A stretch of 64,000 nt of DNA from an uncultured Verrucomicrobiae bacterium (GTDB lineage Bacteria > Verrucomicrobiota > Verrucomicrobiia > Chthoniobacterales > JAFAMB01). Below the pieces are notes generated by a model that worked only from the letters and a program-made list of their open reading frames with translations, was not told the DNA's origin and made no database searches. Shown one piece after another: positions 1-64,000 of this stretch. Position 1 is the stretch's first letter; every line of letters begins with the position of its first letter. The DNA is taken from contig CAWEXO010000014.1 in NCBI GenBank assembly GCA_963813025.1, positions 128,001-192,000 on the forward strand, in the 5' to 3' direction. The translations under genes were made by a program, and so were the position numbers.

Positions 1-947
1 CCTGTCCGCAGATCCTTAACTGGTTGATTGCCCCCACGATGGCCAAACTTCAGCTTGAAGATGCTGCCCCCGGCGGCTAATCCAAGCAGTTGGTGTCCTA
101 AACAGATCCCAAAGATCGGAGTCCGGCCAATCAGTTGGCGCAGCTCGGTATAAATGTAAGGGAGGGCCGCTGGATCTCCCGGCCCGTTTGACAGGAAAAC
201 GCCGTCTGATTTCAGGGCAAGCACGTCCTCCGCTTTTGTCGCTGCGGGTACAACGGTCACCTTGAACCCGCGCTGGCGTAATCTTCGCAAAATGTTGAGC
301 TTGATACCGAAATCGTAAGCCACGATCCGGTGTCGAACTGGCGGCAGCCGTTTGAAAACCTGTCCGTTTTCGAGCGTTTCGTCGATTAGTTCTCCCGCCC
401 CCTTCACGATACCCCACGGACGGCTTTCCTTGTCCTCCGGATCCCACTCATAAGGCTGTGGAGCCGTGACCTCTCGCACGTAATCGGCGCCGCTCATCTC
501 TGGCGCGCTGCGAGCCTGCGCGATCGCCGCGTCGGCATCGATTAACTCATCGGAAAGGCAAGCGCGCATGGCTCCTCTCGTCCTCAGATGTTTCGTGAGC
601 GCACGGGTATCAACGCCTTGAACTCCGCCGATGTTCCAATGTTTAAGATACGAATCCAGGGTATCGTCGGCTCTCCAGTTGCTGGCAATGGCTGAGAGTT
701 CTCCAACGACGAATCCACGTACGTGCGGCCGCAGACTTTCGTTGTCATATCCGTTTACCCCGTAGTTCCCGATTAACGGGTAAGTCATAGTTACGATCTG
801 ACCGTGATAGGAAGGATCAGTGAGAACCTCCTGGTAACCGGTCATCGCCGTATTGAAACAAATCTCTCCGACAGACGTTCCCGGCGCCCCGAAAGCGTGT
901 CCACGAAATACCCTTCCGTCTTCAAGCGCGACTAAAGCGTCCTTCAT
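1..947 (-). CDS. carA: Carbamoyl-phosphate synthase small subunit (3' end runs off the window)
   Basis: Manual translation from ATG at 947: [16 protein letters not shown]...[26 protein letters not shown]...LSNGPGDP...[12 protein letters not shown]...[13 protein letters not shown]. Not in the ORF track because there is no stop codon inside the window. Confidence 0.95.
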
Positions 948-2227
948 ATTGGAGACGAAAGTAAATGACGCGCGACAGACGTCAAAGGCCGGCTGCGGCC
1001 GGCAGACATCCGGCGCAAGACTCCGGCCAAATTTCCGCGATCGCGTACCTCGACGGCTTCAAGGAGGAGCCAGTCAGCCAATTTCTTGAGCGCGGCAAAG
1101 AGGGGCTCTGCGACCGTCAAGTCCGCTTGGTGCTCGCCGTGGCTTGATTGGACGAGCAACGCTGATCGCACCCGGTCTGCTTTGAGGTCCACCCGACCTG
1201 CCAACTGATTTCCCTGAAGAAACGGGAGAACGTAGTAGCCATGCTGCCGGCGGGCAGCCGGGGTGTAAATTCCGATTCGATACCTGAACCCAAAAAGGCG
1301 CTCGGTCCGCGATCGATCCCACACCAGAGGATCGAAAGGGGACAGCAACGTAGCCGTGATATTATCATTGCGCGGTACCCGCAGATTGGCTGGAGCAAAC
1401 GCCGGTCGCGACCAGCTTTCCACCTCTCCCGAGACCAGTTCTCCGGCGGCTACCAATTCCGCAATTCTCGCGCGAGTATCGTGGAGCCCCAAACGGAAGT
1501 AGTCGCGAAGGTCGCTTTCGGTCGCGACTCCGAGCGCGCGGGCGGCCACTCGCAGAAGCTCGCGTTGAGCATCCTCCTCGGGCATCTCCGGAGCGCAGAC
1601 CAGTTCCCGCGGCAAGACTCGTTCCGTCAAATCATAGACTCGCTCGAAGTTTCGGCGGAATGCGGTTGTAATTTTTCCGGTCCAGAACAGCCATTCGAGC
1701 GCGCGTTTGCCATCGCTCCAGCCCCACCACGATCCCGATTTAAGAGGCGCCTCAGCGGAAAGAAGTCGCTGCAGTTGACCCGCACTGATCGGTCCGCGGT
1801 TGCTGACCTCAGCCATGACCGAGTCAATGAATCCAGGTTTTTCCTCCGCTAGCCGGGCGACCAACCGGTAGATCCCCTGGCCTCCTTCCGCGCGACGCAT
1901 CCTCCAGCGAAAAAAGGGAAAGAGGTCCAGAGAGATCAGCGATGCCTCGTGTCCCCAGTACTCAAATAAGGTTCTTTTGCCTCGCCGATAACTCAACTCA
2001 TCGAGATGTGCCCTGGAGTAACTGCCGAGCCGAGAGAACAACGGCATGTAGTGCGCTCGCACGAGGACATTGACAGAATCAATCTGCAAGAGCCCGAGTC
2101 GCTTGACCGCTGTGCGGATCTCTCGAAGACCCAGACCGGTACGCTCAAGACCAAATCCTTGGGCCGCCAGCGCTGCGCGCCGTGCCTCGCTCAGTGACAA
2201 AGAAAAGGCTTTGCGGCGCCTGATCAT
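944..2227 (-). CDS. YcaQ/AlkZ-like (HTH_42) winged-helix DNA glycosylase, crosslink-repair family
   Basis: Motifs [47 protein letters not shown] and GRVDLKADR. Stop overlaps the carA ATG. Likely start is ATG 2227 (ORF track gives 2251). Confidence 0.85.
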
Positions 2228-2229
2228 GC

Positions 2230-3516
2230 TCACCAGGACAACTGGTTCCAATATGTGACGGCGCCATCGTGATTCTTGACAAACCGCACCGAGCCATCCT
2301 GCGAAACCACTGCCGCCACTGCATCGGGGTACAGGTCACAGAAGCGATAAACTGCCCGGTGGCGGGTTCCGACGTCGTCCAACGACTCATTTGTCCAGAT
2401 TGAACCCTCCAGATCGAGCGCCTTGCGCACACTGGTGAGTCTTGGCGAATCCGCCCGCAGTTCCGCGCCAAAGCCCACTACCTCAAAATGCTTGGTCAAG
2501 ATCAAGGCCCCGTCGATTGACATCAGATCAGCCAGGAAATGGGCGAACTCGAAGAGCGCCTCGTCCATGTCTCCAAGGTCCGCGTCGGCCACCGTCTGAT
2601 ATTCTCGCCAGCCCGCGCTCGAGAATTGGTTTTCCTGCGCAACTTGGGAAAGCCGTTTCATCGCCAGCGCAAGCGTCTTTCGGTAATGACTCCGCGTGTC
2701 TCCGACAGCCAGGCGGTATTTGAAGCGCAGCGATCCGTGCTCGTGCACGAAGAGCTGCTCCTGATGCGGCTCTATAAAAATCAAAGTGCCACCGTGCTTG
2801 GAATTCCGCACCACGCTCAGCGTCCGGCGCAGGACATTCTGCGAAATCATCTTCAGGAAATCGCCGTCCAGGGAGATTGATTTCTGGCGGGCGCCAGAGA
2901 TGCGCTCCAGGAGTTGGGTCTTAGCCAAAGTGAAAGCATCCAGCAACCACTTCGATTGAAACAGATCAAAGGCGTGGCCTTCCATTTCGCCGCCACTAAG
3001 GGCAGCAATTCGTTTCTGGCCCAGGAACAGACTCAGCCGGCCTGGTCCAAACGCTTGGACCACTAAACGCGGCGGCAAGGCGACGCCAGTGAAGCGGCCG
3101 CCGTCGACGGCGTTAACCCATCGTGTGCCGGAGACGACAATTCCCCAGATACCCAGACGGTCCTGCGGATCTGGACTGATGCCAATGAGCGAGCGGAAAA
3201 ATTCAGCGGCCGTGGATATCCGTCGGACCTCCTGCTCGTTGAAAGCGCGACGCCGATCAAGGATGATTGGAGAAAGTCCCGTTGGTGGTCCTCCATCGTA
3301 TGGCAATTCCTCTGGTGGGATCAGGAACAGCCGGAACGTCACGGGACGCTGCTCCTCCCGAAGCAGGCTGGCGTGATAGGCGACGTCGAGCACGAGCCTG
3401 AGTTGGGCGTCGGTCGGCAATTCCTGTATCGATTCTTGCGGCCAGACCTTTTTGACCAGATCGGCCAAATGAGAAGGGTAGGAATATCCAAGGTAGCTTT
3501 GCGGGCGTTGAGTCAT
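2230..3516 (-). CDS. Diadenylate cyclase (DisA_N/DAC) domain protein with a long N-terminal putative sensor (DACNV-like) domain
   Basis: C-terminal DAC motifs IDGALIL, GTRHRA and VVSQDG; also HGGTLIF. Start placed at MTQRPQSY because the ORF extension to 3699 runs into a repeat. Confidence 0.75.
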   Translation of the reverse strand: MTQRPQSYLGYSYPSHLADLVKKVWPQESIQELPTDAQLRLVLDVAYHASLLREEQRPVTFRLFLIPPEELPYDGGPPTGLSPIILDRRRAFNEQEVRRISTAAEFFRSLIGISPDPQDRLGIWGIVVSGTRWVNAVDGGRFTGVALPPRLVVQAFGPGRLSLFLGQKRIAALSGGEMEGHAFDLFQSKWLLDAFTLAKTQLLERISGARQKSISLDGDFLKMISQNVLRRTLSVVRNSKHGGTLIFIEPHQEQLFVHEHGSLRFKYRLAVGDTRSHYRKTLALAMKRLSQVAQENQFSSAGWREYQTVADADLGDMDEALFEFAHFLADLMSIDGALILTKHFEVVGFGAELRADSPRLTSVRKALDLEGSIWTNESLDDVGTRHRAVYRFCDLYPDAVAAVVSQDGSVRFVKNHDGAVTYWNQLSW

Positions 3517-3660
3517 GCAAGTCACGGCCGTGGGCCGGAAATATGCGTAATTTCGGCGAAAATGACTCGGCCACAACTGGGATAGTGCCTGCCGGTGCCA
3601 GTGCCAGTGCAACGTCTTTGATACACTGGTGCCATCGTTGCGGCCCAAAGGGTTGCGTTG

Positions 3661-3752
3661 AAGAGATTGTCTCGCAACCCCCAAGGTCGGTAGGGACAAG
3701 CTCCCCGGACAAGCTCCCGCTTGACCTTCTTAGCATTGGATCACGTCTCGAT
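3661..3752 (+). repeat. REP/MITE-like family A copy
   Basis: GAGATTGTCTCGCA...AAGGTCGGTAGGGACAAGCTCC(x2)CGCTTGACC...TTGGATCAC. Homologous to copies at 14828, 22280(-) and 25022. Confidence 0.85.
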
Positions 3753-3768
3753 TTGGACGAGCAGGCCA

Positions 3769-3886
3769 CCTCCGCAAGGCTACGGCGCGCCCTCCGGTAA
3801 AGTGTTTGTGCCATTCCATATCCGGGCCGCGACGAAGGCTTGTCCGTAGTCGGGCCGCCTCCGCAAGGCTGCGGCGCGCCCTCCGG
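3769..3886. repeat. Two direct copies of CCTCCGCAAGGCT(A/G)CGGCGCGCCCTCCGG
   Basis: Near-identical ~29-mers at about 3768-3797 and 3858-3886. Confidence 0.7.
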
Positions 3887-4034
3887 CGATTAATTCCGTT
3901 TCCGATTCCTGCTTTTGTCCTCGTTCGTTGGAAAATTGCATCGTCGCGTCACCTGAGAACCTTGGCTGAACGCTGGTGCACCCCGCCTCAATGAGGCCAC
4001 AGAGCAAAAGGAGGGCAAAAAGTTTTTTCGGCAT
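3780..4034 (-). CDS. Small hypothetical lipoprotein-like ORF
   Basis: MPKKLFALLLLCGLIEAGC resembles a lipoprotein signal peptide. The C-terminus runs into repeat sequence. Confidence 0.35.
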   Translation of the reverse strand: MPKKLFALLLLCGLIEAGCTSVQPRFSGDATMQFSNERGQKQESETELIAGGRAAALRRRPDYGQAFVAARIWNGTNTLPEGAP

Positions 4035-4094
4035 TTATAGCACATTTACGCCGGAAAACGCTGTCAGCGAGTTACTTGCTCGTCATGCTTGCCG

Positions 4095-4244
4095 GGGCGT
4101 CTGCTTTTGCCCGGGGTTTTTAACTCGGGGCAATCTTACGCCTCTTTCAGGGCGACCGGTGAGGAACGGTTTTCCCGGGGTAAAAACCTGGTAAAAACCC
4201 CGGGCTCAGTCCTGATGCCCCTTCGAGGCGAAAAGCAGACGCCC
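4095..4244. repeat. Nested inverted-repeat element (REP-like)
   Basis: GGGCGTCTGCTTTT (4095-4108) pairs with AAAAGCAGACGCCC (4231-4244); GCCCGGGGTTTTTA (4109-4122) pairs with TAAAAACCCCGGGC (4192-4205). Confidence 0.75.
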
Positions 4245-4403
4245 GACGCGTCCTCACTGTCAGGGTCACTGTCAGTCCAGGAACCCGGCGCCGCAATGTT
4301 GCGAGCCGACGCAGACGCGGGCTAAGCTTGCGCGGGGGCCATCCACGCGATAAGCCCAGTGTTTCCTCGCGGCGCAAACATACCAACCGCCCGGATAGGA
4401 CTC

Positions 4404-6018
4404 ATGCAGAACGCGCAGAATTCGACGGCTCAGACGCAAGGTGCCATGACCCGTCCGGCTCGTGCATCGCGCCCGGCGTTGCTCGTTGCCTCCGGAATCT
4501 TCCTGAGCCGTTTGGCGGGCTTGATCCGGGATCGCGTTTTGGCCCATTTTCTGGGTAGCACGGATGCCGCGGACGCGTTCCGAGCGGCGCTTCGCATCCC
4601 AAATTTCCTGCAGAATCTTTTTGGGGAGGGGGTGCTCTCGGCTTCCTTCATCCCGGTTTATGCGCGGCTATTGGGATCGGGCGATGAGAAAGAAGCGGAT
4701 CGAGTAGCGGGTGCAATCGGCGCGATTCTGGCCGCACTGGTCTCAGTCCTGGTCGCCCTGGGAATGCTCCTGGCGCCTTTTCTGATTGACGCGATTGCTC
4801 CCGGATTTACTGGCGAAAAGAGACTGCTGACAATTGCGTTGGTTCAGATTCTGTTTCCGGGCGTTGGGGCGTTAGTGCTGTCGGCTTGGTGCCTCGGCAT
4901 TTTGAACAGTCACGGAAAGTTTTTCCTACCCTACTCCGCGCCGGTCATCTGGAATCTTTGCGTGATTGGGGCGGTGATGCTCTTTCGGGCGACTCCGTCC
5001 CTGTCCGCGCTGGCAATTTATGCCGCGATCGGCGCCGGTATCGGCAGCGTTGGTCAGCTCCTTATTCAGGTACCGACGGTATTTGCGGTGGCCCGAAGAA
5101 TGACGTTTGAATTTCAACTGCGGTCTCGGGCGGTGCGAACCGTGGTCAAGAATTTCGGGCCGGTGTTTATCAGCCGCGGAGTTGTGCAGCTGAGCGCTTA
5201 CATTGATGCGCTTTTGGCGAGTCTTCTGCCTTCCGGCTCGGTCGCGTTGTTAATGTACGGGCAAACGATCGCGCTGCTCCCGGTGAGTCTTTTTGGAATG
5301 TCCATATCAGCGGCGGAGCTTCCGGCCATGTCGCGCACACTGGCCGGCGACCGTGAAGCCGCCTCGGAAGCGCTTAACAACCGGCTGAAAGCGGCTATCC
5401 GCCAGTTGGCGTTTTTCGTTATTCCGTCAGCGATGAGTTTCTTCGCATTTGGGGACACCATCGCAGGGATGATCTATCAGACTGGGCTTTTTACTCGGCA
5501 GGACACCTTATTCGTTTGGTCTTTATTGGCCGGGTCTGGCATCGGCCTGGTGGCCTCGACCTCAGGCCGCCTTTGTTCCTCTGCCTTTTACGCTCTGCAC
5601 GACACGCGCACTCCGCTCCGCTATGCTCTGGTTCGAGTTGGCCTCACGACAGTGCTCGGGTATCTCGCCGCGTTTCCTTTACCGCACCTCCTGCATATCG
5701 ATCAACGCTGGGGAATTGCCGGACTCACTGCCTCTGCCGGGATTGCTGGTTGGATTGAATTTCTGCTTTTGCGCAGAGGCTTTGCGGCGCCGGCTCGGCT
5801 CTTTCTCGGCCAATCCGCGCTACTACCTGTTGCTCTGGAGCGCTGCTGCCGCCGCCGCCATCGCGGCCTATCCTTTGAAGGACGTTGCTGGTCTGAGGCA
5901 TCCGGTAGTCAGCGGTCTGGTGGTGCTTCCCGTTTACTGCCTTCTTTACTTTGGAGCGGGGCTTCTGCTGCGTGTTCCGGAAGCGCGAGGCGCTTTGCGA
6001 CGATTCGGTGGCGCTTGA
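4404..6018 (+). CDS. murJ: Lipid II flippase MurJ/MviN (one frameshift near 5780)
   Basis: LSRLAGLIRD, ADAFRAALRIPNFLQNLFGEGVLSASFIPVY, FYALHDTRTP. The hydrophobic C-terminus continues in the frame of ORF 5623-6018. Confidence 0.9.
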
Positions 6019-6110
6019 GAATTTGCGCCATTCAGAAAGGCAGCAGATGGTGGCAAGTGAAGTGGGCGGTCTTGTTGGATTTCCGTAAGCCAGGGATGGA
6101 CGAACATTCA

Positions 6111-6299
6111 GAGACCGTCTCGCAACGTCCTGCTGGTCAACGACTGGTAGGGCGAAAATTTATTCGAGCGCCAGGCGAGAACTTGTTTGAGCCGTCTTGG
6201 GAGTGTGGCAGCTCCAGCGTCGGGCTCAAACGAGTGCTCGCTAAGGCTCGCATAAATTTTCGCCCTACCGGCACAGGGCAAAAGACATATTGCGAGACA
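6111..6299. repeat. REPIN/MITE-like family B copy (inverted GTAG-REP pair)
   Basis: GGTAGGGCGAAAATTTATTCGAGC...TTTGAGCC...GGCTCAAAC...GCTCGCATAAATTTTCGCCCTACC (6146-6269), bracketed by GTCTCGCAA and TTGCGAGAC. Confidence 0.85.
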
Positions 6300-6409
6300 T
6301 GCGCGGAGTTTTCGTCCATCCGGCACGGAACCAGAGACACAGCGAGGGACAAGCGGCTCATTCGAGGCAGCCTATTGCCGAGCTGTCATCTTTCCCATTC
6401 TCCCCAGCT

Positions 6410-7676
6410 ATGGAGCACATTTATTCCGATCCAACCTTCCAGATGGCCCGAGACCAGTTCCAGCTGATTGCGGATCACATCGACATCCCTGTCAACCTGC
6501 GCGAACGCCTCATGTGGCCGAAGCGGTCCGTCGCTGTCTCCGTGCCGGTTCGCCTAGACGATGGTTCAACCAAGGTTTTCCAGGGATACCGCGTACAGCA
6601 TCACCTCTCGATGGGGCCAACCAAGGGCGGTACCCGATTCTCGACCAGTGTAACGATTGGCGAGATCGCTGCCCTGGCAATGTGGATGAGCTGGAAATGT
6701 GCTCTCGCCGGTTTGCCCTACGGCGGCGCGAAAGGGGGTGTACAAGTCGATCCCCGTCGCTTGAGCGCGGGCGAGCTGGAGCGACTCTCGCGTCGCTACA
6801 TGCAGGAAATGATCCCGTTTATCGGACCCCATACGGACATCATGGGACCAGACATGGGGACCAACGAACAAGTCATGGCTTGGTTCATGGACACCTATTC
6901 GGCGCATCACGGGCACTCGGTTCCTGAGATTGTTACCGGGAAACCGGTCAGCCTCGGCGGTACTTCCGGTCGCCGAGAGTCAACCGGACGCGGAGTGGTT
7001 TATCTGGTCGAGCGGGCAGCCAACATAATCAAAATGGCTTTAAACGACCGTACCGCGGTAGTCCAGGGTTTCGGCAATGTCGGGATCGGTAGTGGCGCAA
7101 GGGCTCGCGTACAAAAATGGAATGAAAGTCATCGCCCTCAGTGATGCTTCCGGCGCGATTCGGAAAGATGGAGGAATCGATATTCACGCGGCCGAAAAAT
7201 ATGTTAACGACCGTGGCCAATTAGAAGGCTTCCCCGGGGCAGACGCCATTCCGCCGGACGATCTCCTGGTGATTCCTTGCGACGTGCTGGTGCCCGCTGC
7301 CATAAGCGGTGTGATCAACGCGGGGAACGCCAAACGCATTCAGTGCAGAATTCTCGCCGAGGCGGCCAATGGCCCGACCACCGTAGAAGCCGACAAGGTT
7401 TTATTTGATCGTTGGAACGAGGTCTTTGTGATACCCGATATCCTCTGCAATGCGGGTGGAGTGATTGTCTCCTATTTTGAATGGGTGCAGAGCCTACAAA
7501 GCTTTTTTTGGAACGAGACGGAGGTCGTTGACCGACTCTTCCGGGTCCTCCAGCAATCCTTTTCCGCGGTTATCCGGCGAGCCAAAGAGGAGAAGATACC
7601 TCATCGCCTTGCCGCGATGGCCATCGGTGTTGAGCGAGTGATGAAGGCCCGGCGAGATCGGGGATTGTTTCCGTAG
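6410..7676 (+). CDS. gdhA: Glu/Leu/Phe/Val dehydrogenase (glutamate dehydrogenase-like), frameshift near 7080
   Basis: GPTKGGTRF, LPYGGAKGG, GPDMGT, VTGKP, VQGFGNVG, EAANGP, PDILCNAGGVIVSYFEW. Split between ORFs 6290-7144 and 7077-7676. Confidence 0.88.
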
Positions 7677-7681
7677 GAAAG

Positions 7682-7809
7682 ACGGCGGGAGGGTCATGTT
7701 TAGACTTTCAACATTCAATCCAGATCGGTTGCTTTCCGACCTCTGGAACCGCCGACCGAATGTTGAAAGTCTAGACGTGACCCTCCCGCCGTTTGACCCT
7801 CCCGCCGTT
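7682..7809. repeat. 35-bp inverted repeat plus a 16-bp tandem duplication
   Basis: 7682-7716 versus 7758-7792 are 33/35 complementary; TGACCCTCCCGCCGTT is repeated at 7778-7793 and 7794-7809. Confidence 0.8.
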
Positions 7810-7924
7810 TGACTCGGAAGTCGGATTAAAAAAGGTTTCCAAAAAAACAGAGCGAGTCTAGTCAAAAAAAAACAAACGTGGTCAGCGCATCGTGCGACCG
7901 TGAATCGAGAAAACGTAATTCCCC

Positions 7925-10900
7925 ATGCAGATTCCAATTAGCGAAGTCGAAACTCTTTCCAAGCCGGCCACTGAACTGTGGTTTAAAGAGGCGATTATTT
8001 ACCAGCTTCACATCAAAACTTTTTGCGATGGCAATAATGATGGCATCGGGGATTTTCCGGGATTGCTGACGAAGCTGGATTACCTGAAAAACCTGGGGGT
8101 CACCGCGGTCTGGCTCCTGCCGTTTTATCCTTCTCCCCTGAAGGACGACGGTTATGACATCGCCGATTATCGAAATGTCCACCCGTCCTACGGAAATTTG
8201 GAGGACTTTCGCCAATTTCTCAATGCGGCGCACGACCTCGGATTGCGGGTCATCACTGAGCTTGTGCTCAATCATACCAGTGACCAACACGTTTGGTTTC
8301 AAAAATCGCGGCGCGCTCTCCCCGGCGATTCGTGGCGCGATTACTATGTCTGGTCAGACGATCCCACCAAGTACCAGAACGCTCGAATCATCTTCAAAGA
8401 CACTGAATCCAGCAATTGGGCTTATGATCCGGTCGCTAAAGCCTATTACTGGCACCGGTTCTATTCGCATCAGCCCGATCTCAACTACGATAACCCGGAA
8501 GTGCGTTCGACCATGCTCGGGGTCGTCGATTTCTGGTTGGAGATGGGGGTGGACGGTCTTCGGCTGGACGCCGTGCCATACTTGATCGAACGGGAGGGCA
8601 CCAGTTGCGAGAACCTGCCGGAAACGCACGCGTATCTGCGCGAACTGCGGGCCTACATGGATGCCAAATATCAGGATCGCATGCTCTTGGCCGAGGCAAA
8701 CCAATGGCCCGAGGATGCGGTCGCCTATTTCGGCACCGGCAATGAGTGCCACATGGCCTTCCACTTTCCGATTATGCCGCGAATCTACATGTCGCTGCAC
8801 ATGGAGGATCGCTATCCGATCGTCGATATTTTGGAGCAGACCCCGGTCATTCCCGAAAACTGCCAGTGGGCGATGTTCTTGCGCAACCACGACGAACTCA
8901 CGCTGGAAATGGTGACAGAGGAGGAGCGCGATTATATGTATCGCAATTACGCACGCGACCCTCGCGCCCGCATCAATCTGGGCATCCGTCGCCGATTGGC
9001 CCCTTTGCTGGGGAACAATCGAAAAAAAATTGAGCTGATCAACGCGATTCTTTTATCGATGCCGGGAAGTCCAATCCTCTACTACGGTGACGAGATCGGC
9101 ATGGGAGATAACATTTACCTGGGTGATCGCAATGGCGTCCGGACGCCGATGCAGTGGAGCGCGGACAAGAATGCCGGATTCTCTCGAGCCAACCCGAACT
9201 CGCTGTTTTTGCCGGTAAACATTGATCCGGAGTTCCATTACGAAGCGATTAACGTCGAACTACAGGAAGGCAATTTGTCCTCGACCCTGTGGTGGATGCG
9301 TCGCATCATTGCGATCCGCAAGCGCTTTCCCGCATTTGGTCATGGCGACTTCAAATTGTTGACGCCCGTCAACAACAAAGTCCTCTGTTTTACGCGAAGC
9401 TACGAAAGCCAGACGGTTCTTGTCGTCATCAATCTCTCGCGCTTTTCTCAAGCGGTGGAGCTCGACCTTTCAGCGTGGGTCGGCTACACGCCGGAAGATG
9501 CCTTTGGTCATGGACGATTCTCTGTTATCCGAGACGCGCCCTACGCGATAACACTCGGTCCGCATACCTTTTTTTGGCTGCTGCTCACTCCTCCGGCGGT
9601 CGCCGGAGTTGCCGACGGGGAACGCTATCTGCCAGCGATCCAGTTCAATGGTTCGCCTGATTGGTGGAGAACGGCAGCCGGCATGCGCTTTGTCGAAAGC
9701 GACTTGCGAACTTATATACGAAAATGCCGCTGGTATCGGAGCAAAGCGCGGCAAATCCTCAATGCTACTTTGGCCGACACTGTCGTTCTCGATGAAAAAG
9801 AGAACAGCCAGCTCTTGCTGATTAACTTTACTTTCTCGGAAGGCGCGCCCGATCTTTACACATTGCCGGTAAAGGCGGTGTCTGGAAACGAAGCACGCGG
9901 TATCGAAGTCGAACATCCGGGATCGGTCATCGCGCGGATTGGAACTGGTGGCGATCTGCTGGTTGACGCGATCGCCGTACCGTCGTTTCACCGTGCGCTC
10001 CTGGAGAGTGTGGAGAAGGGAATCGCGATTCCGTCCCGGGCTGGGCGGTTGGTGACGCACTCCTCAAAGCGCCTGGGTGACGCGGTAGATAACAAGGCGT
10101 TGCCAGGTTCACGGATCTTGAAGGTCGAGCAAAGCAACAGTTCGATCCTGTTTGAGGATAAAGTTTACGCCAAGTTTTTTCGCAGACTGGATGAGGGGTT
10201 GAATCCTGATCTGGAAGTGACCAAACAACTCAGTGAAAACTGCGGATTCCCGAATGTGCCGCCTTACCTCGGCGATCTGCAGTACATCGCGCGCGGACAA
10301 GAGCCGGCCGCCTTGGTGATGTTGCAAAAATTTACGAACAGCGACCAGGAAGGTTGGACGCACACCCTGGCCGCGGTCGATCGGTATTTTGATCGCGTGC
10401 TGGCTGAGCCCAATATCGTGCCGCCGCCTCCCGTCGGGCTCTGGGAGGAGATTCCCGATCAATTTCTAACGGTGATCGAGGGAATGCATCTCGAGAACGT
10501 TCGTCTTCTGGGTGAGCGGACCGCCGAGATGCATCTCGCGCTGGCGAGCGATCACGAGTCTCCGGAATTTTCCCCCGAGCCATTTAGCTTGCAGCATCAA
10601 CGCTCGATTTTTCAATCCATCCGCAGCGAAACCAAGAACACGACGATTCTCTTGTCGAAGGCCTTGCCCAACGTCGACGAGTATTCGCGTGCGCTCGCTG
10701 AGCAGGTCCTGACTCGGGCGACCGAGCTCTCTGCCTCCCATGAATACCTGCTGAATTCCTCGATCGCCGTCGATAAAATTCGCATTCATGGCGACTATCA
10801 TCTCGGGCAAGTCCTGTTCACGGGCAAAGACTTCATCATCCTCGATTTCGAAGGCGAGCCGGCGCGTCCGCTGGGCGAAAGAAGGCTGAAACGATCCGCG

Positions 10901-11299
10901 CTGATCGACGTCGCGGGAATGCTGCGATCTTTTCACTACGCGGCGCACTACGGTTTGCTGGAATCCCGGACAATCCGGCCGATGGACCGCGGTATTCTTG
11001 AGGGGTACGCTGATCTTTGGTCGACCCGGGCTGGCCAAGTCTTTCTGAGGGCCTACCTGGATCGCTCGGGGGACGCTTCGTTTGTGCCGAAGGATCCGGT
11101 CAACACCCGTCGCTTGCTGCGAAGCTATTCCATTCTGAAGGCGATGTACGAGTTGCGTTACGAATTAAATAATCGACCTCGTTGGATCGCGATTCCTCTG
11201 CGCGGTCTCCTCCATTGTCTGGCCGAAATTTCAACCGGCCAGGCAGCAGCTAGCGGGGCCGCAACTCGGATCGGAAAGACTAGTGCACCAGGTGCTTGA
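7925..11299 (+). CDS. treS: Trehalose synthase TreS fused to a maltokinase (Mak/Pep2) domain
   Basis: GH13 motifs GLRLDAVPYL, EANQWP and FLRNHDELTLE; C-terminal EQSNSS, RIHGDYHLGQ and ILDFEGEP. Confidence 0.95.
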   Translation: MQIPISEVETLSKPATELWFKEAIIYQLHIKTFCDGNNDGIGDFPGLLTKLDYLKNLGVTAVWLLPFYPSPLKDDGYDIADYRNVHPSYGNLEDFRQFLNAAHDLGLRVITELVLNHTSDQHVWFQKSRRALPGDSWRDYYVWSDDPTKYQNARIIFKDTESSNWAYDPVAKAYYWHRFYSHQPDLNYDNPEVRSTMLGVVDFWLEMGVDGLRLDAVPYLIEREGTSCENLPETHAYLRELRAYMDAKYQDRMLLAEANQWPEDAVAYFGTGNECHMAFHFPIMPRIYMSLHMEDRYPIVDILEQTPVIPENCQWAMFLRNHDELTLEMVTEEERDYMYRNYARDPRARINLGIRRRLAPLLGNNRKKIELINAILLSMPGSPILYYGDEIGMGDNIYLGDRNGVRTPMQWSADKNAGFSRANPNSLFLPVNIDPEFHYEAINVELQEGNLSSTLWWMRRIIAIRKRFPAFGHGDFKLLTPVNNKVLCFTRSYESQTVLVVINLSRFSQAVELDLSAWVGYTPEDAFGHGRFSVIRDAPYAITLGPHTFFWLLLTPPAVAGVADGERYLPAIQFNGSPDWWRTAAGMRFVESDLRTYIRKCRWYRSKARQILNATLADTVVLDEKENSQLLLINFTFSEGAPDLYTLPVKAVSGNEARGIEVEHPGSVIARIGTGGDLLVDAIAVPSFHRALLESVEKGIAIPSRAGRLVTHSSKRLGDAVDNKALPGSRILKVEQSNSSILFEDKVYAKFFRRLDEGLNPDLEVTKQLSENCGFPNVPPYLGDLQYIARGQEPAALVMLQKFTNSDQEGWTHTLAAVDRYFDRVLAEPNIVPPPPVGLWEEIPDQFLTVIEGMHLENVRLLGERTAEMHLALASDHESPEFSPEPFSLQHQRSIFQSIRSETKNTTILLSKALPNVDEYSRALAEQVLTRATELSASHEYLLNSSIAVDKIRIHGDYHLGQVLFTGKDFIILDFEGEPARPLGERRLKRSALIDVAGMLRSFHYAAHYGLLESRTIRPMDRGILEGYADLWSTRAGQVFLRAYLDRSGDASFVPKDPVNTRRLLRSYSILKAMYELRYELNNRPRWIAIPLRGLLHCLAEISTGQAAASGAATRIGKTSAPGA

Positions 11300-11315
11300 G
11301 CGTCTTTCCGGCGGA

Positions 11316-12158
11316 ATGCGTGTGATCAGGAAACCAGCGGCAATCCGGCTGCTGACCGCCTCCTTGCCGAGGCCAAGGGTGCTGGTGCCCACGATGGGAG
11401 CTTTGCACGAAGGCCACTTGCAACTGATCGATCGCGCCCGAAAAGCCGCCGGCCGGCATGGCCGGGTAATTGCGACCATCTTCGTCAATCCCACCCAGTT
11501 CGGGCCGCAGGAGGACTACCAGAACTACCCACGCTCATTCCGCGAAGATAGCGCGCAGCTGCGCGCGCGCGGCTGTGATGTCCTTTTCGCGCCTGCGGCG
11601 AAAGAAATGTACCTGCCGGATATTTCAGTAACAATCAATGAGAGCCGCCTCTCGTGGGTCATGTGCGGACCTTCGCGCCCAGGCCATTTCTCCGGAGTGT
11701 GCACCGTGGTTGCCAAGCTCTTTCATTTAACCTCGCCAGATGTAGCTATCTTCGGACAAAAAGATTTTCAGCAGTTTATTATCCTGCAACGGATGGTGCG
11801 GGATCTTGATTTCAATGTCCGCTTGATTGCGCATCCGATCGTGCGCGAGGCTGACGGTCTGGCTTTGAGTTCACGGAACGCCTACCTCTCAGCGTCTGAG
11901 CGGGCGCAGGCGCCAATCATTTACCGCGCGTTGCGGGAGGCGGCTGGCAAAGTGGAACGGGGATTTCGCGGTGTGAGTCGGCTGGAAAACTTCATCCGCG
12001 ATCGGATCCAGAGCGTTTCAGCGGCTAAAATTGACTACATCGCAGTGGCGGATCCGGAGACTCTGGAAAGGAAGTCCGCGCTAACGCCGCCGACGCTGCT
12101 GGCAGCGGCCGTCTATTTCGGATCGACCCGTCTGATTGATAACGTGCTCCTGCCATAG
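11316..12158 (+). CDS. panC: Pantoate-beta-alanine ligase
   Basis: VPTMGALHEGH, IFVNPTQF, SRPGHFSGV, FGQKDFQQ, READGLALSSRN, RLIDN. Confidence 0.95.
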   Translation: MRVIRKPAAIRLLTASLPRPRVLVPTMGALHEGHLQLIDRARKAAGRHGRVIATIFVNPTQFGPQEDYQNYPRSFREDSAQLRARGCDVLFAPAAKEMYLPDISVTINESRLSWVMCGPSRPGHFSGVCTVVAKLFHLTSPDVAIFGQKDFQQFIILQRMVRDLDFNVRLIAHPIVREADGLALSSRNAYLSASERAQAPIIYRALREAAGKVERGFRGVSRLENFIRDRIQSVSAAKIDYIAVADPETLERKSALTPPTLLAAAVYFGSTRLIDNVLLP

Positions 12159-12276
12159 GCACACTCTGGTCGAGAGTTCTTTGAACACTGGCAGCTGATG
12201 TGGAGAAATGAAAAATCTGTGGTTTTTATCTTTAAGAGACGTTCCTTGGCCGCCCTGAGAGGCGCGGCCGCGTTCG

Positions 12277-13875
12277 ATGAATCGTTTTGATTTTATCATT
12301 GTTGGCAGCGGGGTAGCCGGCCTCAGCCTGGCCTTAAGACTTGCGGAGCAGGGGAGCGTCGCGGTCATCACGAAGCGCACCCCGGCCGACTCGAGTACCG
12401 CTTGGGCCCAGGGTGGGGTGGCTTGCGTGACGAGCGCCGAAGATTCATTTGAGCTTCATATCCAGGATACGTTAATCGCCGGTGCCGGACTCTGTGACGA
12501 GGAAGCTGTCCGGACGATCGTGACTGAAGGACCGGCCGCCGTGCGCGATCTTGTCGCGATCGGGGTTCACTTTGATGAGCGCGTTTTGGAAGATGGTCAG
12601 CGGGAGCTGGATCTAGGTAAAGAGGGCGGTCATTCCAAACGTCGAGTGCTTCATTATCATGATTCAACCGGACGGGAGATTGAACAGCGTCTGTTGGACG
12701 CCGTCGCGAAGCATACGCAGGTCCAGGTGCTCGGAAATCATATGGCGGTCGACCTTATCACCACCGGCAAACTTGGTTACGCTACCGAAAACCGCGCGGT
12801 GGGACTCTATGTCCTCGACGAGGCTGGCGGTAAAGTAAAAGCGCTACGTTCAGATCGGGTAATCCTGGCTACCGGCGGCTGCGGCAAAGTCTATCTTTAC
12901 ACTACGAATCCGGTGGTGGCCACGGGCGACGGTGTAGCCATGGCTTGGCGAGCAGGTGCCACGATCGCCAATATGGAGTTTATCCAGTTCCACCCTACCT
13001 GTCTGTTTCATCCGGAAGAACGAACATTTTTGATCAGCGAGGCGGTGCGCGGTGAAGGCGGAAAGCTTGTCGATCCTCAAGGGCGTGAGTTCATGGCCAG
13101 GTATGATCAACGGGGGGCGTTGGCGCCCCGGGATATTGTGGCCCGCGCGATCGATGCGGAAATGAAGCGGACCGGGGCCCAATGCATGTTTATCGATATT
13201 AGCCATCGGCCGCCTGGATTTATCAAGAAACGTTTCCCGAATATCTATGAAACGTGTCTCGGCTTGGGCATCGATATCACGACCCAACCTATCCCGGTCG
13301 TGCCCGCAGCCCATTACCAGTGTGGGGGCATAAAGACCGATCTGGATGGCGCTAGTACTTTGCGTGGTCTGTTTGCGATCGGCGAAGTCGCCTGCACCGG
13401 TCTGCATGGCGCCAATCGCCTGGCCAGCAATTCCCTTTTAGAAGGAGTGGTCTTGGCGCGGCGCTGCGCGAGCGCCCTCCAGCGACCGAAGTACTCCCGT
13501 TATCATCAGGATGTCGAACTTCCCGAATGGCGACCCGGTCACGCTCAGGATGTTGATGAACTGGTTGTCATCTATCACAACTGGGACGAAATCCGTCGTC
13601 TGATGTGGGATTACGTTGGAATTGTCCGAACCAGTAAACGCCTGCAACGCGCCAGCGCGCGTTTGCGCAATCTCCATCGCGAAATTCAAGAGTTCTACTG
13701 GGATTTTAAAATCTCAACCGACCTTCTTGAATTGCGGAACCTGTGCACGACGGCCAGCTTGATCGTCGATAGCGCGCTCGTGCGCAAAGAAAGCCGCGGG
13801 TTACACTGCACGCTCGATTTTCCGGCTGCAGACGATAAGCGTTTTTTAAAAGAAACATTACTCGCGCGCTATTGA
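12277..13875 (+). CDS. nadB: L-aspartate oxidase
   Basis: WAQGGVA, EGGHSKRR, QFHPT, LISEAVRGEG, PAAHYQCGG, GLHGANRLASNSLLE, ESRGLH. Confidence 0.95.
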   Translation: MNRFDFIIVGSGVAGLSLALRLAEQGSVAVITKRTPADSSTAWAQGGVACVTSAEDSFELHIQDTLIAGAGLCDEEAVRTIVTEGPAAVRDLVAIGVHFDERVLEDGQRELDLGKEGGHSKRRVLHYHDSTGREIEQRLLDAVAKHTQVQVLGNHMAVDLITTGKLGYATENRAVGLYVLDEAGGKVKALRSDRVILATGGCGKVYLYTTNPVVATGDGVAMAWRAGATIANMEFIQFHPTCLFHPEERTFLISEAVRGEGGKLVDPQGREFMARYDQRGALAPRDIVARAIDAEMKRTGAQCMFIDISHRPPGFIKKRFPNIYETCLGLGIDITTQPIPVVPAAHYQCGGIKTDLDGASTLRGLFAIGEVACTGLHGANRLASNSLLEGVVLARRCASALQRPKYSRYHQDVELPEWRPGHAQDVDELVVIYHNWDEIRRLMWDYVGIVRTSKRLQRASARLRNLHREIQEFYWDFKISTDLLELRNLCTTASLIVDSALVRKESRGLHCTLDFPAADDKRFLKETLLARY

Positions 13876-13977
13876 GATTCTTTTTGGCCACTCAACGCGT
13901 TGGAGTACCAGACACGGAATCGATATGAAAGCAAGAATCGGAGTTCTTATCGATCCTCGATAAGCCAGGTTGGCGGC

Positions 13978-14755
13978 ATGACAAACACAAACGTTGAACG
14001 AAAGCTGCCTTTTACAGACCACGTTGCACTCATCACGGGCGGAACAACCGGGATCGGGCTGGCGACTGCCGCGGCATTTCTTCGCGAAGGCGCGCAGGTT
14101 GCAATACCGGAGTTAATCCGTCGACGCTGGCGGAGGCTCAGCGCTCCTCGGTGATGGCGCCCTCGTCATTGCGGCTGACGCAAGCCGAATCGAGGATACC
14201 AAGACCATGGTCGCAGCCGTTCATCATCGTTTCGGCCGGATCGACTCGCTCTTCGTCAACGCGGGAATCGGGATCTTTGCTGGGTTCGATACCTTCCAAG
14301 AGTCGCTCTATGATCGGGTGATGGGCGTTAATTTGAAGGGTGGCTTTTTCACGATTCAACGCGCGTTGCCATTGTTCGATCGCGGCGGTGCCATCATCCT
14401 GAACACATCAGTCAGTGCCCATGTCGGAATGGCAAACTCATCGTTTTATGCCGCTTCGAAAGCAGGCTTGATCAGCCTCGCCCGGACTTTGCTTCCAGAT
14501 CTGCTCCCGCGCGGCATTCGCATCAATGCCTTGAGTCCCGGCCCGGTGGAGACGCCGATATATGGAAAGCTGCCGGTTTCCACGGAACAGATCACAGGCA
14601 TTATCGATGCAAATCGCGCAATGGTCCCGCTTCGGCGATTCGGGAAGCCGGAGGAGATCGCCGAAGCCGTCCTTTTCCTCGCGTCAGCATCCTCCTCATT
14701 CATCGTAGGCGCCGAAATCATCGCTGACGGCGGCTTTATGACTCGCGCTGCGTAA
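13978..14755 (+). pseudogene. Short-chain dehydrogenase/reductase with about two frameshifts at 14105-14150 (pseudogene or assembly error)
   Basis: ALITGGTTGIG in ORF 13900-14154; NAGI, YAASK and INALSPGP in ORF 14207-14755. Confidence 0.75.
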
Positions 14756-14827
14756 GTCTCCGTCTCAGCTAAAGCGGCGGCAACGCCAGAGCTTGTCTGG
14801 CAATTTCCCAAATCCGTCGTGCGAAAA

Positions 14828-14910
14828 TTCAGAGATTGTCTCGCAACACGCAAAGGTCGGTAGGGTCAAGCTCCCGCTTGACCTCCTTTGTGTTGGATCA
14901 CGCCTCGGCT
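14828..14910 (+). repeat. REP/MITE-like family A copy
   Basis: GAGATTGTCTCGCAA...AAAGGTCGGTAGGGTCAAGCTCCCGCTTGACC...TTGGATCAC. Confidence 0.85.
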
Positions 14911-15218
14911 GGCGCTTCTCCACCAAGGCGGGATCGTCCTGTCGGAACAGAGCTAAAGACGCCCTCGCGGTACCAACTCGTCACCTGATGATTCTTTTAA
15001 AGGCGAACCGCCTCCCGAGCGCATCGAAACATTAATCGGTAAGGTTCTATCCGACGACTCATTGCTCGCCAACGCGGCAAGACGTTCGAAACCCATTTCA
15101 TTTCTTACAATGTTGAAATTTTTGCAGGAATTCGACGAAAATTCGTCGATTCAGCTTTAGAAGAGGAAAAATCGCTTGCTCTCTTCGCGCAAATCCGCAT
15201 AAAAGAGCGAAACTTCTC

Positions 15219-16118
15219 ATGCGGCTGCCTTTTATCTGTTCGTTTTTATCGCTGGTGTGTTGCCATGGGATTGCTTTCGCTCAAGCCCAGTACGAGAGCA
15301 GCACTGATTTCGCCAAGTATGCCATGAAGCTGCGAGAGGACGCGCTTCTGAAAGTAGAGCCCAAGGTAATCATGTCACCGACCAAGACGACCTTCTCTGG
15401 TTCGGGTCAGCGTTATGAGACTGGTCCTTCCCTCATGGGTCGCGGTGAATACAACATCGGTTCGGGACGTTATCCATGGAAATTGAATATCGTGACAACG
15501 ATTTTCTGGATTGGCGAACGTCCCAGGGGCAACAATCCCGTTCCGAATGATCGCAGCTCTTGGGACAAGTACTGGAGTTCCAGCTACGGTGGTTATGATA
15601 ATCCGGATGCCGCCGCCCGACGCAACTATATTCCGGTAAACTTCGTTCCTCGTCAGAACCCTTTCTACGTCGCTTTACCTTACAACGACGTCGAGGGGGG
15701 GCACACTAAGCCTGAAGCCGCCCAGGTCGTTCCCTGGTTCAGGACCGCCTTCACCCACGATGGACAGACCGTGCTGAAAGGTCATTGGATCGCGATTCGT
15801 CACGGCAATCGGGTTGCTTTTGCCCAGTGGGAAGATTGCGGACCTTTCCGCACCGATCACTGGCAGTATGTGTTCGGAAGCGAGCGTCCACGCCCCAACC
15901 TGAACCAAGGCGCTGGCCTCGACGTATCGCCCGCAGTGCGTGATTATCTTGGGCTCGGAAACAAAGACCTCTGCGACTGGCGGTTTGTCGACTTTCGACA
16001 AGTACCGCCTGGGCCGTGGGCCCTCTATGGCGACAACAATACCTTTGTGTTGCTTCGGCGCCAAAGTAACGAGCGCTTCGCCCGGCGAAGCTTTGTCCGG
16101 CCCGACGGTACCGAATAA
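15219..16118 (+). CDS. Exported hypothetical protein, possible RlpA-like double-psi beta-barrel
   Basis: Signal peptide; QWEDCGPF and GLDVSPAV resemble the D-GP and DLS-A motifs of DPBB proteins. Confidence 0.6.
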   Translation: MRLPFICSFLSLVCCHGIAFAQAQYESSTDFAKYAMKLREDALLKVEPKVIMSPTKTTFSGSGQRYETGPSLMGRGEYNIGSGRYPWKLNIVTTIFWIGERPRGNNPVPNDRSSWDKYWSSSYGGYDNPDAAARRNYIPVNFVPRQNPFYVALPYNDVEGGHTKPEAAQVVPWFRTAFTHDGQTVLKGHWIAIRHGNRVAFAQWEDCGPFRTDHWQYVFGSERPRPNLNQGAGLDVSPAVRDYLGLGNKDLCDWRFVDFRQVPPGPWALYGDNNTFVLLRRQSNERFARRSFVRPDGTE

Positions 16119-16165
16119 CCTGCGTTGCTCGCAAATCCTGAGGAATTGCGAGCAACGCAGGTTAT
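16115..16165. repeat. Perfect 20-bp inverted repeat filling an intergenic gap
   Basis: ATAACCTGCGTTGCTCGCAA (16115-16134) and TTGCGAGCAACGCAGGTTAT (16146-16165). Confidence 0.85.
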
Positions 16166-16508
16166 GAGGAAACAAAGCATAAAACGTTCTCTCGGAGTCT
16201 TGATCATGGCGATCGCGGCTTCGCCTTTCGGATTCGGTTCCGAACCGTCTCAGGCTGCTCTTCTGAAACAAGCCAAGGTGTCAGAGGCGCAGGCGCGCGG
16301 GATCGCCCTTCAACATGTGCCGGACGGCAGGATCCGCAGCAGCGAACTGGAACGGGAGGGCGGCCGACTGATTTGGTCATTTGACATTGCCCGGCCAAAA
16401 ACAAGAGATATCACCGAAATTCAAGTGGACGCCCGCTCGGGGAAGATGGTGATGCAACAACTCGAAACACCGAAACAGCAAGCTGCCGAAAAAAGAGCCG
16501 AAAAATAA
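16164..16508 (+). CDS. PepSY-domain secreted protein
   Basis: Signal peptide; KVSEAQARGIAL...ELEREGGRLIWSFDI...EIQVDARSGK. Confidence 0.8.
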   Translation: MRKQSIKRSLGVLIMAIAASPFGFGSEPSQAALLKQAKVSEAQARGIALQHVPDGRIRSSELEREGGRLIWSFDIARPKTRDITEIQVDARSGKMVMQQLETPKQQAAEKRAEK

Positions 16509-16515
16509 AAGCAGC

Positions 16516-17187
16516 TTGAGAACCCCGCAGCATTCACGGCAATGGCTGACTGGAGCCCTGCTCGTTGGGCTATGCGTTATTTTCCTCGCGGGTGGCTTCT
16601 TTCTCTATTTGGCCGACGAAGTCGGCGAACAAGGTTGGCTGACCGCGTTGGATCAGCAGATCGCCCAATTTTTTCACGAGCATGGCCCGTTCTGGCTGGT
16701 CCGTCTCTTCGCGGGAATCACGATGCTCGGCGATGCGCGGACACTTGGCTTTCTTGGTGTGGTGGTTGCGCTTTGGCTTGCCCTGCTCCGGCGATGGTCG
16801 TTTCTGCTCGGCTGGACTGCTGCCTTGGTTGGTGCGGGTGAACTCAACACTTTTTTGAAAAGTATCTTTCAAAGAATTCGACCCCAACTTTCGAATCCCT
16901 GGCAAATCGCCCCCGGTTGGAGTTTTCCCAGCGGACACGCAATGGGATCGTTTGTGACCTATGGATTTTTGGCGTATCTCCTTTTTCGGCTCACCCGACT
17001 TCCACCAAAGGTGGCCGCCTCTGCCTTTGCCGTCCTGGTTCCCCTGATCGGATTCAGTCGCATCTACCTCGGCGTGCATTTTCTGAGCGATGTTGTTGCC
17101 GGTTTCGCCGCGGCGACCGTCTGGCTCGGCTTCTGTATTCTGGTGACAGAGCAAACACAGCCAAAGCCGATGACCGATGGCCGATGA
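16516..17187 (+). CDS. PAP2-family membrane phosphatase
   Basis: KSIFQRIRP, SFPSGH, SRIYLGVHFLSDV. Confidence 0.9.
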   Translation: MRTPQHSRQWLTGALLVGLCVIFLAGGFFLYLADEVGEQGWLTALDQQIAQFFHEHGPFWLVRLFAGITMLGDARTLGFLGVVVALWLALLRRWSFLLGWTAALVGAGELNTFLKSIFQRIRPQLSNPWQIAPGWSFPSGHAMGSFVTYGFLAYLLFRLTRLPPKVAASAFAVLVPLIGFSRIYLGVHFLSDVVAGFAAATVWLGFCILVTEQTQPKPMTDGR

Positions 17188-17263
17188 CTGATGACAGATC
17201 ACCGATCGCTGATTACCCTCGACCGCTCAGCCTGCGCAAAGTCGCTCAAGCCGCCCAAACCGC

Positions 17264-18160
17264 TCAATTCCGGCGTTGCCAGCGTGCCAAGGAGGCTTCG
17301 TGCAGGTGGCGCGGATGGAAGACCTTGAGCACCACCCCGTACTTCGGACTGAACAAGTACGCCAGCAGGAAAACCAGCCCAAGAACCAGGACAATACAGG
17401 GTCCGGAAGGCAAGTTCAGCCAATAAGAGATGAGCAACCCGGCACAGGAACCCACTGAGCCGAGAATGCCACCGGCCCAAAACAGTGTGTTGAGGGAGTC
17501 GGACAGGAGGTAAATCGTCGCTGCCGGAGCGATGAGCATCCCTAAGGCCAGGATGACACCGACGGCCTGCAGAGAAGAGATCATCGAAAGAACCAGCAAG
17601 CCCATTAAGAGATACTTCATCGCATTCACGGGAACGCCCTGGCTCGCCGCAACCGAGGGTTCAAATATCGTCAGAAGCAGCGGTCGTTCCAGGGCAACGA
17701 GCGTTGGCAAAACGAGAAGACTGATCAAATAGATCGTCCATAGATCAGTGTCTCCTAGTCCCAGAATATTGCCAAAAAGATAGTCGCTGACGTTCACGCC
17801 CGCCCGAGAAAAGCTGATCAAAACCAAGCCCAGAGAAAAAGAACAGGCAAAAAGCAACCCAAGCGAGGTGTCTTCTTTAATCCGCGAACTGTTGGAGATG
17901 ATTTGTGTTCCAAATGCCACCAAGAGTGCCGCGATGAGTGCTCCCACAAAGAGGGTGCCGGGCATCAATCCAAACAAGAGCAAAGCCACGGCAACGCCGG
18001 GCAAGAGAGAGTGCGCCATGGCGTCCGCCATCAGAGCCAACCGGCGAATGACGATAAATGAGCTGAGGGCTCCATTGGTGAAGCCGATCAAGGCGCAACC
18101 GAAAAAGGCGCGCTGCATAAATTCATGATGAAAGGGCTCAAAGACCCAGGCCAGGTGCAT
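17264..18160 (-). CDS. Zn/Mn ABC transporter permease
   Basis: RRLALMADAMAHSLLPG, DYLFGNIL, LQAVGVIL, IAPAAT. Confidence 0.9.
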   Translation of the reverse strand: MHLAWVFEPFHHEFMQRAFFGCALIGFTNGALSSFIVIRRLALMADAMAHSLLPGVAVALLLFGLMPGTLFVGALIAALLVAFGTQIISNSSRIKEDTSLGLLFACSFSLGLVLISFSRAGVNVSDYLFGNILGLGDTDLWTIYLISLLVLPTLVALERPLLLTIFEPSVAASQGVPVNAMKYLLMGLLVLSMISSLQAVGVILALGMLIAPAATIYLLSDSLNTLFWAGGILGSVGSCAGLLISYWLNLPSGPCIVLVLGLVFLLAYLFSPKYGVVLKVFHPRHLHEASLARWQRRN

Positions 18161-18890
18161 GCAGCGCTCCCGAAAAGATGTGAGTTTGAAAGGTTTTCTG
18201 GACATTTTCCGGTGTGAAGACCTCGTCGGTCTCGCCAAAGCCAACCAGCTCTCCGTTGAGAAAAATGAGCTGGTCAAACAACTCTCGAACCGTGCTCAAA
18301 TCGTGATGAGAAACGACGAGTAGATTACCGGCTCTGGCTAAGCGCCGGATCGTATTTCCCAGATGATCCTGCGTCGGCTTGTCCAGGCCGGAAAATGGCT
18401 CATCGAGCAAGAAGATGTGCGCTTCCTGGGCGAGCGCGCGAGCCAGAAACGCCCGTTGTTGCTGTCCGCCGGAGAGAGCGCTTATCTGGCGATCGGCCAG
18501 ACTCTCCAATTCCATGGTTTCAAGAGCGCGCGTGACCGCCAACCGATCGGAAGTCCTGAACGATCGCCACCAGCCTAATGCTTGATACCGTCCCATCTCA
18601 ACCAGGCCGCGGACCGTAATCGGAAAATCCCAGTCCACCATCGTGCGCTGCGGCAAATAGGCGATGGCGGAATTCGCGAGCTTGCGGTCCTGTCCATGAA
18701 AACGTGCGAATCCGGTTTCCAACGGAACGAGCCCGACCAACGCTTTGAAAAGCGAGGTTTTGCCGGCCCCATTCGGGCCGAGCAAGCCGACACAGGAACC
18801 ACAGTGCAGGACCAGATTCACATGATGGACAGCCGGCACTCGATGATAGGAAACCGTTAAATCATGGATTTCGAGTCTGTGGTCAGACAT
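18138..18890 (-). CDS. Zn/Mn ABC transporter ATPase
   Basis: GPNGAGKT, YLPQR, LSGGQQQR, LLDEP, SHHDL. Confidence 0.92.
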   Translation of the reverse strand: MSDHRLEIHDLTVSYHRVPAVHHVNLVLHCGSCVGLLGPNGAGKTSLFKALVGLVPLETGFARFHGQDRKLANSAIAYLPQRTMVDWDFPITVRGLVEMGRYQALGWWRSFRTSDRLAVTRALETMELESLADRQISALSGGQQQRAFLARALAQEAHIFLLDEPFSGLDKPTQDHLGNTIRRLARAGNLLVVSHHDLSTVRELFDQLIFLNGELVGFGETDEVFTPENVQKTFQTHIFSGALHAPGLGL

Positions 18891-18904
18891 GGGTTGTCGC
18901 AAAT

Positions 18905-19330
18905 CTACTTTTCCGGGGTAAATGTGAGTACGTCGCTCGCGTTCGTTGTTCCCCAGATCGTCTTCACGATGGAATCGGCATTCTTCGGAGTGAGCGCAAG
19001 CCGCACGGCCGTTTCCTTTTTTTCGGTCCACGAAACGTCGAGCACCAAGTCTATCCCTTCCGGTGGAAATCGCAGGTCGATGTCCGTAGCAACGCTTGGC
19101 GAACTCGATTCACCGTTCCAGATCGGTCGACCGTCATGGGTAACTTGAAATTTGAAAGGGACCGTCGTTGAGGTGAGCTCTAAATGAAGCTTCTCTTTGG
19201 CCGTTGTCGTTTCCGGTGGCCGTGCCGATACCGTTGCCACCCGGTGGTGGGTTAGGCTTCGTAGCGGTAAAAGCAGCGCGAGTAAAGCCAACACAGTCGC
19301 GATCGCGCGAACGAGCGGTGAGCCTCTCAT
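18905..19330 (-). CDS. Hypothetical protein with N-terminal membrane anchor, inside the metal-ABC operon
   Basis: Fills the gap between the SBP and ATPase genes with tight spacing; hydrophobic N-terminus. Confidence 0.65.
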   Translation of the reverse strand: MRGSPLVRAIATVLALLALLLPLRSLTHHRVATVSARPPETTTAKEKLHLELTSTTVPFKFQVTHDGRPIWNGESSSPSVATDIDLRFPPEGIDLVLDVSWTEKKETAVRLALTPKNADSIVKTIWGTTNASDVLTFTPEK

Positions 19331-19332
19331 TA

Positions 19333-20244
19333 TTACTTCAACGAGTTGACCAGCGTGGTGATGTTATGCCTGACCATTCCTTCGTAAGTGCTTCCATCAC
19401 CGTCTCCCAGACCGTCAGCGTAAAGAGTTCCGCCGATCTTTGCGCCCGTTTCTCTGGTGATCTCTCGAGTGACTTTGGGGTTCAAGGTGTTCTCGACAAA
19501 AATCGCTTTGACCCGCTGCTGTTTTATTTGGTCGATAAGCTCGGCGACATGTCGATCCGACGGCTCGGTTTCAGTGCTGACGCCTTCGATGGCGTAGACT
19601 TTAAAGCCGTAGTCTTTGGAAAAATATTGGAAGGCGTCATGTGAGGTAACCAGCTTGCGCCCGTCGCGTGGCAACTCCGCCACTTTCCGCTTCGCCCATT
19701 GATCGAGTGTTTCCAGTTTCGTTCTATAGGAATTTGCATTCCGTTCGTAATCCGCCCGGCTGCCCGGATCGAGCTTGATCAGTTGATCGCGGACGATCGC
19801 AGTGGCCTTTTCGACGTTCGAGACGCTGTTCCACCAATGAGGATCGTCAATCATGCCGTTGCGATCCGCTGCCGTTTTGGCTTCGGGCTCATCCGGATCA
19901 GCTTTCATTTTCAAATTTGGCAGGGCATCGCCCACGGACAGGGACGCCGCCTTTCCTCCGGTCGCCTGCTGAACCTTGTCCAAATAATGTTCTAAATGTT
20001 TGCCCGAGAGCAGAATCAGTTGCGCGGAGCCGGCTTGTTTAAGGTCATCCGGGGTGGGCTGATACTCGTGCGGGTCTTGTCCGGGTTTGACCAACCCGGT
20101 CACAGCGACGTGCTGACCGCCAACCTGCTGGCCGATTTCGGTCAGCACAGTAGAGAACGAAGCGATCTTCAGCGGCTCTGCTCCTTGGGCGGAGAGGGCA
20201 CAGATGGATCCGCCGAATAGAAAAAGGAGAAAAGCTTTTGTCAT
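19333..20244 (-). CDS. Zn/Mn ABC substrate-binding protein (ZnuA/MntA/TroA cluster)
   Basis: DPHEYQP, DPHWW, TSHDAFQYF, LYADGL. Confidence 0.92.
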   Translation of the reverse strand: MTKAFLLFLFGGSICALSAQGAEPLKIASFSTVLTEIGQQVGGQHVAVTGLVKPGQDPHEYQPTPDDLKQAGSAQLILLSGKHLEHYLDKVQQATGGKAASLSVGDALPNLKMKADPDEPEAKTAADRNGMIDDPHWWNSVSNVEKATAIVRDQLIKLDPGSRADYERNANSYRTKLETLDQWAKRKVAELPRDGRKLVTSHDAFQYFSKDYGFKVYAIEGVSTETEPSDRHVAELIDQIKQQRVKAIFVENTLNPKVTREITRETGAKIGGTLYADGLGDGDGSTYEGMVRHNITTLVNSLK

Positions 20245-20268
20245 ATTGCTCTTTGATCATTCGCTTGC

Positions 20269-20283
20269 TGCAATGTATTTGCA
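20269..20283. promoter_or_regulatory. Candidate Zur/Fur-type operator
   Basis: Palindrome TGCAA-TGTAT-TTGCA about 25 bp upstream of the metal SBP start. Confidence 0.5.
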
Positions 20284-20376
20284 ATAGCAATATGTCTCTC
20301 GATAACTCCATCGGTCCTGCGTCTCAAAAGAGCAGCAGAACTTTCCAGCGTAACTGGAGAATTCTGCTGCCACAGG

Positions 20377-20925
20377 CTAGCGAGCTCGCAAGAGGAACAA
20401 CCCTGATCCAAAAAACCAGAGCCCGATCGCAGCGAAGCAAAGGCCGACATACCAGAGCTGGGGGCGTTTGCTTAAAACCGAAATAGCGGCAATCGCGATA
20501 GCGATTTGAAACATCGTCACACTCCTGGCGAATCCGGAATGTACGGCGAGTCGGTGTCTGGCGCTTGTTTGCTTCTCTTCCGCGAGTCGCCTGATTTCCT
20601 CTTGTTCCTTGGTATACTGGTTTACTTTTTCCCGGTCAGCTGTTTCAATGGGATGTCCGAGCGCCTCCAACAACTCAATCTTAGATGCCAGGATGTTGGC
20701 CTTAACGCCTTTAGCTTGGTAATAACTCCATTGATCTGAGGCTTGGACCTGATCGATCACCGCCTCATTAGCTTCATGTCCGGCCAGGAGGGATCCGACC
20801 GCCGCAATCGCCGCGATGAAAGCGGAACTCAGGGCAACGCCGAGCACCCAGCGCTCGCGGCTGTGCTCTGCGTGATGATGCAGATCTTCATGCGTTTTCT
20901 CGAGCGGGACTTCCGGATCCTCCAT
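20377..20925 (-). CDS. DUF4337-like membrane protein
   Basis: ASDQWSYYQAKGVK motif; transmembrane helices at both ends. Confidence 0.75.
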   Translation of the reverse strand: MEDPEVPLEKTHEDLHHHAEHSRERWVLGVALSSAFIAAIAAVGSLLAGHEANEAVIDQVQASDQWSYYQAKGVKANILASKIELLEALGHPIETADREKVNQYTKEQEEIRRLAEEKQTSARHRLAVHSGFARSVTMFQIAIAIAAISVLSKRPQLWYVGLCFAAIGLWFFGSGLFLLRAR

Positions 20926-20999
20926 AGCTCTTTTGATGTTCGTCTTACTTAAACGATCCAGGCGGCCGAAGAACAGCGGTTTTCGACGAACCTGCCTGG

Positions 21000-22085
21000 C
21001 TATAGTCCTTCGTTGTAGAAAACATGCAGCCCGTCTTTACCGGGCGCGACGATATCCAGCCGCCCACTTCCGCGCAGGTCGGCCAGCGCGAATTCAATCC
21101 CGCAGCCCGCCCCTGTTCCGAATTCGCCGTAGCTTACGATTTGTTTCGCAAAGCCTTCACCCGTCCACTTGAAGTAATAAATTCCAAGATTATCGAATTC
21201 CCCCGGATCCCGCCCGCAGTGCGCTCGGTACCGTTTTCCGGTGATCAGTTCATTTTGGCCGTCGCCATCGATGTCCCGCCAATGGAGATCGTGGTATTGC
21301 GAGTTAAACGGATCGATGGGATGTCGCACCCATTGCCGGATGCCGAAAGCATCACGACGCTGCTCCCACCAGCTGAGTCCATAACTGTGTGAATTACCAA
21401 CGATCAGGTCGCTGAGCCCATCGCCGTTGACATCGGCCACGATAATCGGAATGCTCGCGTCCCGTCCGAGATCGAACTCCCGATGTAAAGTCCAGGGACC
21501 GGAAAAAGGTTCCTGTGGCGGTTCCAGCCAACCCCGGTTGAGCACAAAATCTCCCCGACCGTCTCCGTCAATATCGCCAAATCCGAGACCGTGCCCGTGC
21601 GCTTCCGGATAAATCTCGTGGGCAACGAACTTCGCTTCGCCACGGCCTTTTTTGTCGACCAGCAGTTTGTAGGCGACGAGCGGATTATAGGGAGTATTCG
21701 GAACAACTTCGAGCAGACCATCCTGGTCAATATCCCAGGCCCTGGTCGTTTCCACCTTTCCGGTAATCGCGATCAGGTGCTCCGACCAGACTTTGCCTGG
21801 TTCTCCCGGGTTTTTCCTCCACCGTATATTCTGGCCAAACCACCCGCCGGTCACAAAATCCAGGCGACCGTCTCCGTCGACATCGAGCGCAATCGTCGAG
21901 AAATCGTCAAAATATTCGCCGGTCCGCATGACTTCACCGATATAATGCCATTGGTGAAAGTCTGGTCCTTGGTACCAGTAGGCGCCCGAGACGATGTCGA
22001 GCACTCCGTCACCGTCCACATCGAAAACTCCAGCGCTCTCGAAGGCGCGCGCGGCGATCAGTTTTTTGGTAAATTTGAGGGGCAT
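21000..22085 (-). CDS. FG-GAP/VCBS repeat beta-propeller protein
   Basis: Repeated D-x-DGDG-xx-D motifs (DVDGDGVLD, DIDGDGRGD, DVNGDGLSD). Confidence 0.85.
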   Translation of the reverse strand: MPLKFTKKLIAARAFESAGVFDVDGDGVLDIVSGAYWYQGPDFHQWHYIGEVMRTGEYFDDFSTIALDVDGDGRLDFVTGGWFGQNIRWRKNPGEPGKVWSEHLIAITGKVETTRAWDIDQDGLLEVVPNTPYNPLVAYKLLVDKKGRGEAKFVAHEIYPEAHGHGLGFGDIDGDGRGDFVLNRGWLEPPQEPFSGPWTLHREFDLGRDASIPIIVADVNGDGLSDLIVGNSHSYGLSWWEQRRDAFGIRQWVRHPIDPFNSQYHDLHWRDIDGDGQNELITGKRYRAHCGRDPGEFDNLGIYYFKWTGEGFAKQIVSYGEFGTGAGCGIEFALADLRGSGRLDIVAPGKDGLHVFYNEGL

Positions 22086-22279
22086 AAATACAGGTCCTTT
22101 GCCGGATTTAACGTTGGTCAGTGGAAATCTTCGGAGGATCTTTTAAACAAGGTCAGATACTGTTCGGAAATCTCCAGATCAAGCATCGAATCCGGACAAA
22201 TCGTTGCGTAGCTTCTGCTAAATTTCTTCGGCGTTCTGGTTTCCTGGCGCCGTGGCCCTGCGGAGGTGGCCAGCTTGTC

Positions 22280-22384
22280 CGGATCGAGATGTGCTCCAAC
22301 ACCAAGGAGGTCAAGCGGGAGCTTGCCCAGGAGCTTGCCCCAAGAGCTTGCCCTACCGACCTGGGTGTCGAGACAATCTCTTTA
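22280..22384 (-). repeat. REP/MITE-like family A copy with three internal GGCAAGCTC units
   Basis: Reverse complement reads GAGATTGTCTCGAC...AGGTCGGTAGGGCAAGCTCTTGGGGCAAGCTCCTGGGCAAGCTCCCGCTTGACC. Confidence 0.85.
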
Positions 22385-22556
22385 TTGGAGCCGGACGGTG
22401 AACCTCAACTGTTCAGCTCATCCGAAATCCTCGCAGGATCGCTTGCGCAAGGGCCGTAAGACTTTTTCGCGGAGTCACGGCCCTCCAGGACAGACAATCT
22501 GACGTGAGCCTACGCGATCGGCGGGACTGCGCTGGCGAGATGCCGATATTGTTTGG

Positions 22557-23024
22557 TCATTGAGCTGTGGTGGTGTTTGCTGAGGACGCTCGAGCGGCGC
22601 GCGCTGCGCGCAATTTGGCGAGGCGTTCTGCCTTGAGTGAAGCCAGTTTTTGCCGTTGCTCATCAGTCAACAGCGCATCCAGATCACCGTCGTACTGTTT
22701 ACGTAAGGCCGCCAGCTTCTGCCGTCTCTCTTTGGGTTGCAGAGATGCATCCTGACGAACCGCGTTCACGCTATCGACGTAGGTGCTGATCAGGGGCGTT
22801 GCTTTGGTTTCCTGGTCCGCCGTTAAGTCGATGGTCTTTTTTAGGCGGGTCAACTTCGCCCGCTTACTCGCCTCCGGGCTGCGCCGTCGCGCTTGTTGGT
22901 TCACCGCGGCGGAGGATAGCGCAACCAACTGGGTTGACGAATCGTTTATTGCTTGGGCACGCGCACCGGACAAGCCGCTCAGAAGGGCTAGTAATACTAC
23001 ACAATATATAGATGTTGGATTCAT
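22557..23024 (-). CDS. Secreted helical hypothetical protein (LTxxQ/Spy-like)
   Basis: Signal peptide; LTADQ and LLTDEQRQK motifs. Start placed at MNPTSIY. Confidence 0.6.
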   Translation of the reverse strand: MNPTSIYCVVLLALLSGLSGARAQAINDSSTQLVALSSAAVNQQARRRSPEASKRAKLTRLKKTIDLTADQETKATPLISTYVDSVNAVRQDASLQPKERRQKLAALRKQYDGDLDALLTDEQRQKLASLKAERLAKLRAARAARASSANTTTAQ

Positions 23025-23118
23025 AATCGCGCGAGATGAAAACATAAAATATATAAGTTGTAAACTATTTTTTTGCCGCTTTTTTAACCACGGCGGATGT
23101 CGACGTCCAGCGTGTTTT

Positions 23119-23244
23119 GGAGTGCGCGCTTCCTCCTTCGCCCTCGCGACTCGGGCTATGGCGAGGCACGCTTGTCGCCGCCTTCTGACCGCGCGGCCAG
23201 CCCGCCGTAGCTGAGTCGCGAGAGCGAAGGAGGAAGCGCGACTC
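23119..23244. repeat. GGAG-type REP-like long hairpin (family C); related copy at about 27400-27467
   Basis: GCGCGCTTCCTCCTTCGCCCTCGCGACTC...GAGTCGCGAGAGCGAAGGAGGAAGCGCG. Confidence 0.7.
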
Positions 23245-23743
23245 GCCAACTAAGCGGGTCTTTTCATCAGGGAGCTCCGCACCTAGTCCGACTTTTCCTC
23301 AAAAATCTTGTTTTCCCTGCGAAAGATTTCGGAGAGGACGAAGACATGCCCCGGAGGGGCGAATTGAAAATAGGCCGGCAATTCATTGCCGGTTATGCCA
23401 AGCCACAACGTTGCGTCCTGGAGGGTCGCGCGAAATTCTGATGTTGAACTTCACGCAAGTTCCCGAGGTTTTCCCCTCGGGTGAGGCGCACGGCCTCGTT
23501 GCGTCACCTCCTGGGATACGGACGAGGCCGTCCGCGCTACGCAAGCGCGTTCACTTCAACCTGGTGGCAGTCGGATATGTTCGAGTCCGAGGACGATTCG
23601 GTTGCGGCTACGCCGCGCTGTGCGCTTCGGTTGAAACTCTTCGGTGTTCTCGTTTCCCGCCGATGACGTCGAAGATCTCAAGGTTGCGGGTCAGAGTACT
23701 CCAGGGTAACCTTTGCCTTTTTTCCGGCTTAAAGGATCTGTCA

Positions 23744-24955
23744 GTGAAACACACAATCGCGACCGCTGCCCCGGAGAACACCGCGGATCGGCTAACCTGG
23801 ACTGCCCAGAGCTCGGCCGGTTCGATCGAGGTGGCAAAGGTGGTGCCGGAAAAGGATCGGGCAATCTGGAGCGCCAGTTTTCAAAAGTATGCGGCTGATC
23901 ATCGGTATTATGACCTGATTAGCCAAACGCTGGCCGATCAGTTCGATCACCGGTTTTTGCTGCTCGGGGATCACGACGGCTCAACCCGGGCCGTCCAACC
24001 AGTCTTTCTCGTCAGCCAGGATCTTTTAATCGGTCTGCCGAACCCGGTCCGTCGCATGGTCGCCAAAATTCGCAGCCGGTTTCCGTCTTTCTTGAAATGT
24101 CGGATGTTAATGATTGGCAACTCCGCCGGAGAAGGCGATTTAGCGTTAGATGCGAGAACCGGAGACCCGGCTTGGACGGCACTCGTTTTGAAAGAAAACT
24201 TGACGCTGATCGCCCGAAAGCTTGGGGCTGCCTTGATCGTCTTCAAAGACTTTCCGCAAAGCTATCGCTCCATCTTGGACGACTTGCGCACAGCCGGATT
24301 TACCCGTATTCCCAGCATGCCGGCTACCAGCCTCCAATTAGATTTCGGAACGTTTGACGAGTACCTGCATCATTACTTAAGCCATGCGATGCGCAAGAAT
24401 CTGCGACGAAAATTTCGCAAAGCCGAACAAGGCCTGACGCTCACCTTCGAGGCATTGACCGATGTTTCGCCTTATGTCGACGACCTTTTGGCTCTGTATT
24501 CCGCAGTTTTCCAACGCTCAAAGCTTCATTTTGAAAAGCTGAATGCCGCGTATCTCTCTGGTTTAGGTAAAAGCATGCCGGATCGGGCGCGCTTTTTTCT
24601 CTGGCGGCACAACGGTCGGATCATCGCGTTTGCCTCCTGTCTCGTGAGTGACGGGGTGCTGAAAGATAACTACATCGGCCTCGATTACTCACTGGCCTTG
24701 GAATATCACCTTTATTTCCTGACTTGGCGGGACACGATTTCCTGGGCGGTGCAGAACGGTTGCCGCATCTATCACAGTGCACCGCTCAACTACGATCCCA
24801 AACTGCATTTCCGGATGAAGCTTGATCCCCTGGATCTTTACGTGAGGGCGGCCTGGGATTGGCTCAATCCGTTGTTGCGGCGTTTGCTGCCGCTGATGGA
24901 ACCGACCCGCTACGATCATTCGATCCAGCAGTTTCCGAACAGAGGTGAGTTGTAA
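23744..24955 (+). CDS. GNAT/FemAB-like N-acyltransferase
   Basis: FDEYL...MRKNLRRK, YIGLDY, YDPKLH pattern of the GNAT_6-like family. Start uncertain (GTG 23744). Confidence 0.7.
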   Translation: MKHTIATAAPENTADRLTWTAQSSAGSIEVAKVVPEKDRAIWSASFQKYAADHRYYDLISQTLADQFDHRFLLLGDHDGSTRAVQPVFLVSQDLLIGLPNPVRRMVAKIRSRFPSFLKCRMLMIGNSAGEGDLALDARTGDPAWTALVLKENLTLIARKLGAALIVFKDFPQSYRSILDDLRTAGFTRIPSMPATSLQLDFGTFDEYLHHYLSHAMRKNLRRKFRKAEQGLTLTFEALTDVSPYVDDLLALYSAVFQRSKLHFEKLNAAYLSGLGKSMPDRARFFLWRHNGRIIAFASCLVSDGVLKDNYIGLDYSLALEYHLYFLTWRDTISWAVQNGCRIYHSAPLNYDPKLHFRMKLDPLDLYVRAAWDWLNPLLRRLLPLMEPTRYDHSIQQFPNRGEL

Positions 24956-25021
24956 GGATTCACGTTTTGAGTTTCGCGATCCTCTCCGTGACGCGGTCGG
25001 ACCTGTTCCGCTAGGCGAAAA

Positions 25022-25088
25022 TTCAGAGATTGTCTCGCAGTACCCAAGGTCGGTAGGGGCAAGCTCCGGGCAAGCTCCTGCTTGACCC
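25022..25088 (+). repeat. REP/MITE-like family A copy
   Basis: TTCAGAGATTGTCTCGCAG...AAGGTCGGTAGGGGCAAGCTCCGGGCAAGCTCCTGCTTGACC. Confidence 0.85.
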
Positions 25089-25150
25089 ACGTACGTTGCA
25101 AAAGCGATGGCTGCGCGTGATTCGCTGAGGTAGTTTAGTCGGGAAATTCT

Positions 25151-26173
25151 GTGCCTTTCCCCTCTGACAAAACAGCTTCTACCCAGGCGAACGAAAAGCC
25201 GTCCGTTGATGACCCGTCCCCCGATGTGGTCACCATTGGCGAAGCCTTGCTGCGCTTTTCGGCGCCGCTTGGTTCCTTGATCGCCGACGCTCCAACATTT
25301 TCGGTCCATGTTGCAGGAACGGAGTTGAATGTGGCCGCGGCAGTGGCGCGGATGGGCTACCACGCGGCATGGCTGTCGCTCTTACCCGCAACTTCGCTGG
25401 GCCGGCGAGTTGCTGAGCATGCCCGGCTCTCCGGCGTCGATGACCATTTCGTCAAGTGGGCGCCGGAAGGCCGGCTTGGCACTTATTTCTTTGAACCGGG
25501 GACCAGCCCGCGGTCAGCTCGAGTGATTTATGATCGGGCCAATTCAACTGCGACAACGATGGAATTTGGCCAATTCGATTGGCCCCGGCTGACGCGCGCC
25601 CGCTTCCTGCACCTGACCGGTATCACCGTTGGAATTTCCCGGCAGGGTGCCGAATTGGTCAGGCGCGCGATCGAATGGGCCCGAAACGAGGGGATCCACG
25701 TTGTCTTCGATGTCAATTATCGTGCTCTGCTGTGGAATCCGCAGCTTTGTCGCAGGCAGCTCGAGCCGCTTTTGGCAAACATCGATGTCCTCCTCACGAG
25801 TTCGCGAGACGCCGAAATCGTTTTCGGTTTGGAAGGACCGCCGGAAAAGATCCTGCAGAAACTGTTGGAAATTTGCGGCTGTAAAATGGCGGCGCTCACC
25901 ACCGGGGCGGCCGGTGCGGTGGGCTGGTCCGGTCAGGAATACCTTTTCGTGCCGGGCTATTCCGTAGAAATGGTCAACCGAGTAGGGGCGGGCGACAGCT
26001 TTGCGGCCGGTATTCTCTTTGGATTGCTTGAAGGCGACTTTCATCGGGGTATTCGCTATGGAGTAGCGATGAGCGCTTTGACCCTGACGTTGGCCGGCGA
26101 CACCTTCGCGTTTACCCGCCAGGAAGTCGATGACCTGCTTGAATTCGGTCCGGGAGCGACCATCGTTCGCTAA
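25151..26173 (+). CDS. kdgK: PfkB-family sugar kinase, probable 2-keto-3-deoxygluconate kinase
   Basis: AGTELNVA, YDRANS, FDVNYRALLW, RVGAGDSFAAG; adjacent to eda. Confidence 0.75.
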   Translation: MPFPSDKTASTQANEKPSVDDPSPDVVTIGEALLRFSAPLGSLIADAPTFSVHVAGTELNVAAAVARMGYHAAWLSLLPATSLGRRVAEHARLSGVDDHFVKWAPEGRLGTYFFEPGTSPRSARVIYDRANSTATTMEFGQFDWPRLTRARFLHLTGITVGISRQGAELVRRAIEWARNEGIHVVFDVNYRALLWNPQLCRRQLEPLLANIDVLLTSSRDAEIVFGLEGPPEKILQKLLEICGCKMAALTTGAAGAVGWSGQEYLFVPGYSVEMVNRVGAGDSFAAGILFGLLEGDFHRGIRYGVAMSALTLTLAGDTFAFTRQEVDDLLEFGPGATIVR

Positions 26174-26180
26174 GACAACA

Positions 26181-26822
26181 ATGGAAACGATCAGAGAACG
26201 CCTCTTTCAGGCTCGCATCGTGGCAATTGTTCGAGGTGATTACTCGACGGCTGAGATTGACACTATTGTCATCAGCCTGGTCGAAGGAGGGATCAAAGCC
26301 CTCGAGATTACCGCGAACTCGGCGGACTGGCAGCGGCATCTTCAGACAATTGGCAGTTCCTACGGCAAGGAAATTCTACTCGGCGCTGGAACGATCCTCG
26401 ATCTCGAAGAAGCTGCGGCGGCTGAAGCGGCCGGAGCCAAGTTCATTATCTCGCCGCATTTCGATGCGGAGTTGGTTCGTTGGAGTGTGGCTCACGGCCT
26501 TGAACCCATCCCGGGCGTGGTGACACCAACCGAAATCGTAAGCGCTCTTCGACAGGGCGCAGAAATCGTAAAGCTCTTTCCGGCATCTCACTTCGGGGCT
26601 GGCTATGTGCGGGCGCTGCGGGCACCGCTCAACCAGGCGGAATTCATGGTGACGGGCGGCGTTGACGCGACAAACATTCGGAGCTTCTTCGAGGCTGGCG
26701 CACGCATGGCCGGAATCGGTGGTAACCTCGTGCCGAAGCAGGTTTCTCCCGGGAAAGGCCCGGATGAACGGATCTTGCGGACCGCTCGACAGCTTTTAGC
26801 CTGCATCGATCCCAAATCTTAG
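26181..26822 (+). CDS. eda: KDPG/KHG aldolase
   Basis: AIVRG, LEIT, GAGTIL, PGVVTPTE, VKLFPA, TGGV. Confidence 0.85.
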   Translation: METIRERLFQARIVAIVRGDYSTAEIDTIVISLVEGGIKALEITANSADWQRHLQTIGSSYGKEILLGAGTILDLEEAAAAEAAGAKFIISPHFDAELVRWSVAHGLEPIPGVVTPTEIVSALRQGAEIVKLFPASHFGAGYVRALRAPLNQAEFMVTGGVDATNIRSFFEAGARMAGIGGNLVPKQVSPGKGPDERILRTARQLLACIDPKS

Positions 26823-27063
26823 CGATTCGGGATCGATGCAGGCTCGCAATGGAGTTCACGCGGGCCATCCCTGACCGGACTGCGGCAGCGGTGTTTGCTG
26901 CAACCTTTCCGCAAGAGGAAACAGCCGGCGTGGAGCAGTGGAACGCAAATGGCGGAGCGTTTTCTGGTCGAGGGCTCAGCACTAATTGGCTGCGAGATGT
27001 TGCCAAAGCTGATCGCCCCAGTCGCCCTGAAGCGATAACCCTGCCCAGACGAAGATTTTGGCA

Positions 27064-27261
27064 CTAACCGCCCTTGTGTGCCTGAGTGTCCGGGCAGTTT
27101 TCGGTTACTCGCTGATCCGCACGGGCAGGCATCTGTTCAGCGAAAGCCGGGTCTTCCGGTGTGAGCGGTTGCGGCTCACCGTAGGTAAGGGGCGTTTTCC
27201 TCCGCTTTGCCTTCTCGAGCTTTGAGTCCGGCACCGGTTCCTGGGAAGAATCAGAGCTCAT
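27064..27261 (-). CDS. Small hypothetical protein
   Basis: 65-aa ORF with an ATG start; no recognisable motif. Confidence 0.3.
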   Translation of the reverse strand: MSSDSSQEPVPDSKLEKAKRRKTPLTYGEPQPLTPEDPAFAEQMPARADQRVTENCPDTQAHKGG

Positions 27262-27562
27262 CTATCAACGATATAACAAAGCATCATTTGGCGACTCTCG
27301 CACCAAAATTCATCATGACTTCGGTCGGTCTGCGGCCGTCTGCACGTCCCTCAAACGGATCCTGGCGAGCAGGTTTGGATCCTCTCCAAGCCGATCCGAA
27401 AGCGGCGACAAGGCCGGCCGCGCCGTAGGCGAGCGCAGCGAAGGGAAGGAGGGTCGCACGGCTCCACGACCACTGCGACCAAACTATTTGCACCGCAACG
27501 CAAACGCGTTGTGCGACACGCTCCTTGTTTAAGGCAGAACTCGGGGCAGACCACGCACTCCA

Positions 27563-27637
27563 GGCGGCTCAAACAAGTTCTCGCTAAAGCTCGAATGAAT
27601 TTTCGCCCTACCGGCAGAGGGCGGCGAGACACTCTCT
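27563..27637. repeat. Family B half copy carrying an intact IS110 target
   Basis: GGCTCAAACAAGTTCTCGC...GCTCGAATGAATTTTCGCCCTACCGG...GCGAGACACTCTC. Confidence 0.8.
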
Positions 27638-27699
27638 GGCCTCTCGTCCAACCCATCCCTCCATTCCGCGTCCTACAGGTTCGCAAAGTCCGACAGGTC

Positions 27700-28659
27700 C
27701 TATTCGGTGATCGCTCCGCCGCAGCTGGATCCGGTTCCGGCGGTACAACCGAAACAATGCGAGCCAGTGGCAATCTCTCTTCCGGCCAAGCTATCCACCT
27801 TGAGATCCCAGAGATATAACGGGCAATTCCCGGACAGCGGAAGCTTCAGCATTTGATTAAAGTCGCAGTCGTGAACTTCCCCGGTCCAACTGACGCTAAT
27901 GGTATTGCGACACATCAAACCTTCGACGGTTGCGGGATTAAAGGAAGAGACCAGCAAGTCGAGGTACTCCTGGTATTTACCCTGGTGTCGCAACCAGCTC
28001 GCAAAACGTGCAATCGGTAAATTTGTGATCGTATAAAGATTATTGAAAACGATTCCAAAATGTGTCGCTAGCTCACGCTTGTAGTCGGCCTCCAATTCTC
28101 GCTGTGGCCCTGGCAGAAAATCGCCGTTCGGATTATAGACGAGGTGCAGGGGCAGGGTCGGACGCCGGCCATATCCAAGTTGGTTGAGCAGTTGCAAGGC
28201 GGTGATGCTCGCGTCGAAGACACCTTCTCCGCGCTGTTCATTGACATTCTTGGGCTGGTAGCACGGCATGGAAGCAATCACCTCGACTTGATTTTCGGCG
28301 AGAAATTCAGCCGTGCCTTCGAAGCGGGGATCCAGAAGGATGCTCAGGTTGCAGCGATCGATCATCCGACGCCAATCTTCCAACGACCGCACCCGCTCGA
28401 CGAGGTACCGAAAATGCGGGATCATCTCGGGGGCGCCTCCAGTGATATCAACGGTCGGCAGGTCGGTCTCCGCCAGCCAATCGATAATCCGATCGATCGT
28501 CTCCCGGTTCATGATCTCTTTGCGTTTTGGACCGGCGTTTACGTGACAATGAATGCAGGTGAGGTCACAGAGTTTACCCACGTTGATTTGCAAGATCTGG
28601 GGCTGGGTTCGCCGCAAAGACAGTCCGTGCTTCGCCAGAGTGTAACGGAAACGATTCAT
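27700..28659 (-). CDS. Radical SAM protein, ArsS/DUF3641 family
   Basis: CDLTCIHCH (CxxxCxxC), DITGGAPE, LMCRNTISV, DCDFNQML, HCFGCTAGTGSSCGG. Confidence 0.85.
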   Translation of the reverse strand: MNRFRYTLAKHGLSLRRTQPQILQINVGKLCDLTCIHCHVNAGPKRKEIMNRETIDRIIDWLAETDLPTVDITGGAPEMIPHFRYLVERVRSLEDWRRMIDRCNLSILLDPRFEGTAEFLAENQVEVIASMPCYQPKNVNEQRGEGVFDASITALQLLNQLGYGRRPTLPLHLVYNPNGDFLPGPQRELEADYKRELATHFGIVFNNLYTITNLPIARFASWLRHQGKYQEYLDLLVSSFNPATVEGLMCRNTISVSWTGEVHDCDFNQMLKLPLSGNCPLYLWDLKVDSLAGREIATGSHCFGCTAGTGSSCGGAITE

Positions 28660-28666
28660 CGGCGCG

Positions 28667-29065
28667 TTACGATGCCGAATCGTCTTGGTCCGAAGGGCGC
28701 GCAATGTTGAGAGGACGCATTCCCGTGGTCGTATCAAGAAGACAAAGCCGTGTGCCGAATGGATCTCTTATTACGGCACATTTCCCCACCGTAATGTCGA
28801 AAGGGGGAACGAGTACTTGGCACCCTTGTGCTGCATATTGTGAAATGGCAGAGACAACATCATCGACCAGGTAATAGACTTCGACTGACGAGGGAATATT
28901 TGGGTCACAGTGAAGTACAATTTCAGCGTCGCTCTCCGGAAAGACGAGACCTATCGAACTATCTCCGCTCCACTGGGGATGCAGACCGAAGACCGTTGCA
29001 TAGTATGCCGCAGCCGCGGTAACTTCCTCCACACGGATCATGATACAGTCAATCTTTCGCAACAT
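28667..29065 (-). CDS. VOC/glyoxalase family protein
   Basis: YLVDDV...PFDITVGKCAVIRDPFGT pattern. Confidence 0.8.
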   Translation of the reverse strand: MLRKIDCIMIRVEEVTAAAAYYATVFGLHPQWSGDSSIGLVFPESDAEIVLHCDPNIPSSVEVYYLVDDVVSAISQYAAQGCQVLVPPFDITVGKCAVIRDPFGTRLCLLDTTTGMRPLNIARPSDQDDSAS

Positions 29066-29357
29066 TTTCGTTCCTTATAAGCTATCTTCTCCTGTCTGCC
29101 TAGCGCGGATCCCAGAGCAAGCGTCGAGGCTCTCCGCCGTTTTAGTTGTCAGATTTGTGCAGGATAAAGAGGGGAGTTCTGATCGATGGCTGATACCCAT
29201 GTGGTTAGCCAGGCAGACACCGTCATTCAATACCAACGGACCCACAAGGGCATGAGGTGGACTGTGGCTCCGCTTAATGCTGAGCTGTGGCGATGCTCAG
29301 ACACTTGCACTCAGCCGCTCAGACCGCTCAAGCCGCTCAGACCGGTCAGCCCGGTGT

Positions 29358-29615
29358 CTATGCGCTGAATCGTCCGTCAATCATCAAGTTCGCACCGGTG
29401 ACGTAAGCGGCTTCGGGTCCCGCGAGATAGGCCACCATCCCGGCGATCTCTTCGACGGTGCCATAGCGCGGCAGGGCAGTTACCTTCTTGAGCATCTCGG
29501 CAAACTCCCCGTTGTCGGGATTCAATTCCGTATTTACCGGCCCTGGTTGCACATTATTGATCGTGATTCCGCGGGACCCCAGGTCGCGTGCAAGCCCTTG
29601 CACCACCCCTGCAGC
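29358..29615 (-). pseudogene. C-terminal remnant of an SDR oxidoreductase; 5' part replaced by a family B repeat
   Basis: GLARDLGSRGITINNVQPGPVNTELNP...YVTGANLMIDG; no Rossmann N-terminus. Confidence 0.75.
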
Positions 29616-29654
29616 GCGGATTTGCTCATCGCATAGACGCCGCCGCCGGCGAAG

Positions 29655-29779
29655 ACTCGTTCGAGCCGGACGATGGAGTTGCCATAGCCAAGACGGCTCA
29701 AACAAGTTCTCGCTGACGCTCGAATGAATTTTCGCCCTGCCGAAGCAGGCCAAGGCCATGTTGCGAGACAATCTCTTAA
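29655..29779. repeat. Family B copy with a TTGCGAGACAATCTC end
   Basis: CTCGTTCGAGCCGG...GGCTCAAACAAGTTCTCGC...TTTTCGCCCTGCCG...TTGCGAGACAATCTCTTAA. Confidence 0.8.
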
Positions 29780-29837
29780 GCTTGGCCATCGACCGCATGT
29801 GTTGAGTCTAATGTTCCGCTTTTCAACAAAGTTTAGC

Positions 29838-29864
29838 TGTCACATCAGAAGGATTTGATCCGTC
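29838..29864 (+). promoter_or_regulatory. ECF41 (SigJ)-type promoter
   Basis: TGTCACA-N16-CGTC directly upstream of an AhpD/CMD gene, the canonical ECF41 arrangement. Confidence 0.75.
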
Positions 29865-29913
29865 ATTACTGTGACGAAACATTGGTGTGATGTAACCGAC
29901 GAGGAGAGATTCT

Positions 29914-30534
29914 ATGAATAGCACAGCGACCGTAACAGGAGGAACGGATGCAGGTACATTTCTTCCTCCGATCGAGAAACCCAAAGGGCTCATGATGAAA
30001 TTGGCGTATTACTTCACGCGCCAACAATTCGGCAAGGTACTTACACCTCTGAAAGTGCATTCCGCGCGGCTGCCCTCCGCGTTTGGCATGTTCTATTCAA
30101 AGGTAGCGCAGCTGGACAAAAAACTGATGCTGCCAGCGGAGACGGCAATGCTTATTCGGGAACAGGTAGCCCGGATCAATGTTTGTCTATTCTGTATGGA
30201 TATTGGTCGGGCGTTCACGATCAAAGCATCGATGAATCAGGCGAAATTCGACGCGCTGGAGCAATACGGCACAAGCCCTCTTTTCAACGAGGCGGAACGC
30301 GCGGCGCTCGATTATGTGACGCGGCTGACAAAGGACAAAAAGGTGGATCCAGAAACGTTTACTCGCATGGCTCGCTACTATTCCGAACGGGAGATCTGCG
30401 AGATCGTCTGGCTGGTCGCCAGCGAACACCTTTACAATATGACCAATATCGGACTGAACATCCATTCCGACATGCTTTGTGACATTACGAAAAGAGCTGG
30501 TAACGGCAGTCGAAAGATGTCCGGCAACCACTGA
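29914..30534 (+). CDS. Carboxymuconolactone decarboxylase/AhpD-like protein
   Basis: VARINVCLFCMD (CxxC), FNEAERAALDY, YSEREI. Confidence 0.85.
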   Translation: MNSTATVTGGTDAGTFLPPIEKPKGLMMKLAYYFTRQQFGKVLTPLKVHSARLPSAFGMFYSKVAQLDKKLMLPAETAMLIREQVARINVCLFCMDIGRAFTIKASMNQAKFDALEQYGTSPLFNEAERAALDYVTRLTKDKKVDPETFTRMARYYSEREICEIVWLVASEHLYNMTNIGLNIHSDMLCDITKRAGNGSRKMSGNH

Positions 30535-30555
30535 AAGGTTATAGAATCGGCATCC

Positions 30556-30955
30556 TTGCCGCTCACCGAACTTGAAACCCTGGCTCCCGCCGAACGGGTT
30601 GCGTTCGTGCTCTACGACATGTTCGAAATACCCTTCGAGGAGATTGCCTCCATTGTGGGGCGCTCTCCAGCGGCAACAAGGAAACTGGCGAGTCGAGCGC
30701 GGCGCCGGGTACGGGGAAAGGCAATGGTTTCCGGAGATTCGTGGTGCTGCCGCGATAGCTAAGGCGGTCGAATGGCGTGCGACGAGCGCCGGACCTGCTT
30801 TGGTGAATGGCGCCGTTGGAATTGTTGTGGCTCCGCGCGGACGACTCCTGCTGGCGCTCTGCCTCAAGATGAAGGGCGAAAAAATTGTCGAGATCGAGGT
30901 GATCGGCGAGCCCGAGCGCTTGCGCCAGCTCGATCTGGCTGTGCTCGATGACTGA
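30556..30955 (+). pseudogene. Truncated ECF41/SigJ sigma factor (sigma4 plus SnoaL-like tail; sigma2 missing)
   Basis: LAPAERVAFVLYDMFEIPFEEIA...RKLASRARRRVR, then in another frame ALVNGAVGIV...IVEIEVIGEPERL. Confidence 0.8.
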
Positions 30956-31024
30956 TGAACCGAGTCCGCGAAGTTTTCAGTTGCACTCCTTTCCGAACGC
31001 ACGCATTAGTACAATTCTTCGAAA

Positions 31025-31101
<77 letters not shown>

Positions 31102-31219
31102 CTCTTAGCTCTCCTCGTACCGAGGGGGTACTCGCTGGACGGCTACTTGCGAGTGTTTGCGGCATCAGCTAAATGCAGGGAAATAACCCTGAAATGCCCG
31201 ATTTTTCGGTCGTCACCCC

Positions 31220-31814
31220 GTTTCGGGGCGACTTCCCTCAACAGCGCCTTGACCAGGGCCAGTCGCAAAAACCTTCCAATTATTAACATTGACGAACTCA
31301 TCCCAGAGGAGGCGGCGAAGCAGGATGACATAAAAATCCTTACCAGGATCGCTTCCAACAACGAGGAGGCCGGAAAACTGGATGCTCAGCTGGTGTAGCA
31401 TGGATCGGGTAAGAGGTTTTACCAATCGTCGCGAGTCAACCCGCAAACTGGAATCGCAAAAAGGCCGAGGAGCTCGCGACGACAATGTTGAAAGGTGACC
31501 CTAAACTAAAGGCGTTCTTCGTCGCAAAGGATGACATGGCACTGGGAGTAGTTAGCGCGGTGAAAACGGCGGGCGCGATCGGAAAGATAGTCGTAGTGAG
31601 TGTGGATGGAATCCCGGGTGCCATCGATGCGCTAAAGCAGGGTCTGCTCACTGGGACTGTGGCACAGTACCCAGATGCCATGGCCTACATGGCCGTTGAG
31701 ACGTTGGTCAAAAAACTGAACGGTGAGACAGTGCCGCAAAACATCTATGCGCCCATCAAACTCATCACTAAGGACAATATGTCGGATGCCGGCAAATATT
31801 ACAAAGACGAGTAG
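31220..31814 (+). pseudogene. Fragmented sugar ABC periplasmic binding protein
   Basis: PIINIDE...RIASNNEEAGK, then DDMALG...VVSVDG...TVAQYP; N-terminus missing and frames broken. Confidence 0.7.
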
Positions 31815-31823
31815 AGCACGGTT

Positions 31824-32690
31824 ATGAATCCTATCGGAATACACTTCGGGTACTGGGCCCAGTACTGGGAGGTGGAGCCTCTCCCCTTTGTCCAAAAAGC
31901 TCAACAATGCGGCTTTGACGTGCTGGAGGTGCGCGCCCAGAAAATCGCCCGCATGAGCCCCGCCGAGCGCGACAGGCTCAAAGGGGCAGCGGCCGATGCT
32001 GGCCTAGGACTGACCTACAGCATCGGCATGACCGCCGACATGGACATGCTCTCGGAAGATGCCGCAATACGCAAAAACGGCATTGATTTTCTCGGGGAGG
32101 TATGCCGGGCGATGAAACAGATGGGCGGCACCATTATGGCCGGCATTAATTACAGCTCCTGGCCGCGCCGGCCGTTGCCTGGCGAAGACAAACAGGTTCT
32201 CACCGACCGGGCGATTGAGGGTGTGCGCGAGGCGATCAAAACCGCCGAAGACTGCGGCGTTTTCTTTTGTATCGAAGTCGTGAACCGCTTCGAGCACTTC
32301 CTAATGAATACTGCTGCCGAAGGGATTGCGTTTGTCGAGCGGGTCGGAAGCCCTAACTGCAAAGTCCATCTGGACACCTTCCACCTCAATATCGAGGAAG
32401 ACAGCATCGGAGGGGCGATCCGTGAGGCGGGATCGTGGTTGGGCCATTTCCATCTCGGCGAACCGAACCGGCGTCCTCCCGGACGCGGCCGGATGCCGTG
32501 GCGGGAGATTTTCGCCGCGTTGCGCGACATCGACTATCAAGGCGCGCTCGTGATGGAGCCCTTCCTCGTCCCGGGCGGCGAAGTCGGCCGTGACATCGCG
32601 GTCTATCGCTACCTGCCCGGCCACGACGATCTCGACGGGGAGGCAACCCGCTCCGTCGAGTTCGTCCGGTCGGAACTGAAGAAAGGCTAG
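31824..32690 (+). CDS. Ketose 3-epimerase (D-psicose/D-tagatose/L-ribulose 3-epimerase family)
   Basis: Metal and catalytic motifs IEVVNRFE, HLDTFHLNIEE, HFHLGEPNR, MEPF. Confidence 0.85.
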   Translation: MNPIGIHFGYWAQYWEVEPLPFVQKAQQCGFDVLEVRAQKIARMSPAERDRLKGAAADAGLGLTYSIGMTADMDMLSEDAAIRKNGIDFLGEVCRAMKQMGGTIMAGINYSSWPRRPLPGEDKQVLTDRAIEGVREAIKTAEDCGVFFCIEVVNRFEHFLMNTAAEGIAFVERVGSPNCKVHLDTFHLNIEEDSIGGAIREAGSWLGHFHLGEPNRRPPGRGRMPWREIFAALRDIDYQGALVMEPFLVPGGEVGRDIAVYRYLPGHDDLDGEATRSVEFVRSELKKG

Positions 32691-32755
32691 TCCTAGCAGC
32701 GTATCAAAAAGCTTGAGCTTGTTCGTGGCACAATGCTGCGCGAAAGGGGCATATT

Positions 32756-33745
32756 ATGAAAGGCATTCGAGTAGAAAAACAAGGGGGACCCGAAGTGCTG
32801 AAACTCGTGGATATCGCGTCCATCGAAGCGCCGGGCCCGGGCCAAGCGGTGGTACGCGTCGTAGTTGCGGGCGTGAACTTCCTCGACGTCGGCCAGAGGC
32901 GCGGCACTTATCCTTGCGAGGTGCCGTTCACGCCGGGCGTAGAAGGCGCGGGCGTGGTTGAATCTGTTGGCGAAGGCGTTCGGAGCGTAAAGCCATCCGA
33001 TCGAGTGGCGTTTACGGGTGTGCCGGGCGCCTATTCTGAAGCCGTACTTGCCGATGCTGACCGTCTGGTTCCTCTACCGGAGAAATTCACATTCGAGGAA
33101 GGCGCTGCGTTCCCGCTGCAGGGCATGACGGCACATTACCTGATCCACGAATTTCGGCGGCCTGTTCCCGGTAGTTTCGTGCTGATTCATGCGGCTGCGG
33201 GCGGGATGGGAGGGCTGCTGGTGCAGTGGGCCAAGCACCTTGGCGCGAACGTGATCGGTACAGTCTCGACTGAGGCGAAAGCGCGCACGGCGCGCACATC
33301 CGGCGCTGACCACGTCATCGTCTATACAGAGCACGATTTCGTGGCTGAAACCAAGCGGATCACGGAGGGGCGGGGCGCGGATTTGATTATTGACGGCGTG
33401 GGCAAAACGACATTTATGGGCGATTTGGAAGCGGTGGCCATACGTGGGCATACCGTGATCTTCGGCGCAGCCAGCGGGCCGGCCGATCCAGTTTCACCAA
33501 ATGCCTTCATGCCGCACGCGCTGACGGTTTCGGGCGGAAGTCTACAGAATTATCTTCGCACCCCCGAGGAGCTGATGCAGCGCGCGAATGACGTCATCGC
33601 GGGAATACGAGCGGGCTGGCTGAAATTGAAGATCGCGCGCGTGCTGCCGCTGGCTCAAGCTGCAGAAGCCCATAAGCTCTTGGAAACTCGAAAGACAGAG
33701 GGCAAGCTCCTATTATCCGTCACCGATTCGCCGCCACTGTCGTAA
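32756..33745 (+). CDS. qor: NADPH:quinone oxidoreductase (zeta-crystallin family)
   Basis: GVNFLD, PGVEGAG, LQGMTAHYL, HAAAGGMG, DGVGKTTF. Confidence 0.85.
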   Translation: MKGIRVEKQGGPEVLKLVDIASIEAPGPGQAVVRVVVAGVNFLDVGQRRGTYPCEVPFTPGVEGAGVVESVGEGVRSVKPSDRVAFTGVPGAYSEAVLADADRLVPLPEKFTFEEGAAFPLQGMTAHYLIHEFRRPVPGSFVLIHAAAGGMGGLLVQWAKHLGANVIGTVSTEAKARTARTSGADHVIVYTEHDFVAETKRITEGRGADLIIDGVGKTTFMGDLEAVAIRGHTVIFGAASGPADPVSPNAFMPHALTVSGGSLQNYLRTPEELMQRANDVIAGIRAGWLKLKIARVLPLAQAAEAHKLLETRKTEGKLLLSVTDSPPLS

Positions 33746-33972
33746 GAGGAGAGTAGAATTCCCTGGGGACCTGCAGGTGCGACTGATTCGAATAGGAGCA
33801 TTAGCTAGAAGTAACGCCGCACTTAGAGCAGCGTAAACATTGTAAATGTCGTAACTCAAACTTACGATCTTTTCGAGTCAATAGATTCCTGCAAGGCGCT
33901 TCGCGTGACGCTTACATTAGAGCTCCCTGCGTGGATCGAAGGCGTCCGAGTTCTGACATGGATAGGAGGGCG

Positions 33973-34308
33973 ATGAAGTCCAAGGCCAAACTGGTCATCC
34001 TGGCCACCTGTGCTTCGTCAACCTGCGTCGGAAAATTGAGTGCCGGCCCAGCAGTTATTGTTACGGACTCCGGGGCCAATCTTACGACCTGGAGCTTCGA
34101 CTGGGCACAGGCCTTGGGAGCTTTCCTTCTTGTTCTTCTGGGCTACGAGGTTGGTCCATCCGGGCAGCCAGTGCCTCGAAAGAGCGGCCGCGGCACCATC
34201 AATGAGGCACTGGACGCATCGAACGAAGCGTTCAAGAACCAGAAAACGACCGACAGGTTCAAGCTGGCTAACGGTGATGGTTCGACGGTTGTTTTTTCCG
34301 AAAAGTGA
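33973..34308 (+). CDS. Hypothetical small membrane/secreted protein
   Basis: AGGAGG ribosome-binding site before ATG 33973; two hydrophobic segments. Confidence 0.4.
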   Translation: MKSKAKLVILATCASSTCVGKLSAGPAVIVTDSGANLTTWSFDWAQALGAFLLVLLGYEVGPSGQPVPRKSGRGTINEALDASNEAFKNQKTTDRFKLANGDGSTVVFSEK

Positions 34309-34310
34309 AG

Positions 34311-34732
34311 CGAAGGTCGCGCCGCCTTTTGCGATGAAGGCGGAGGACGGCACCTGGCGCGGCATCAGCATCGATCTCTGGCGGCGCATTGCCGACCAGA
34401 TGCACCTGCGCTACCGGTTTCAGGAGACCACGCTGAAGGGTCTGACTGATGGAGTGGCCGAGGGCTCGTTAGATGCAGCGGTCGCCGCTCTGACTGTTAC
34501 CAGCCCGCGGCAACGGATCGTCGATTTTACTCAGCCGCTGCTTTTGTGGCTAGTCAACGAGGTTCTCTCCGGCTCGCTGAGGGTGCTGGACGGGACCTTC
34601 GATCCGCAGACCTATGCAATCGCGCTGCCGCAGGGCAGCAAGCTGCGGATCCCAATCGACCTCCCCCTGCTCGACGCCACTCGGAGTGATTGGTGGCGGG
34701 AGACGCTATTCGCATATCTCGGGCCTAGCTGA
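34311..34732 (+). pseudogene. Internally deleted amino-acid-binding (SBP_bac_3, GluR0-like) gene fragment
   Basis: KVAPPFAMK...GISIDLWRRIA...ALTVT..R..VDFTQP is joined directly to the C-terminal YAIALPQGS. Confidence 0.7.
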
Positions 34733-34937
34733 CGCCAGAAGGCTCACGTCTTGAAAGCCGGCACGGTTTACAGCATGGACAGGGTGGCGCTCCTCCCCAT
34801 CTTCTATAGCTTGCCAAATGCGAGATGACGGTCGGCATTGTTGACCCGCGGCTGACAATGAGCTGACGCGACAAGCTTCAACGGGCTGGCGGCGCTGTTG
34901 CCGGTCGCACTCGCACCCATGGCTGGTTTGCCGCCCA

Positions 34938-35984
34938 ATGCTCCCGGACCTGCCCGAGCCCGCGCCTCAGTCCCCGCAACCGGAACCGCCGGCCTATTGC
35001 CGCTTTGGAAAGCGCAACCTGGACGGGATGTCGTGGCTTGCGCCCCTGGTAAATAACCGCGTCGGTGACCTGCTGAACCTCGAGCTGCGCCACGAGCACC
35101 TCTTCTTCATCCAGAACGATCGTGTTTTGGACGATATCGGCTACAGCGAAAAAGGCCGCAGATTTTCCGAGGCGGATGTTGGCAAACCGATCAAGAGCTT
35201 GGAGGACCTGAAAGCGAAAGGTTATTGGCTGGTCGGACGAACTTACGATCCGAAGATCATGTGGGAAGCCTTGGCCAACCTGGAGGACGGCCACTACTAC
35301 TGCGTCCTTAGCAACCAGTGCCAAGATTGGACCGATCGGCTGCGTCGCGCGGCCGAGCGCATCGAGAGGGCGCGCGGCGTCACGCCGGCCGGGGCTCCGC
35401 GCGATTGCCCGATAGCAGCGCACTATTCGAAGCCGGTTTCGCCCACCGAACCCGCTTCCATCTGGATGGGGCTGGTCGCCCTTGGCCTCGGCGTGGCTGC
35501 CATCATTGGCCCCATCATTGCCGCGAACGTTTTTTCCGTTTTCATCGGAGCCATCTTTCTGCTTTCTGGGGTTGCTCATGCCGCGTACGGGTTCAACGCA
35601 CGCGACTGGCGGAACATGCTGCCCATCCTTCTCACCTCCCTTGGACTACTGATCGGCGGCGGCCTGATGCTGTTATACCGGCCCCTCACCACCGTGGCCA
35701 CCGGAACCCTGCTCGGGATCCTCCTCACGGTTGAGGGACTCGGTTTCCTGGGGCTCGGCATCACGAGCCGTCCGTTTCATCGTGGTCTCGGACCACTGGT
35801 CGCCGGCTTGGTGATGCTCGCCTGCGCTCTGCTCATCCTCCTGCACTGGCCAGCCAGCGGCAATGCCTCGCTTGGGCTCTGGGTCGGCTTAGCGCTCTGT
35901 GCGGGCGGCTGGTCAACGATCTGGTTAAGTTGGACGACCCGACGTGACGACGCTTCTCCGGCGCTTAGTCGTGATCCGGCCTGA
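34938..35984 (+). CDS. Membrane protein: N-terminal putative papain-like (His...Cys) domain plus HdeD/DUF308-like helices
   Basis: HEHLFF and YCVLSNQCQDW in the N-terminal half; six TM helices with the DUF308 pattern (WPASG..LGLWVG). Confidence 0.65.
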   Translation: MLPDLPEPAPQSPQPEPPAYCRFGKRNLDGMSWLAPLVNNRVGDLLNLELRHEHLFFIQNDRVLDDIGYSEKGRRFSEADVGKPIKSLEDLKAKGYWLVGRTYDPKIMWEALANLEDGHYYCVLSNQCQDWTDRLRRAAERIERARGVTPAGAPRDCPIAAHYSKPVSPTEPASIWMGLVALGLGVAAIIGPIIAANVFSVFIGAIFLLSGVAHAAYGFNARDWRNMLPILLTSLGLLIGGGLMLLYRPLTTVATGTLLGILLTVEGLGFLGLGITSRPFHRGLGPLVAGLVMLACALLILLHWPASGNASLGLWVGLALCAGGWSTIWLSWTTRRDDASPALSRDPA

Positions 35985-35993
35985 CCGCAGCGC

Positions 35994-36407
35994 TCATTTC
36001 AGGAGCTTTTTGATCTCGACCGCAAGCAACTCGGCACGCTCGCGGGATTGCGACCCGAACCAGATGCAGTCGTAAAATTCCGGCAGCTTCGTACAGGCAA
36101 CACGAACATTCCTCTTTCGCGGAAGCCTGGCCACAAAGCGAATCACCCAGTACCCACGAATTAGTCCCAATTTGTTTTCTAAGTAGAGAGGATAAGTCTT
36201 GAATGCCTGTATTTTTATTACCGCTAGATTACGGTTTTCCCATTCGGCAATAGATTGAAGAATTTCGCCGACGAGTTCTTTGAGCTTAACCGCGTGTTGA
36301 TAAGATTGCTGGTCCGCAAACGCAGCGATCCAGAGAGTCGGAAACGCCAGCGAAACAACTACGAGGAGAGCAACGTTCATCCTAGTAGGGAAGATCGTCA
36401 GGGTCAC
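35994..36407 (-). CDS. Hypothetical membrane-anchored protein
   Basis: 137-aa ORF, lower GC, N-terminal TM segment; no recognisable motif. Confidence 0.35.
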   Translation of the reverse strand: MTLTIFPTRMNVALLVVVSLAFPTLWIAAFADQQSYQHAVKLKELVGEILQSIAEWENRNLAVIKIQAFKTYPLYLENKLGLIRGYWVIRFVARLPRKRNVRVACTKLPEFYDCIWFGSQSRERAELLAVEIKKLLK

Positions 36408-36496
36408 ACTGCGTTCAAGTCCCGCGGCAGGGAGCTAAGGAATCCGCGAGTCAACCTGAACGAATCCGCCCCGCAACATGGCCTTGGCCCTGCTCT

Positions 36497-36615
36497 GGTA
36501 GGGCGAAAATTTATCCGAGCCATAGCGAGGACTCGTTTGAGCCGGACACTGGAGCTGCCACACCGAAGACGGCTCAAACAAGTTCTCGCCTGGTGCTCGA
36601 ATAGATTTTCGCCCT
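36497..36615. repeat. Family B REPIN copy interrupted by IS110 (continues at 37937-37943)
   Basis: GGTAGGGCGAAAATTTATCCGAGC...GGCTCAAACAAGTTCTCGCC...ATTTTCGCC-CT, then the IS, then CT-ACCGG. Confidence 0.9.
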
Positions 36616-36651
36616 TGTACCTTGCCCCACCAATTTTTTTTCCCTTTTAAA

Positions 36652-36858
36652 GCCGCCCGCAAGGGCGGAACTCTGGAGGTGAAGAACTTGGCCGAGGAGG
36701 GTGGAAAACTGCCTCGCCCAAAGGTCGGTAGAACCTGTCCGGTAGATTAGTCCACCCTTCCTCGTGCCGCACCTGCATAAGACCGTACCGTATCTTAGGC
36801 CGTTCCAAACAGGGTTGGAACATAAGCCCGTGTTCACAAGGCTCTGTCAGCAGGCGCG
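36652..36858 (+). ncRNA. Predicted bridge RNA
   Basis: 5' GCAA-tetraloop hairpin (36653-36668). Target loop closed by stem 36693-36705/36751-36764, with guides CCTCGCCC and CCGGTAG. Donor loop closed by 36769-36776/36850-36857, with guides ACCGTATCT and CACAAG. Confidence 0.85.
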
Positions 36859-36910
36859 CGCCCAAGCGCTTCATCAAACAAAGAACCAATTCAACTCGAA
36901 TTCCTGTCTG

Positions 36911-37921
36911 ATGAAAAAACGCTACTGCATGGGTATTGATATGGCAAAAGCAAGCTTTGACTTTTGCCTGCTCTCCAAGAATGGCACTCGCCTGTGGCGG
37001 GGAAAGTTCAGCAATGATGCGACCGGCATTGGAGCATTTTTAGCCCAACTCCAGGCCCGCTCTTGGCCGCTCTCCCAGATCCACTTCGCCCTGGAAGCCA
37101 CCGGGGTCTACGGGAAGAGATTGATCGCCGCTCTGCACCAAGCAGGCTTGGCGGTCAGCGTGCTCAATCCCGCCCAAGTCAAATACTTTGCTTTCTCGGT
37201 CCTGCGCCGCACCAAAAATGATCGGGTTGATGCGGCCATCATTGCCCAGTTTTGTCTGGAGCGAAAACCACTGGCCACTCGGCCGCTGCGCCCCCTTGAG
37301 GAAGAATTCAAACTGCTGGTGCGGGAGCGCGAAAGCCGGGTTGGCGAGCTCATCCGGGAACAGAACCGGGTGAAAAAAGACCCTTACCCAATTGCGCTGC
37401 CCGAGCTTGTCAGCCAACAGCGTGGCCAACGACTCGCCCAGCTCAAGAAAGAAATCGCTCAGCTGGAGTCGGCCATCTTCGGCTTAGTCGCGGCTGATCA
37501 GGCTTTAAGCCGCCAAAGCCAACTGCTGTGCTCTATTCCCGGCATTGCCCAGCTCACAGCCGCCAAGCTGCTGGCCGAGCTGGCCGGTAAAGAGTTCCAA
37601 TCGGCTCGGCAGTTGGCGGCCTATGCTGGGCTGAATCCTTCTGAATTCCGTTCCGGTGTCTCGCTCTACGGCAAAACCACCCTGTGCAAAATCGGCAACG
37701 CTTTCCTGCGCAAAGCACTCTATTTGCCGGCCGCCGTTGCTCGCCGCTGGTGCAAACCCATCCAGCAATGGGCCGCAGGTCTCGAGTCGCGCAAGCTCCA
37801 CTCCCTGGCTATCCGCGGTGCCGTCATGCGAAAACTCCTGCACATCGCCTTCGGTGTTCTCGCTCACCAACAACCCTACAACCCTAACCTGGCCCGCCCT
37901 TCCTTAAAGCAATGCCCTTGA
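36911..37921 (+). CDS. IS110 recombinase (DEDD RuvC-like plus Tnp domain)
   Basis: GIDMAK, LEATG, KNDRVDA (DEDD tetrad); SIPGIA, AYAGL, FRSG (catalytic Ser region), GNAFLRKALY, AVMRKLL. Confidence 0.95.
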   Translation: MKKRYCMGIDMAKASFDFCLLSKNGTRLWRGKFSNDATGIGAFLAQLQARSWPLSQIHFALEATGVYGKRLIAALHQAGLAVSVLNPAQVKYFAFSVLRRTKNDRVDAAIIAQFCLERKPLATRPLRPLEEEFKLLVRERESRVGELIREQNRVKKDPYPIALPELVSQQRGQRLAQLKKEIAQLESAIFGLVAADQALSRQSQLLCSIPGIAQLTAAKLLAELAGKEFQSARQLAAYAGLNPSEFRSGVSLYGKTTLCKIGNAFLRKALYLPAAVARRWCKPIQQWAAGLESRKLHSLAIRGAVMRKLLHIAFGVLAHQQPYNPNLARPSLKQCP

Positions 37922-38029
37922 CATCCAAGACCGTATCTACCGGTTGTGGGCAATCGTGGTGAGCCCGGTCAATTGTCTCGCAAACGGAGCGGGTGAGCGG
38001 TCGAACCCGGAACGACCGACTGAAGGATT

Positions 38030-38165
38030 GCGGCGCGACCTTCGTGCCGATGACCAGCTCCCGGGACTTGGGCGGCGCCGGGGTCTGGCCCCCGGCCTGC
38101 TGCGTTTGCGCGAGCACCGCGCTGCCGCAGGGCAGCGAGCTACGGATCCCAATCGACCGCACTCA
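38030..38165. pseudogene. Scrambled fragments of an amino-acid-binding protein gene on both strands
   Basis: Minus strand reads AVLAQ...ELVIGTKVAP; plus strand reads ALPQGSELRIPID, a near copy of about 34621-34661. Confidence 0.6.
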
Positions 38166-38251
38166 ACGGCGAGGCTTGGGCGCAAGTATTTGGTGGTCGG
38201 CGGCGGCGACTGACCAGGCAGTCAGCCAGGCCCGGGAGAGCCGAGCCAAGA

Positions 38252-38540
38252 TCATTCGATGACAACGACCCGCCCACGCCGCGTCGGATGTTCTACAAGC
38301 TCGTGAGCCCGAGCAATTTCTGAAAGCGGAGTTCGTTCGGCAATCTCGAAACCTGACCACCCGGCCTCGAGCGCAGAGTTCAGATCCTTGGCGGCTAACC
38401 TCTTTGCATCCTTTGGGAAGTCGTCGCTTCCCAGGAAGCATAACCGAATGTTCTTGAACACCATCGTCCAGAAAGGGATTTTGGGTGTCCCACTATCAGT
38501 GGCATAGGTGGCGATAGACCCGCCCGTGTTCAGCAATTCG
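38252..38540 (-). pseudogene. C-terminal remnant of an NADPH:quinone reductase
   Basis: GSIATYAT...LSEIARAHELVE...GRVVV; N-terminus absent. Confidence 0.65.
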
Positions 38541-38915
38541 ACCTGCCAACCTGTGCCGGCAAGCCGGCGAGCGTGGCGTAAGCGAGTGCTACCGGTACCG
38601 GGTACGCCGCGAGCGTAATACCCGCAAGCATATCGTCTTTCAACCAACGCGCCTCGTATGTCGGTACCCATTGTGCAGGTGGAAAGATCGCTTTAAAATC
38701 CGTTGGCTTTCGGCGGGCTGGAAGCCGTTGCTTCTGTCTGGCAGCCTTGGACTATCCAATCCGCGGAGAGATAAGTGTCGATCCCGAAGCGTTCGAGCTT
38801 GTCTATGAGCAATTGAGGAAACCTGGGAAGTGAAGGACGGTTTTGGGAATGGGTCGCGATGAATTGGAGGCATTCGCGACTGTTCGGGTTTCTCCAGCAA
38901 ATGTCTCGCAGCAAG

Positions 38916-39275
38916 TTAGGAGTAGGAACAAAACCAGAGTTTGTTTCCCTCCGAGTCCAAGAATCCGCCAACCCAGAACTTGTCTTCGTACAGTTTGACC
39001 GGATCAGATATGGTGACTGCTCGTTCTCTTAGTCGTTTTTCGGTCTCTCGAGCGTCTTCTACTTGAAGCGTGATGCGCGGATTTGGATCATTGGTGGGAG
39101 AATGTTGGCGGACAATCAGCACCGTGTCACCGATTCGATAACCGACCTCGTCCGTTGCCTCCCGATCTTCTTCGAGTTGAAGAGTTTCCGAGTAGAAACG
39201 CCTGGCCCGAACGACATCAATTGCGGATAGCGCGATTACCTTGACTGCTTGAAATCCAAGAGGGGAACTTTTCAT
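38916..39275 (-). CDS. VOC/glyoxalase family protein
   Basis: ARRFYSETLQL, ITLQVED, FLDSEGNKL. Confidence 0.8.
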   Translation of the reverse strand: MKSSPLGFQAVKVIALSAIDVVRARRFYSETLQLEEDREATDEVGYRIGDTVLIVRQHSPTNDPNPRITLQVEDARETEKRLRERAVTISDPVKLYEDKFWVGGFLDSEGNKLWFCSYS

Positions 39276-39394
39276 TTGAGTTTTTCAAATTATCCCACTT
39301 GTTCGCTAAAAAGTAACCTAGAAAGTTGTACAATCGAAGCTCCGCCGCTATCTGTCCAAGTCAGTTTCGACGACGATTAGCCCCTGTTCCAGAG

Positions 39395-40260
39395 TGAATT
39401 GCTCCCCAAAATCTGGACAGGTTCGCTAAGATCGAAAAAAGACCTGGAGATGAACGGCAAGAAAGCTGGCGTGAGGCGCCGCCGACAGCATAGCGCGACC
39501 CTAAAGGCACAAGGGGCCCTGGAGGCCATTCAAGAACGTCGGACCCTCAACGAGATCGCCTCTGAATAGGGCGTGCACCCGACGCAAGTTTCGGCGTGGA
39601 AACGCCAAGCGGTCGAAAGCCTGAGCGGGTTTTTCGACGGGGAGATTGGGGTGGGCGACCAGGAATTCAGACGTAGCGCTAATCTGGTGCTGATGAGCCG
39701 CCCTGGACCGACTCTATCTATACCCGCTGGCCCTTTTAGCGGGGTACGCCGGATGACCCTTGCGTTGCACGACCAGGGTTGGCCCGTCAACCACAAGCGA
39801 ACCCGCCGCTTGATGCGCCTCATGGGACTGGAAGCCGTTTATCCCAGGCCTCGCCTGAGCTCCAACGGCGGCGCACACCTGCGTTTTCCCTATCTGCTCA
39901 AAGGCCTGCTCATCGAGCACCGCAATCAGGTCTGGTGTAGCGACATCACTTACATCGGGTTAGCCGAAGGCTTTGTTTATCTTTTCGCCTTAATGGACTG
40001 TTCCGAGGAGGTCTATTTGCGTGAGCACGACTCCGTCACCGAGGCCTGCGGAGTATCGGTCGCTACTTCTCCTTCTACAACGATCAGCGGCCGCACAGCA
40101 GTCTTGCCAATCGGTCGCCTGCTGCCGTATATAACAGAATCCCTACAAAACTCCGACAAAAGGTAGCGCGGAAGAATCGCCTGGTTTTCCCCGCTCCTTT
40201 TGAAGGAAATTTATAGCTAACAAACCCATCGAACCTGTCCAGACGATGGGGAGCACCTGA
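39395..40260 (+). mobile_element. Degenerate IS3-family element
   Basis: Inverted ends TGAATTGCTCCCCAAAATCTGGACAGG and CCTGTCCAGACGATGGGGAGCACCTGA; broken orfA (HPTQVSAWK) and orfB (VNHKRTRRLMRLMGL, NQVWCSDITY) with internal deletions. Confidence 0.85.
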
Positions 40261-40616
40261 GTGTTTGCATTGAGCCGATATTCCAGCGCGCGAGACATGT
40301 GGATGTATGTCGAATTCCTGGAATCGAGAAACTACACATTACAAAATATAATTCTCACACGTAGGAGCAAGTTATGAGTTGGTTAGAGAATTCGATTATG
40401 CATATTCGTGGCATCTCCCAGGGAAGCATCGGGAAAACGCATGAGCTAACAGAAAAACTTCAAGGGAAGTTTCAGTATGTGATGGGGCCATATTCGGATC
40501 CAGTCTTGCATAATTCGGCCCGGTGACCGGATTGTGGTAGAGACGTCGACGCATTTCAGGGCGTAGGTGCTGGTGATTGCTGGCCAGAAGCTAAGAAAAT
40601 GCTAGACAGCCGTCAA

Positions 40617-40629
40617 CCTGTCTGACAAG
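40617..40629. promoter_or_regulatory. Candidate GntR/FadR-type operator
   Basis: Palindrome TGTC-T-GACA about 100 bp upstream of the sugar ABC operon, next to a TAGACA -35-like hexamer at 40603. Confidence 0.4.
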
Positions 40630-40728
40630 CTCCCTCAGGCAATTCACTGACGCTAAAAACGAGTTTCGTTGCGCCGTAAGCACAACGCTCACCAGCGTCA
40701 AATGTTAAACAGAATTATGCATCCCCCC

Positions 40729-41694
40729 ATGAAAAGCATTATCAGAGGTCTCTTCTGTGTCGTCCCCACCGCGCTCATCCTTTGTTTTCAGCTGACCGCC
40801 TCGGCAAAGGACATCGTGTACTTAACTCCCGGCCTGGATCTGCCGTTCTGGCGATACCTGTCAGAAGGCATTGATAGCGTCGCTAAAAAAGAAGGTTACG
40901 GGTATCAAGCATTCGACAGTCACAACGATGCGCAAACACAGCTCAAGAACGCGCAAGACGCAATTGCCCGCGGAGTTGCCGGGATTCTGATCTCGCCGAC
41001 AGATAGTTCGACCTGTCCAAGCGTCTTGGCGCTCGCCCAGAAGGCGAACATACCGGTGGTAATCGCGGATATCGGCACTAACGAGGGCGAATATGTCTCT
41101 TTCATCATCTCCGATAATCGGGAAGGAGCATACGGAACCGGCAAAGCGCTGGTAGCAGCCATGAAGGAAAAACGCATGGCGGACGGTACCGTTGGCCTAG
41201 TGACTATTTCTCTGACGAGGAACAACGGTAAGCAGCGAACTGCGGGCTTCCGCGCGGCATTAGCAGAGGGAGGAATTAAAGAATGTGCGCTCGAGCAGAT
41301 GCAGAATTATTCGGCGAGCGAAACCTTCAAATACGTCCAGGACATGCTGACGGCTAATCCAAATATGAAAGGCATATTTATCGAAACCGATCAGCCGACG
41401 ATGGGAGCCCTGCGTGCGATCAAGGCGGCGCGACGAGAAGGGTCCATCCTAGTGGCCGGTTTCGACGGAATTCCCGAGTTTGTTGACCTTTTGAAGCAAG
41501 GTCAAATCGTTGCCTCTGGCATGCAGCAGCCCTACCTGATGGGAGTTCGTTCGGGCGAAGCTCTCTTCAAACATCTTAAGGGAGAGTCTGTAGAAAAGCA
41601 GATCCTTGTTCCGATCGTGATTGTGACCAGCAAAAACATCGATCAGATGCTTCCGACCATTAAGGAAACGGTGTTTGCGAATGAAATGAAGTAG
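40729..41694 (+). CDS. Sugar ABC substrate-binding protein (RbsB-like)
   Basis: Signal peptide; PFWRYL, PVVIADIG, SDNREG, AGFDG, MQQPYLMG. Confidence 0.9.
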   Translation: MKSIIRGLFCVVPTALILCFQLTASAKDIVYLTPGLDLPFWRYLSEGIDSVAKKEGYGYQAFDSHNDAQTQLKNAQDAIARGVAGILISPTDSSTCPSVLALAQKANIPVVIADIGTNEGEYVSFIISDNREGAYGTGKALVAAMKEKRMADGTVGLVTISLTRNNGKQRTAGFRAALAEGGIKECALEQMQNYSASETFKYVQDMLTANPNMKGIFIETDQPTMGALRAIKAARREGSILVAGFDGIPEFVDLLKQGQIVASGMQQPYLMGVRSGEALFKHLKGESVEKQILVPIVIVTSKNIDQMLPTIKETVFANEMK

Positions 41695-41835
41695 GGCTGG
41701 GCAGGATCTCCCCTGCGGTTGGTCCCCCAATCGCTTTCGGCGGCTTTCCCACCGGATACGCTGGGTATGACCCGGGCGCCTAGCCCTGGCCAACGGTTTC
41801 GGGTTGGCAAGATGAGGTTGTGACGAACGCCAGCT

Positions 41836-43767
41836 ATGAAGGTTAAAGATTCCGAAACTGTGGTTCAATCTCAGGCCGGCTCCGAGCCGATGCTGATTGC
41901 TGCCGGAATCGAGAAATCGTTCGATCGTACCCGCGCATTGGCGCAAGCAGACCTGGACATCTACTCTGGCGAGGTGATGGGCTTGTTGGGAGCGAATGGC
42001 GCCGGTAAGTCAACCTTGTCCAAAGTCATTTCCGGCCATCTCACCCGAGATGCTGGTGCGATGATGTGGCAGGGCCGGCCACTGAACCTCCGGAGTGCGC
42101 GCGAGGCCATTCAACATGGAATCACGATGGTCATGCAGGAGACCTCGCTCGCGCCAGATCTCTCCGTCCTGGAGAATATTTTTCTCGCGGAGCTTGGCCG
42201 ACCGGGATTTCTTTCGTACCGCCGATTGAAGCGGCGCGCCGAAGAAATTCTCGTCCGACTCGGCCAAAGAGAAACGCTACCCTTGGATCGAGCGGTCCGT
42301 TTCCTCTCCGCTGCGCAGCGCCAGCTGGTCGAGATCGCAAAGGCGCTGGCACTGAATTCCGCGTTGATCATTTTCGACGAGCCAACGGCCTCGTTGAGTC
42401 CGCCTGAGGTGGAGCGTTTATTTCAAGTCATGACCACGCTGAAACGCTCTGGTCATACGCTGGTATTCGTCTCCCATCGACTCGAGGAGGTATTTGCCAT
42501 TACTGATCGGGTAACCGTGATGCGAGAAGGGCGCACGGTGGCAAAGTCGCTGGCGACAGCTTCTTTGGGGCAGGCAGAATTGATTCGTCTGATGGCCGGG
42601 CAAGAGATGACACAGATATTGTCCACCCGCTCGGACCGGTCTTTTGGTCGGTCTTCCGGCTCCTCCTCGGTCTTGGAAGTAAGGAATCTCAGCTCGATGC
42701 CCGCCGTCCGCGATGTCTCTTTTAAAGTGCACAGAGGAGAAATTCTCGGCTTGGGAGGGCTTGTCGGGGCAGGGCGCTCGGAGACGGTGGAGGCTATATT
42801 TGGCCTTCGTCCGCGACAGCGCGGAGAACTCTCCCTTGATGGAAAGCCATATGCACCAAGACACGCCGCAGATGCGATTCGTGCCGGCATAGGATTCGTT
42901 GCGGAGGATCGTCGAATTCAGGGAATTATCCCGGATTTTTCGGTTCGCGAGAACCTGCTCTTGGGACACTTGGCTGCTTCGCGCAGGTTTGGCCTCGGCT
43001 ATTCTCAACGAAAGCAGAAGATAAATGAGCTAATCCAAAACCTAGGCCTTCCGGCGCAAAGGCTTGACACTAACCTGCTCAATTTTTCGGGAGGAATGCA
43101 GCAGAAAATCATCATCGCGCGTTGGCTTTTGCTTGAGCCTTCTCTCCTCCTTCTTGATGAACCAACCAAAGGGGTAGACATCGGAACTCGCACATCGATT
43201 TATGCGATGCTGCGGCACGTGGCGGACACCGGAGTAGGTGTGGTGGTTATTTCCTCCGATTTCGAAGAGCTTTTGAATGTTTGCGAGCGGATCGTGGTGA
43301 TGAGCGATGGCGTCTCGATCGCCGACGTCCCAAGTGCGATGTTAAATGAAGAGAAGCTCACTCTTTTTGCCGCCCCGCGTACCTCGATGGAACAAAATAG
43401 TGCGTTCCTGCGAGACATCGCACGCGATTTGAACGGCGCAGCATTTTGGACCTTGATCGAGCAAGAGCGATTATTTTGTTTGTACGCGGTCGTGACAAAT
43501 AATCAAGCCGACCCAGGTTTCCGCGCTGCGGATACACCGATAGTCAGCGACACGCGCATCCCAACGGCGCTCAGTACCAAATCACAAGAGTTCGTGGTCG
43601 AAGCGGACAATCAACTCGCCACACTTTTGCTTTCGGTCCGCAGCAGTCGGGGACACGATATGGGCTGGATTGGAGTGACGCTTGGCGGTCGGTCTCCTCC
43701 GCCCCCCGCGCGGCAAGTCCTCGAACGGATCGAGAGTTTCGTAGAGCAGATAATCAAACCCCAGTGA
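41836..43767 (+). CDS. Sugar ABC ATPase (two ABC domains) with an extra C-terminal domain
   Basis: GANGAGKST, FDEPT, GLVGAGRSE, FSGGMQQK, LDEPTKGVDIG; about 125 additional residues after the second domain. Confidence 0.9.
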   Translation: MKVKDSETVVQSQAGSEPMLIAAGIEKSFDRTRALAQADLDIYSGEVMGLLGANGAGKSTLSKVISGHLTRDAGAMMWQGRPLNLRSAREAIQHGITMVMQETSLAPDLSVLENIFLAELGRPGFLSYRRLKRRAEEILVRLGQRETLPLDRAVRFLSAAQRQLVEIAKALALNSALIIFDEPTASLSPPEVERLFQVMTTLKRSGHTLVFVSHRLEEVFAITDRVTVMREGRTVAKSLATASLGQAELIRLMAGQEMTQILSTRSDRSFGRSSGSSSVLEVRNLSSMPAVRDVSFKVHRGEILGLGGLVGAGRSETVEAIFGLRPRQRGELSLDGKPYAPRHAADAIRAGIGFVAEDRRIQGIIPDFSVRENLLLGHLAASRRFGLGYSQRKQKINELIQNLGLPAQRLDTNLLNFSGGMQQKIIIARWLLLEPSLLLLDEPTKGVDIGTRTSIYAMLRHVADTGVGVVVISSDFEELLNVCERIVVMSDGVSIADVPSAMLNEEKLTLFAAPRTSMEQNSAFLRDIARDLNGAAFWTLIEQERLFCLYAVVTNNQADPGFRAADTPIVSDTRIPTALSTKSQEFVVEADNQLATLLLSVRSSRGHDMGWIGVTLGGRSPPPPARQVLERIESFVEQIIKPQ

Positions 43768-43777
43768 AAATCGACGG

Positions 43778-44746
43778 ATGAACTCTGCCACCGGTGAACG
43801 TTCCCTGGTAAGTGACCTTGTTGGGCGACTCGAAATCCGAATGCTCGGCCTGGTCCTGATCCTGGGCATCGCGCTTTCCATTCTCTCACCTCATTTTTTA
43901 ACATCCAACAATCTCCTGAATGTCCTCGATCAGTCGGTTGTGGTAGGAATCGTTGCGATCGGGATGACGTTTGTGATTCTGATCGGTGGTATTGACCTCT
44001 CGGTCGGCTCGGTAGCCGGGTTGACCGGAGTTTTACTTGGACGAGGACTCGAGCATTTCCCGATCCCGGTCGCTATCGTTCTGGCGGTAATCGCCGGCAT
44101 GTTAGTCGGCTCTTTTTCGGGTGTTCTGATTGCTCGATTCGGTCTTCCCGCTTTCGTCGTTACGCTCGGTGTCATGGCAATCGGACGGAGCCTCGCTTAT
44201 ATCCTTTCGGGAGCGTCGGCGATTGCTGATTTACCGGAAACTTTCGGCAATGTCGTTTATACCACTATCCTTGGCGTGCCTGCTAATGTTCTCACCTTGC
44301 TCGTGCTGTATGCATTGGCTTGGGCTTACCTGAACTTCACTAAAGGCGGCCGAACGGTCTACGCGATCGGCTCTAATCGAGAAGCGGCGCGAACTGCGGG
44401 TCTCAATGTATTGGCTTTTAGCATCCTTCCATACGTGATCTCAGGCGGACTCTCAGCAATTGCGATCACATTTGCATCAGCGCAGGTCATGTCGATCGAC
44501 CCAGTCGCCGGAACGGGGCTCGAACTGGATGCGATCGCAGCAGTAGTGATTGGTGGAGCAAGCTTGTACGGGGGGCGGGGTTCAATCATGGGAACATTAA
44601 TCGGCGTCCTCATTATGGTCATGATCCGGAACGGTCTGAATCTCCTGAACGTATCGCCGTTCTGGCAAGGGTCGGCGATCGGCGCCGTCATCATCACCGC
44701 GGTTTTGATTGAACGTCTCCTTTCCTCCCGAGCTTTTTCTCATTGA
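43778..44746 (+). CDS. Sugar ABC permease (RbsC-like)
   Basis: GGIDLSVGS, YAIGSNREAA, ELDAIAAVVIGGASL. Confidence 0.92.
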   Translation: MNSATGERSLVSDLVGRLEIRMLGLVLILGIALSILSPHFLTSNNLLNVLDQSVVVGIVAIGMTFVILIGGIDLSVGSVAGLTGVLLGRGLEHFPIPVAIVLAVIAGMLVGSFSGVLIARFGLPAFVVTLGVMAIGRSLAYILSGASAIADLPETFGNVVYTTILGVPANVLTLLVLYALAWAYLNFTKGGRTVYAIGSNREAARTAGLNVLAFSILPYVISGGLSAIAITFASAQVMSIDPVAGTGLELDAIAAVVIGGASLYGGRGSIMGTLIGVLIMVMIRNGLNLLNVSPFWQGSAIGAVIITAVLIERLLSSRAFSH

Positions 44747-44764
44747 ACCTCCGCAGGATGCCCT

Positions 44765-46720
44765 ATGCCCAATACTATTTCGGATTTGATTCGGCTGTAC
44801 GGAACGGATGAATCGGTTGAGCCGCCGCGAATTCTCCAGGCTGGTCCGTTAAGAGCAGAACTCGAAGCGGGTAATCTTCGCTATATTCGTTACCACGGCC
44901 GTGAAATGATCAGGGCTATTTCATTCGTCGTACGCGACGAAAACTGGGGTACTTACGCGCTGGAAATCACACATCTGAATTTCCAGGAAGAGCCTGACCT
45001 GTTTCGCGTCTCATACGACGCGACCGTCAGCGGGAAGGACAAGGAATTTCGGTACTCGGCGGCGATCGTGGGCAAGTCCGATGGTTCGCTGATTTTCTCC
45101 GCTCAGGGTGTCGCGATTTCGGACTTTCTCACCAATCGTACGGGATTTGTAGTCCTTCATCCCATCGAGGGCGTCGCCGGCGCAACCTGCACGGTGGAAC
45201 ACACCAATGGGACGATTGAAGAAACGTGCTTTCCGTTCTTAATCGACCCCGTTCAGCCGATGACTGCACTGCGTGCGATCACGCACGAATTTTTACCTGG
45301 CTTAAAGGTGACGTGCCGAATGGAAGGGGACACTTTCGAGATGGAGGACCAGCGCAATTGGACGGACGCTTCGTACAAGACATATGTTCGGCCCTTGGCT
45401 TTGCCGTGGCCTTACCTGATTGCGAAGGGCGAAAGGATCGGCCAAACAGTTAGTTTGATAGTCTCAGGGTCGGTGGGTCAGATCGAATCGGTCGACGATG
45501 GTCTCTCAATAGCAGTTGGCGGGCGGGTTGCCGCCAGCTCCATGCCGCCGCTTGGGTTGGGCCTTCGTCCTGACCAATTGGACGCAGCCGAGCAATGCAT
45601 CGGTGTACTGAGACAGGCCGCACCATCTCAACTGGTATGTTATTACGATCCGCGCTTCGGCCATGGCCGAGCCGATTTGCAGCGAATGGCAGCTTTAGGC
45701 AAAGCAATCGGGGCCGAACTGTGGCTAGAGTTTGTCATCCCCGGTGCAGACAATTTTGAACAAGAGATCCAGGGAGTCGGTCGCACGGCAAATGAACTGG
45801 GCAATCCTTTTGCCGCTGTTATGGTCTCGCCGGCTCCGGATCTCAAGTGTACCTTGCCCGGGAGTCCCTGGCCTCCTTGTCCACCGCTTGACGCTTGTTA
45901 CCGGGCGGCTCGTAAAGCGTTCCCGGGTGTGCGAATCGGTGGAGGCATGTTCAGCTTTTTCACCGAGCTGAACCGAAAACGGCCGCCCCTCGACCTGCTC
46001 GATTTCGTGACTTTTACAACCGTCGCAATCTTTCATGCAGGCGACGATCGCTCGGCGATGGAGGGTTTGGAATCCCTTCCCTATCTGGCAAGAAGCGTAC
46101 GGGCTCTTATTGACGGAAAACCTTACCACGTCGGTCCGAGCGCCATCGGATTACGAATGAATCCATACGGAGAAGCCCCGATGGCAAATCCCCGCAATAT
46201 ACGTCAGGCAATGAACGGAATGGATCCGCGGCAGCGCGGGCTATTTGCGGCGGCCTGGTTGGTTGGATTTGTTGCACGTTTTGCGCAAGGCGGTGCATCC
46301 TCCATTACACTGGGCGAAGCTGTTGGGGAGCTGGGGATCGCCTATGCGAAAGCGGATTACCCTCAGCCATGGTTCGACGAGAACGGAGGAATATATCCCA
46401 TCTGCCATACCGTGAAAGGCCTTGCCGCGTTGCGCGGCAGGCCGCTTATCAATTTGGACATTTCCAAGCCTCGCGAAATTCAGGCGATTGGGGCCGAACG
46501 CGACAGCGGTCTTGAGATTTGGGTTGCCAACCTGACGGACCAAACGAAGAACGTTGAAATAGCGCCTACATCGGCCGGCGTTCTATCACTTTTGTCCGCA
46601 GCGGAGTTTGAGCGAGCGACCCAAGATTTTTCAATGATGGATTCGCTGGAGCGCGGATTCACCGATAAAGCGCTCAACTTACCACCCTACGCCGTCGCTC
46701 GATTTCGGGGCCGCTACTGA
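44765..46720 (+). CDS. D-apionate lactonase (ApnL)-like protein
   Basis: VRDENWGT, NRTGFVVLHP and FEMEDQRNWTDASYKTY, recognised from memory of the ApnL family; not verified by search. Confidence 0.65.
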   Translation: MPNTISDLIRLYGTDESVEPPRILQAGPLRAELEAGNLRYIRYHGREMIRAISFVVRDENWGTYALEITHLNFQEEPDLFRVSYDATVSGKDKEFRYSAAIVGKSDGSLIFSAQGVAISDFLTNRTGFVVLHPIEGVAGATCTVEHTNGTIEETCFPFLIDPVQPMTALRAITHEFLPGLKVTCRMEGDTFEMEDQRNWTDASYKTYVRPLALPWPYLIAKGERIGQTVSLIVSGSVGQIESVDDGLSIAVGGRVAASSMPPLGLGLRPDQLDAAEQCIGVLRQAAPSQLVCYYDPRFGHGRADLQRMAALGKAIGAELWLEFVIPGADNFEQEIQGVGRTANELGNPFAAVMVSPAPDLKCTLPGSPWPPCPPLDACYRAARKAFPGVRIGGGMFSFFTELNRKRPPLDLLDFVTFTTVAIFHAGDDRSAMEGLESLPYLARSVRALIDGKPYHVGPSAIGLRMNPYGEAPMANPRNIRQAMNGMDPRQRGLFAAAWLVGFVARFAQGGASSITLGEAVGELGIAYAKADYPQPWFDENGGIYPICHTVKGLAALRGRPLINLDISKPREIQAIGAERDSGLEIWVANLTDQTKNVEIAPTSAGVLSLLSAAEFERATQDFSMMDSLERGFTDKALNLPPYAVARFRGRY

Positions 46721-46755
46721 CCGCCATGCGTAGCGGCAACCACCACGAACATCCG

Positions 46756-46875
46756 ATGAACAAGATCGTCATTACTGGCGAAGGCGGTTTCCTGGGCCAG
46801 CGTCTCGCGCGCGAGTGGTTAAGGCGTACTCGCGCAGGATCAGTCAGCGGCAAAGAGTCCCCCATGCGAGAATGA
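46756..46875 (+). pseudogene. N-terminal remnant of an NAD-dependent epimerase/dehydrogenase
   Basis: MNKIVITGEGGFLGQRLAR (Rossmann start), then a stop after 39 aa. Confidence 0.55.
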
Positions 46876-46945
46876 TTGCATCGCTCGAAGTGAATGACGC
46901 TATTCGCGAACGAGCCGCGACTAGTACCCAAGAAGGATTCCGCAA

Positions 46946-47962
46946 ATGGTTTCAATAGTAGTTCACCAGCCCAGGGCTCTGGAGGTGCGATCGGCTGACG
47001 TCCCTGAGCCAAAGGCAGATGAAGTTGTGGTCAAGGTTCGTCGTGCCGGAATTTGTGGATCAGACATTCACATTCTGCACGGCTCCAACCCCTTCGCAGT
47101 ATATCCTCGGGTAATCGGGCACGAGTTCGCAGGCGAGGTTTTCTCGCTGGGCGCCGAGGTGACCGGTCTCCGGAAGGGTTACCATGTGGTAGTTGACCCG
47201 GTTATTTCCTGCGGGCATTGCTATCCATGCCGGATCGGCCGCCCCAATGTCTGCGCAAAGCTCGAGGTAATGGGTGTTCATCGCGACGGCGGTTTCCGCG
47301 ATTATGTGGCTGTCCCGGCCAGCGCAGTCATCATAGTTCCGGCCGACATGCCGTTCGGCCTTGCGGCGCTGGCCGAGCCTTTCTCAATCGCGGCCAATGT
47401 GCTGTCCCGCACCAGTTGCGGGTCCGATGACACGATTTTGATCTATGGAGCCGGAACCGTTGGGGTCACGGTTCTACAGGTCGCCAAGCTTCACGGAGCC
47501 CGCTGCATCGTTGCCGACATCGACGAAGCGCGTCTTGAACGAGCCAAATCTTTTGGCGCCGATGCTGTTATCGACTCGCAATGGCAGTCCGTTCCCGATG
47601 CCGTGAAAGGTGAAACAGACGGCCTCGGCCCAACGTTGGTCATTGATGGGGCAGGCGTCCCGGCCCTGTTGGACGAGGCGTGTCGCCTGGCGAGCCCGGC
47701 GGGCCGGATCGGTATTCTTGGCTTTTCGCCCGCGCCGTCTGCTCTCAGTCAGCAAGAGGTTGTTCGCAAGGAACTGACTATCATAGGGTCGCGCCTCAAC
47801 CGCCGTCTCCTTCCGCAGGCGGTGAGTTGGCTTGCAGATGGACGTCTGAAACCAGAAAGCATGATCACTCAGGTCTTCGCCGCCGCCGATGCGCGACAGG
47901 CTTTCGATCTGATCGAGCAAGACCCGCAGCGCACCCTCAAGGTCCAGCTCGACTTTTCCTGA
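46946..47962 (+). CDS. Zn-dependent dehydrogenase, RspB/L-gulonate 5-dehydrogenase-like
   Basis: GICGSD, YPRVIGHE, CGHCYPC...C, GVHRDGGF, ELTIIGSRLN. Confidence 0.8.
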   Translation: MVSIVVHQPRALEVRSADVPEPKADEVVVKVRRAGICGSDIHILHGSNPFAVYPRVIGHEFAGEVFSLGAEVTGLRKGYHVVVDPVISCGHCYPCRIGRPNVCAKLEVMGVHRDGGFRDYVAVPASAVIIVPADMPFGLAALAEPFSIAANVLSRTSCGSDDTILIYGAGTVGVTVLQVAKLHGARCIVADIDEARLERAKSFGADAVIDSQWQSVPDAVKGETDGLGPTLVIDGAGVPALLDEACRLASPAGRIGILGFSPAPSALSQQEVVRKELTIIGSRLNRRLLPQAVSWLADGRLKPESMITQVFAAADARQAFDLIEQDPQRTLKVQLDFS

Positions 47963-49464
47963 TGACCTTCTTGAAGACTAACGCCCCTCGGCTCTCTCTT
48001 GCCACCCTTGGTTTGGCCCGGATCGGAATGGCCAACTTTTTCTATGACCGCGGGCAACTCAGACCTCGTATGATCCATCTTGGACTCGGCGCCTTTTTTC
48101 GGGCGCATGGGGCCTTGTTTACCGAGGACCTGCTGTCAGAGCAGGGCGGCAACTGGGGCATTGTCGGCGCCAGCCTGAAACGGCCCGATCAGCGCAATCG
48201 CCTCGCGTCGCAGGACTATTTGTATACGACGGTGGAAAACGGCCCGAACGGCCCAAAGGCCCGCATTGTCGGCTGCCTTCTGAATGTCCTCGTTGGACCG
48301 GAAAACCCGGCCGCGCTACTCGACCGGCTTTCTGACCCCGAGACAGCCATCGTGACTCTGACCATCACCGAGAAAGGCTACTGCCACGATCCGGTCTCGG
48401 GTCGCCTTGACACCGACCATCCTGAAATCCGCCACGACCTCAAGCATCCGGACGCATTGCAATCGGCGGTAGGGCTGATCACGGCGGCGTTGGGTCGACG
48501 GAACGCGGCCGGGCTGCCGCCCTTCACTGTTGTGACCTGCGATAATCTTCCGCGGAATGGCGCACTTTTGGCGGGGCTAGTCCATGATTTCGCGTCGCTC
48601 CGCGATGACAAACTGGCGACCTGGATTGAACGCTCTGTTCCGTTTCCGAGCAGCATGGTGGACCGGATCGTGCCTGCTGAAACCACCGGCGATCTGAGGC
48701 TGATCGAGCAGTTGACCGGTCTTCATGATGCGGCGCCGGTCATGCATGAGCCATTCCGACAATGGGTCCTGGAGGATCGATTTGTTGACGGCGTTCGGCC
48801 GGCTTGGGAGCGCTCGGGCGTGCAGTTCGTGTCGGATGTCGCTCCGTTCGAACACGTGAAATTAAGGATGCTGAACGGCTCGCATTCGGCGCTGGCCTAT
48901 CTGGGTTACCTCGCGGGCCACGAAACCATCTTTGACGCCGTTTCAGACGATCTGTTCGCCCGGTTCGTAAAACGGTTCTGGCGCGACGATTTAATCCCGG
49001 TCCTGCCAACGCCGCCGGGATTGGATCTTGACCAGTATGCGGAGCAACTCTTCGAACGCTACAGCAATCAGGCTATCCGGCACCGCCTCTTCCAGATTGC
49101 GATGGACGGATCCCAGAAGCTGCCGCCGCGGCTCCTTTCCACCATCCGCGACAATCTCAAGCAGAAGCGCCGTTTCACATTCCTCGCGCTCGCGGTGGCC
49201 GGATGGATGCGCTATGTGGCCGGCACAGACGAGGCGGGACGAGCGATCGATGTCCGTGATCCCCTGGCGGTTCTTCTTCGCCAGCGGATCGATTCCGCCG
49301 GCTCGGATCCCGCGGCCCAAGTGCGAGCGCTTGCAAGCGTTGACACGGTGTTCGGCAAAGATCTGCCGGGCAGCGCAGTCTTCATGGACGCGCTTACGGA
49401 GGCTTACACGGCGTTACTGCGCGGAGGTGTCCGCAAGGCTATCGCCGATTCGGTGGCGTTATAA
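47962..49464 (+). CDS. Mannitol dehydrogenase family, fructuronate reductase (UxuB-like)
   Basis: HLGLGAFFRAH, TITEKGY, CDNL, SMVDRIVP, KLRMLNGSH, QIAMDGSQKLP. Confidence 0.88.
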   Translation: MTFLKTNAPRLSLATLGLARIGMANFFYDRGQLRPRMIHLGLGAFFRAHGALFTEDLLSEQGGNWGIVGASLKRPDQRNRLASQDYLYTTVENGPNGPKARIVGCLLNVLVGPENPAALLDRLSDPETAIVTLTITEKGYCHDPVSGRLDTDHPEIRHDLKHPDALQSAVGLITAALGRRNAAGLPPFTVVTCDNLPRNGALLAGLVHDFASLRDDKLATWIERSVPFPSSMVDRIVPAETTGDLRLIEQLTGLHDAAPVMHEPFRQWVLEDRFVDGVRPAWERSGVQFVSDVAPFEHVKLRMLNGSHSALAYLGYLAGHETIFDAVSDDLFARFVKRFWRDDLIPVLPTPPGLDLDQYAEQLFERYSNQAIRHRLFQIAMDGSQKLPPRLLSTIRDNLKQKRRFTFLALAVAGWMRYVAGTDEAGRAIDVRDPLAVLLRQRIDSAGSDPAAQVRALASVDTVFGKDLPGSAVFMDALTEAYTALLRGGVRKAIADSVAL

Positions 49465-49551
49465 GGAAGGTCCGATGGATCCGCAGGAGTCGCGGCGAGT
49501 GGCCGAACAAATCAGAACCCCCAGGACGCGTTCGGCGATCGCCCGCAGTGC

Positions 49552-50799
49552 TTAGTGTGTGCGAAGATCGGGCGTCGTACAGTTCTCTGGGTCGGCGAAA
49601 TTTGTGTTCGGTACCAGCGGGTACCAGTCGGGTCGACCTGGGTCGCGATCGTAAGGGTAGCCGCCAAGCGAGCGATACAAGTCGGCATAGGCTTGTAACT
49701 TCTCGCTATCCAGAGTAACGCCGAGCCCAGGGCCATCCGGCACCGCGATTCGACCGTTCTTGTAGCGCATCTTGCCCCCCGCGATGATGTCGTCGGTAAG
49801 GTGATGGTAATGCGCGTCGGCGGTGAAAACGAGGTTGGGCAAAACGGCGCCTAGGTGAAGCATGCTGGCGAGCTGAATGCCGAGTTCACCAGAGGAATGC
49901 ACTGCGATACCGAGCCCGAACGTGTCGCAAGTTTGCGCCGCTCGAATGCACGCCCGGATGCCGCCCCAAAAGGTTGTGTCCAGCAGAATCACGTCTACGG
50001 CGGGATCGCGCACATTGGCTGCGAGCTGCTCGAAGTCGATGACAATGGTATTCGTGGCGAGCGGAGTAGAGAGCTTCTCGCGCAGACGACGCATCCCCGC
50101 AAATCCCCAGGTAGGATCCTCGAAATAGTCGTTCCGCAAACCCGATATCGCCCGTCCGAAGCGCAGGGCCTGCTCGACCGAGAGGGCAGCGTTCGGGTCA
50201 TAGCGCAGTGTGTCATCCGGGAAAGCGGCGGCGAGCGCCTTGTAGCATTCGAGTTCATAATCGGGACCGAAAACACCAGCTTTCAGTTTCTGCGCCGTGA
50301 AACCATGCTCCGCCTTCAATGCCGCCGCATGGTCAACCAGTTGATCGACCGTTCGGACTTCGCCCTTGCCAGATTCGGGATTGGCGTAGCGATAAAACAG
50401 ATAGCTCGCGAAACCGACCTCGTCGCGCACCCGACCGCCGAGTAGCTGGTAGACCGGTACGTTCAATTGTTTCCCAATGATGTCCAGGCAGGCGAATTCC
50501 AGTGCCGCATGCAACTGCGTGCGGTTGTTGTAGAGCGAAGCCGTGGGATTGCAGATCGCGTAACGCATCCGGTTGAGATCAAACGGATTGTGGCCGACCA
50601 GGTATGTTTTTAACCCCGCAAAGGCAAGAGCGGCGCTTTCTCCGCCGCCGCCCATCTCGCCCAGTCCGGTGATGCCCTCGTCCGTCTCGACTTCAACTAT
50701 TGTTCGAACGAAACGGCCCCAATGCGCGCCATTGCTGTGCCGCAACGGGGCCTCAAGAGGAACCGTGACAGTCGTAGCCCGGATATCTGTGATCTTCAT
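49552..50799 (-). CDS. Enolase-superfamily acid-sugar dehydratase (glucarate dehydratase-related)
   Basis: KLKAGV, YDPNA, EDP, PLATN, HSSGELG, DAHYHH. Confidence 0.8.
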
Positions 50800-50950
50800 C
50801 GTACCGTTGCTGCCTCGATCGGCCACGAGGATGTTTGGCGAACGTTGCAGATAGACGGTATCGAATAGCTGAATCATAGTGAAAGGGATTTTTGTGGTGA
50901 TCTGTTCCGAGAATAGTTCTGTGCGATGTCGAAAGCCGGCGTTCTGATGA

Positions 50951-51877
50951 ATGACTGAACTGCGTCTCATTTCATTTCTGCCGGCTGCGACCGAAATGGT
51001 TTTCGCCCTCGGTCTCGGCGACCGGCTCATCGGGGTCTCGCATGAGTGCGATTTCCCTGCGGCGGCGAAGACCAAACCCGTTGTTGTCAAACCGGTGCTG
51101 CCATTAGAGAAATTGTCGCTACGCGAAATTGACGTTGCCGTCGCCGAGCGCATCGGCAGCGGACAAGGTCTTTACCAAGTGGACGAGCGGCTGCTCGAAC
51201 AACTCGCGCCCACGCACATCCTCACGCAGGCACTTTGCCAAGTCTGTGCGCCTTCCGGCAACGAGATCACCCGCGCGCTTGAAGCGCTGCCGGTCAAGCC
51301 GGAAATCCTCTGGTTTACGCCCAACAGCATCGGGGAGATTTTCAGCAATGTCCACGAACTCGGCGCAGCCACCGGCCGTTTGGCCCAGGCCGAGGAACTT
51401 AACACCGGCGCCCATGCGCGCTTGCTAAATGTGATTGAACTGACGAAAAAAGCGCACCGCCGTCCCCGCGTTTTTTGCCTTGAGTGGATTGATCCTTATT
51501 ACTGCTGCGGCCATTGGGTGCCGGAAATGGTTGAACTTGCCGGCGGCGAGGACGCGCTGGGACGCAAAGGCGCAGATTCCGTCCGCACTTCGTGGACGGA
51601 CATCGCCGCATTTTCGCCGGAGATTTTAATTGTGTCGCCCTGCGGCTTCGGCGTGGAAGCGGCGGCTGAGCACGCGAAGCAGCTGTTGCGGCAACCTGGT
51701 TGGAACGATTTGCCCGCCGTCCTAAATGACCGCGTTTACGCCGTGAACGCGAACGCTTACTTCGCCCGGCCCGCCCCGCGCGTCGTAGATGGCGTGGAAC
51801 TGCTCGCCCACTTGTTTCATCCGCAATTGTGCGATTGGTGCGGGAGTCGGAACGCTTTCCGCCAGATTCACTCATGA
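50951..51877 (+). CDS. BtuF/cobalamin-binding-like protein (no signal peptide)
   Basis: [39 protein letters not shown]. Confidence 0.8.
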
Positions 51878-52092
51878 ACCGGCGGGCTTTGATTTTGTTC
51901 GGTCGGCAACCGGGGGATTCTTGATCGTGACCAGAGCAGGATGGCGGAAGCGCAGAAGGAATGCGAGGAAGCGCTGAAGATTTACGAAAAATTTGCGAAG
52001 CAAGATCCCGGCCAAACCAAGTTAAACAAGGAATGACTCCGCTTCGCTTTCCCTACAAAAGATCATTTAGCCCGATAACAACTACTCTTACG

Positions 52093-52710
52093 ATGAAACC
52101 TTACCTATCAATCGTCGGAATTTTTCTAGCCGTGCTGAATGGCCTGCTTCTTGTTCCGGCAACAAACGCCTACAAGGTTCCAATTACAGCGATAGCTTTT
52201 GTGCTGGCGCTTTTCGTTGTGGCACTTTCTATCCTCGGAGGCACGAAAAGGCATGCAACATTCGCTCCAGCTTCAGGCGTGATTCCACGTCCTGCACCAG
52301 CTGCGAACCAAGCCGAAGCAGAAATAGTGGCTTTCTTTGCCCTCCTTCAAGAGAAAGGCCGGCTTGTGGATTTTCTGATGGAGGATCTCACCTCTTACGA
52401 TGATACCCAGGTCGCAGCGGCCTCGCGGGTGATTCATCAGGGGTGTAGGCAAGTCTTGCAGGAACATTTCAAAATCACTGCTGTCTCTGAAGCCGAGGAA
52501 GGCTCCCAAGTTACCGTCCCGGCCGGATATGCCGCGGACGAGTACCGGCTCGTCGGAAAACTCAGCGGGGACCCACCTTTCACCGGGAAGCTCATCCACA
52601 AGGGCTGGAAGACCGAATCCGTGACACTCCCGCGAATCGTCAAGCCCGATGAAAAACGCCTGCCGGCAATTGCCCCTGCAGAGGTCGAACTCAGCCCTCA
52701 GATTTCGTAA
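52093..52710 (+). CDS. DUF2760-like membrane-anchored protein
   Basis: Two N-terminal TM helices; LLQEKGRLVDFLMED, G.PPF.G.L.H.GW, IAPAEVEL. Confidence 0.8.
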   Translation: MKPYLSIVGIFLAVLNGLLLVPATNAYKVPITAIAFVLALFVVALSILGGTKRHATFAPASGVIPRPAPAANQAEAEIVAFFALLQEKGRLVDFLMEDLTSYDDTQVAAASRVIHQGCRQVLQEHFKITAVSEAEEGSQVTVPAGYAADEYRLVGKLSGDPPFTGKLIHKGWKTESVTLPRIVKPDEKRLPAIAPAEVELSPQIS

Positions 52711-52782
52711 TATTGTGCCGCATCAGAAGCAACCTCGTGTTGAGGAGGCAGGGAAGTAAAATTAATCGTCTAATCGAACCAA

Positions 52783-54627
52783 ATGAGTGCACGCTTCAGC
52801 CTCGGGATTGACCTGGGCACCAGCAACAGCGCGGTTGCGGTCGAGGATTTCGAGACCGACCGTATCGAGATTGTCGCGATTACCCAACTCGTCGGGGCCA
52901 ACCGAATCGGGGAAAGGCCGACGCTTCCGTCGGCACTTTACATCCCGCATCCGGAGGAGTTTCCAAAGGAAACCTTGAGACTGCCATGGCACGCAGACGT
53001 TGACGGCCCGATCGTGGGCCACTTCGCGCGCGATCACGGCGCTTTGATCCCTGATCGCCTGATCACTTCTGCGAAGTCGTGGTTGTCGAACTTCCATACC
53101 GATCCGAAGAGGCCGGTCCTGCCGTGGAAATCTGAGATCAAGGAGCCGAAGCTTTCTGCTTTCGAGTGTTCCCGGCTTTATCTCGAGCACATGAAGGAGG
53201 GATTCCTGTACGCGGAGCGCACGCGAGGTCGCGCGTGGAATCTGGCCGAAGGCCAGGTCGTCCTTACGGTTCCCGCATCCTTCGATGAGGTCGCACGGAA
53301 TCTGACCGCTGATGCTGGCGAAGCGGCGGGTTTCGGCAAGGTTGTATTGCTCGAAGAGCCGCAGGCAGCCTTTTACGCATGGACTGCACAAGCCGGGAGC
53401 GACTGGCGGAACCAGGTCAGACCCGGAGATATCGTCCTGGTTTGTGACGTCGGCGGTGGCACGGCGGATTTCAGCCTGATGGCCATCACCGAAAGGGAAG
53501 GTAATCTCGAAATCGAACGGATCAGCGTTGGCGAGCACATTCTTCTGGGTGGCGACAATATGGACTTGGCGCTCGCGTATACCCTCCGAGCGCACTTGGA
53601 AACGACTGGGAAGTCGGTCGACTCGTGGCAATTCCTCGCGCTAATACACGCTGCCAGCAATGCTAAGGTGAGTCTGTTCACCGACCCATCGCTCGAGCAA
53701 ACTCCGATCGCCCTGCCTTCGCGAGGATCGAGCTTGCTGGCCAAAACCGTCTCCACCCAGCTCGACCGCCCCACGCTCGAAAAGGTGATCCTGGACGGCT
53801 TTTTCCCGCTCACCAGGGTCACCGATCTGCCCCAGGAATCCAAGAGCACCGGCCTTCAGGAGTTCGGTCTGCCATACGCGTCAGACCCAGTCGTGAGCAA
53901 ACATCTCGCCCGGTTCCTGACACGAAGCCTAAAAAATGTGAAAGCCAGTGATGCGCTGAGCTCGCTCGTAAAATCCAAGTCAGAAGCGCTCGAAGGCGAG
54001 TACCTCAAACCGACAGCCGTTCTTTTCAATGGGGGCGTTTTCAATGCGGCACCTATCCGGAAGCGCGTACTTGATCTGCTCGCTTCGTGGAACGAGGTCA
54101 AGGCGGTTTGGGAACTCGGGGGATTCCAACCTGACCTTGCGGTCGCCAAAGGAGCGGCGCTATACGGCCGCAATCGCGCTACCGGAAAGGGGATTCGCAT
54201 CAAAGCTGGCACAGCGCGGTCCTACTACATAGGAATGGAATCCTCGATGCCGGCGATCCCCGGATTCAAGCCGCCAATCAAAGCACTTTGCGTCGTTCCG
54301 CAGGGGATGGAGGAAGGCAGCGAGTTGGTGATCGATGGACAAGCGTTCGGACTGATCACGGGCCAGCCCGCTGACTTCCCTTTCTTCGCCTCTGAGGTAC
54401 GGAGCGGAGACGTACCTGGTCAGTTAATCCCGGATGCCGAACGTGAACTAGAGGAAACCGCCAGAATCGAGGTGATTTTGCCCCCGATCGAGGGATTCCC
54501 CGAGGGCCAGGCGATCCCGGTTGTCATCAATCCGATCGTCACTGAACTCGGAAACCTCGAACTTTGGATGAAGCACACCGGATCGGACCGCCGCTGGAAG
54601 ATCGAGTTTCAGGTCCGCACGCAGTAA
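52783..54627 (+). CDS. Atypical Hsp70-family protein
   Basis: GIDLGTSNS, SAKSWL, TVPASFD, EEPQAA, DVGGGT, LLGGDNMD. Confidence 0.9.
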   Translation: MSARFSLGIDLGTSNSAVAVEDFETDRIEIVAITQLVGANRIGERPTLPSALYIPHPEEFPKETLRLPWHADVDGPIVGHFARDHGALIPDRLITSAKSWLSNFHTDPKRPVLPWKSEIKEPKLSAFECSRLYLEHMKEGFLYAERTRGRAWNLAEGQVVLTVPASFDEVARNLTADAGEAAGFGKVVLLEEPQAAFYAWTAQAGSDWRNQVRPGDIVLVCDVGGGTADFSLMAITEREGNLEIERISVGEHILLGGDNMDLALAYTLRAHLETTGKSVDSWQFLALIHAASNAKVSLFTDPSLEQTPIALPSRGSSLLAKTVSTQLDRPTLEKVILDGFFPLTRVTDLPQESKSTGLQEFGLPYASDPVVSKHLARFLTRSLKNVKASDALSSLVKSKSEALEGEYLKPTAVLFNGGVFNAAPIRKRVLDLLASWNEVKAVWELGGFQPDLAVAKGAALYGRNRATGKGIRIKAGTARSYYIGMESSMPAIPGFKPPIKALCVVPQGMEEGSELVIDGQAFGLITGQPADFPFFASEVRSGDVPGQLIPDAERELEETARIEVILPPIEGFPEGQAIPVVINPIVTELGNLELWMKHTGSDRRWKIEFQVRTQ

Positions 54628-54645
54628 CGCCGGTCGGATTTAGAA

Positions 54646-57419
54646 TTGAGCGCGAAATTCTGCATCGGTATCGATCTTGGCACCACGAATTGTGTTATGG
54701 CATTCGAGGAGCTCGACGGCGCCACGCCGCACACGGAGGTATTTCTCATCCCACAGTGGGAAACCCTCACTGGATTTTCCGAAGCACCGACGCTGCCCTC
54801 CTTTCTTTACCTGCCGCAGGAGCAGGAAGCGGCACAAATGCTGAGAGAGGGCACTGAACGAGGTGAATGGATTCCCGGTCGCTTCGCGAGAAAACAGGCG
54901 GGAGAATCGCCCGGTCGCGTAGTGCATTCCGCTAAATCATGGCTCTGCCATCACGCGGCGGATCGCAGCGCGTCCTTCCTGCCGTGGAGATCCGATGAAG
55001 TCCCCGTCGAAAAGCGAATTTCGCCGATCCAGGCGTCCGCCCTGTTCCTTGGTTACCTGCGCGCTGTGTGGGACGCAAAGTTCGCCGGCAAGGGAATCCG
55101 GTTCGACAACCAGGACATTACTATCACCGTTCCCGCGTCCTTCGATGCTGTCGCACAGCGGCTTACCCTGGACGCCGCACGCGAGGCCGGCTTTCCTGAA
55201 AGCGTCCGCCTTTTAGAGGAACCGCAAGCCGCATTCTACTGCTGGCTGGAACAGCACGGCACATTGGGCGAACTGTCGAGACAGCTTCCAGAAAGCGAGA
55301 AACAGCACGTCGTTGTTATCGACATTGGCGGAGGCACGTCCGATTTCACTCTGTTCGAGATCAGCCGCCAGATCGAGACGAGTCTTCCGCACATCAAACG
55401 AATTGCTGTCAGCGACCACCTTCTTCTCGGAGGCGACAATATTGACCTCGCGCTCTCGTACCACATCAAGTCCCGCCTGGCGCACGAAGCGCTTTCCCCG
55501 ACGCAATGGAACTTCCTCGTGGCGCGCTGCCGCGATTTGAAGGAACGCTGCCTTGCCGATACCTCCGACGATGTCTTGCCGATATCTATTCCCGGGCGCG
55601 GATCGAGTCTGCTCGGCGGCACACTCGCGGGCCAGGTCACGCGGGCCGAGATTGAGTCGATCGTACTCGATGGATTTTTTCCCGAATGCGAAGCGGACGA
55701 ACGGCCCGCGCGGACGAAGATTGGACTGAGAGAATGGGCGCTTCCTTATGCCGTAGATAGCGCGGTCACGCGCCACCTCGCGAACTTCCTGCGCGGCCGG
55801 CCCCGGGTGGATGCAGTCCTATTCAATGGCGGAACCCTCTATCCTGACTCTTTGCGGCTGCGGTTACAGCAACAGATCGCCGGCTGGCAAGGCGGCACCG
55901 AGCCGCGAATCCTCAATAACCCGGAACCAAATCTCGCGGTTGCGCGAGGCGCGGCTGGCTTTGGAAGCATCGTACGTCGCCGCGCCCAGCGGATCGAGGC
56001 TGGTGCAGCGCGCGCAATTTATCTGGAAGTCCACAAACAGCTGGGAAAGAAAGACGAGGTTTCCGGTCCCGCCCTGGTCTGCATTCTGCCGCGAAGTGCA
56101 GCGTCCGAAGAGGAGTTCCGCATTTCTGAACTTCGGGCTTGAGCTTCGCGTGAATCGCCCCGTTCGGTTTCAGACATATTATTCGACGCGGCACGGCAAG
56201 GATAAAGCCGGCTCGGTTGTCACTTGGAACGACCGTGATTTCCACCGGCTCCCTCCGCTTCAGACTACTGCCAAGCTTACTGGACGGCGTCTGGAAGCCG
56301 AGAGGCTGCCAGTGACTCTCACTGCTCGCATGAACGAGCTCGGTCTGCTGCAGGTTGCCTGCGTTAGTTTAGATCCATTCGTGCGCGAGACCTGGCCACT
56401 TGAGTTCGACCTTCGCCCGCACGAACTGGGCGGCGAAGATCAAATGGAAACCGGCAATGACATCAGTCCAGACCCCGGAGTCGACGCGGCCAGGCTCGAC
56501 GCCGCGCGAACCCGGATCACCACACTGTTTTCCCGTCCGCTTGACCGGCGTGACAAGCTCACCGCCGCCAATCTCGTCAAAAGTCTCGAGCGAACCCTCG
56601 GAATACCGAAAGCCGATTGGAACTGGGTGCTACTTCGCTCTCTCTGGCCGGCGCTTTACGAGTGCATCTCCTGCCGCCGGGAATCCGTCGAACACGAGGA
56701 AGCGTGGCTGATCCTTGCCGGTTTTCTTCTTCGCCCCGGTTTCGGCGCGGAAAGGGACGCCACCCGGATCGACGAACTCTGGCAACTTCAGACGGATGGA
56801 CTCGTGTATCCCGGCAAGCGCATCCAGCTTCAGCAATATATCCTCTGGAGGCGGGTCGCCGGCGGCCTGAGTCGCGAACGGCAGGAGACGATTCTGGCGC
56901 CCGAGCTGTCCAGGTTACGCACTCAGAAAAACCCGCCAGCCGAGCTCGTCCGCCTCGCCGGATCATTCGAGAGAATCAGCCCCGATCATCAAGACCGAGC
57001 TCATCGATCTTTTTCTCCAAAGCACTCGAGAGCTCGCCACGACGAACCGGTACTGCGCTCCTTATCTGACTACCCTCGGACTTCTTCTCAATCGCACTCC
57101 GCTCTACACCGGACCTGAAAACGTTCTTCCAGCGGTTCACGTCGAACGGGCGTTCGAGGCACTCTCCGATCTCGATTGGACAGAACTGGAACTGGCCGAA
57201 ATCCAGACCCTGTTCCTTCGTGCCGCGCGTATTACCGATAACCCAAGCATCGACTTACCAAAAGCTGTCCGCGAGAAAATCGCAACCAGACTGGAAAAAT
57301 CTGGTGTTGCCTCATCAAAGCTGAGAACACTGCGCGTGTTCGTCCCCGTTGCCGGGCTCGACCGCGCCAGTCTCTTCGGCGAATCCCTCCCGCCGGGACT
57401 ACTGATCGCCGATGGGTGA
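54646..57419 (+). CDS. Atypical Hsp70-family protein with C-terminal DUF3731-like domain (frameshifts near 56135 and 56985)
   Basis: GIDLGTTN, EEPQAA, DIGGGT; then AGFLLRPGFG, WRRVAGGL and terminal LFGESLPPGL across three frames. Confidence 0.8.
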
Positions 57420-57443
57420 AGATTCCAACGCCCGCAAAACCTC

Positions 57444-60374
57444 ATGATGTCACCAAGTGTTACCGATTTCCAACGTCTTGCCGGTGAACTCGAAGGCGCG
57501 CTTCACTTCGACGTAGCCATGCGGACGCTTTATGCGACCGACGCATCGGTTTATCGCGAGATACCACAGGCCGTTGTACTGCCGAAGACCGAGGCTGATA
57601 TCTGCAAGCTCGTTCGCTTTGCGCGTGAACACGGTACCTCCCTCATACCCAGGACGGCTGGCACCTCGCTGGCCGGCCAAGTCGTTGGACCGGGCATTGT
57701 GGTGGATGTGTCGCGTCACTTTACTCGCATTCTAGAGATCGGTGCGGAGGGGCGCCGCGTGCGGGTGCAACCCGGCGTTGTGCGCAATGAGCTTAATCTC
57801 GCGCTTGCTCCACATGGAGTTTTCTTTGCGCCCGAAACCTCAACACAGAACCGTTGTATGATCGGCGGTATGGTCGGCAACAATGCCTGTGGGGCGAACT
57901 CCGTTGTCTACGGCAGTACGCGAGACCACCTCGTATCGGTGCGCGCCGTGTTGAGTGACGGTTCGATTGCCGAGTTTGGCCCGTTATTGCCGGGCGAGTT
58001 CGAAGCGAAATGTTCAGGCGAAACGCTTGAGGCTTCGATCTATCTTGAGATAGAAAAACTGCTCACTGACGCCGGAAATCGCGCCGAGATCGCGCGTGAG
58101 TTCCCGAAACGATCTATTCACCGTCGCAATACGGGCTATGCCCTGGATTTGCTTGCAGATTGTGCGCCGTTTACCCCGGGTGGTCCTCCTTTTAATCTCT
58201 GCCGCCTGTTAGCCGGCTCCGAAGGGACATTGGCGTTTCTAACAGAAATCACTTTGGCGTGCGAACCGCTGCCGCCAAAGGTAAACGCGCTCGTTTGCAT
58301 CCATTGCGCTTCGGTAGACGAGGCTTTGCGTGCTAATATTGTTGCCCTTTGCCATCAACCGCGTGCTTGCGAGTTGATGGACCACAATATCCTTGAGTGC
58401 ACAAAAGCAAATCTCGAGCAGCGGCAGAATCGATTTTTCCTCCAAGGAGACCCCGGCGCCATCCTTGCGGTTGAGCTGGCTGCACCGACTCGCGAAGCGG
58501 TTGCCGCCGTAACTGTCCGGCTTGAAACAGAATTACGCGCTGCCGGCCTCGGCTACCATTATCCGGTTGTCTGGGGTCCGGAGCAGAACCGTGTATGGAA
58601 CCTCCGGAAGGCGGCATTGGGTCTGCTGTCGAGCTTACCGGGAGACGCCAAACCTGTGGCCGTCGTCGAGGATACCGCTATCGATCCGAGTGATCTCCCG
58701 GCGTTTGTGCAGGAATTCGATAAAATTCTGGGTGAGCACGGTCTTTCCGCGGTGCATTATGCTCACGCCGCTTCGGGCGAACTGCACTTGCGGCCCATCC
58801 TGAATCTTAAGGATCAGGAACATCGCAGGCTCTTTCGCGTCGTTGCGACTGAGATCGCAAAGTTAGTGAAGCGCTATGGCGGCTCACTGAGCGGCGAACA
58901 TGGTGACGGCCGTTTGCGTGGCGAATTCCTGCCTTTGATGGTCGGCAAGAAGAATTATGCACTCTTCCGCGCGGTCAAACGCGCGTGGGATCCCTCAGGC
59001 ATATTCAACCCGGGCAAGATCACCGAGACGCCGCCGATGGACGCAAGCTTGCGCTTCAGCCCGGATCAGGCGGTGCGGGAGTTTAAAACTGTGCTGAGAT
59101 TCTCGGAAGCTCGGGGGATCTTGCGCGCCGCAGAGCAGTGCAACGGATCCGGCGACTGCCGCAAGTCGCATCTCATGGGTGGCACAATGTGTCCGAGCTA
59201 CATGGCCACCCGCAACGAGCGCGACACGACGCGGGCCCGCGCAAATATCTTGCGCGAGGTCCTTACGCATTCAACGAAGGCTAATCCTTTTGACAGCGAT
59301 GAGATCGGCCCGGTCATGGATCTTTGTCTCTCGTGCAAAGGTTGCAAGTCGGAGTGCCCGTCCAGTGTCGATGTAGCTCGTCTTAAAGCGGAATGGCTCC
59401 AGCAACGCTACGATGCGCGAGGTGTCCCGATGCGCGCGCGGCTTATTGGGGACTTCTCGCGCGCCATGGCTTTGGCCTCGGTCGCACCCGGAGTGTTTAA
59501 TTTTTTGGTGACAAATACGACGACGGTCAGCTTGCTTAAATGGTTTGCGGGGTTTGCTCAGGGGCGTTCGATTCCTAAGCTCAATAAGATTCCGCTGCGC
59601 CGGTGGCACCGGATGCACGCTAACAAGAATGGCCAGTTTCAGAACGGGCGTGTCTTTTTGTTTTGCGACGAGTTTACGAACTTCAATGACGAGGAAGTCG
59701 GAATCAAGGCCGTGCGGTTGCTCAATCGGCTTGGCTACGAGGTTGTTATTCCACACCACGTCGATAGTGGCCGCGCCCAAATTTCCAAAGGTCTGCTGCG
59801 CGACGCGCAAAGATTGGCGATTCGCAATGTGGAGCTGCTAAAGAATATTGTTACCCCTGAAAGTCCCCTTGTTGGAATCGAGCCCTCGGCGATCCTTGGC
59901 TTCCGGGACGAGGTCCCGGATCTTGTCCCTGCGCATCTGGTTGGAGCAGCAACCGCCCTGGCAAAAGATGCGCTGTTGCTCGACGAGTTCATCGCACGCG
60001 AGGCGGGCCGAGGTCGTATCCGGCGCGAGGCGTTCACGCAGGAGACCCGCAAGATCAAACTCCACGGTCACTGTCACCAGAAATCGTTGGCGTCGTTGAC
60101 TCCCACGGTCAAGGCGCTTGAACTGCCCGTAAACTACGAGGTTCAAGTCATTCCATCCGGGTGCTGCGGCATGGCCGGCTCGTTCGGTTACGAGGAGGAG
60201 CATTTCGACATATCAATGAAAATTGCCGGACTAGTACTCCTGCCGGCGGTGCGTTCGGCGCCGGCCGACACCATCATCGCTGCGCCGGGCACAAGCTGCC
60301 GGCATCAAATAAAAGACGGCACAGGGCACACCGCGCAGCACCCGGCAGAAATTCTCCACGATGCATTGGCATAA
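57444..60374 (+). CDS. FAD-binding/4Fe-4S oxidoreductase (GlcD/GlcF fusion, YdiJ/D-lactate dehydrogenase-like)
   Basis: GTSLAGQ, GSEGTL, GEHGDG, CNGSGDC, CLSCKGCKSEC, HGHCHQ, CCGMAGSFG. Confidence 0.9.
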   Translation: MMSPSVTDFQRLAGELEGALHFDVAMRTLYATDASVYREIPQAVVLPKTEADICKLVRFAREHGTSLIPRTAGTSLAGQVVGPGIVVDVSRHFTRILEIGAEGRRVRVQPGVVRNELNLALAPHGVFFAPETSTQNRCMIGGMVGNNACGANSVVYGSTRDHLVSVRAVLSDGSIAEFGPLLPGEFEAKCSGETLEASIYLEIEKLLTDAGNRAEIAREFPKRSIHRRNTGYALDLLADCAPFTPGGPPFNLCRLLAGSEGTLAFLTEITLACEPLPPKVNALVCIHCASVDEALRANIVALCHQPRACELMDHNILECTKANLEQRQNRFFLQGDPGAILAVELAAPTREAVAAVTVRLETELRAAGLGYHYPVVWGPEQNRVWNLRKAALGLLSSLPGDAKPVAVVEDTAIDPSDLPAFVQEFDKILGEHGLSAVHYAHAASGELHLRPILNLKDQEHRRLFRVVATEIAKLVKRYGGSLSGEHGDGRLRGEFLPLMVGKKNYALFRAVKRAWDPSGIFNPGKITETPPMDASLRFSPDQAVREFKTVLRFSEARGILRAAEQCNGSGDCRKSHLMGGTMCPSYMATRNERDTTRARANILREVLTHSTKANPFDSDEIGPVMDLCLSCKGCKSECPSSVDVARLKAEWLQQRYDARGVPMRARLIGDFSRAMALASVAPGVFNFLVTNTTTVSLLKWFAGFAQGRSIPKLNKIPLRRWHRMHANKNGQFQNGRVFLFCDEFTNFNDEEVGIKAVRLLNRLGYEVVIPHHVDSGRAQISKGLLRDAQRLAIRNVELLKNIVTPESPLVGIEPSAILGFRDEVPDLVPAHLVGAATALAKDALLLDEFIAREAGRGRIRREAFTQETRKIKLHGHCHQKSLASLTPTVKALELPVNYEVQVIPSGCCGMAGSFGYEEEHFDISMKIAGLVLLPAVRSAPADTIIAAPGTSCRHQIKDGTGHTAQHPAEILHDALA

Positions 60375-60519
60375 TTTCTCCGGTCAATATCTCTCTCCAA
60401 AACTATTGGTGGAAGCAGCTAAGCGGCAACAACCATTTTGGCATTGCGGTTTTCTAGACGATTTCTTAGCCTCTCTTTGATTGTTCCGCGACCGTCGAGA
60501 GAGTCTTAGCCGGCGTTGT

Positions 60520-60793
60520 CGGGCTGCATGTCAATGGCTCAGGCGCAACACTCACGCTTCAGGGCACGCAAATCACTCAGTTCAACAGTGGAGGAGATAC
60601 TGCGGTCTTGGCCGAAAACGGTGGAACAATCAATCTTTCGAACACGGCCGAGACGCTTGTCGGCGGCGGGGGTGACCATCCGGTGGTTGCCAGGAGCGGG
60701 GGGATTATCAATCTTGCCGAGGTCACGATTGATCTTCGGGCGGGGGCGGAAACGGGCTGGAGGCCAGTGGAGCGGCTCGAATTACCGCAATGA
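60520..60793 (+). pseudogene. Possible remnant of an autotransporter-like beta-helix gene
   Basis: Repeating VLAENGGTINL / VARSGGIINL units without a proper start. Confidence 0.35.
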
Positions 60794-61082
60794 ATAGCCA
60801 GATTACGATCCTAGGGTTTTGCGGAAACTTTGGCGCACTAGCGAGCGACGGCCTAGGTGGCGGGAATATCGGAGTAAGCGTCGCTTCCGGCGAAACGGCA
60901 CGCCCAAGCGGGTTGCTTTCGCGATTGGAGATGGCGCCGCGGCCGTAACGTCAGTCCACAATTTCTTTGGGCGTATGCATGGCGACGAAATGGTGGAGGG
61001 GGTGCAAAGTTAGATGGGAGTGTCAGTTTCATACGAGGACGACGAGCAGGGATACCGTGTCGAAATCTCCTTCGCGCCCGGG

Positions 61083-62054
61083 CTAAGCGCGTTGCGGACT
61101 GATCTCTATCGTCTCGTGAAACTTGCTGTAGTCCACCGTGTAGCGCCCAAGCGAATCTTCAGTATAGATCTCTGCGAATCGCCGGTTCCAAGCAATTTGC
61201 TCGTAAAGATACTCCGTCTGACTTTGCACGGGAGCTTGAATCACCGGATCAACGCAAACGATTGATGCAAGCATGCGACTGTCAGCCAGTTTTAAGTCTT
61301 GCCGGGTCAGGCCAAATAACGGACTGGTTTCGTCGATCACGTGTCGCAGGGTGAGTGCCGCTGGAAAGTTGATCAGGTGATCGAATTGTAGCCGTAGTGG
61401 ATAAAAGCGCCGGACCTCTTCCCCTTCCTTCGTCAATTCGCTGCGCATAAGCAACAGCCGAAATTCGGCTTCGACCATCGCGTGATGTCGGAGGTTGGCC
61501 AGGCGCAGCATGAGAGTCGGAAAACCATCAAACGGTGCAACGACGGCGACGTTACTGAACATGATCCGGGCGGTCGGTCTGGAGAAACGGACAAAGATCA
61601 GACCAGTCATGACCGCCAGACCAAAAAGGCCGGCCATGATTTCAAGCGTAGTGATGCAATGGCCGTAAAAAGTGTCCGGATAGGCGTGCCCATAGCCTAC
61701 GGTGGCCAACGTTTCTACGCTGAAGAAGAAGGCATCGGAAAACGAGCCTGGAAGCAGTCCAGCGATGGATCGCCCTCCGAGCACGTAGAGCGTTGCAAAA
61801 CAGAGGTTAATGACGACGTACATCCCGAGAACCAGGCTAATGAACTGCGGCCAGCTAAGGGTCAAGATGAGGTGGTAAATATCGCGCCAGTCGTACTTCG
61901 TGGCGTTGACTTTGACAAACTCGCGGTGTCCGACTCGGACCGTGATTGGGGCAGACGATCTTTTCATAAAGCGGCTCCTTTTGAGCATCCTGTGCCATGG
62001 GCTAAGCCGAGTTTCATGAATTATTTGACCCGACTTTGGGTTCATATTCGGCAT
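61083..62054 (-). CDS. Inward-rectifier K+ channel (KirBac)
   Basis: AFFFSVETLATVGYG selectivity filter, RFSRP, PTLMLRLANLR, HVIDETSPL. Confidence 0.92.
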   Translation of the reverse strand: MPNMNPKSGQIIHETRLSPWHRMLKRSRFMKRSSAPITVRVGHREFVKVNATKYDWRDIYHLILTLSWPQFISLVLGMYVVINLCFATLYVLGGRSIAGLLPGSFSDAFFFSVETLATVGYGHAYPDTFYGHCITTLEIMAGLFGLAVMTGLIFVRFSRPTARIMFSNVAVVAPFDGFPTLMLRLANLRHHAMVEAEFRLLLMRSELTKEGEEVRRFYPLRLQFDHLINFPAALTLRHVIDETSPLFGLTRQDLKLADSRMLASIVCVDPVIQAPVQSQTEYLYEQIAWNRRFAEIYTEDSLGRYTVDYSKFHETIEISPQRA

Positions 62055-62177
62055 AGTGATGAGCTCTGGAAGAGCGTCATCGACGAACTCGCATCTTTGC
62101 GAGAATCGACGCGTGAGATGGCGGTCGAGCGGCGTTCGGACCTGCGCTATTTCTTAGCCGTTGCTGCCGTAGCTGAT

Positions 62178-62262
62178 TATGCAGCACAAGGATGCCAAGT
62201 ACTCGTCGCCCCTTTCGACATTACACTTGGGAAATGTGCGGTAATCAGAGATCCATTCGGCA
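62178..62262 (+). pseudogene. Fragment of a VOC gene paralogous to 28667-29065
   Basis: About 85 nt closely matching the reverse complement of about 28753-28837 (YAAQGCQVLV.PFDIT.GKCAVIRDPFG). Confidence 0.75.
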
Positions 62263-62897
62263 TGCGCCGGTTTTCTTCGCCGCCACACGATACCTGTTCC
62301 CTAACGCAGTCACCTTGCTACAGCGCGCGCTTCCGCATATACTTTTTAAGCGTCACGTCAGGTCTGAAAGAGTATTTCCGATTAACAAGGAACGTTTGTA
62401 TAATGCGCGGCAAGGCGTTCGTCTTTTTCAGGCGATCGCAGCGAAGTTTGGCCCTGAAAGATCGTGCTCACTGAGCGCTGCCAAAACGGTCCAGCAAATC
62501 AGGAGACGAATTATGAACCAAGAAATTGTCGATGTGATGAGATCGTTGAGATGGGAGACCTGGCCTACGTCCGCACCACCTCGGCTGGTAAGACGGACAT
62601 CCTTCCAAAGAAAGTGACAAGAAAGGAAGCCAATAATGAGTTGTTCATTTTTCGCAAGGAAGAAGGGAAATAGAAGATTCACCGGTACCTGTTCGCTTCC
62701 AGCAATCCGCCGGCAGTCTAGAATTTAGCAAACGCCGGGAACTCCGTAAACGGTGTCGCCGATGAGTATGCTGTGACCGGCGCTGGCGGGGGGATGTTGT
62801 GGATGGCGAGATTGAAAACGGCTACGCGGATGACCTCAGTCTCGCCTTATCGGTTCCGCGCGTGCTAGGCGTTTCGGCAGGATAAAATAAAAACGTC

Positions 62898-63884
62898 TCA
62901 ATCGGTGAGTATGTTGAAGCCTGGCTTGCCGTGGGTCGCGGCGTTCACCGGCGCGTCGGTAATCACGAGCGTCGTGCCGGGCGTGATGAGCTGGCGGACG
63001 TCAGCGAGGAAACCGGGCGGGACCGCGGCTCGGTTCGCCAGGTCCTTGATATTCGGCGCGCGCCCGCCGACGCTCGCGGTGGAAGTCCAATCGCGCCGCC
63101 CGCTCGAGTCGACCGATCCCAGCGCGGAATAGACGTGCGAACCGGACACTCGGTCCAGGCCGTTGACCGGCGCACGACCGATCTCAACGCCGTTGCGATA
63201 GACATAGGCCGCGCGATCCCGCGTGCTCACGATGATCGAGATCGGTCCATTTGGCGCCTTCTCCGGTGTCCATTTGAAGCCGGTCGTCGTCGCGCCCGTT
63301 TTGCCGGAAAACAAAAGCCCCGGTTGGGTAGTAGTGGTCAGCCGGGAGTTGTTATCAGCGATAATCACTGTCGTTCCGAGCGTCGTAACCGAGTAGAGGT
63401 TCGCCGCAAAATCCACGGGCATCCGCACACATCCGGCCGAGGCCGGGTAGCCCGGCAAGTGCCCAGCGTGTAGCGCGATTCCAGTCCAAGTCAGCCGTTG
63501 CATGTGCGGCATCTTAGCACCTTTATAGATGCTTGATTCGTGACGGACCTTCTTTTGTAGCACCGTGAACACACCCGTGGGCGTGCGCTTACCGGCCTTC
63601 CCGGTGCTCACAGTCGAGCGTCCGATACGGACGCCGTTGCGGTACACATAGAGAACCTGATCGGGTAGGTTCACCAGGATGACCACCGGCCCGGCCGGCG
63701 AGACTTGCGGATGCCATACGTAATCGCCGGCCGTAAGAGTGGGCGTCAAAGGGGTGACCGCGCGGCCTTTGGTGTGACCCGGAGCGGCAGATGCTAACGC
63801 AATCGGCGGCAAGCTGAGTGTGGCGACAACGGATGCGATGAGGACGAAATGTTTTCGGCTTAGTATCTGGAGGTTAGTTGTCAT
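62898..63884 (-). CDS. L,D-transpeptidase (YkuD) family protein
   Basis: VSTGK, TPTGVF, GIALHAG, PASAGCVRMP (the usual His in S-H-G-C is Ala). Confidence 0.85.
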   Translation of the reverse strand: MTTNLQILSRKHFVLIASVVATLSLPPIALASAAPGHTKGRAVTPLTPTLTAGDYVWHPQVSPAGPVVILVNLPDQVLYVYRNGVRIGRSTVSTGKAGKRTPTGVFTVLQKKVRHESSIYKGAKMPHMQRLTWTGIALHAGHLPGYPASAGCVRMPVDFAANLYSVTTLGTTVIIADNNSRLTTTTQPGLLFSGKTGATTTGFKWTPEKAPNGPISIIVSTRDRAAYVYRNGVEIGRAPVNGLDRVSGSHVYSALGSVDSSGRRDWTSTASVGGRAPNIKDLANRAAVPPGFLADVRQLITPGTTLVITDAPVNAATHGKPGFNILTD

Positions 63885-64000
63885 GCGATTGTTGGCGCTC
63901 TAAAAATTCCACCTACGAGAAAAGTCAAACTTTTTCTTCTCCGGTTCCGAAAACGTTCTTCAGCATAAGGTGCAAGATGTCCTTCGAATCTTTGTCTTAC

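Follow-up and report, generated by a model that had tools for sequence, protein, structure and literature searches.

A probable bridge-RNA-guided IS110-group insertion sequence in a REP-like repeat of a Verrucomicrobiae bacterium

The window analyzed here is a 64,000-nt stretch of DNA from an uncultured Verrucomicrobiae bacterium. It contains a complete IS110-group insertion sequence of 1323 bp (36616-37938), which carries a recombinase gene and is inserted in one copy of a REP-like host repeat. This repeat copy, the only one inspected for location, lies between ORFs at 35994-36407 and 38252-38671. The non-coding ends of the element are unequal, with 295 nt on the left (36616-36910) and 17 nt after the stop codon on the right (37922-37938). 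The features of the insertion and its gene are as follows.

36570..36613, + strand: REP-like repeat, left half (cggctcaaacaagttctcgc..gctcgaatagattttcgcc); its last letters are the left target TTTTCGCC; fits the consensus of 95 genomic repeat copies
36614..36615, + strand: left copy of the CT core dinucleotide; occupied sites have CT on both sides
36616..37938, + strand: IS110-group insertion sequence of 1323 bp, from the right donor TGTACC.. through ..ACCGTAT-CT
36911..37921, + strand: recombinase gene, 336 aa, with a RuvC-like DEDD domain (residues 8-155) and a Tnp domain (204-281)
37930..37938, + strand: left donor ACCGTAT, followed by the right-hand CT core (CT at 37937-38)
37939..37960, + strand: right half of the REP-like repeat, beginning with the right target ACCGG; defined from copy flanks and the repeat consensus

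The left junction reads TTTTCGCC-CT-TGTACC and the right junction ACCGTAT-CT-ACCGG, with the letters that a preliminary description of this DNA had given; the left CT lies at 36614-15 and the right CT at 37937-38. The core features of the IS110 group are present: a short CT is shared by target and donor, the ends are precise, and there is no long target duplication.

The catalytic residues of the IS621 recombinase are named as D11, E60, D102, D105, and S241 (PMC11208158). In the recombinase of the present element they align with D10, E62, D104, D107, and S248 (the PDB chain numbering of IS621 is offset by 2 in the alignment). Residues 8-155 match DEDD_Tnp_IS110 (PF01548; E 9.3e-32, 110 bits against a cut-off of 29), and Transposase_20 (PF02371) is matched with an E-value of 1.1e-21, including the conserved catalytic Ser-Gly. 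This pair, S248-G249, aligns with IS621 S241-G242 and is invariant in six orthologues. E62, D104, D107, S248, and G249 are invariant in the orthologue alignment, and D10 is kept in all rows except one (L029, 53% identity). That sequence was treated as decayed; its first catalytic Asp is lost and its left junction is degenerate. The best solved relative of the recombinase is IS621 (E 1.2e-45, 159 bits), followed by ISCro4 (E 5.5e-44), and the earlier assignment to an IS621-related IS110 recombinase is upheld by the domains, the catalytic residues, and this ranking.

The nearest IS relatives of the element are in Verrucomicrobiota MAGs, and its host is apparently a soil bacterium. A tblastn search against plasmids returned thousands of IS110 relatives with less than 60% identity. 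One of these, an Enterobacter plasmid element (L124), is related to IS621 (its protein scores 221 bits) without being IS621; its right end was not found within the 121 bases read. Exact look-up of the recombinase protein in a collection of 15 billion proteins gave no match, and blastn (“distant” mode) with the element gave none in all complete E. coli genomes.

Multiple copies of the element are found in the genome. Seven are full-length, each spanning positions 1-1323 with 99-100% identity, and deleted derivatives are present beside them. One copy is interrupted by an IS3-type element, and several have internal deletions. The 336-aa ORF at 36911-37921 encodes both Pfam domains and is intact in 7/7 full-length copies, so the description of the system as complete and intact holds. 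Sequence differences among copies fall outside all guides. Collecting the copies with their flanks, a check proposed at the outset, revealed one shared insertion site in all 12 two-ended copies. The ends are identical in all 12, as are the CT on both sides and the ACCGG directly after the element; TCGCC-CT precedes the element in 11 and TCGCT-CT in one. The intact site is TCGCC-CT-ACCGG.

The target lies in an abundant host repeat. The intact site TCGCCCTACCGG occurs 95 times in the genome, compared with approximately one occurrence expected from base composition. The repeat consensus spans about 80-110 nt and is confined to the bacterial family of this host, and repeat conservation continues leftward past the guided bases for approximately 14 nt. 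Repeat units often form inverted pairs about 105-115 nt apart, and one such partner of the window repeat is found on the minus strand at 36495-36509. When a typical unit was folded as DNA, only small helices formed (-16.9 kcal/mol), and the unit is no obvious palindrome. The repeat had been called a REP. It is abundant, interspersed, lineage-restricted, and often arranged in inverted pairs, but the unit is not obviously palindromic, and we use the term REP-like.

Sequencing runs, examined as Logan contigs, yielded an empty allele. A 782-nt contig from a soil metagenome (run X1) joins 36613 to 37937, omitting exactly 1323 bases, with two letters shared at the joint. It covers 314 and 155 nt of flank, with three and five differences, respectively; because 8/469 flank positions differ from the window, it comes from another strain. 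Runs X3 and X5 provided short pieces only, 90-95% similar, and the contigs of run X4 contained no piece of the stretch. None of the runs listed for the stretch was an RNA run.

Instead of transposition, exchange between repeat units (homologous recombination or gene conversion) might have multiplied copies flanked by repeats, and two copies (C11:733732 and C13:237820) do share an identical 40-nt left flank. However, the right flanks past ACCGG differ in all 12 two-ended copies, and each copy has the same two exact ends with duplicated CT. What is missing from the empty allele is exactly the element, and the same element architecture is found at unrelated sites in other genomes. We consider multiplication by recombination exceedingly improbable.

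The left end contains candidate guide segments for both halves of the target and of the donor. They are arranged in two predicted loop modules.

36653..36668, + strand: 5' hairpin of the predicted bridge RNA, CCGCCC-GCAA-GGGCGG (helix 1, 97.1% paired in 35 sequences)
36689..36769, + strand: predicted target-binding loop module; closing stem 36689-36701 with 36756-36769, internal loop, distal hairpin
36713..36719, + strand: left target guide CUCGCC+C; repeats the left-target top strand and the first core base; predicted to pair with the bottom strand
36722..36736, + strand: distal hairpin of the target loop, AGGU-CGGUAGA-ACCU (helix 5, 99.3% paired, invariant)
36739..36745, + strand: right target guide CCGGUAG; exact reverse complement of CT-ACCGG
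36746..36747, + strand: AU directly 3' of the right target guide; invariant in orthologues
36770..36856, + strand: predicted donor-binding loop module; closing stem at about 36772-76 with 36850-54, internal loop, distal stem-loop 36798-36829
36787..36795, + strand: left donor guide ACCGUAU+CU; equal to the right end of the element plus core (DNA ACCGTATCT)
36836..36840, + strand: right donor guide ACAAG; reverse complement of CT-TGT, within CACAAG at 36835-40

Each of the four guide strings occurs once in the 295-nt left end, at the position reported in the preliminary description. When the left end was shuffled 50,000 times, the individual strings turned up in 1688, 976, 55, and 12410 shuffles, respectively, and all four together in none. 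The donor loop holds the guides for both donor halves, ACCGUAUCU and ACAAG. In the target loop, CCTCGCCC at 36712-19 matches the left flank of this copy at 6/8 positions, and CTCGCCC (36713-19) agrees in full with the TTCTCGCC-C target variant; the left target guide and its own flank are mismatched at position -6 (C vs. T). The same guide reads ..CCC-A, so that the second core base faces A rather than U; orthologues vary at this guide position. Both core bases, C and T, are covered by the right target, left donor, and right donor guides. The left target guide is a departure in one guide of four and no family-defining failure.

Handshake guides have been described in IS621, where A81/U82 are assigned to donor A6/T7 (PMC11208158). 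By analogy, once strands have been exchanged, AU at 36746-36747 could pair with donor A6 and T7. The CGGUAGA loop of the distal hairpin (36726-32) was considered as a second copy of the right guide, and it was rejected because it does not track the target in orthologues.

Structural conservation of the left end was evaluated in 35 aligned sequences. RNAalifold predicted the 5' hairpin and two internal-loop stems, with 41 pairs and 97.1% of cells paired, compared with 35-52% when the 3' partners were slid. Ten pairs changed on both sides, against 4.6 +/- 1.1 in shuffles. The 5' hairpin has a GNRA tetraloop in orthologues (GAAA, GUAA, GGAA). Helix 2, the closing stem of the target loop, has 13 pairs (98.2% paired), three of them with compensatory changes, and helix 6 in the donor loop module has six pairs (97.1% paired), two with compensatory changes. 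Conserved, covarying stems thus support the early proposal that each loop is closed by a stem.

Scoring against a bridge-RNA covariance model, another check suggested beforehand, was done with our own model (R1), constructed from 34 orthologues and no sequence of this genome. R1 gave a single match in the window (36688-36860, + strand; 165.5 bits, E 2e-41), covering both loop modules. It also matches the left ends of distant IS110 elements, including that of the Enterobacter plasmid element L124. A search of the stretch with Rfam 15 at E up to 10 returned no bridge-RNA match. Chance Rfam matches to mir-127, SL1, and sR32 were rejected, as all were far below gathering scores.

Orthologues with different insertion sites allow guides and flanks to be compared directly. 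Column-wise, the left guide agreed with its cognate flank at 5.38 of 8 positions compared with 3.90 for non-cognate flanks (29 distinct pairs), and the right guide at 6.41 of 7 compared with 4.31 (17 distinct pairs). The observed fit was reached in 0/10,000 permutations for both halves, counts that overstate significance because related sequences are non-independent. Without a fixed register, the median exact match was 6.5 nt on the left (34 distinct orthologue/insertion-site pairs) and 7 nt on the right (28 distinct pairs), against 3 nt for non-cognate combinations on either side. The right target guide fits the flank perfectly (7/7) in 11 of 17 distinct orthologue pairs. Poor fits also occur, with exact matches of 1-3 nt in 4/34 left pairs and 2-4 nt in 4/28 right pairs. 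Flanks such as ..TGCGC-CT-TTGTGG, ..GCAACC-CT-CCGGG, and ..AGTCC-CT-TCGGG are accompanied by matching changes in both loop segments.

Donor guides change with the element ends as well. Changes in the left donor guide parallel those in the variant donor ends ACCCTAT (in 3/3 loci seen), ACCTTAT, and ACGGTAT, at five variant-donor loci; in L056 and L067, a G stands opposite T in this guide, which is wobble-compatible. On the right, ACAAGG is kept in 32/35 aligned orthologues, with exceptions seen by eye in L049 (AUAAGG) and L051 (GCAAGG). CT-TGT opens all 49 left ends, but this reflects the selection rule, since orthologue ends were located by the conserved motifs CTTGT and GTATCT. A left end was obtained for 48/69 tabulated loci, so elements with divergent donors are under-sampled.

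The recombinase itself could also select the site, by reading repeat sequence or structure in a genuine IS110 element, with the RNA-DNA matches playing a minor role or none. Every insertion of the present element is within one structured repeat family, the repeat is conserved beyond the guided bases by the approximately 14 nt noted above, and a target-encoded stem-loop is described as adding specificity for ISPpu10 (10.64898/2026.03.19.712850). Site choice mainly by the protein does not predict matching loop changes in orthologues with quite different flanks, and the recombinase is homologous to that of IS621, for which RNA guidance is reported (PMC11208160). We therefore regard it as very unlikely. 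Insertions unrelated to the guides were the outcome named in advance as damaging to RNA guidance; instead, guides track flanks across orthologues.

Candidate promoter elements are divided between the two ends of the element.

37918..37923, + strand: TTGACA, perfect -35 hexamer at the right end, overlapping the stop codon
36618..36623, + strand: TACCTT, -10-like hexamer, matching TATAAT at 3/6 positions only (A2 and T6 kept)

Read by eye, the joined right and left ends of a circle would present TTGACA (6/6), a 17-nt spacer, and TACCTT (3/6; weak). TTGAC or TTGAT is equidistant from the end in 24/25 distinct orthologue right ends, and orthologues have TACCTT or TATCTT at the -10-like place. A promoter scan of the integrated copy found 0 sigma-70-like sites.

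We propose that the element excises as a circle, in which right-end TTGACA and left-end TACCTT would be joined as a promoter. A bridge RNA of about 230 nt would be transcribed from the left end (approximately 36630 to 36860). Its first internal loop would pair with both strands of (T)CTCGCC-CT-ACCGG in the REP-like repeat, and its second with the joined ends of the element, ACCGTAT-CT-TGTAC. A tetramer of the 336-aa DEDD/Ser recombinase, which would bind this RNA, is predicted to exchange strands at the CT core. Judged from sequence, it is highly likely that 36616-37938 is a complete, probably still mobile IS110-group element working like E. coli IS621. “Programmable recombinase” is a designation for which it is a candidate.

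Alternatively, the copies may be fossils that were RNA-guided during their spread and are no longer mobile in this genome, with the empty allele representing the ancestral state in a related strain. The weak -10 hexamer, the copy broken by an IS3-type element, the internal deletions, and the origin of the empty-site contig in a different strain (8/469 flank differences) are consistent with this view. On the other hand, the ORF is kept in 7/7 full-length copies that are 99-100% identical, and the catalytic residues and all four guides are intact. No element copy was seen in the same-genus genome G001 (79% complete), which points to recent spread. Loss of mobility is thus unlikely, if less so than the alternatives above, and we favor an element that is probably still mobile.

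Deletion derivatives of what may be a sister lineage are also present. One form of 1010 bp is found at two different repeat sites (1005/1010 bases identical), and another is 630 bp. They lack the catalytic D104/D107 region, yet retain the two ends and their own complete, predicted bridge RNA. Its left guide, CUUCGCC-C, fits the major repeat variant better. These derivatives may belong to a two-tier system, with an autonomous element and a diverged sister lineage surviving only as deletion derivatives, a possibility that we consider tentative and somewhat doubtful. If the full-length recombinase mobilizes the derivatives in trans, they would be guide-RNA-bearing MITEs competing for the same approximately 100 sites. 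Together with the orthologue series (a single scaffold with many natural targets, and a left guide indifferent to the second core base), a two-tier system would provide a natural data set on bridge-RNA retargeting.

IS621 is the closest model for the present element. Both share the same recombinase plan (RuvC-like DEDD, coiled-coil, and Tnp, with five catalytic residues), the CT core, and A-T-C-T-T at donor positions 6-10 (IS621 as given in PMC11208158). In both, the RNA (predicted here) is encoded by the long left end; its 5' hairpin is followed by the target and donor loops, and each loop consists of stem, left guide, stem-loop, and right guide. The candidate -35 lies in the right end and the -10-like hexamer in the left end, the arrangement given for IS621, and insertion is into a host repeat in both. 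RNA positions of IS621 were compared through the descriptions in PMC11208160 and PMC11208158. The two are remotely related in sequence (159 bits), and their targets differ: (T)CTCGCC-CT-ACCGG here and ATCAGGC-CT-AC in IS621 (PMC11208160). The right target guide has 7 nt including the core, compared with 4 bp described for wild-type IS621, and in the left target guide an A faces the second core base, whereas pairing with both core bases is described for IS621 (PMC11208160). The RNA is longer here, with approximately 173 nt for the two loops and 230 nt from the presumed start, compared with 177 nt for the IS621 bridge RNA. The CT core, shared site, two-loop RNA, and covarying guides support the initial reading of a divergent IS621-type element with its own target repeat.

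Other IS110-family systems provide further comparisons. ISCro4/IS622 (PDB 9t56) has the same domain order as the present recombinase; it is enterobacterial and is described as engineered for use in human cells (10.1101/2025.05.14.653916), while the present element is known from sequence alone. In Pseudomonas putida, copies of the IS110-family elements ISPpu9 and ISPpu10 are all reported in REP or conserved intergenic repeats (PMC12288879); host phylum, repeat sequences, and guide sequences all differ from those of the present element. MITE-like derivatives of ISPpu9 (MITEPpu9) are believed to be mobilized in trans (PMC12288879), and the deletion derivatives described here similarly keep their ends and bridge RNA at separate repeat sites. 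A literature search on non-autonomous or MITE-like IS110 elements and on Verrucomicrobia IS110 bridge systems found MITEPpu9 and nothing on the present element, although this clade may already figure in published IS110 trees or orthologue tables. The IS1111 group has the same recombinase family and RNA-guided logic, and a long left end with the RNA is described as separating the IS110 group from it (PMC11208160). In IS1111 elements the RNA (bridge RNA or seekRNA) is in a long right end and subterminal inverted repeats are 7-17 bp, whereas here the left end has 295 nt and 17 nt follow the stop codon.

Bridge RNAs have been predicted in 85.7% of catalogued IS110-group elements (PMC11208160). Because they are already predicted for most of the group, no new mechanism is revealed here, and the element is a well-supported but ordinary addition to the bridge-RNA system described in 2024. 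It offers a clean natural case of bridge-RNA guidance from outside Proteobacteria: a single scaffold, 12 insertions that share one position in the repeat, an empty allele, and soil orthologues by the dozen in which guides and targets changed together. The orthologue set offers ready natural guide/target pairs for testing another bridge recombinase, and the comparative data are independent support for the IS621 model.

The IS110-group insertion sequence at window positions 36616-37938 (+) has the junctions given in the preliminary description. The left junction reads TTTTCGCC-CT-TGTACC with CT at 36614-15, and the right junction reads ACCGTAT-CT-ACCGG with CT at 37937-38. The 1323 bases between the junctions contain a single long ORF (36911-37921) encoding 336 aa. 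In the soil-metagenome run X1, a 782-nt assembled contig joins 36613 to 37937, a gap of exactly 1323 bases relative to the window, and the two sides of the joint have two letters in common. The contig has 314 nt of left flank with three differences and 155 nt of right flank with five. This contig is the same locus, element-free, in a close relative. The empty allele confirms the element ends and the two-base core, and the insertion is polymorphic.

The four guide strings were found at the coordinates reported for them (target guides at 36713-19 and 36739-45), once each within the 295-nt left end. Of 50,000 shuffled left ends, 1688 contained CTCGCCC, 976 contained CCGGTAG, 55 contained ACCGTATCT, and 12410 contained ACAAG; none of the 50,000 contained all four jointly.

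The genome contains 95 uninterrupted copies of the site, TCGCCCTACCGG, compared to about one expected from base composition, and TTYTCGCCCTACCGG is found 82 times. Conservation peaks at this site within a repeat of ~80-110 nt (consensus ..ccggctcaaacaagttctcgctaagGCTCgaATaAATTT-TCGCCCTACCGG-cnCaGGgcc..), units of which are frequently arranged as inverted pairs. Five of 30 related genomes, all of the same family, carry the 15-mer site (35, 23, 15, 5, and 2 copies), and it was not found in any of the 12 genomes that represent the order's other families. Recombinase relatives (E <= 1e-60) are present in only three of the 30 related genomes, and none was found in three genomes with 15-35 repeat copies. 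Because the repeat is common in genomes without recombinase relatives, it is a host feature exploited by the element and not the element's footprint. The target had been called a REP; "REP-like" is fair given the copy number and inverted pairs, but the unit is not an obvious palindrome. A second, unoccupied unit lies inverted ~105 nt upstream of the insertion (36495-36509, - strand). Its site is TTTTCGCC-CT-ACCAG, with one mismatch to the right guide, and a terminator-like hairpin at 36535-36516 (-) is part of it.

Copies were counted in the window's own assembly, G000 (4.42 Mb, 16 contigs, 80% complete). Seven copies span element positions 1-1323 at 99-100% identity, and the 336-aa ORF is kept in all seven, which bears out the description of the element as intact. 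An eighth copy (G000:C8:36968-38210) has an in-frame 81-nt deletion that leaves a 309-aa ORF. This deletion covers element coordinates 700-780 (approximately residues 136-162), in the region matching the IS621 coiled-coil domain. In a ninth copy (L123, G000:C9:67089-69145), coordinates 297-1011 are replaced by an IS3-type element, assigned from the appearance of its ORFs (a 119-aa OrfA and a 345-aa OrfB, in opposite orientation to the copy). Three further copies belong to a diverged sister lineage and carry internal deletions, and a thirteenth piece is a left end only. The other copies and their flanks agree with the preliminary description in that all 12 two-ended copies share the insertion site: ACCGG is directly to the right of each, and TCGCC-CT (11 copies) or TCGCT-CT (one copy) is to the left. 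Beyond the repeat, flanking sequence varies between copies. No differences among the eight near-identical copies fall inside any guide. Ten of their 24 variable positions are within the left end (36616-36910, 22% of element length), all outside the four guides, and the rest are in 36911-37938.

The sister-lineage deletion derivatives are as follows:
G000:C15:123618-124627 (-), derivative L010
G000:C9:218161-219171 (+), derivative L011
G000:C12:154618-155247 (+), derivative L013

Compared to the window copy, 870 of 1008 aligned bases are identical in this lineage. The two derivatives of 1010 and 1011 bp are identical to each other at 1005 of 1010 positions and occupy different repeat sites; their common 306-nt deletion removes the D104/D107 region. 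In the 630-bp derivative, most of the gene is gone. Both ends and a full bridge RNA, with left guide CUUCGCC-C, persist in all three derivatives, which look like MITE-like elements mobilised in trans. A separate 141-nt fragment (L018, G000:C4:5754-5894) consists of the two guide loops only (element coordinates 99-239; 94% identical). At its 5' edge, the left target guide (TCGCCC..) follows directly on repeat sequence (..cggctcgaacgagtCT), as if the repeat had recombined with the guide-encoding segment, and an intact target site lies ~80 nt away. The whole genome has 40 matches to the IS110 DEDD domain in several distinct score groups, including ~10 copies at 76 bits and ~10 at 75 bits, and therefore carries several other multi-copy IS110-family lineages.

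A one-genome-per-species scan identified relatives at 47-77% identity, mainly in Verrucomicrobiota MAGs, and a metagenome scan added 80 loci. We tabulated the 69 loci whose match starts near the N-terminus. CTTGT is located 270-310 nt upstream of the start codon in 48 of these; the remaining 21, truncated at contig ends or more distant, were left out. Orthologue flanks are diverse (..GTCGCCG-CT-ACCGA, ..CGCGCC-CT-ACAAG, ..AGTCC-CT-TCGGG, ..TTGCGC-CT-TCAGC, ..CGCAACC-CT-CCGGG, and ..TGCGC-CT-TTGTGG), and both target-loop segments vary together with them, in line with the proposed fit of guides to targets. When compared in fixed columns of the alignment, left guides agree with their own flanks at 5.38 of 8 positions and with other flanks at 3.90 (29 distinct pairs); for right guides, the values are 6.41 of 7 and 4.31 (17 distinct pairs, 11 perfect). 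Neither observed match was reached in 10,000 permutations, figures that are generous because related sequences are not independent; changes are nonetheless seen on several branches, and they affect both halves of the site. Some lineages have the left guide shifted by one base, so matches were also measured as the longest exact run up to the core (median 6.5 vs. 3 for 34 left pairs, and 7 vs. 3 for 28 right pairs). Fits were poor in four left pairs (1-3 nt) and four right pairs (2-4 nt). The left donor guide tracks donor variants, with ACCCTAT in all three loci with a visible right end, ACCTTAT in one locus, and ACGGTAT in one. At two loci the donor guide has a G facing T, where a wobble pair with the bottom strand could still form.

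Folded as a single sequence, 36640-36911 does moderately better than its shuffles (z = -3.1). The two-loop fold proposed earlier is backed by pairing and compensatory changes in an alignment of 35 sequences. The consensus has a 5' hairpin with a GNRA-type tetraloop, a long stem closing a first internal loop that bears a small invariant distal hairpin, and a second stem closing a second internal loop that bears a variable distal stem-loop. Standard pairs fill 97.1% of cells, compared to 35-52% when 3' partners are slid by 1-3 columns. Both-side changes occur at 10 pairs (4.6 +/- 1.1 in shuffles), and two first-stem and two second-stem pairs each show them in five to seven sequences. A search of Rfam 15 gave no bridge-RNA match, so we built a two-loop covariance model from 34 orthologues, with every sequence of this genome excluded. 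Its sole match in the 64-kb window is 36688-36860 (+), at 165.5 bits (E 2e-41; model E-values are rough because calibration was short), where the bridge RNA had been placed. The model also matches this genome's diverged copies and, at full length, regions directly upstream of far more distant IS110 recombinases. An example is an element on an Enterobacter plasmid (29 bits, E 7e-6); its recombinase reaches 221 bits in comparison with IS621.

The recombinase has Pfam domains DEDD_Tnp_IS110 (E 9e-32, residues 8-155) and Transposase_20 (E 1e-21, residues 204-281). Of the proteins with solved structures, the transposase of IS621 is closest in sequence (8wt6; E 1.2e-45 over residues 5-327), and that of ISCro4 (9t56; E 5.5e-44) is also among the best. 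D10, E62, D104, D107, and S248-G249 align with 8wt6 chain residues D13, E62, D104, D107, and S243-G244. Because that chain has two extra residues relative to the native protein, these correspond to IS621 D11, E60, D102, D105, and S241-G242; D11, E60, D102, D105, and S241 are named as the composite active site (PMC11208158). E62, D104, D107, S248, and G249 are unchanged across six orthologues, and D10 is present in every compared orthologue except L029 (CAWJVG010000018.1, 53% identity), which is probably a decaying copy. In L029, SVL replaces GID, removing the first catalytic Asp, and the left junction is no longer CT-TGTA; its right guide, CCCGGAG, still fits its right flank.

Two promoter-like motifs are brought together when the right and left ends join (RE-LE) in the excised circle:
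37918-23, TTGACA, -35 box in the right end, overlapping the stop codon
36618-23, TACCTT, -10 position in the left end, 17 nt downstream of TTGACA in the circle

The -35 box is at the same distance from the end in 24 of 25 distinct orthologue right ends, and the orthologue -10 position is TACCTT or TATCTT. Only three of six positions in the element's -10 agree with consensus. A promoter scan of the integrated copy found no sigma-70-like site. In IS621, a promoter is formed at the junction (PMC11208160); the RE-LE arrangement is consistent with such a junction promoter but is not proof of one.

From homology and covariation, we infer that excision to a circle would start expression of the bridge RNA and probably also of the recombinase. 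Donor guides ACCGUAUCU (36787-95) and ACAAG (36836-40) would pair with the joined element ends, as the target guides would with the host site, and the recombinase would cleave after CT, followed by strand exchange. AU (36746-47) and G (36841) are invariant in orthologues. By position, AU could pair with donor A6/T7 and G with target C7 once strands are exchanged, in the manner of the IS621 handshake guides (PMC11208158).

As an individual, the element is new, since its exact protein was not found in a large protein collection and its nearest relatives are 72-79% identical. Its clade may already be listed in published IS110 tables; the study by Durrant et al. covers thousands of reconstructed IS110 insertion sites and has bridge-RNA predictions for 85.7% of the IS110-group elements catalogued (PMC11208160). 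REP targeting and MITE-like derivatives have already been described for ISPpu9 and ISPpu10 (PMC12288879; 10.64898/2026.03.19.712850). Judged by its sequence, the element belongs with the IS621-type bridge recombinase systems and is not new in kind. As in IS621, a 5' stem-loop is followed by a target-binding loop (stem, left guide, stem-loop, right guide) and a donor-binding loop of like arrangement (PMC11208160; PMC11208158). The two differ in target, and the RNA is longer here. The right target guide has 7 nt, compared to 4 bp in wild-type IS621, and the left target guide has A instead of U for the second core base, a position variable in the clade. Unlike in IS621, a mismatch at target position -6 is tolerated: with guide CUCGCC, left flanks of nine near-identical-lineage copies are TTTTCGCC (five), TTCTCGCC (three), and GTGTTCGCC (one).
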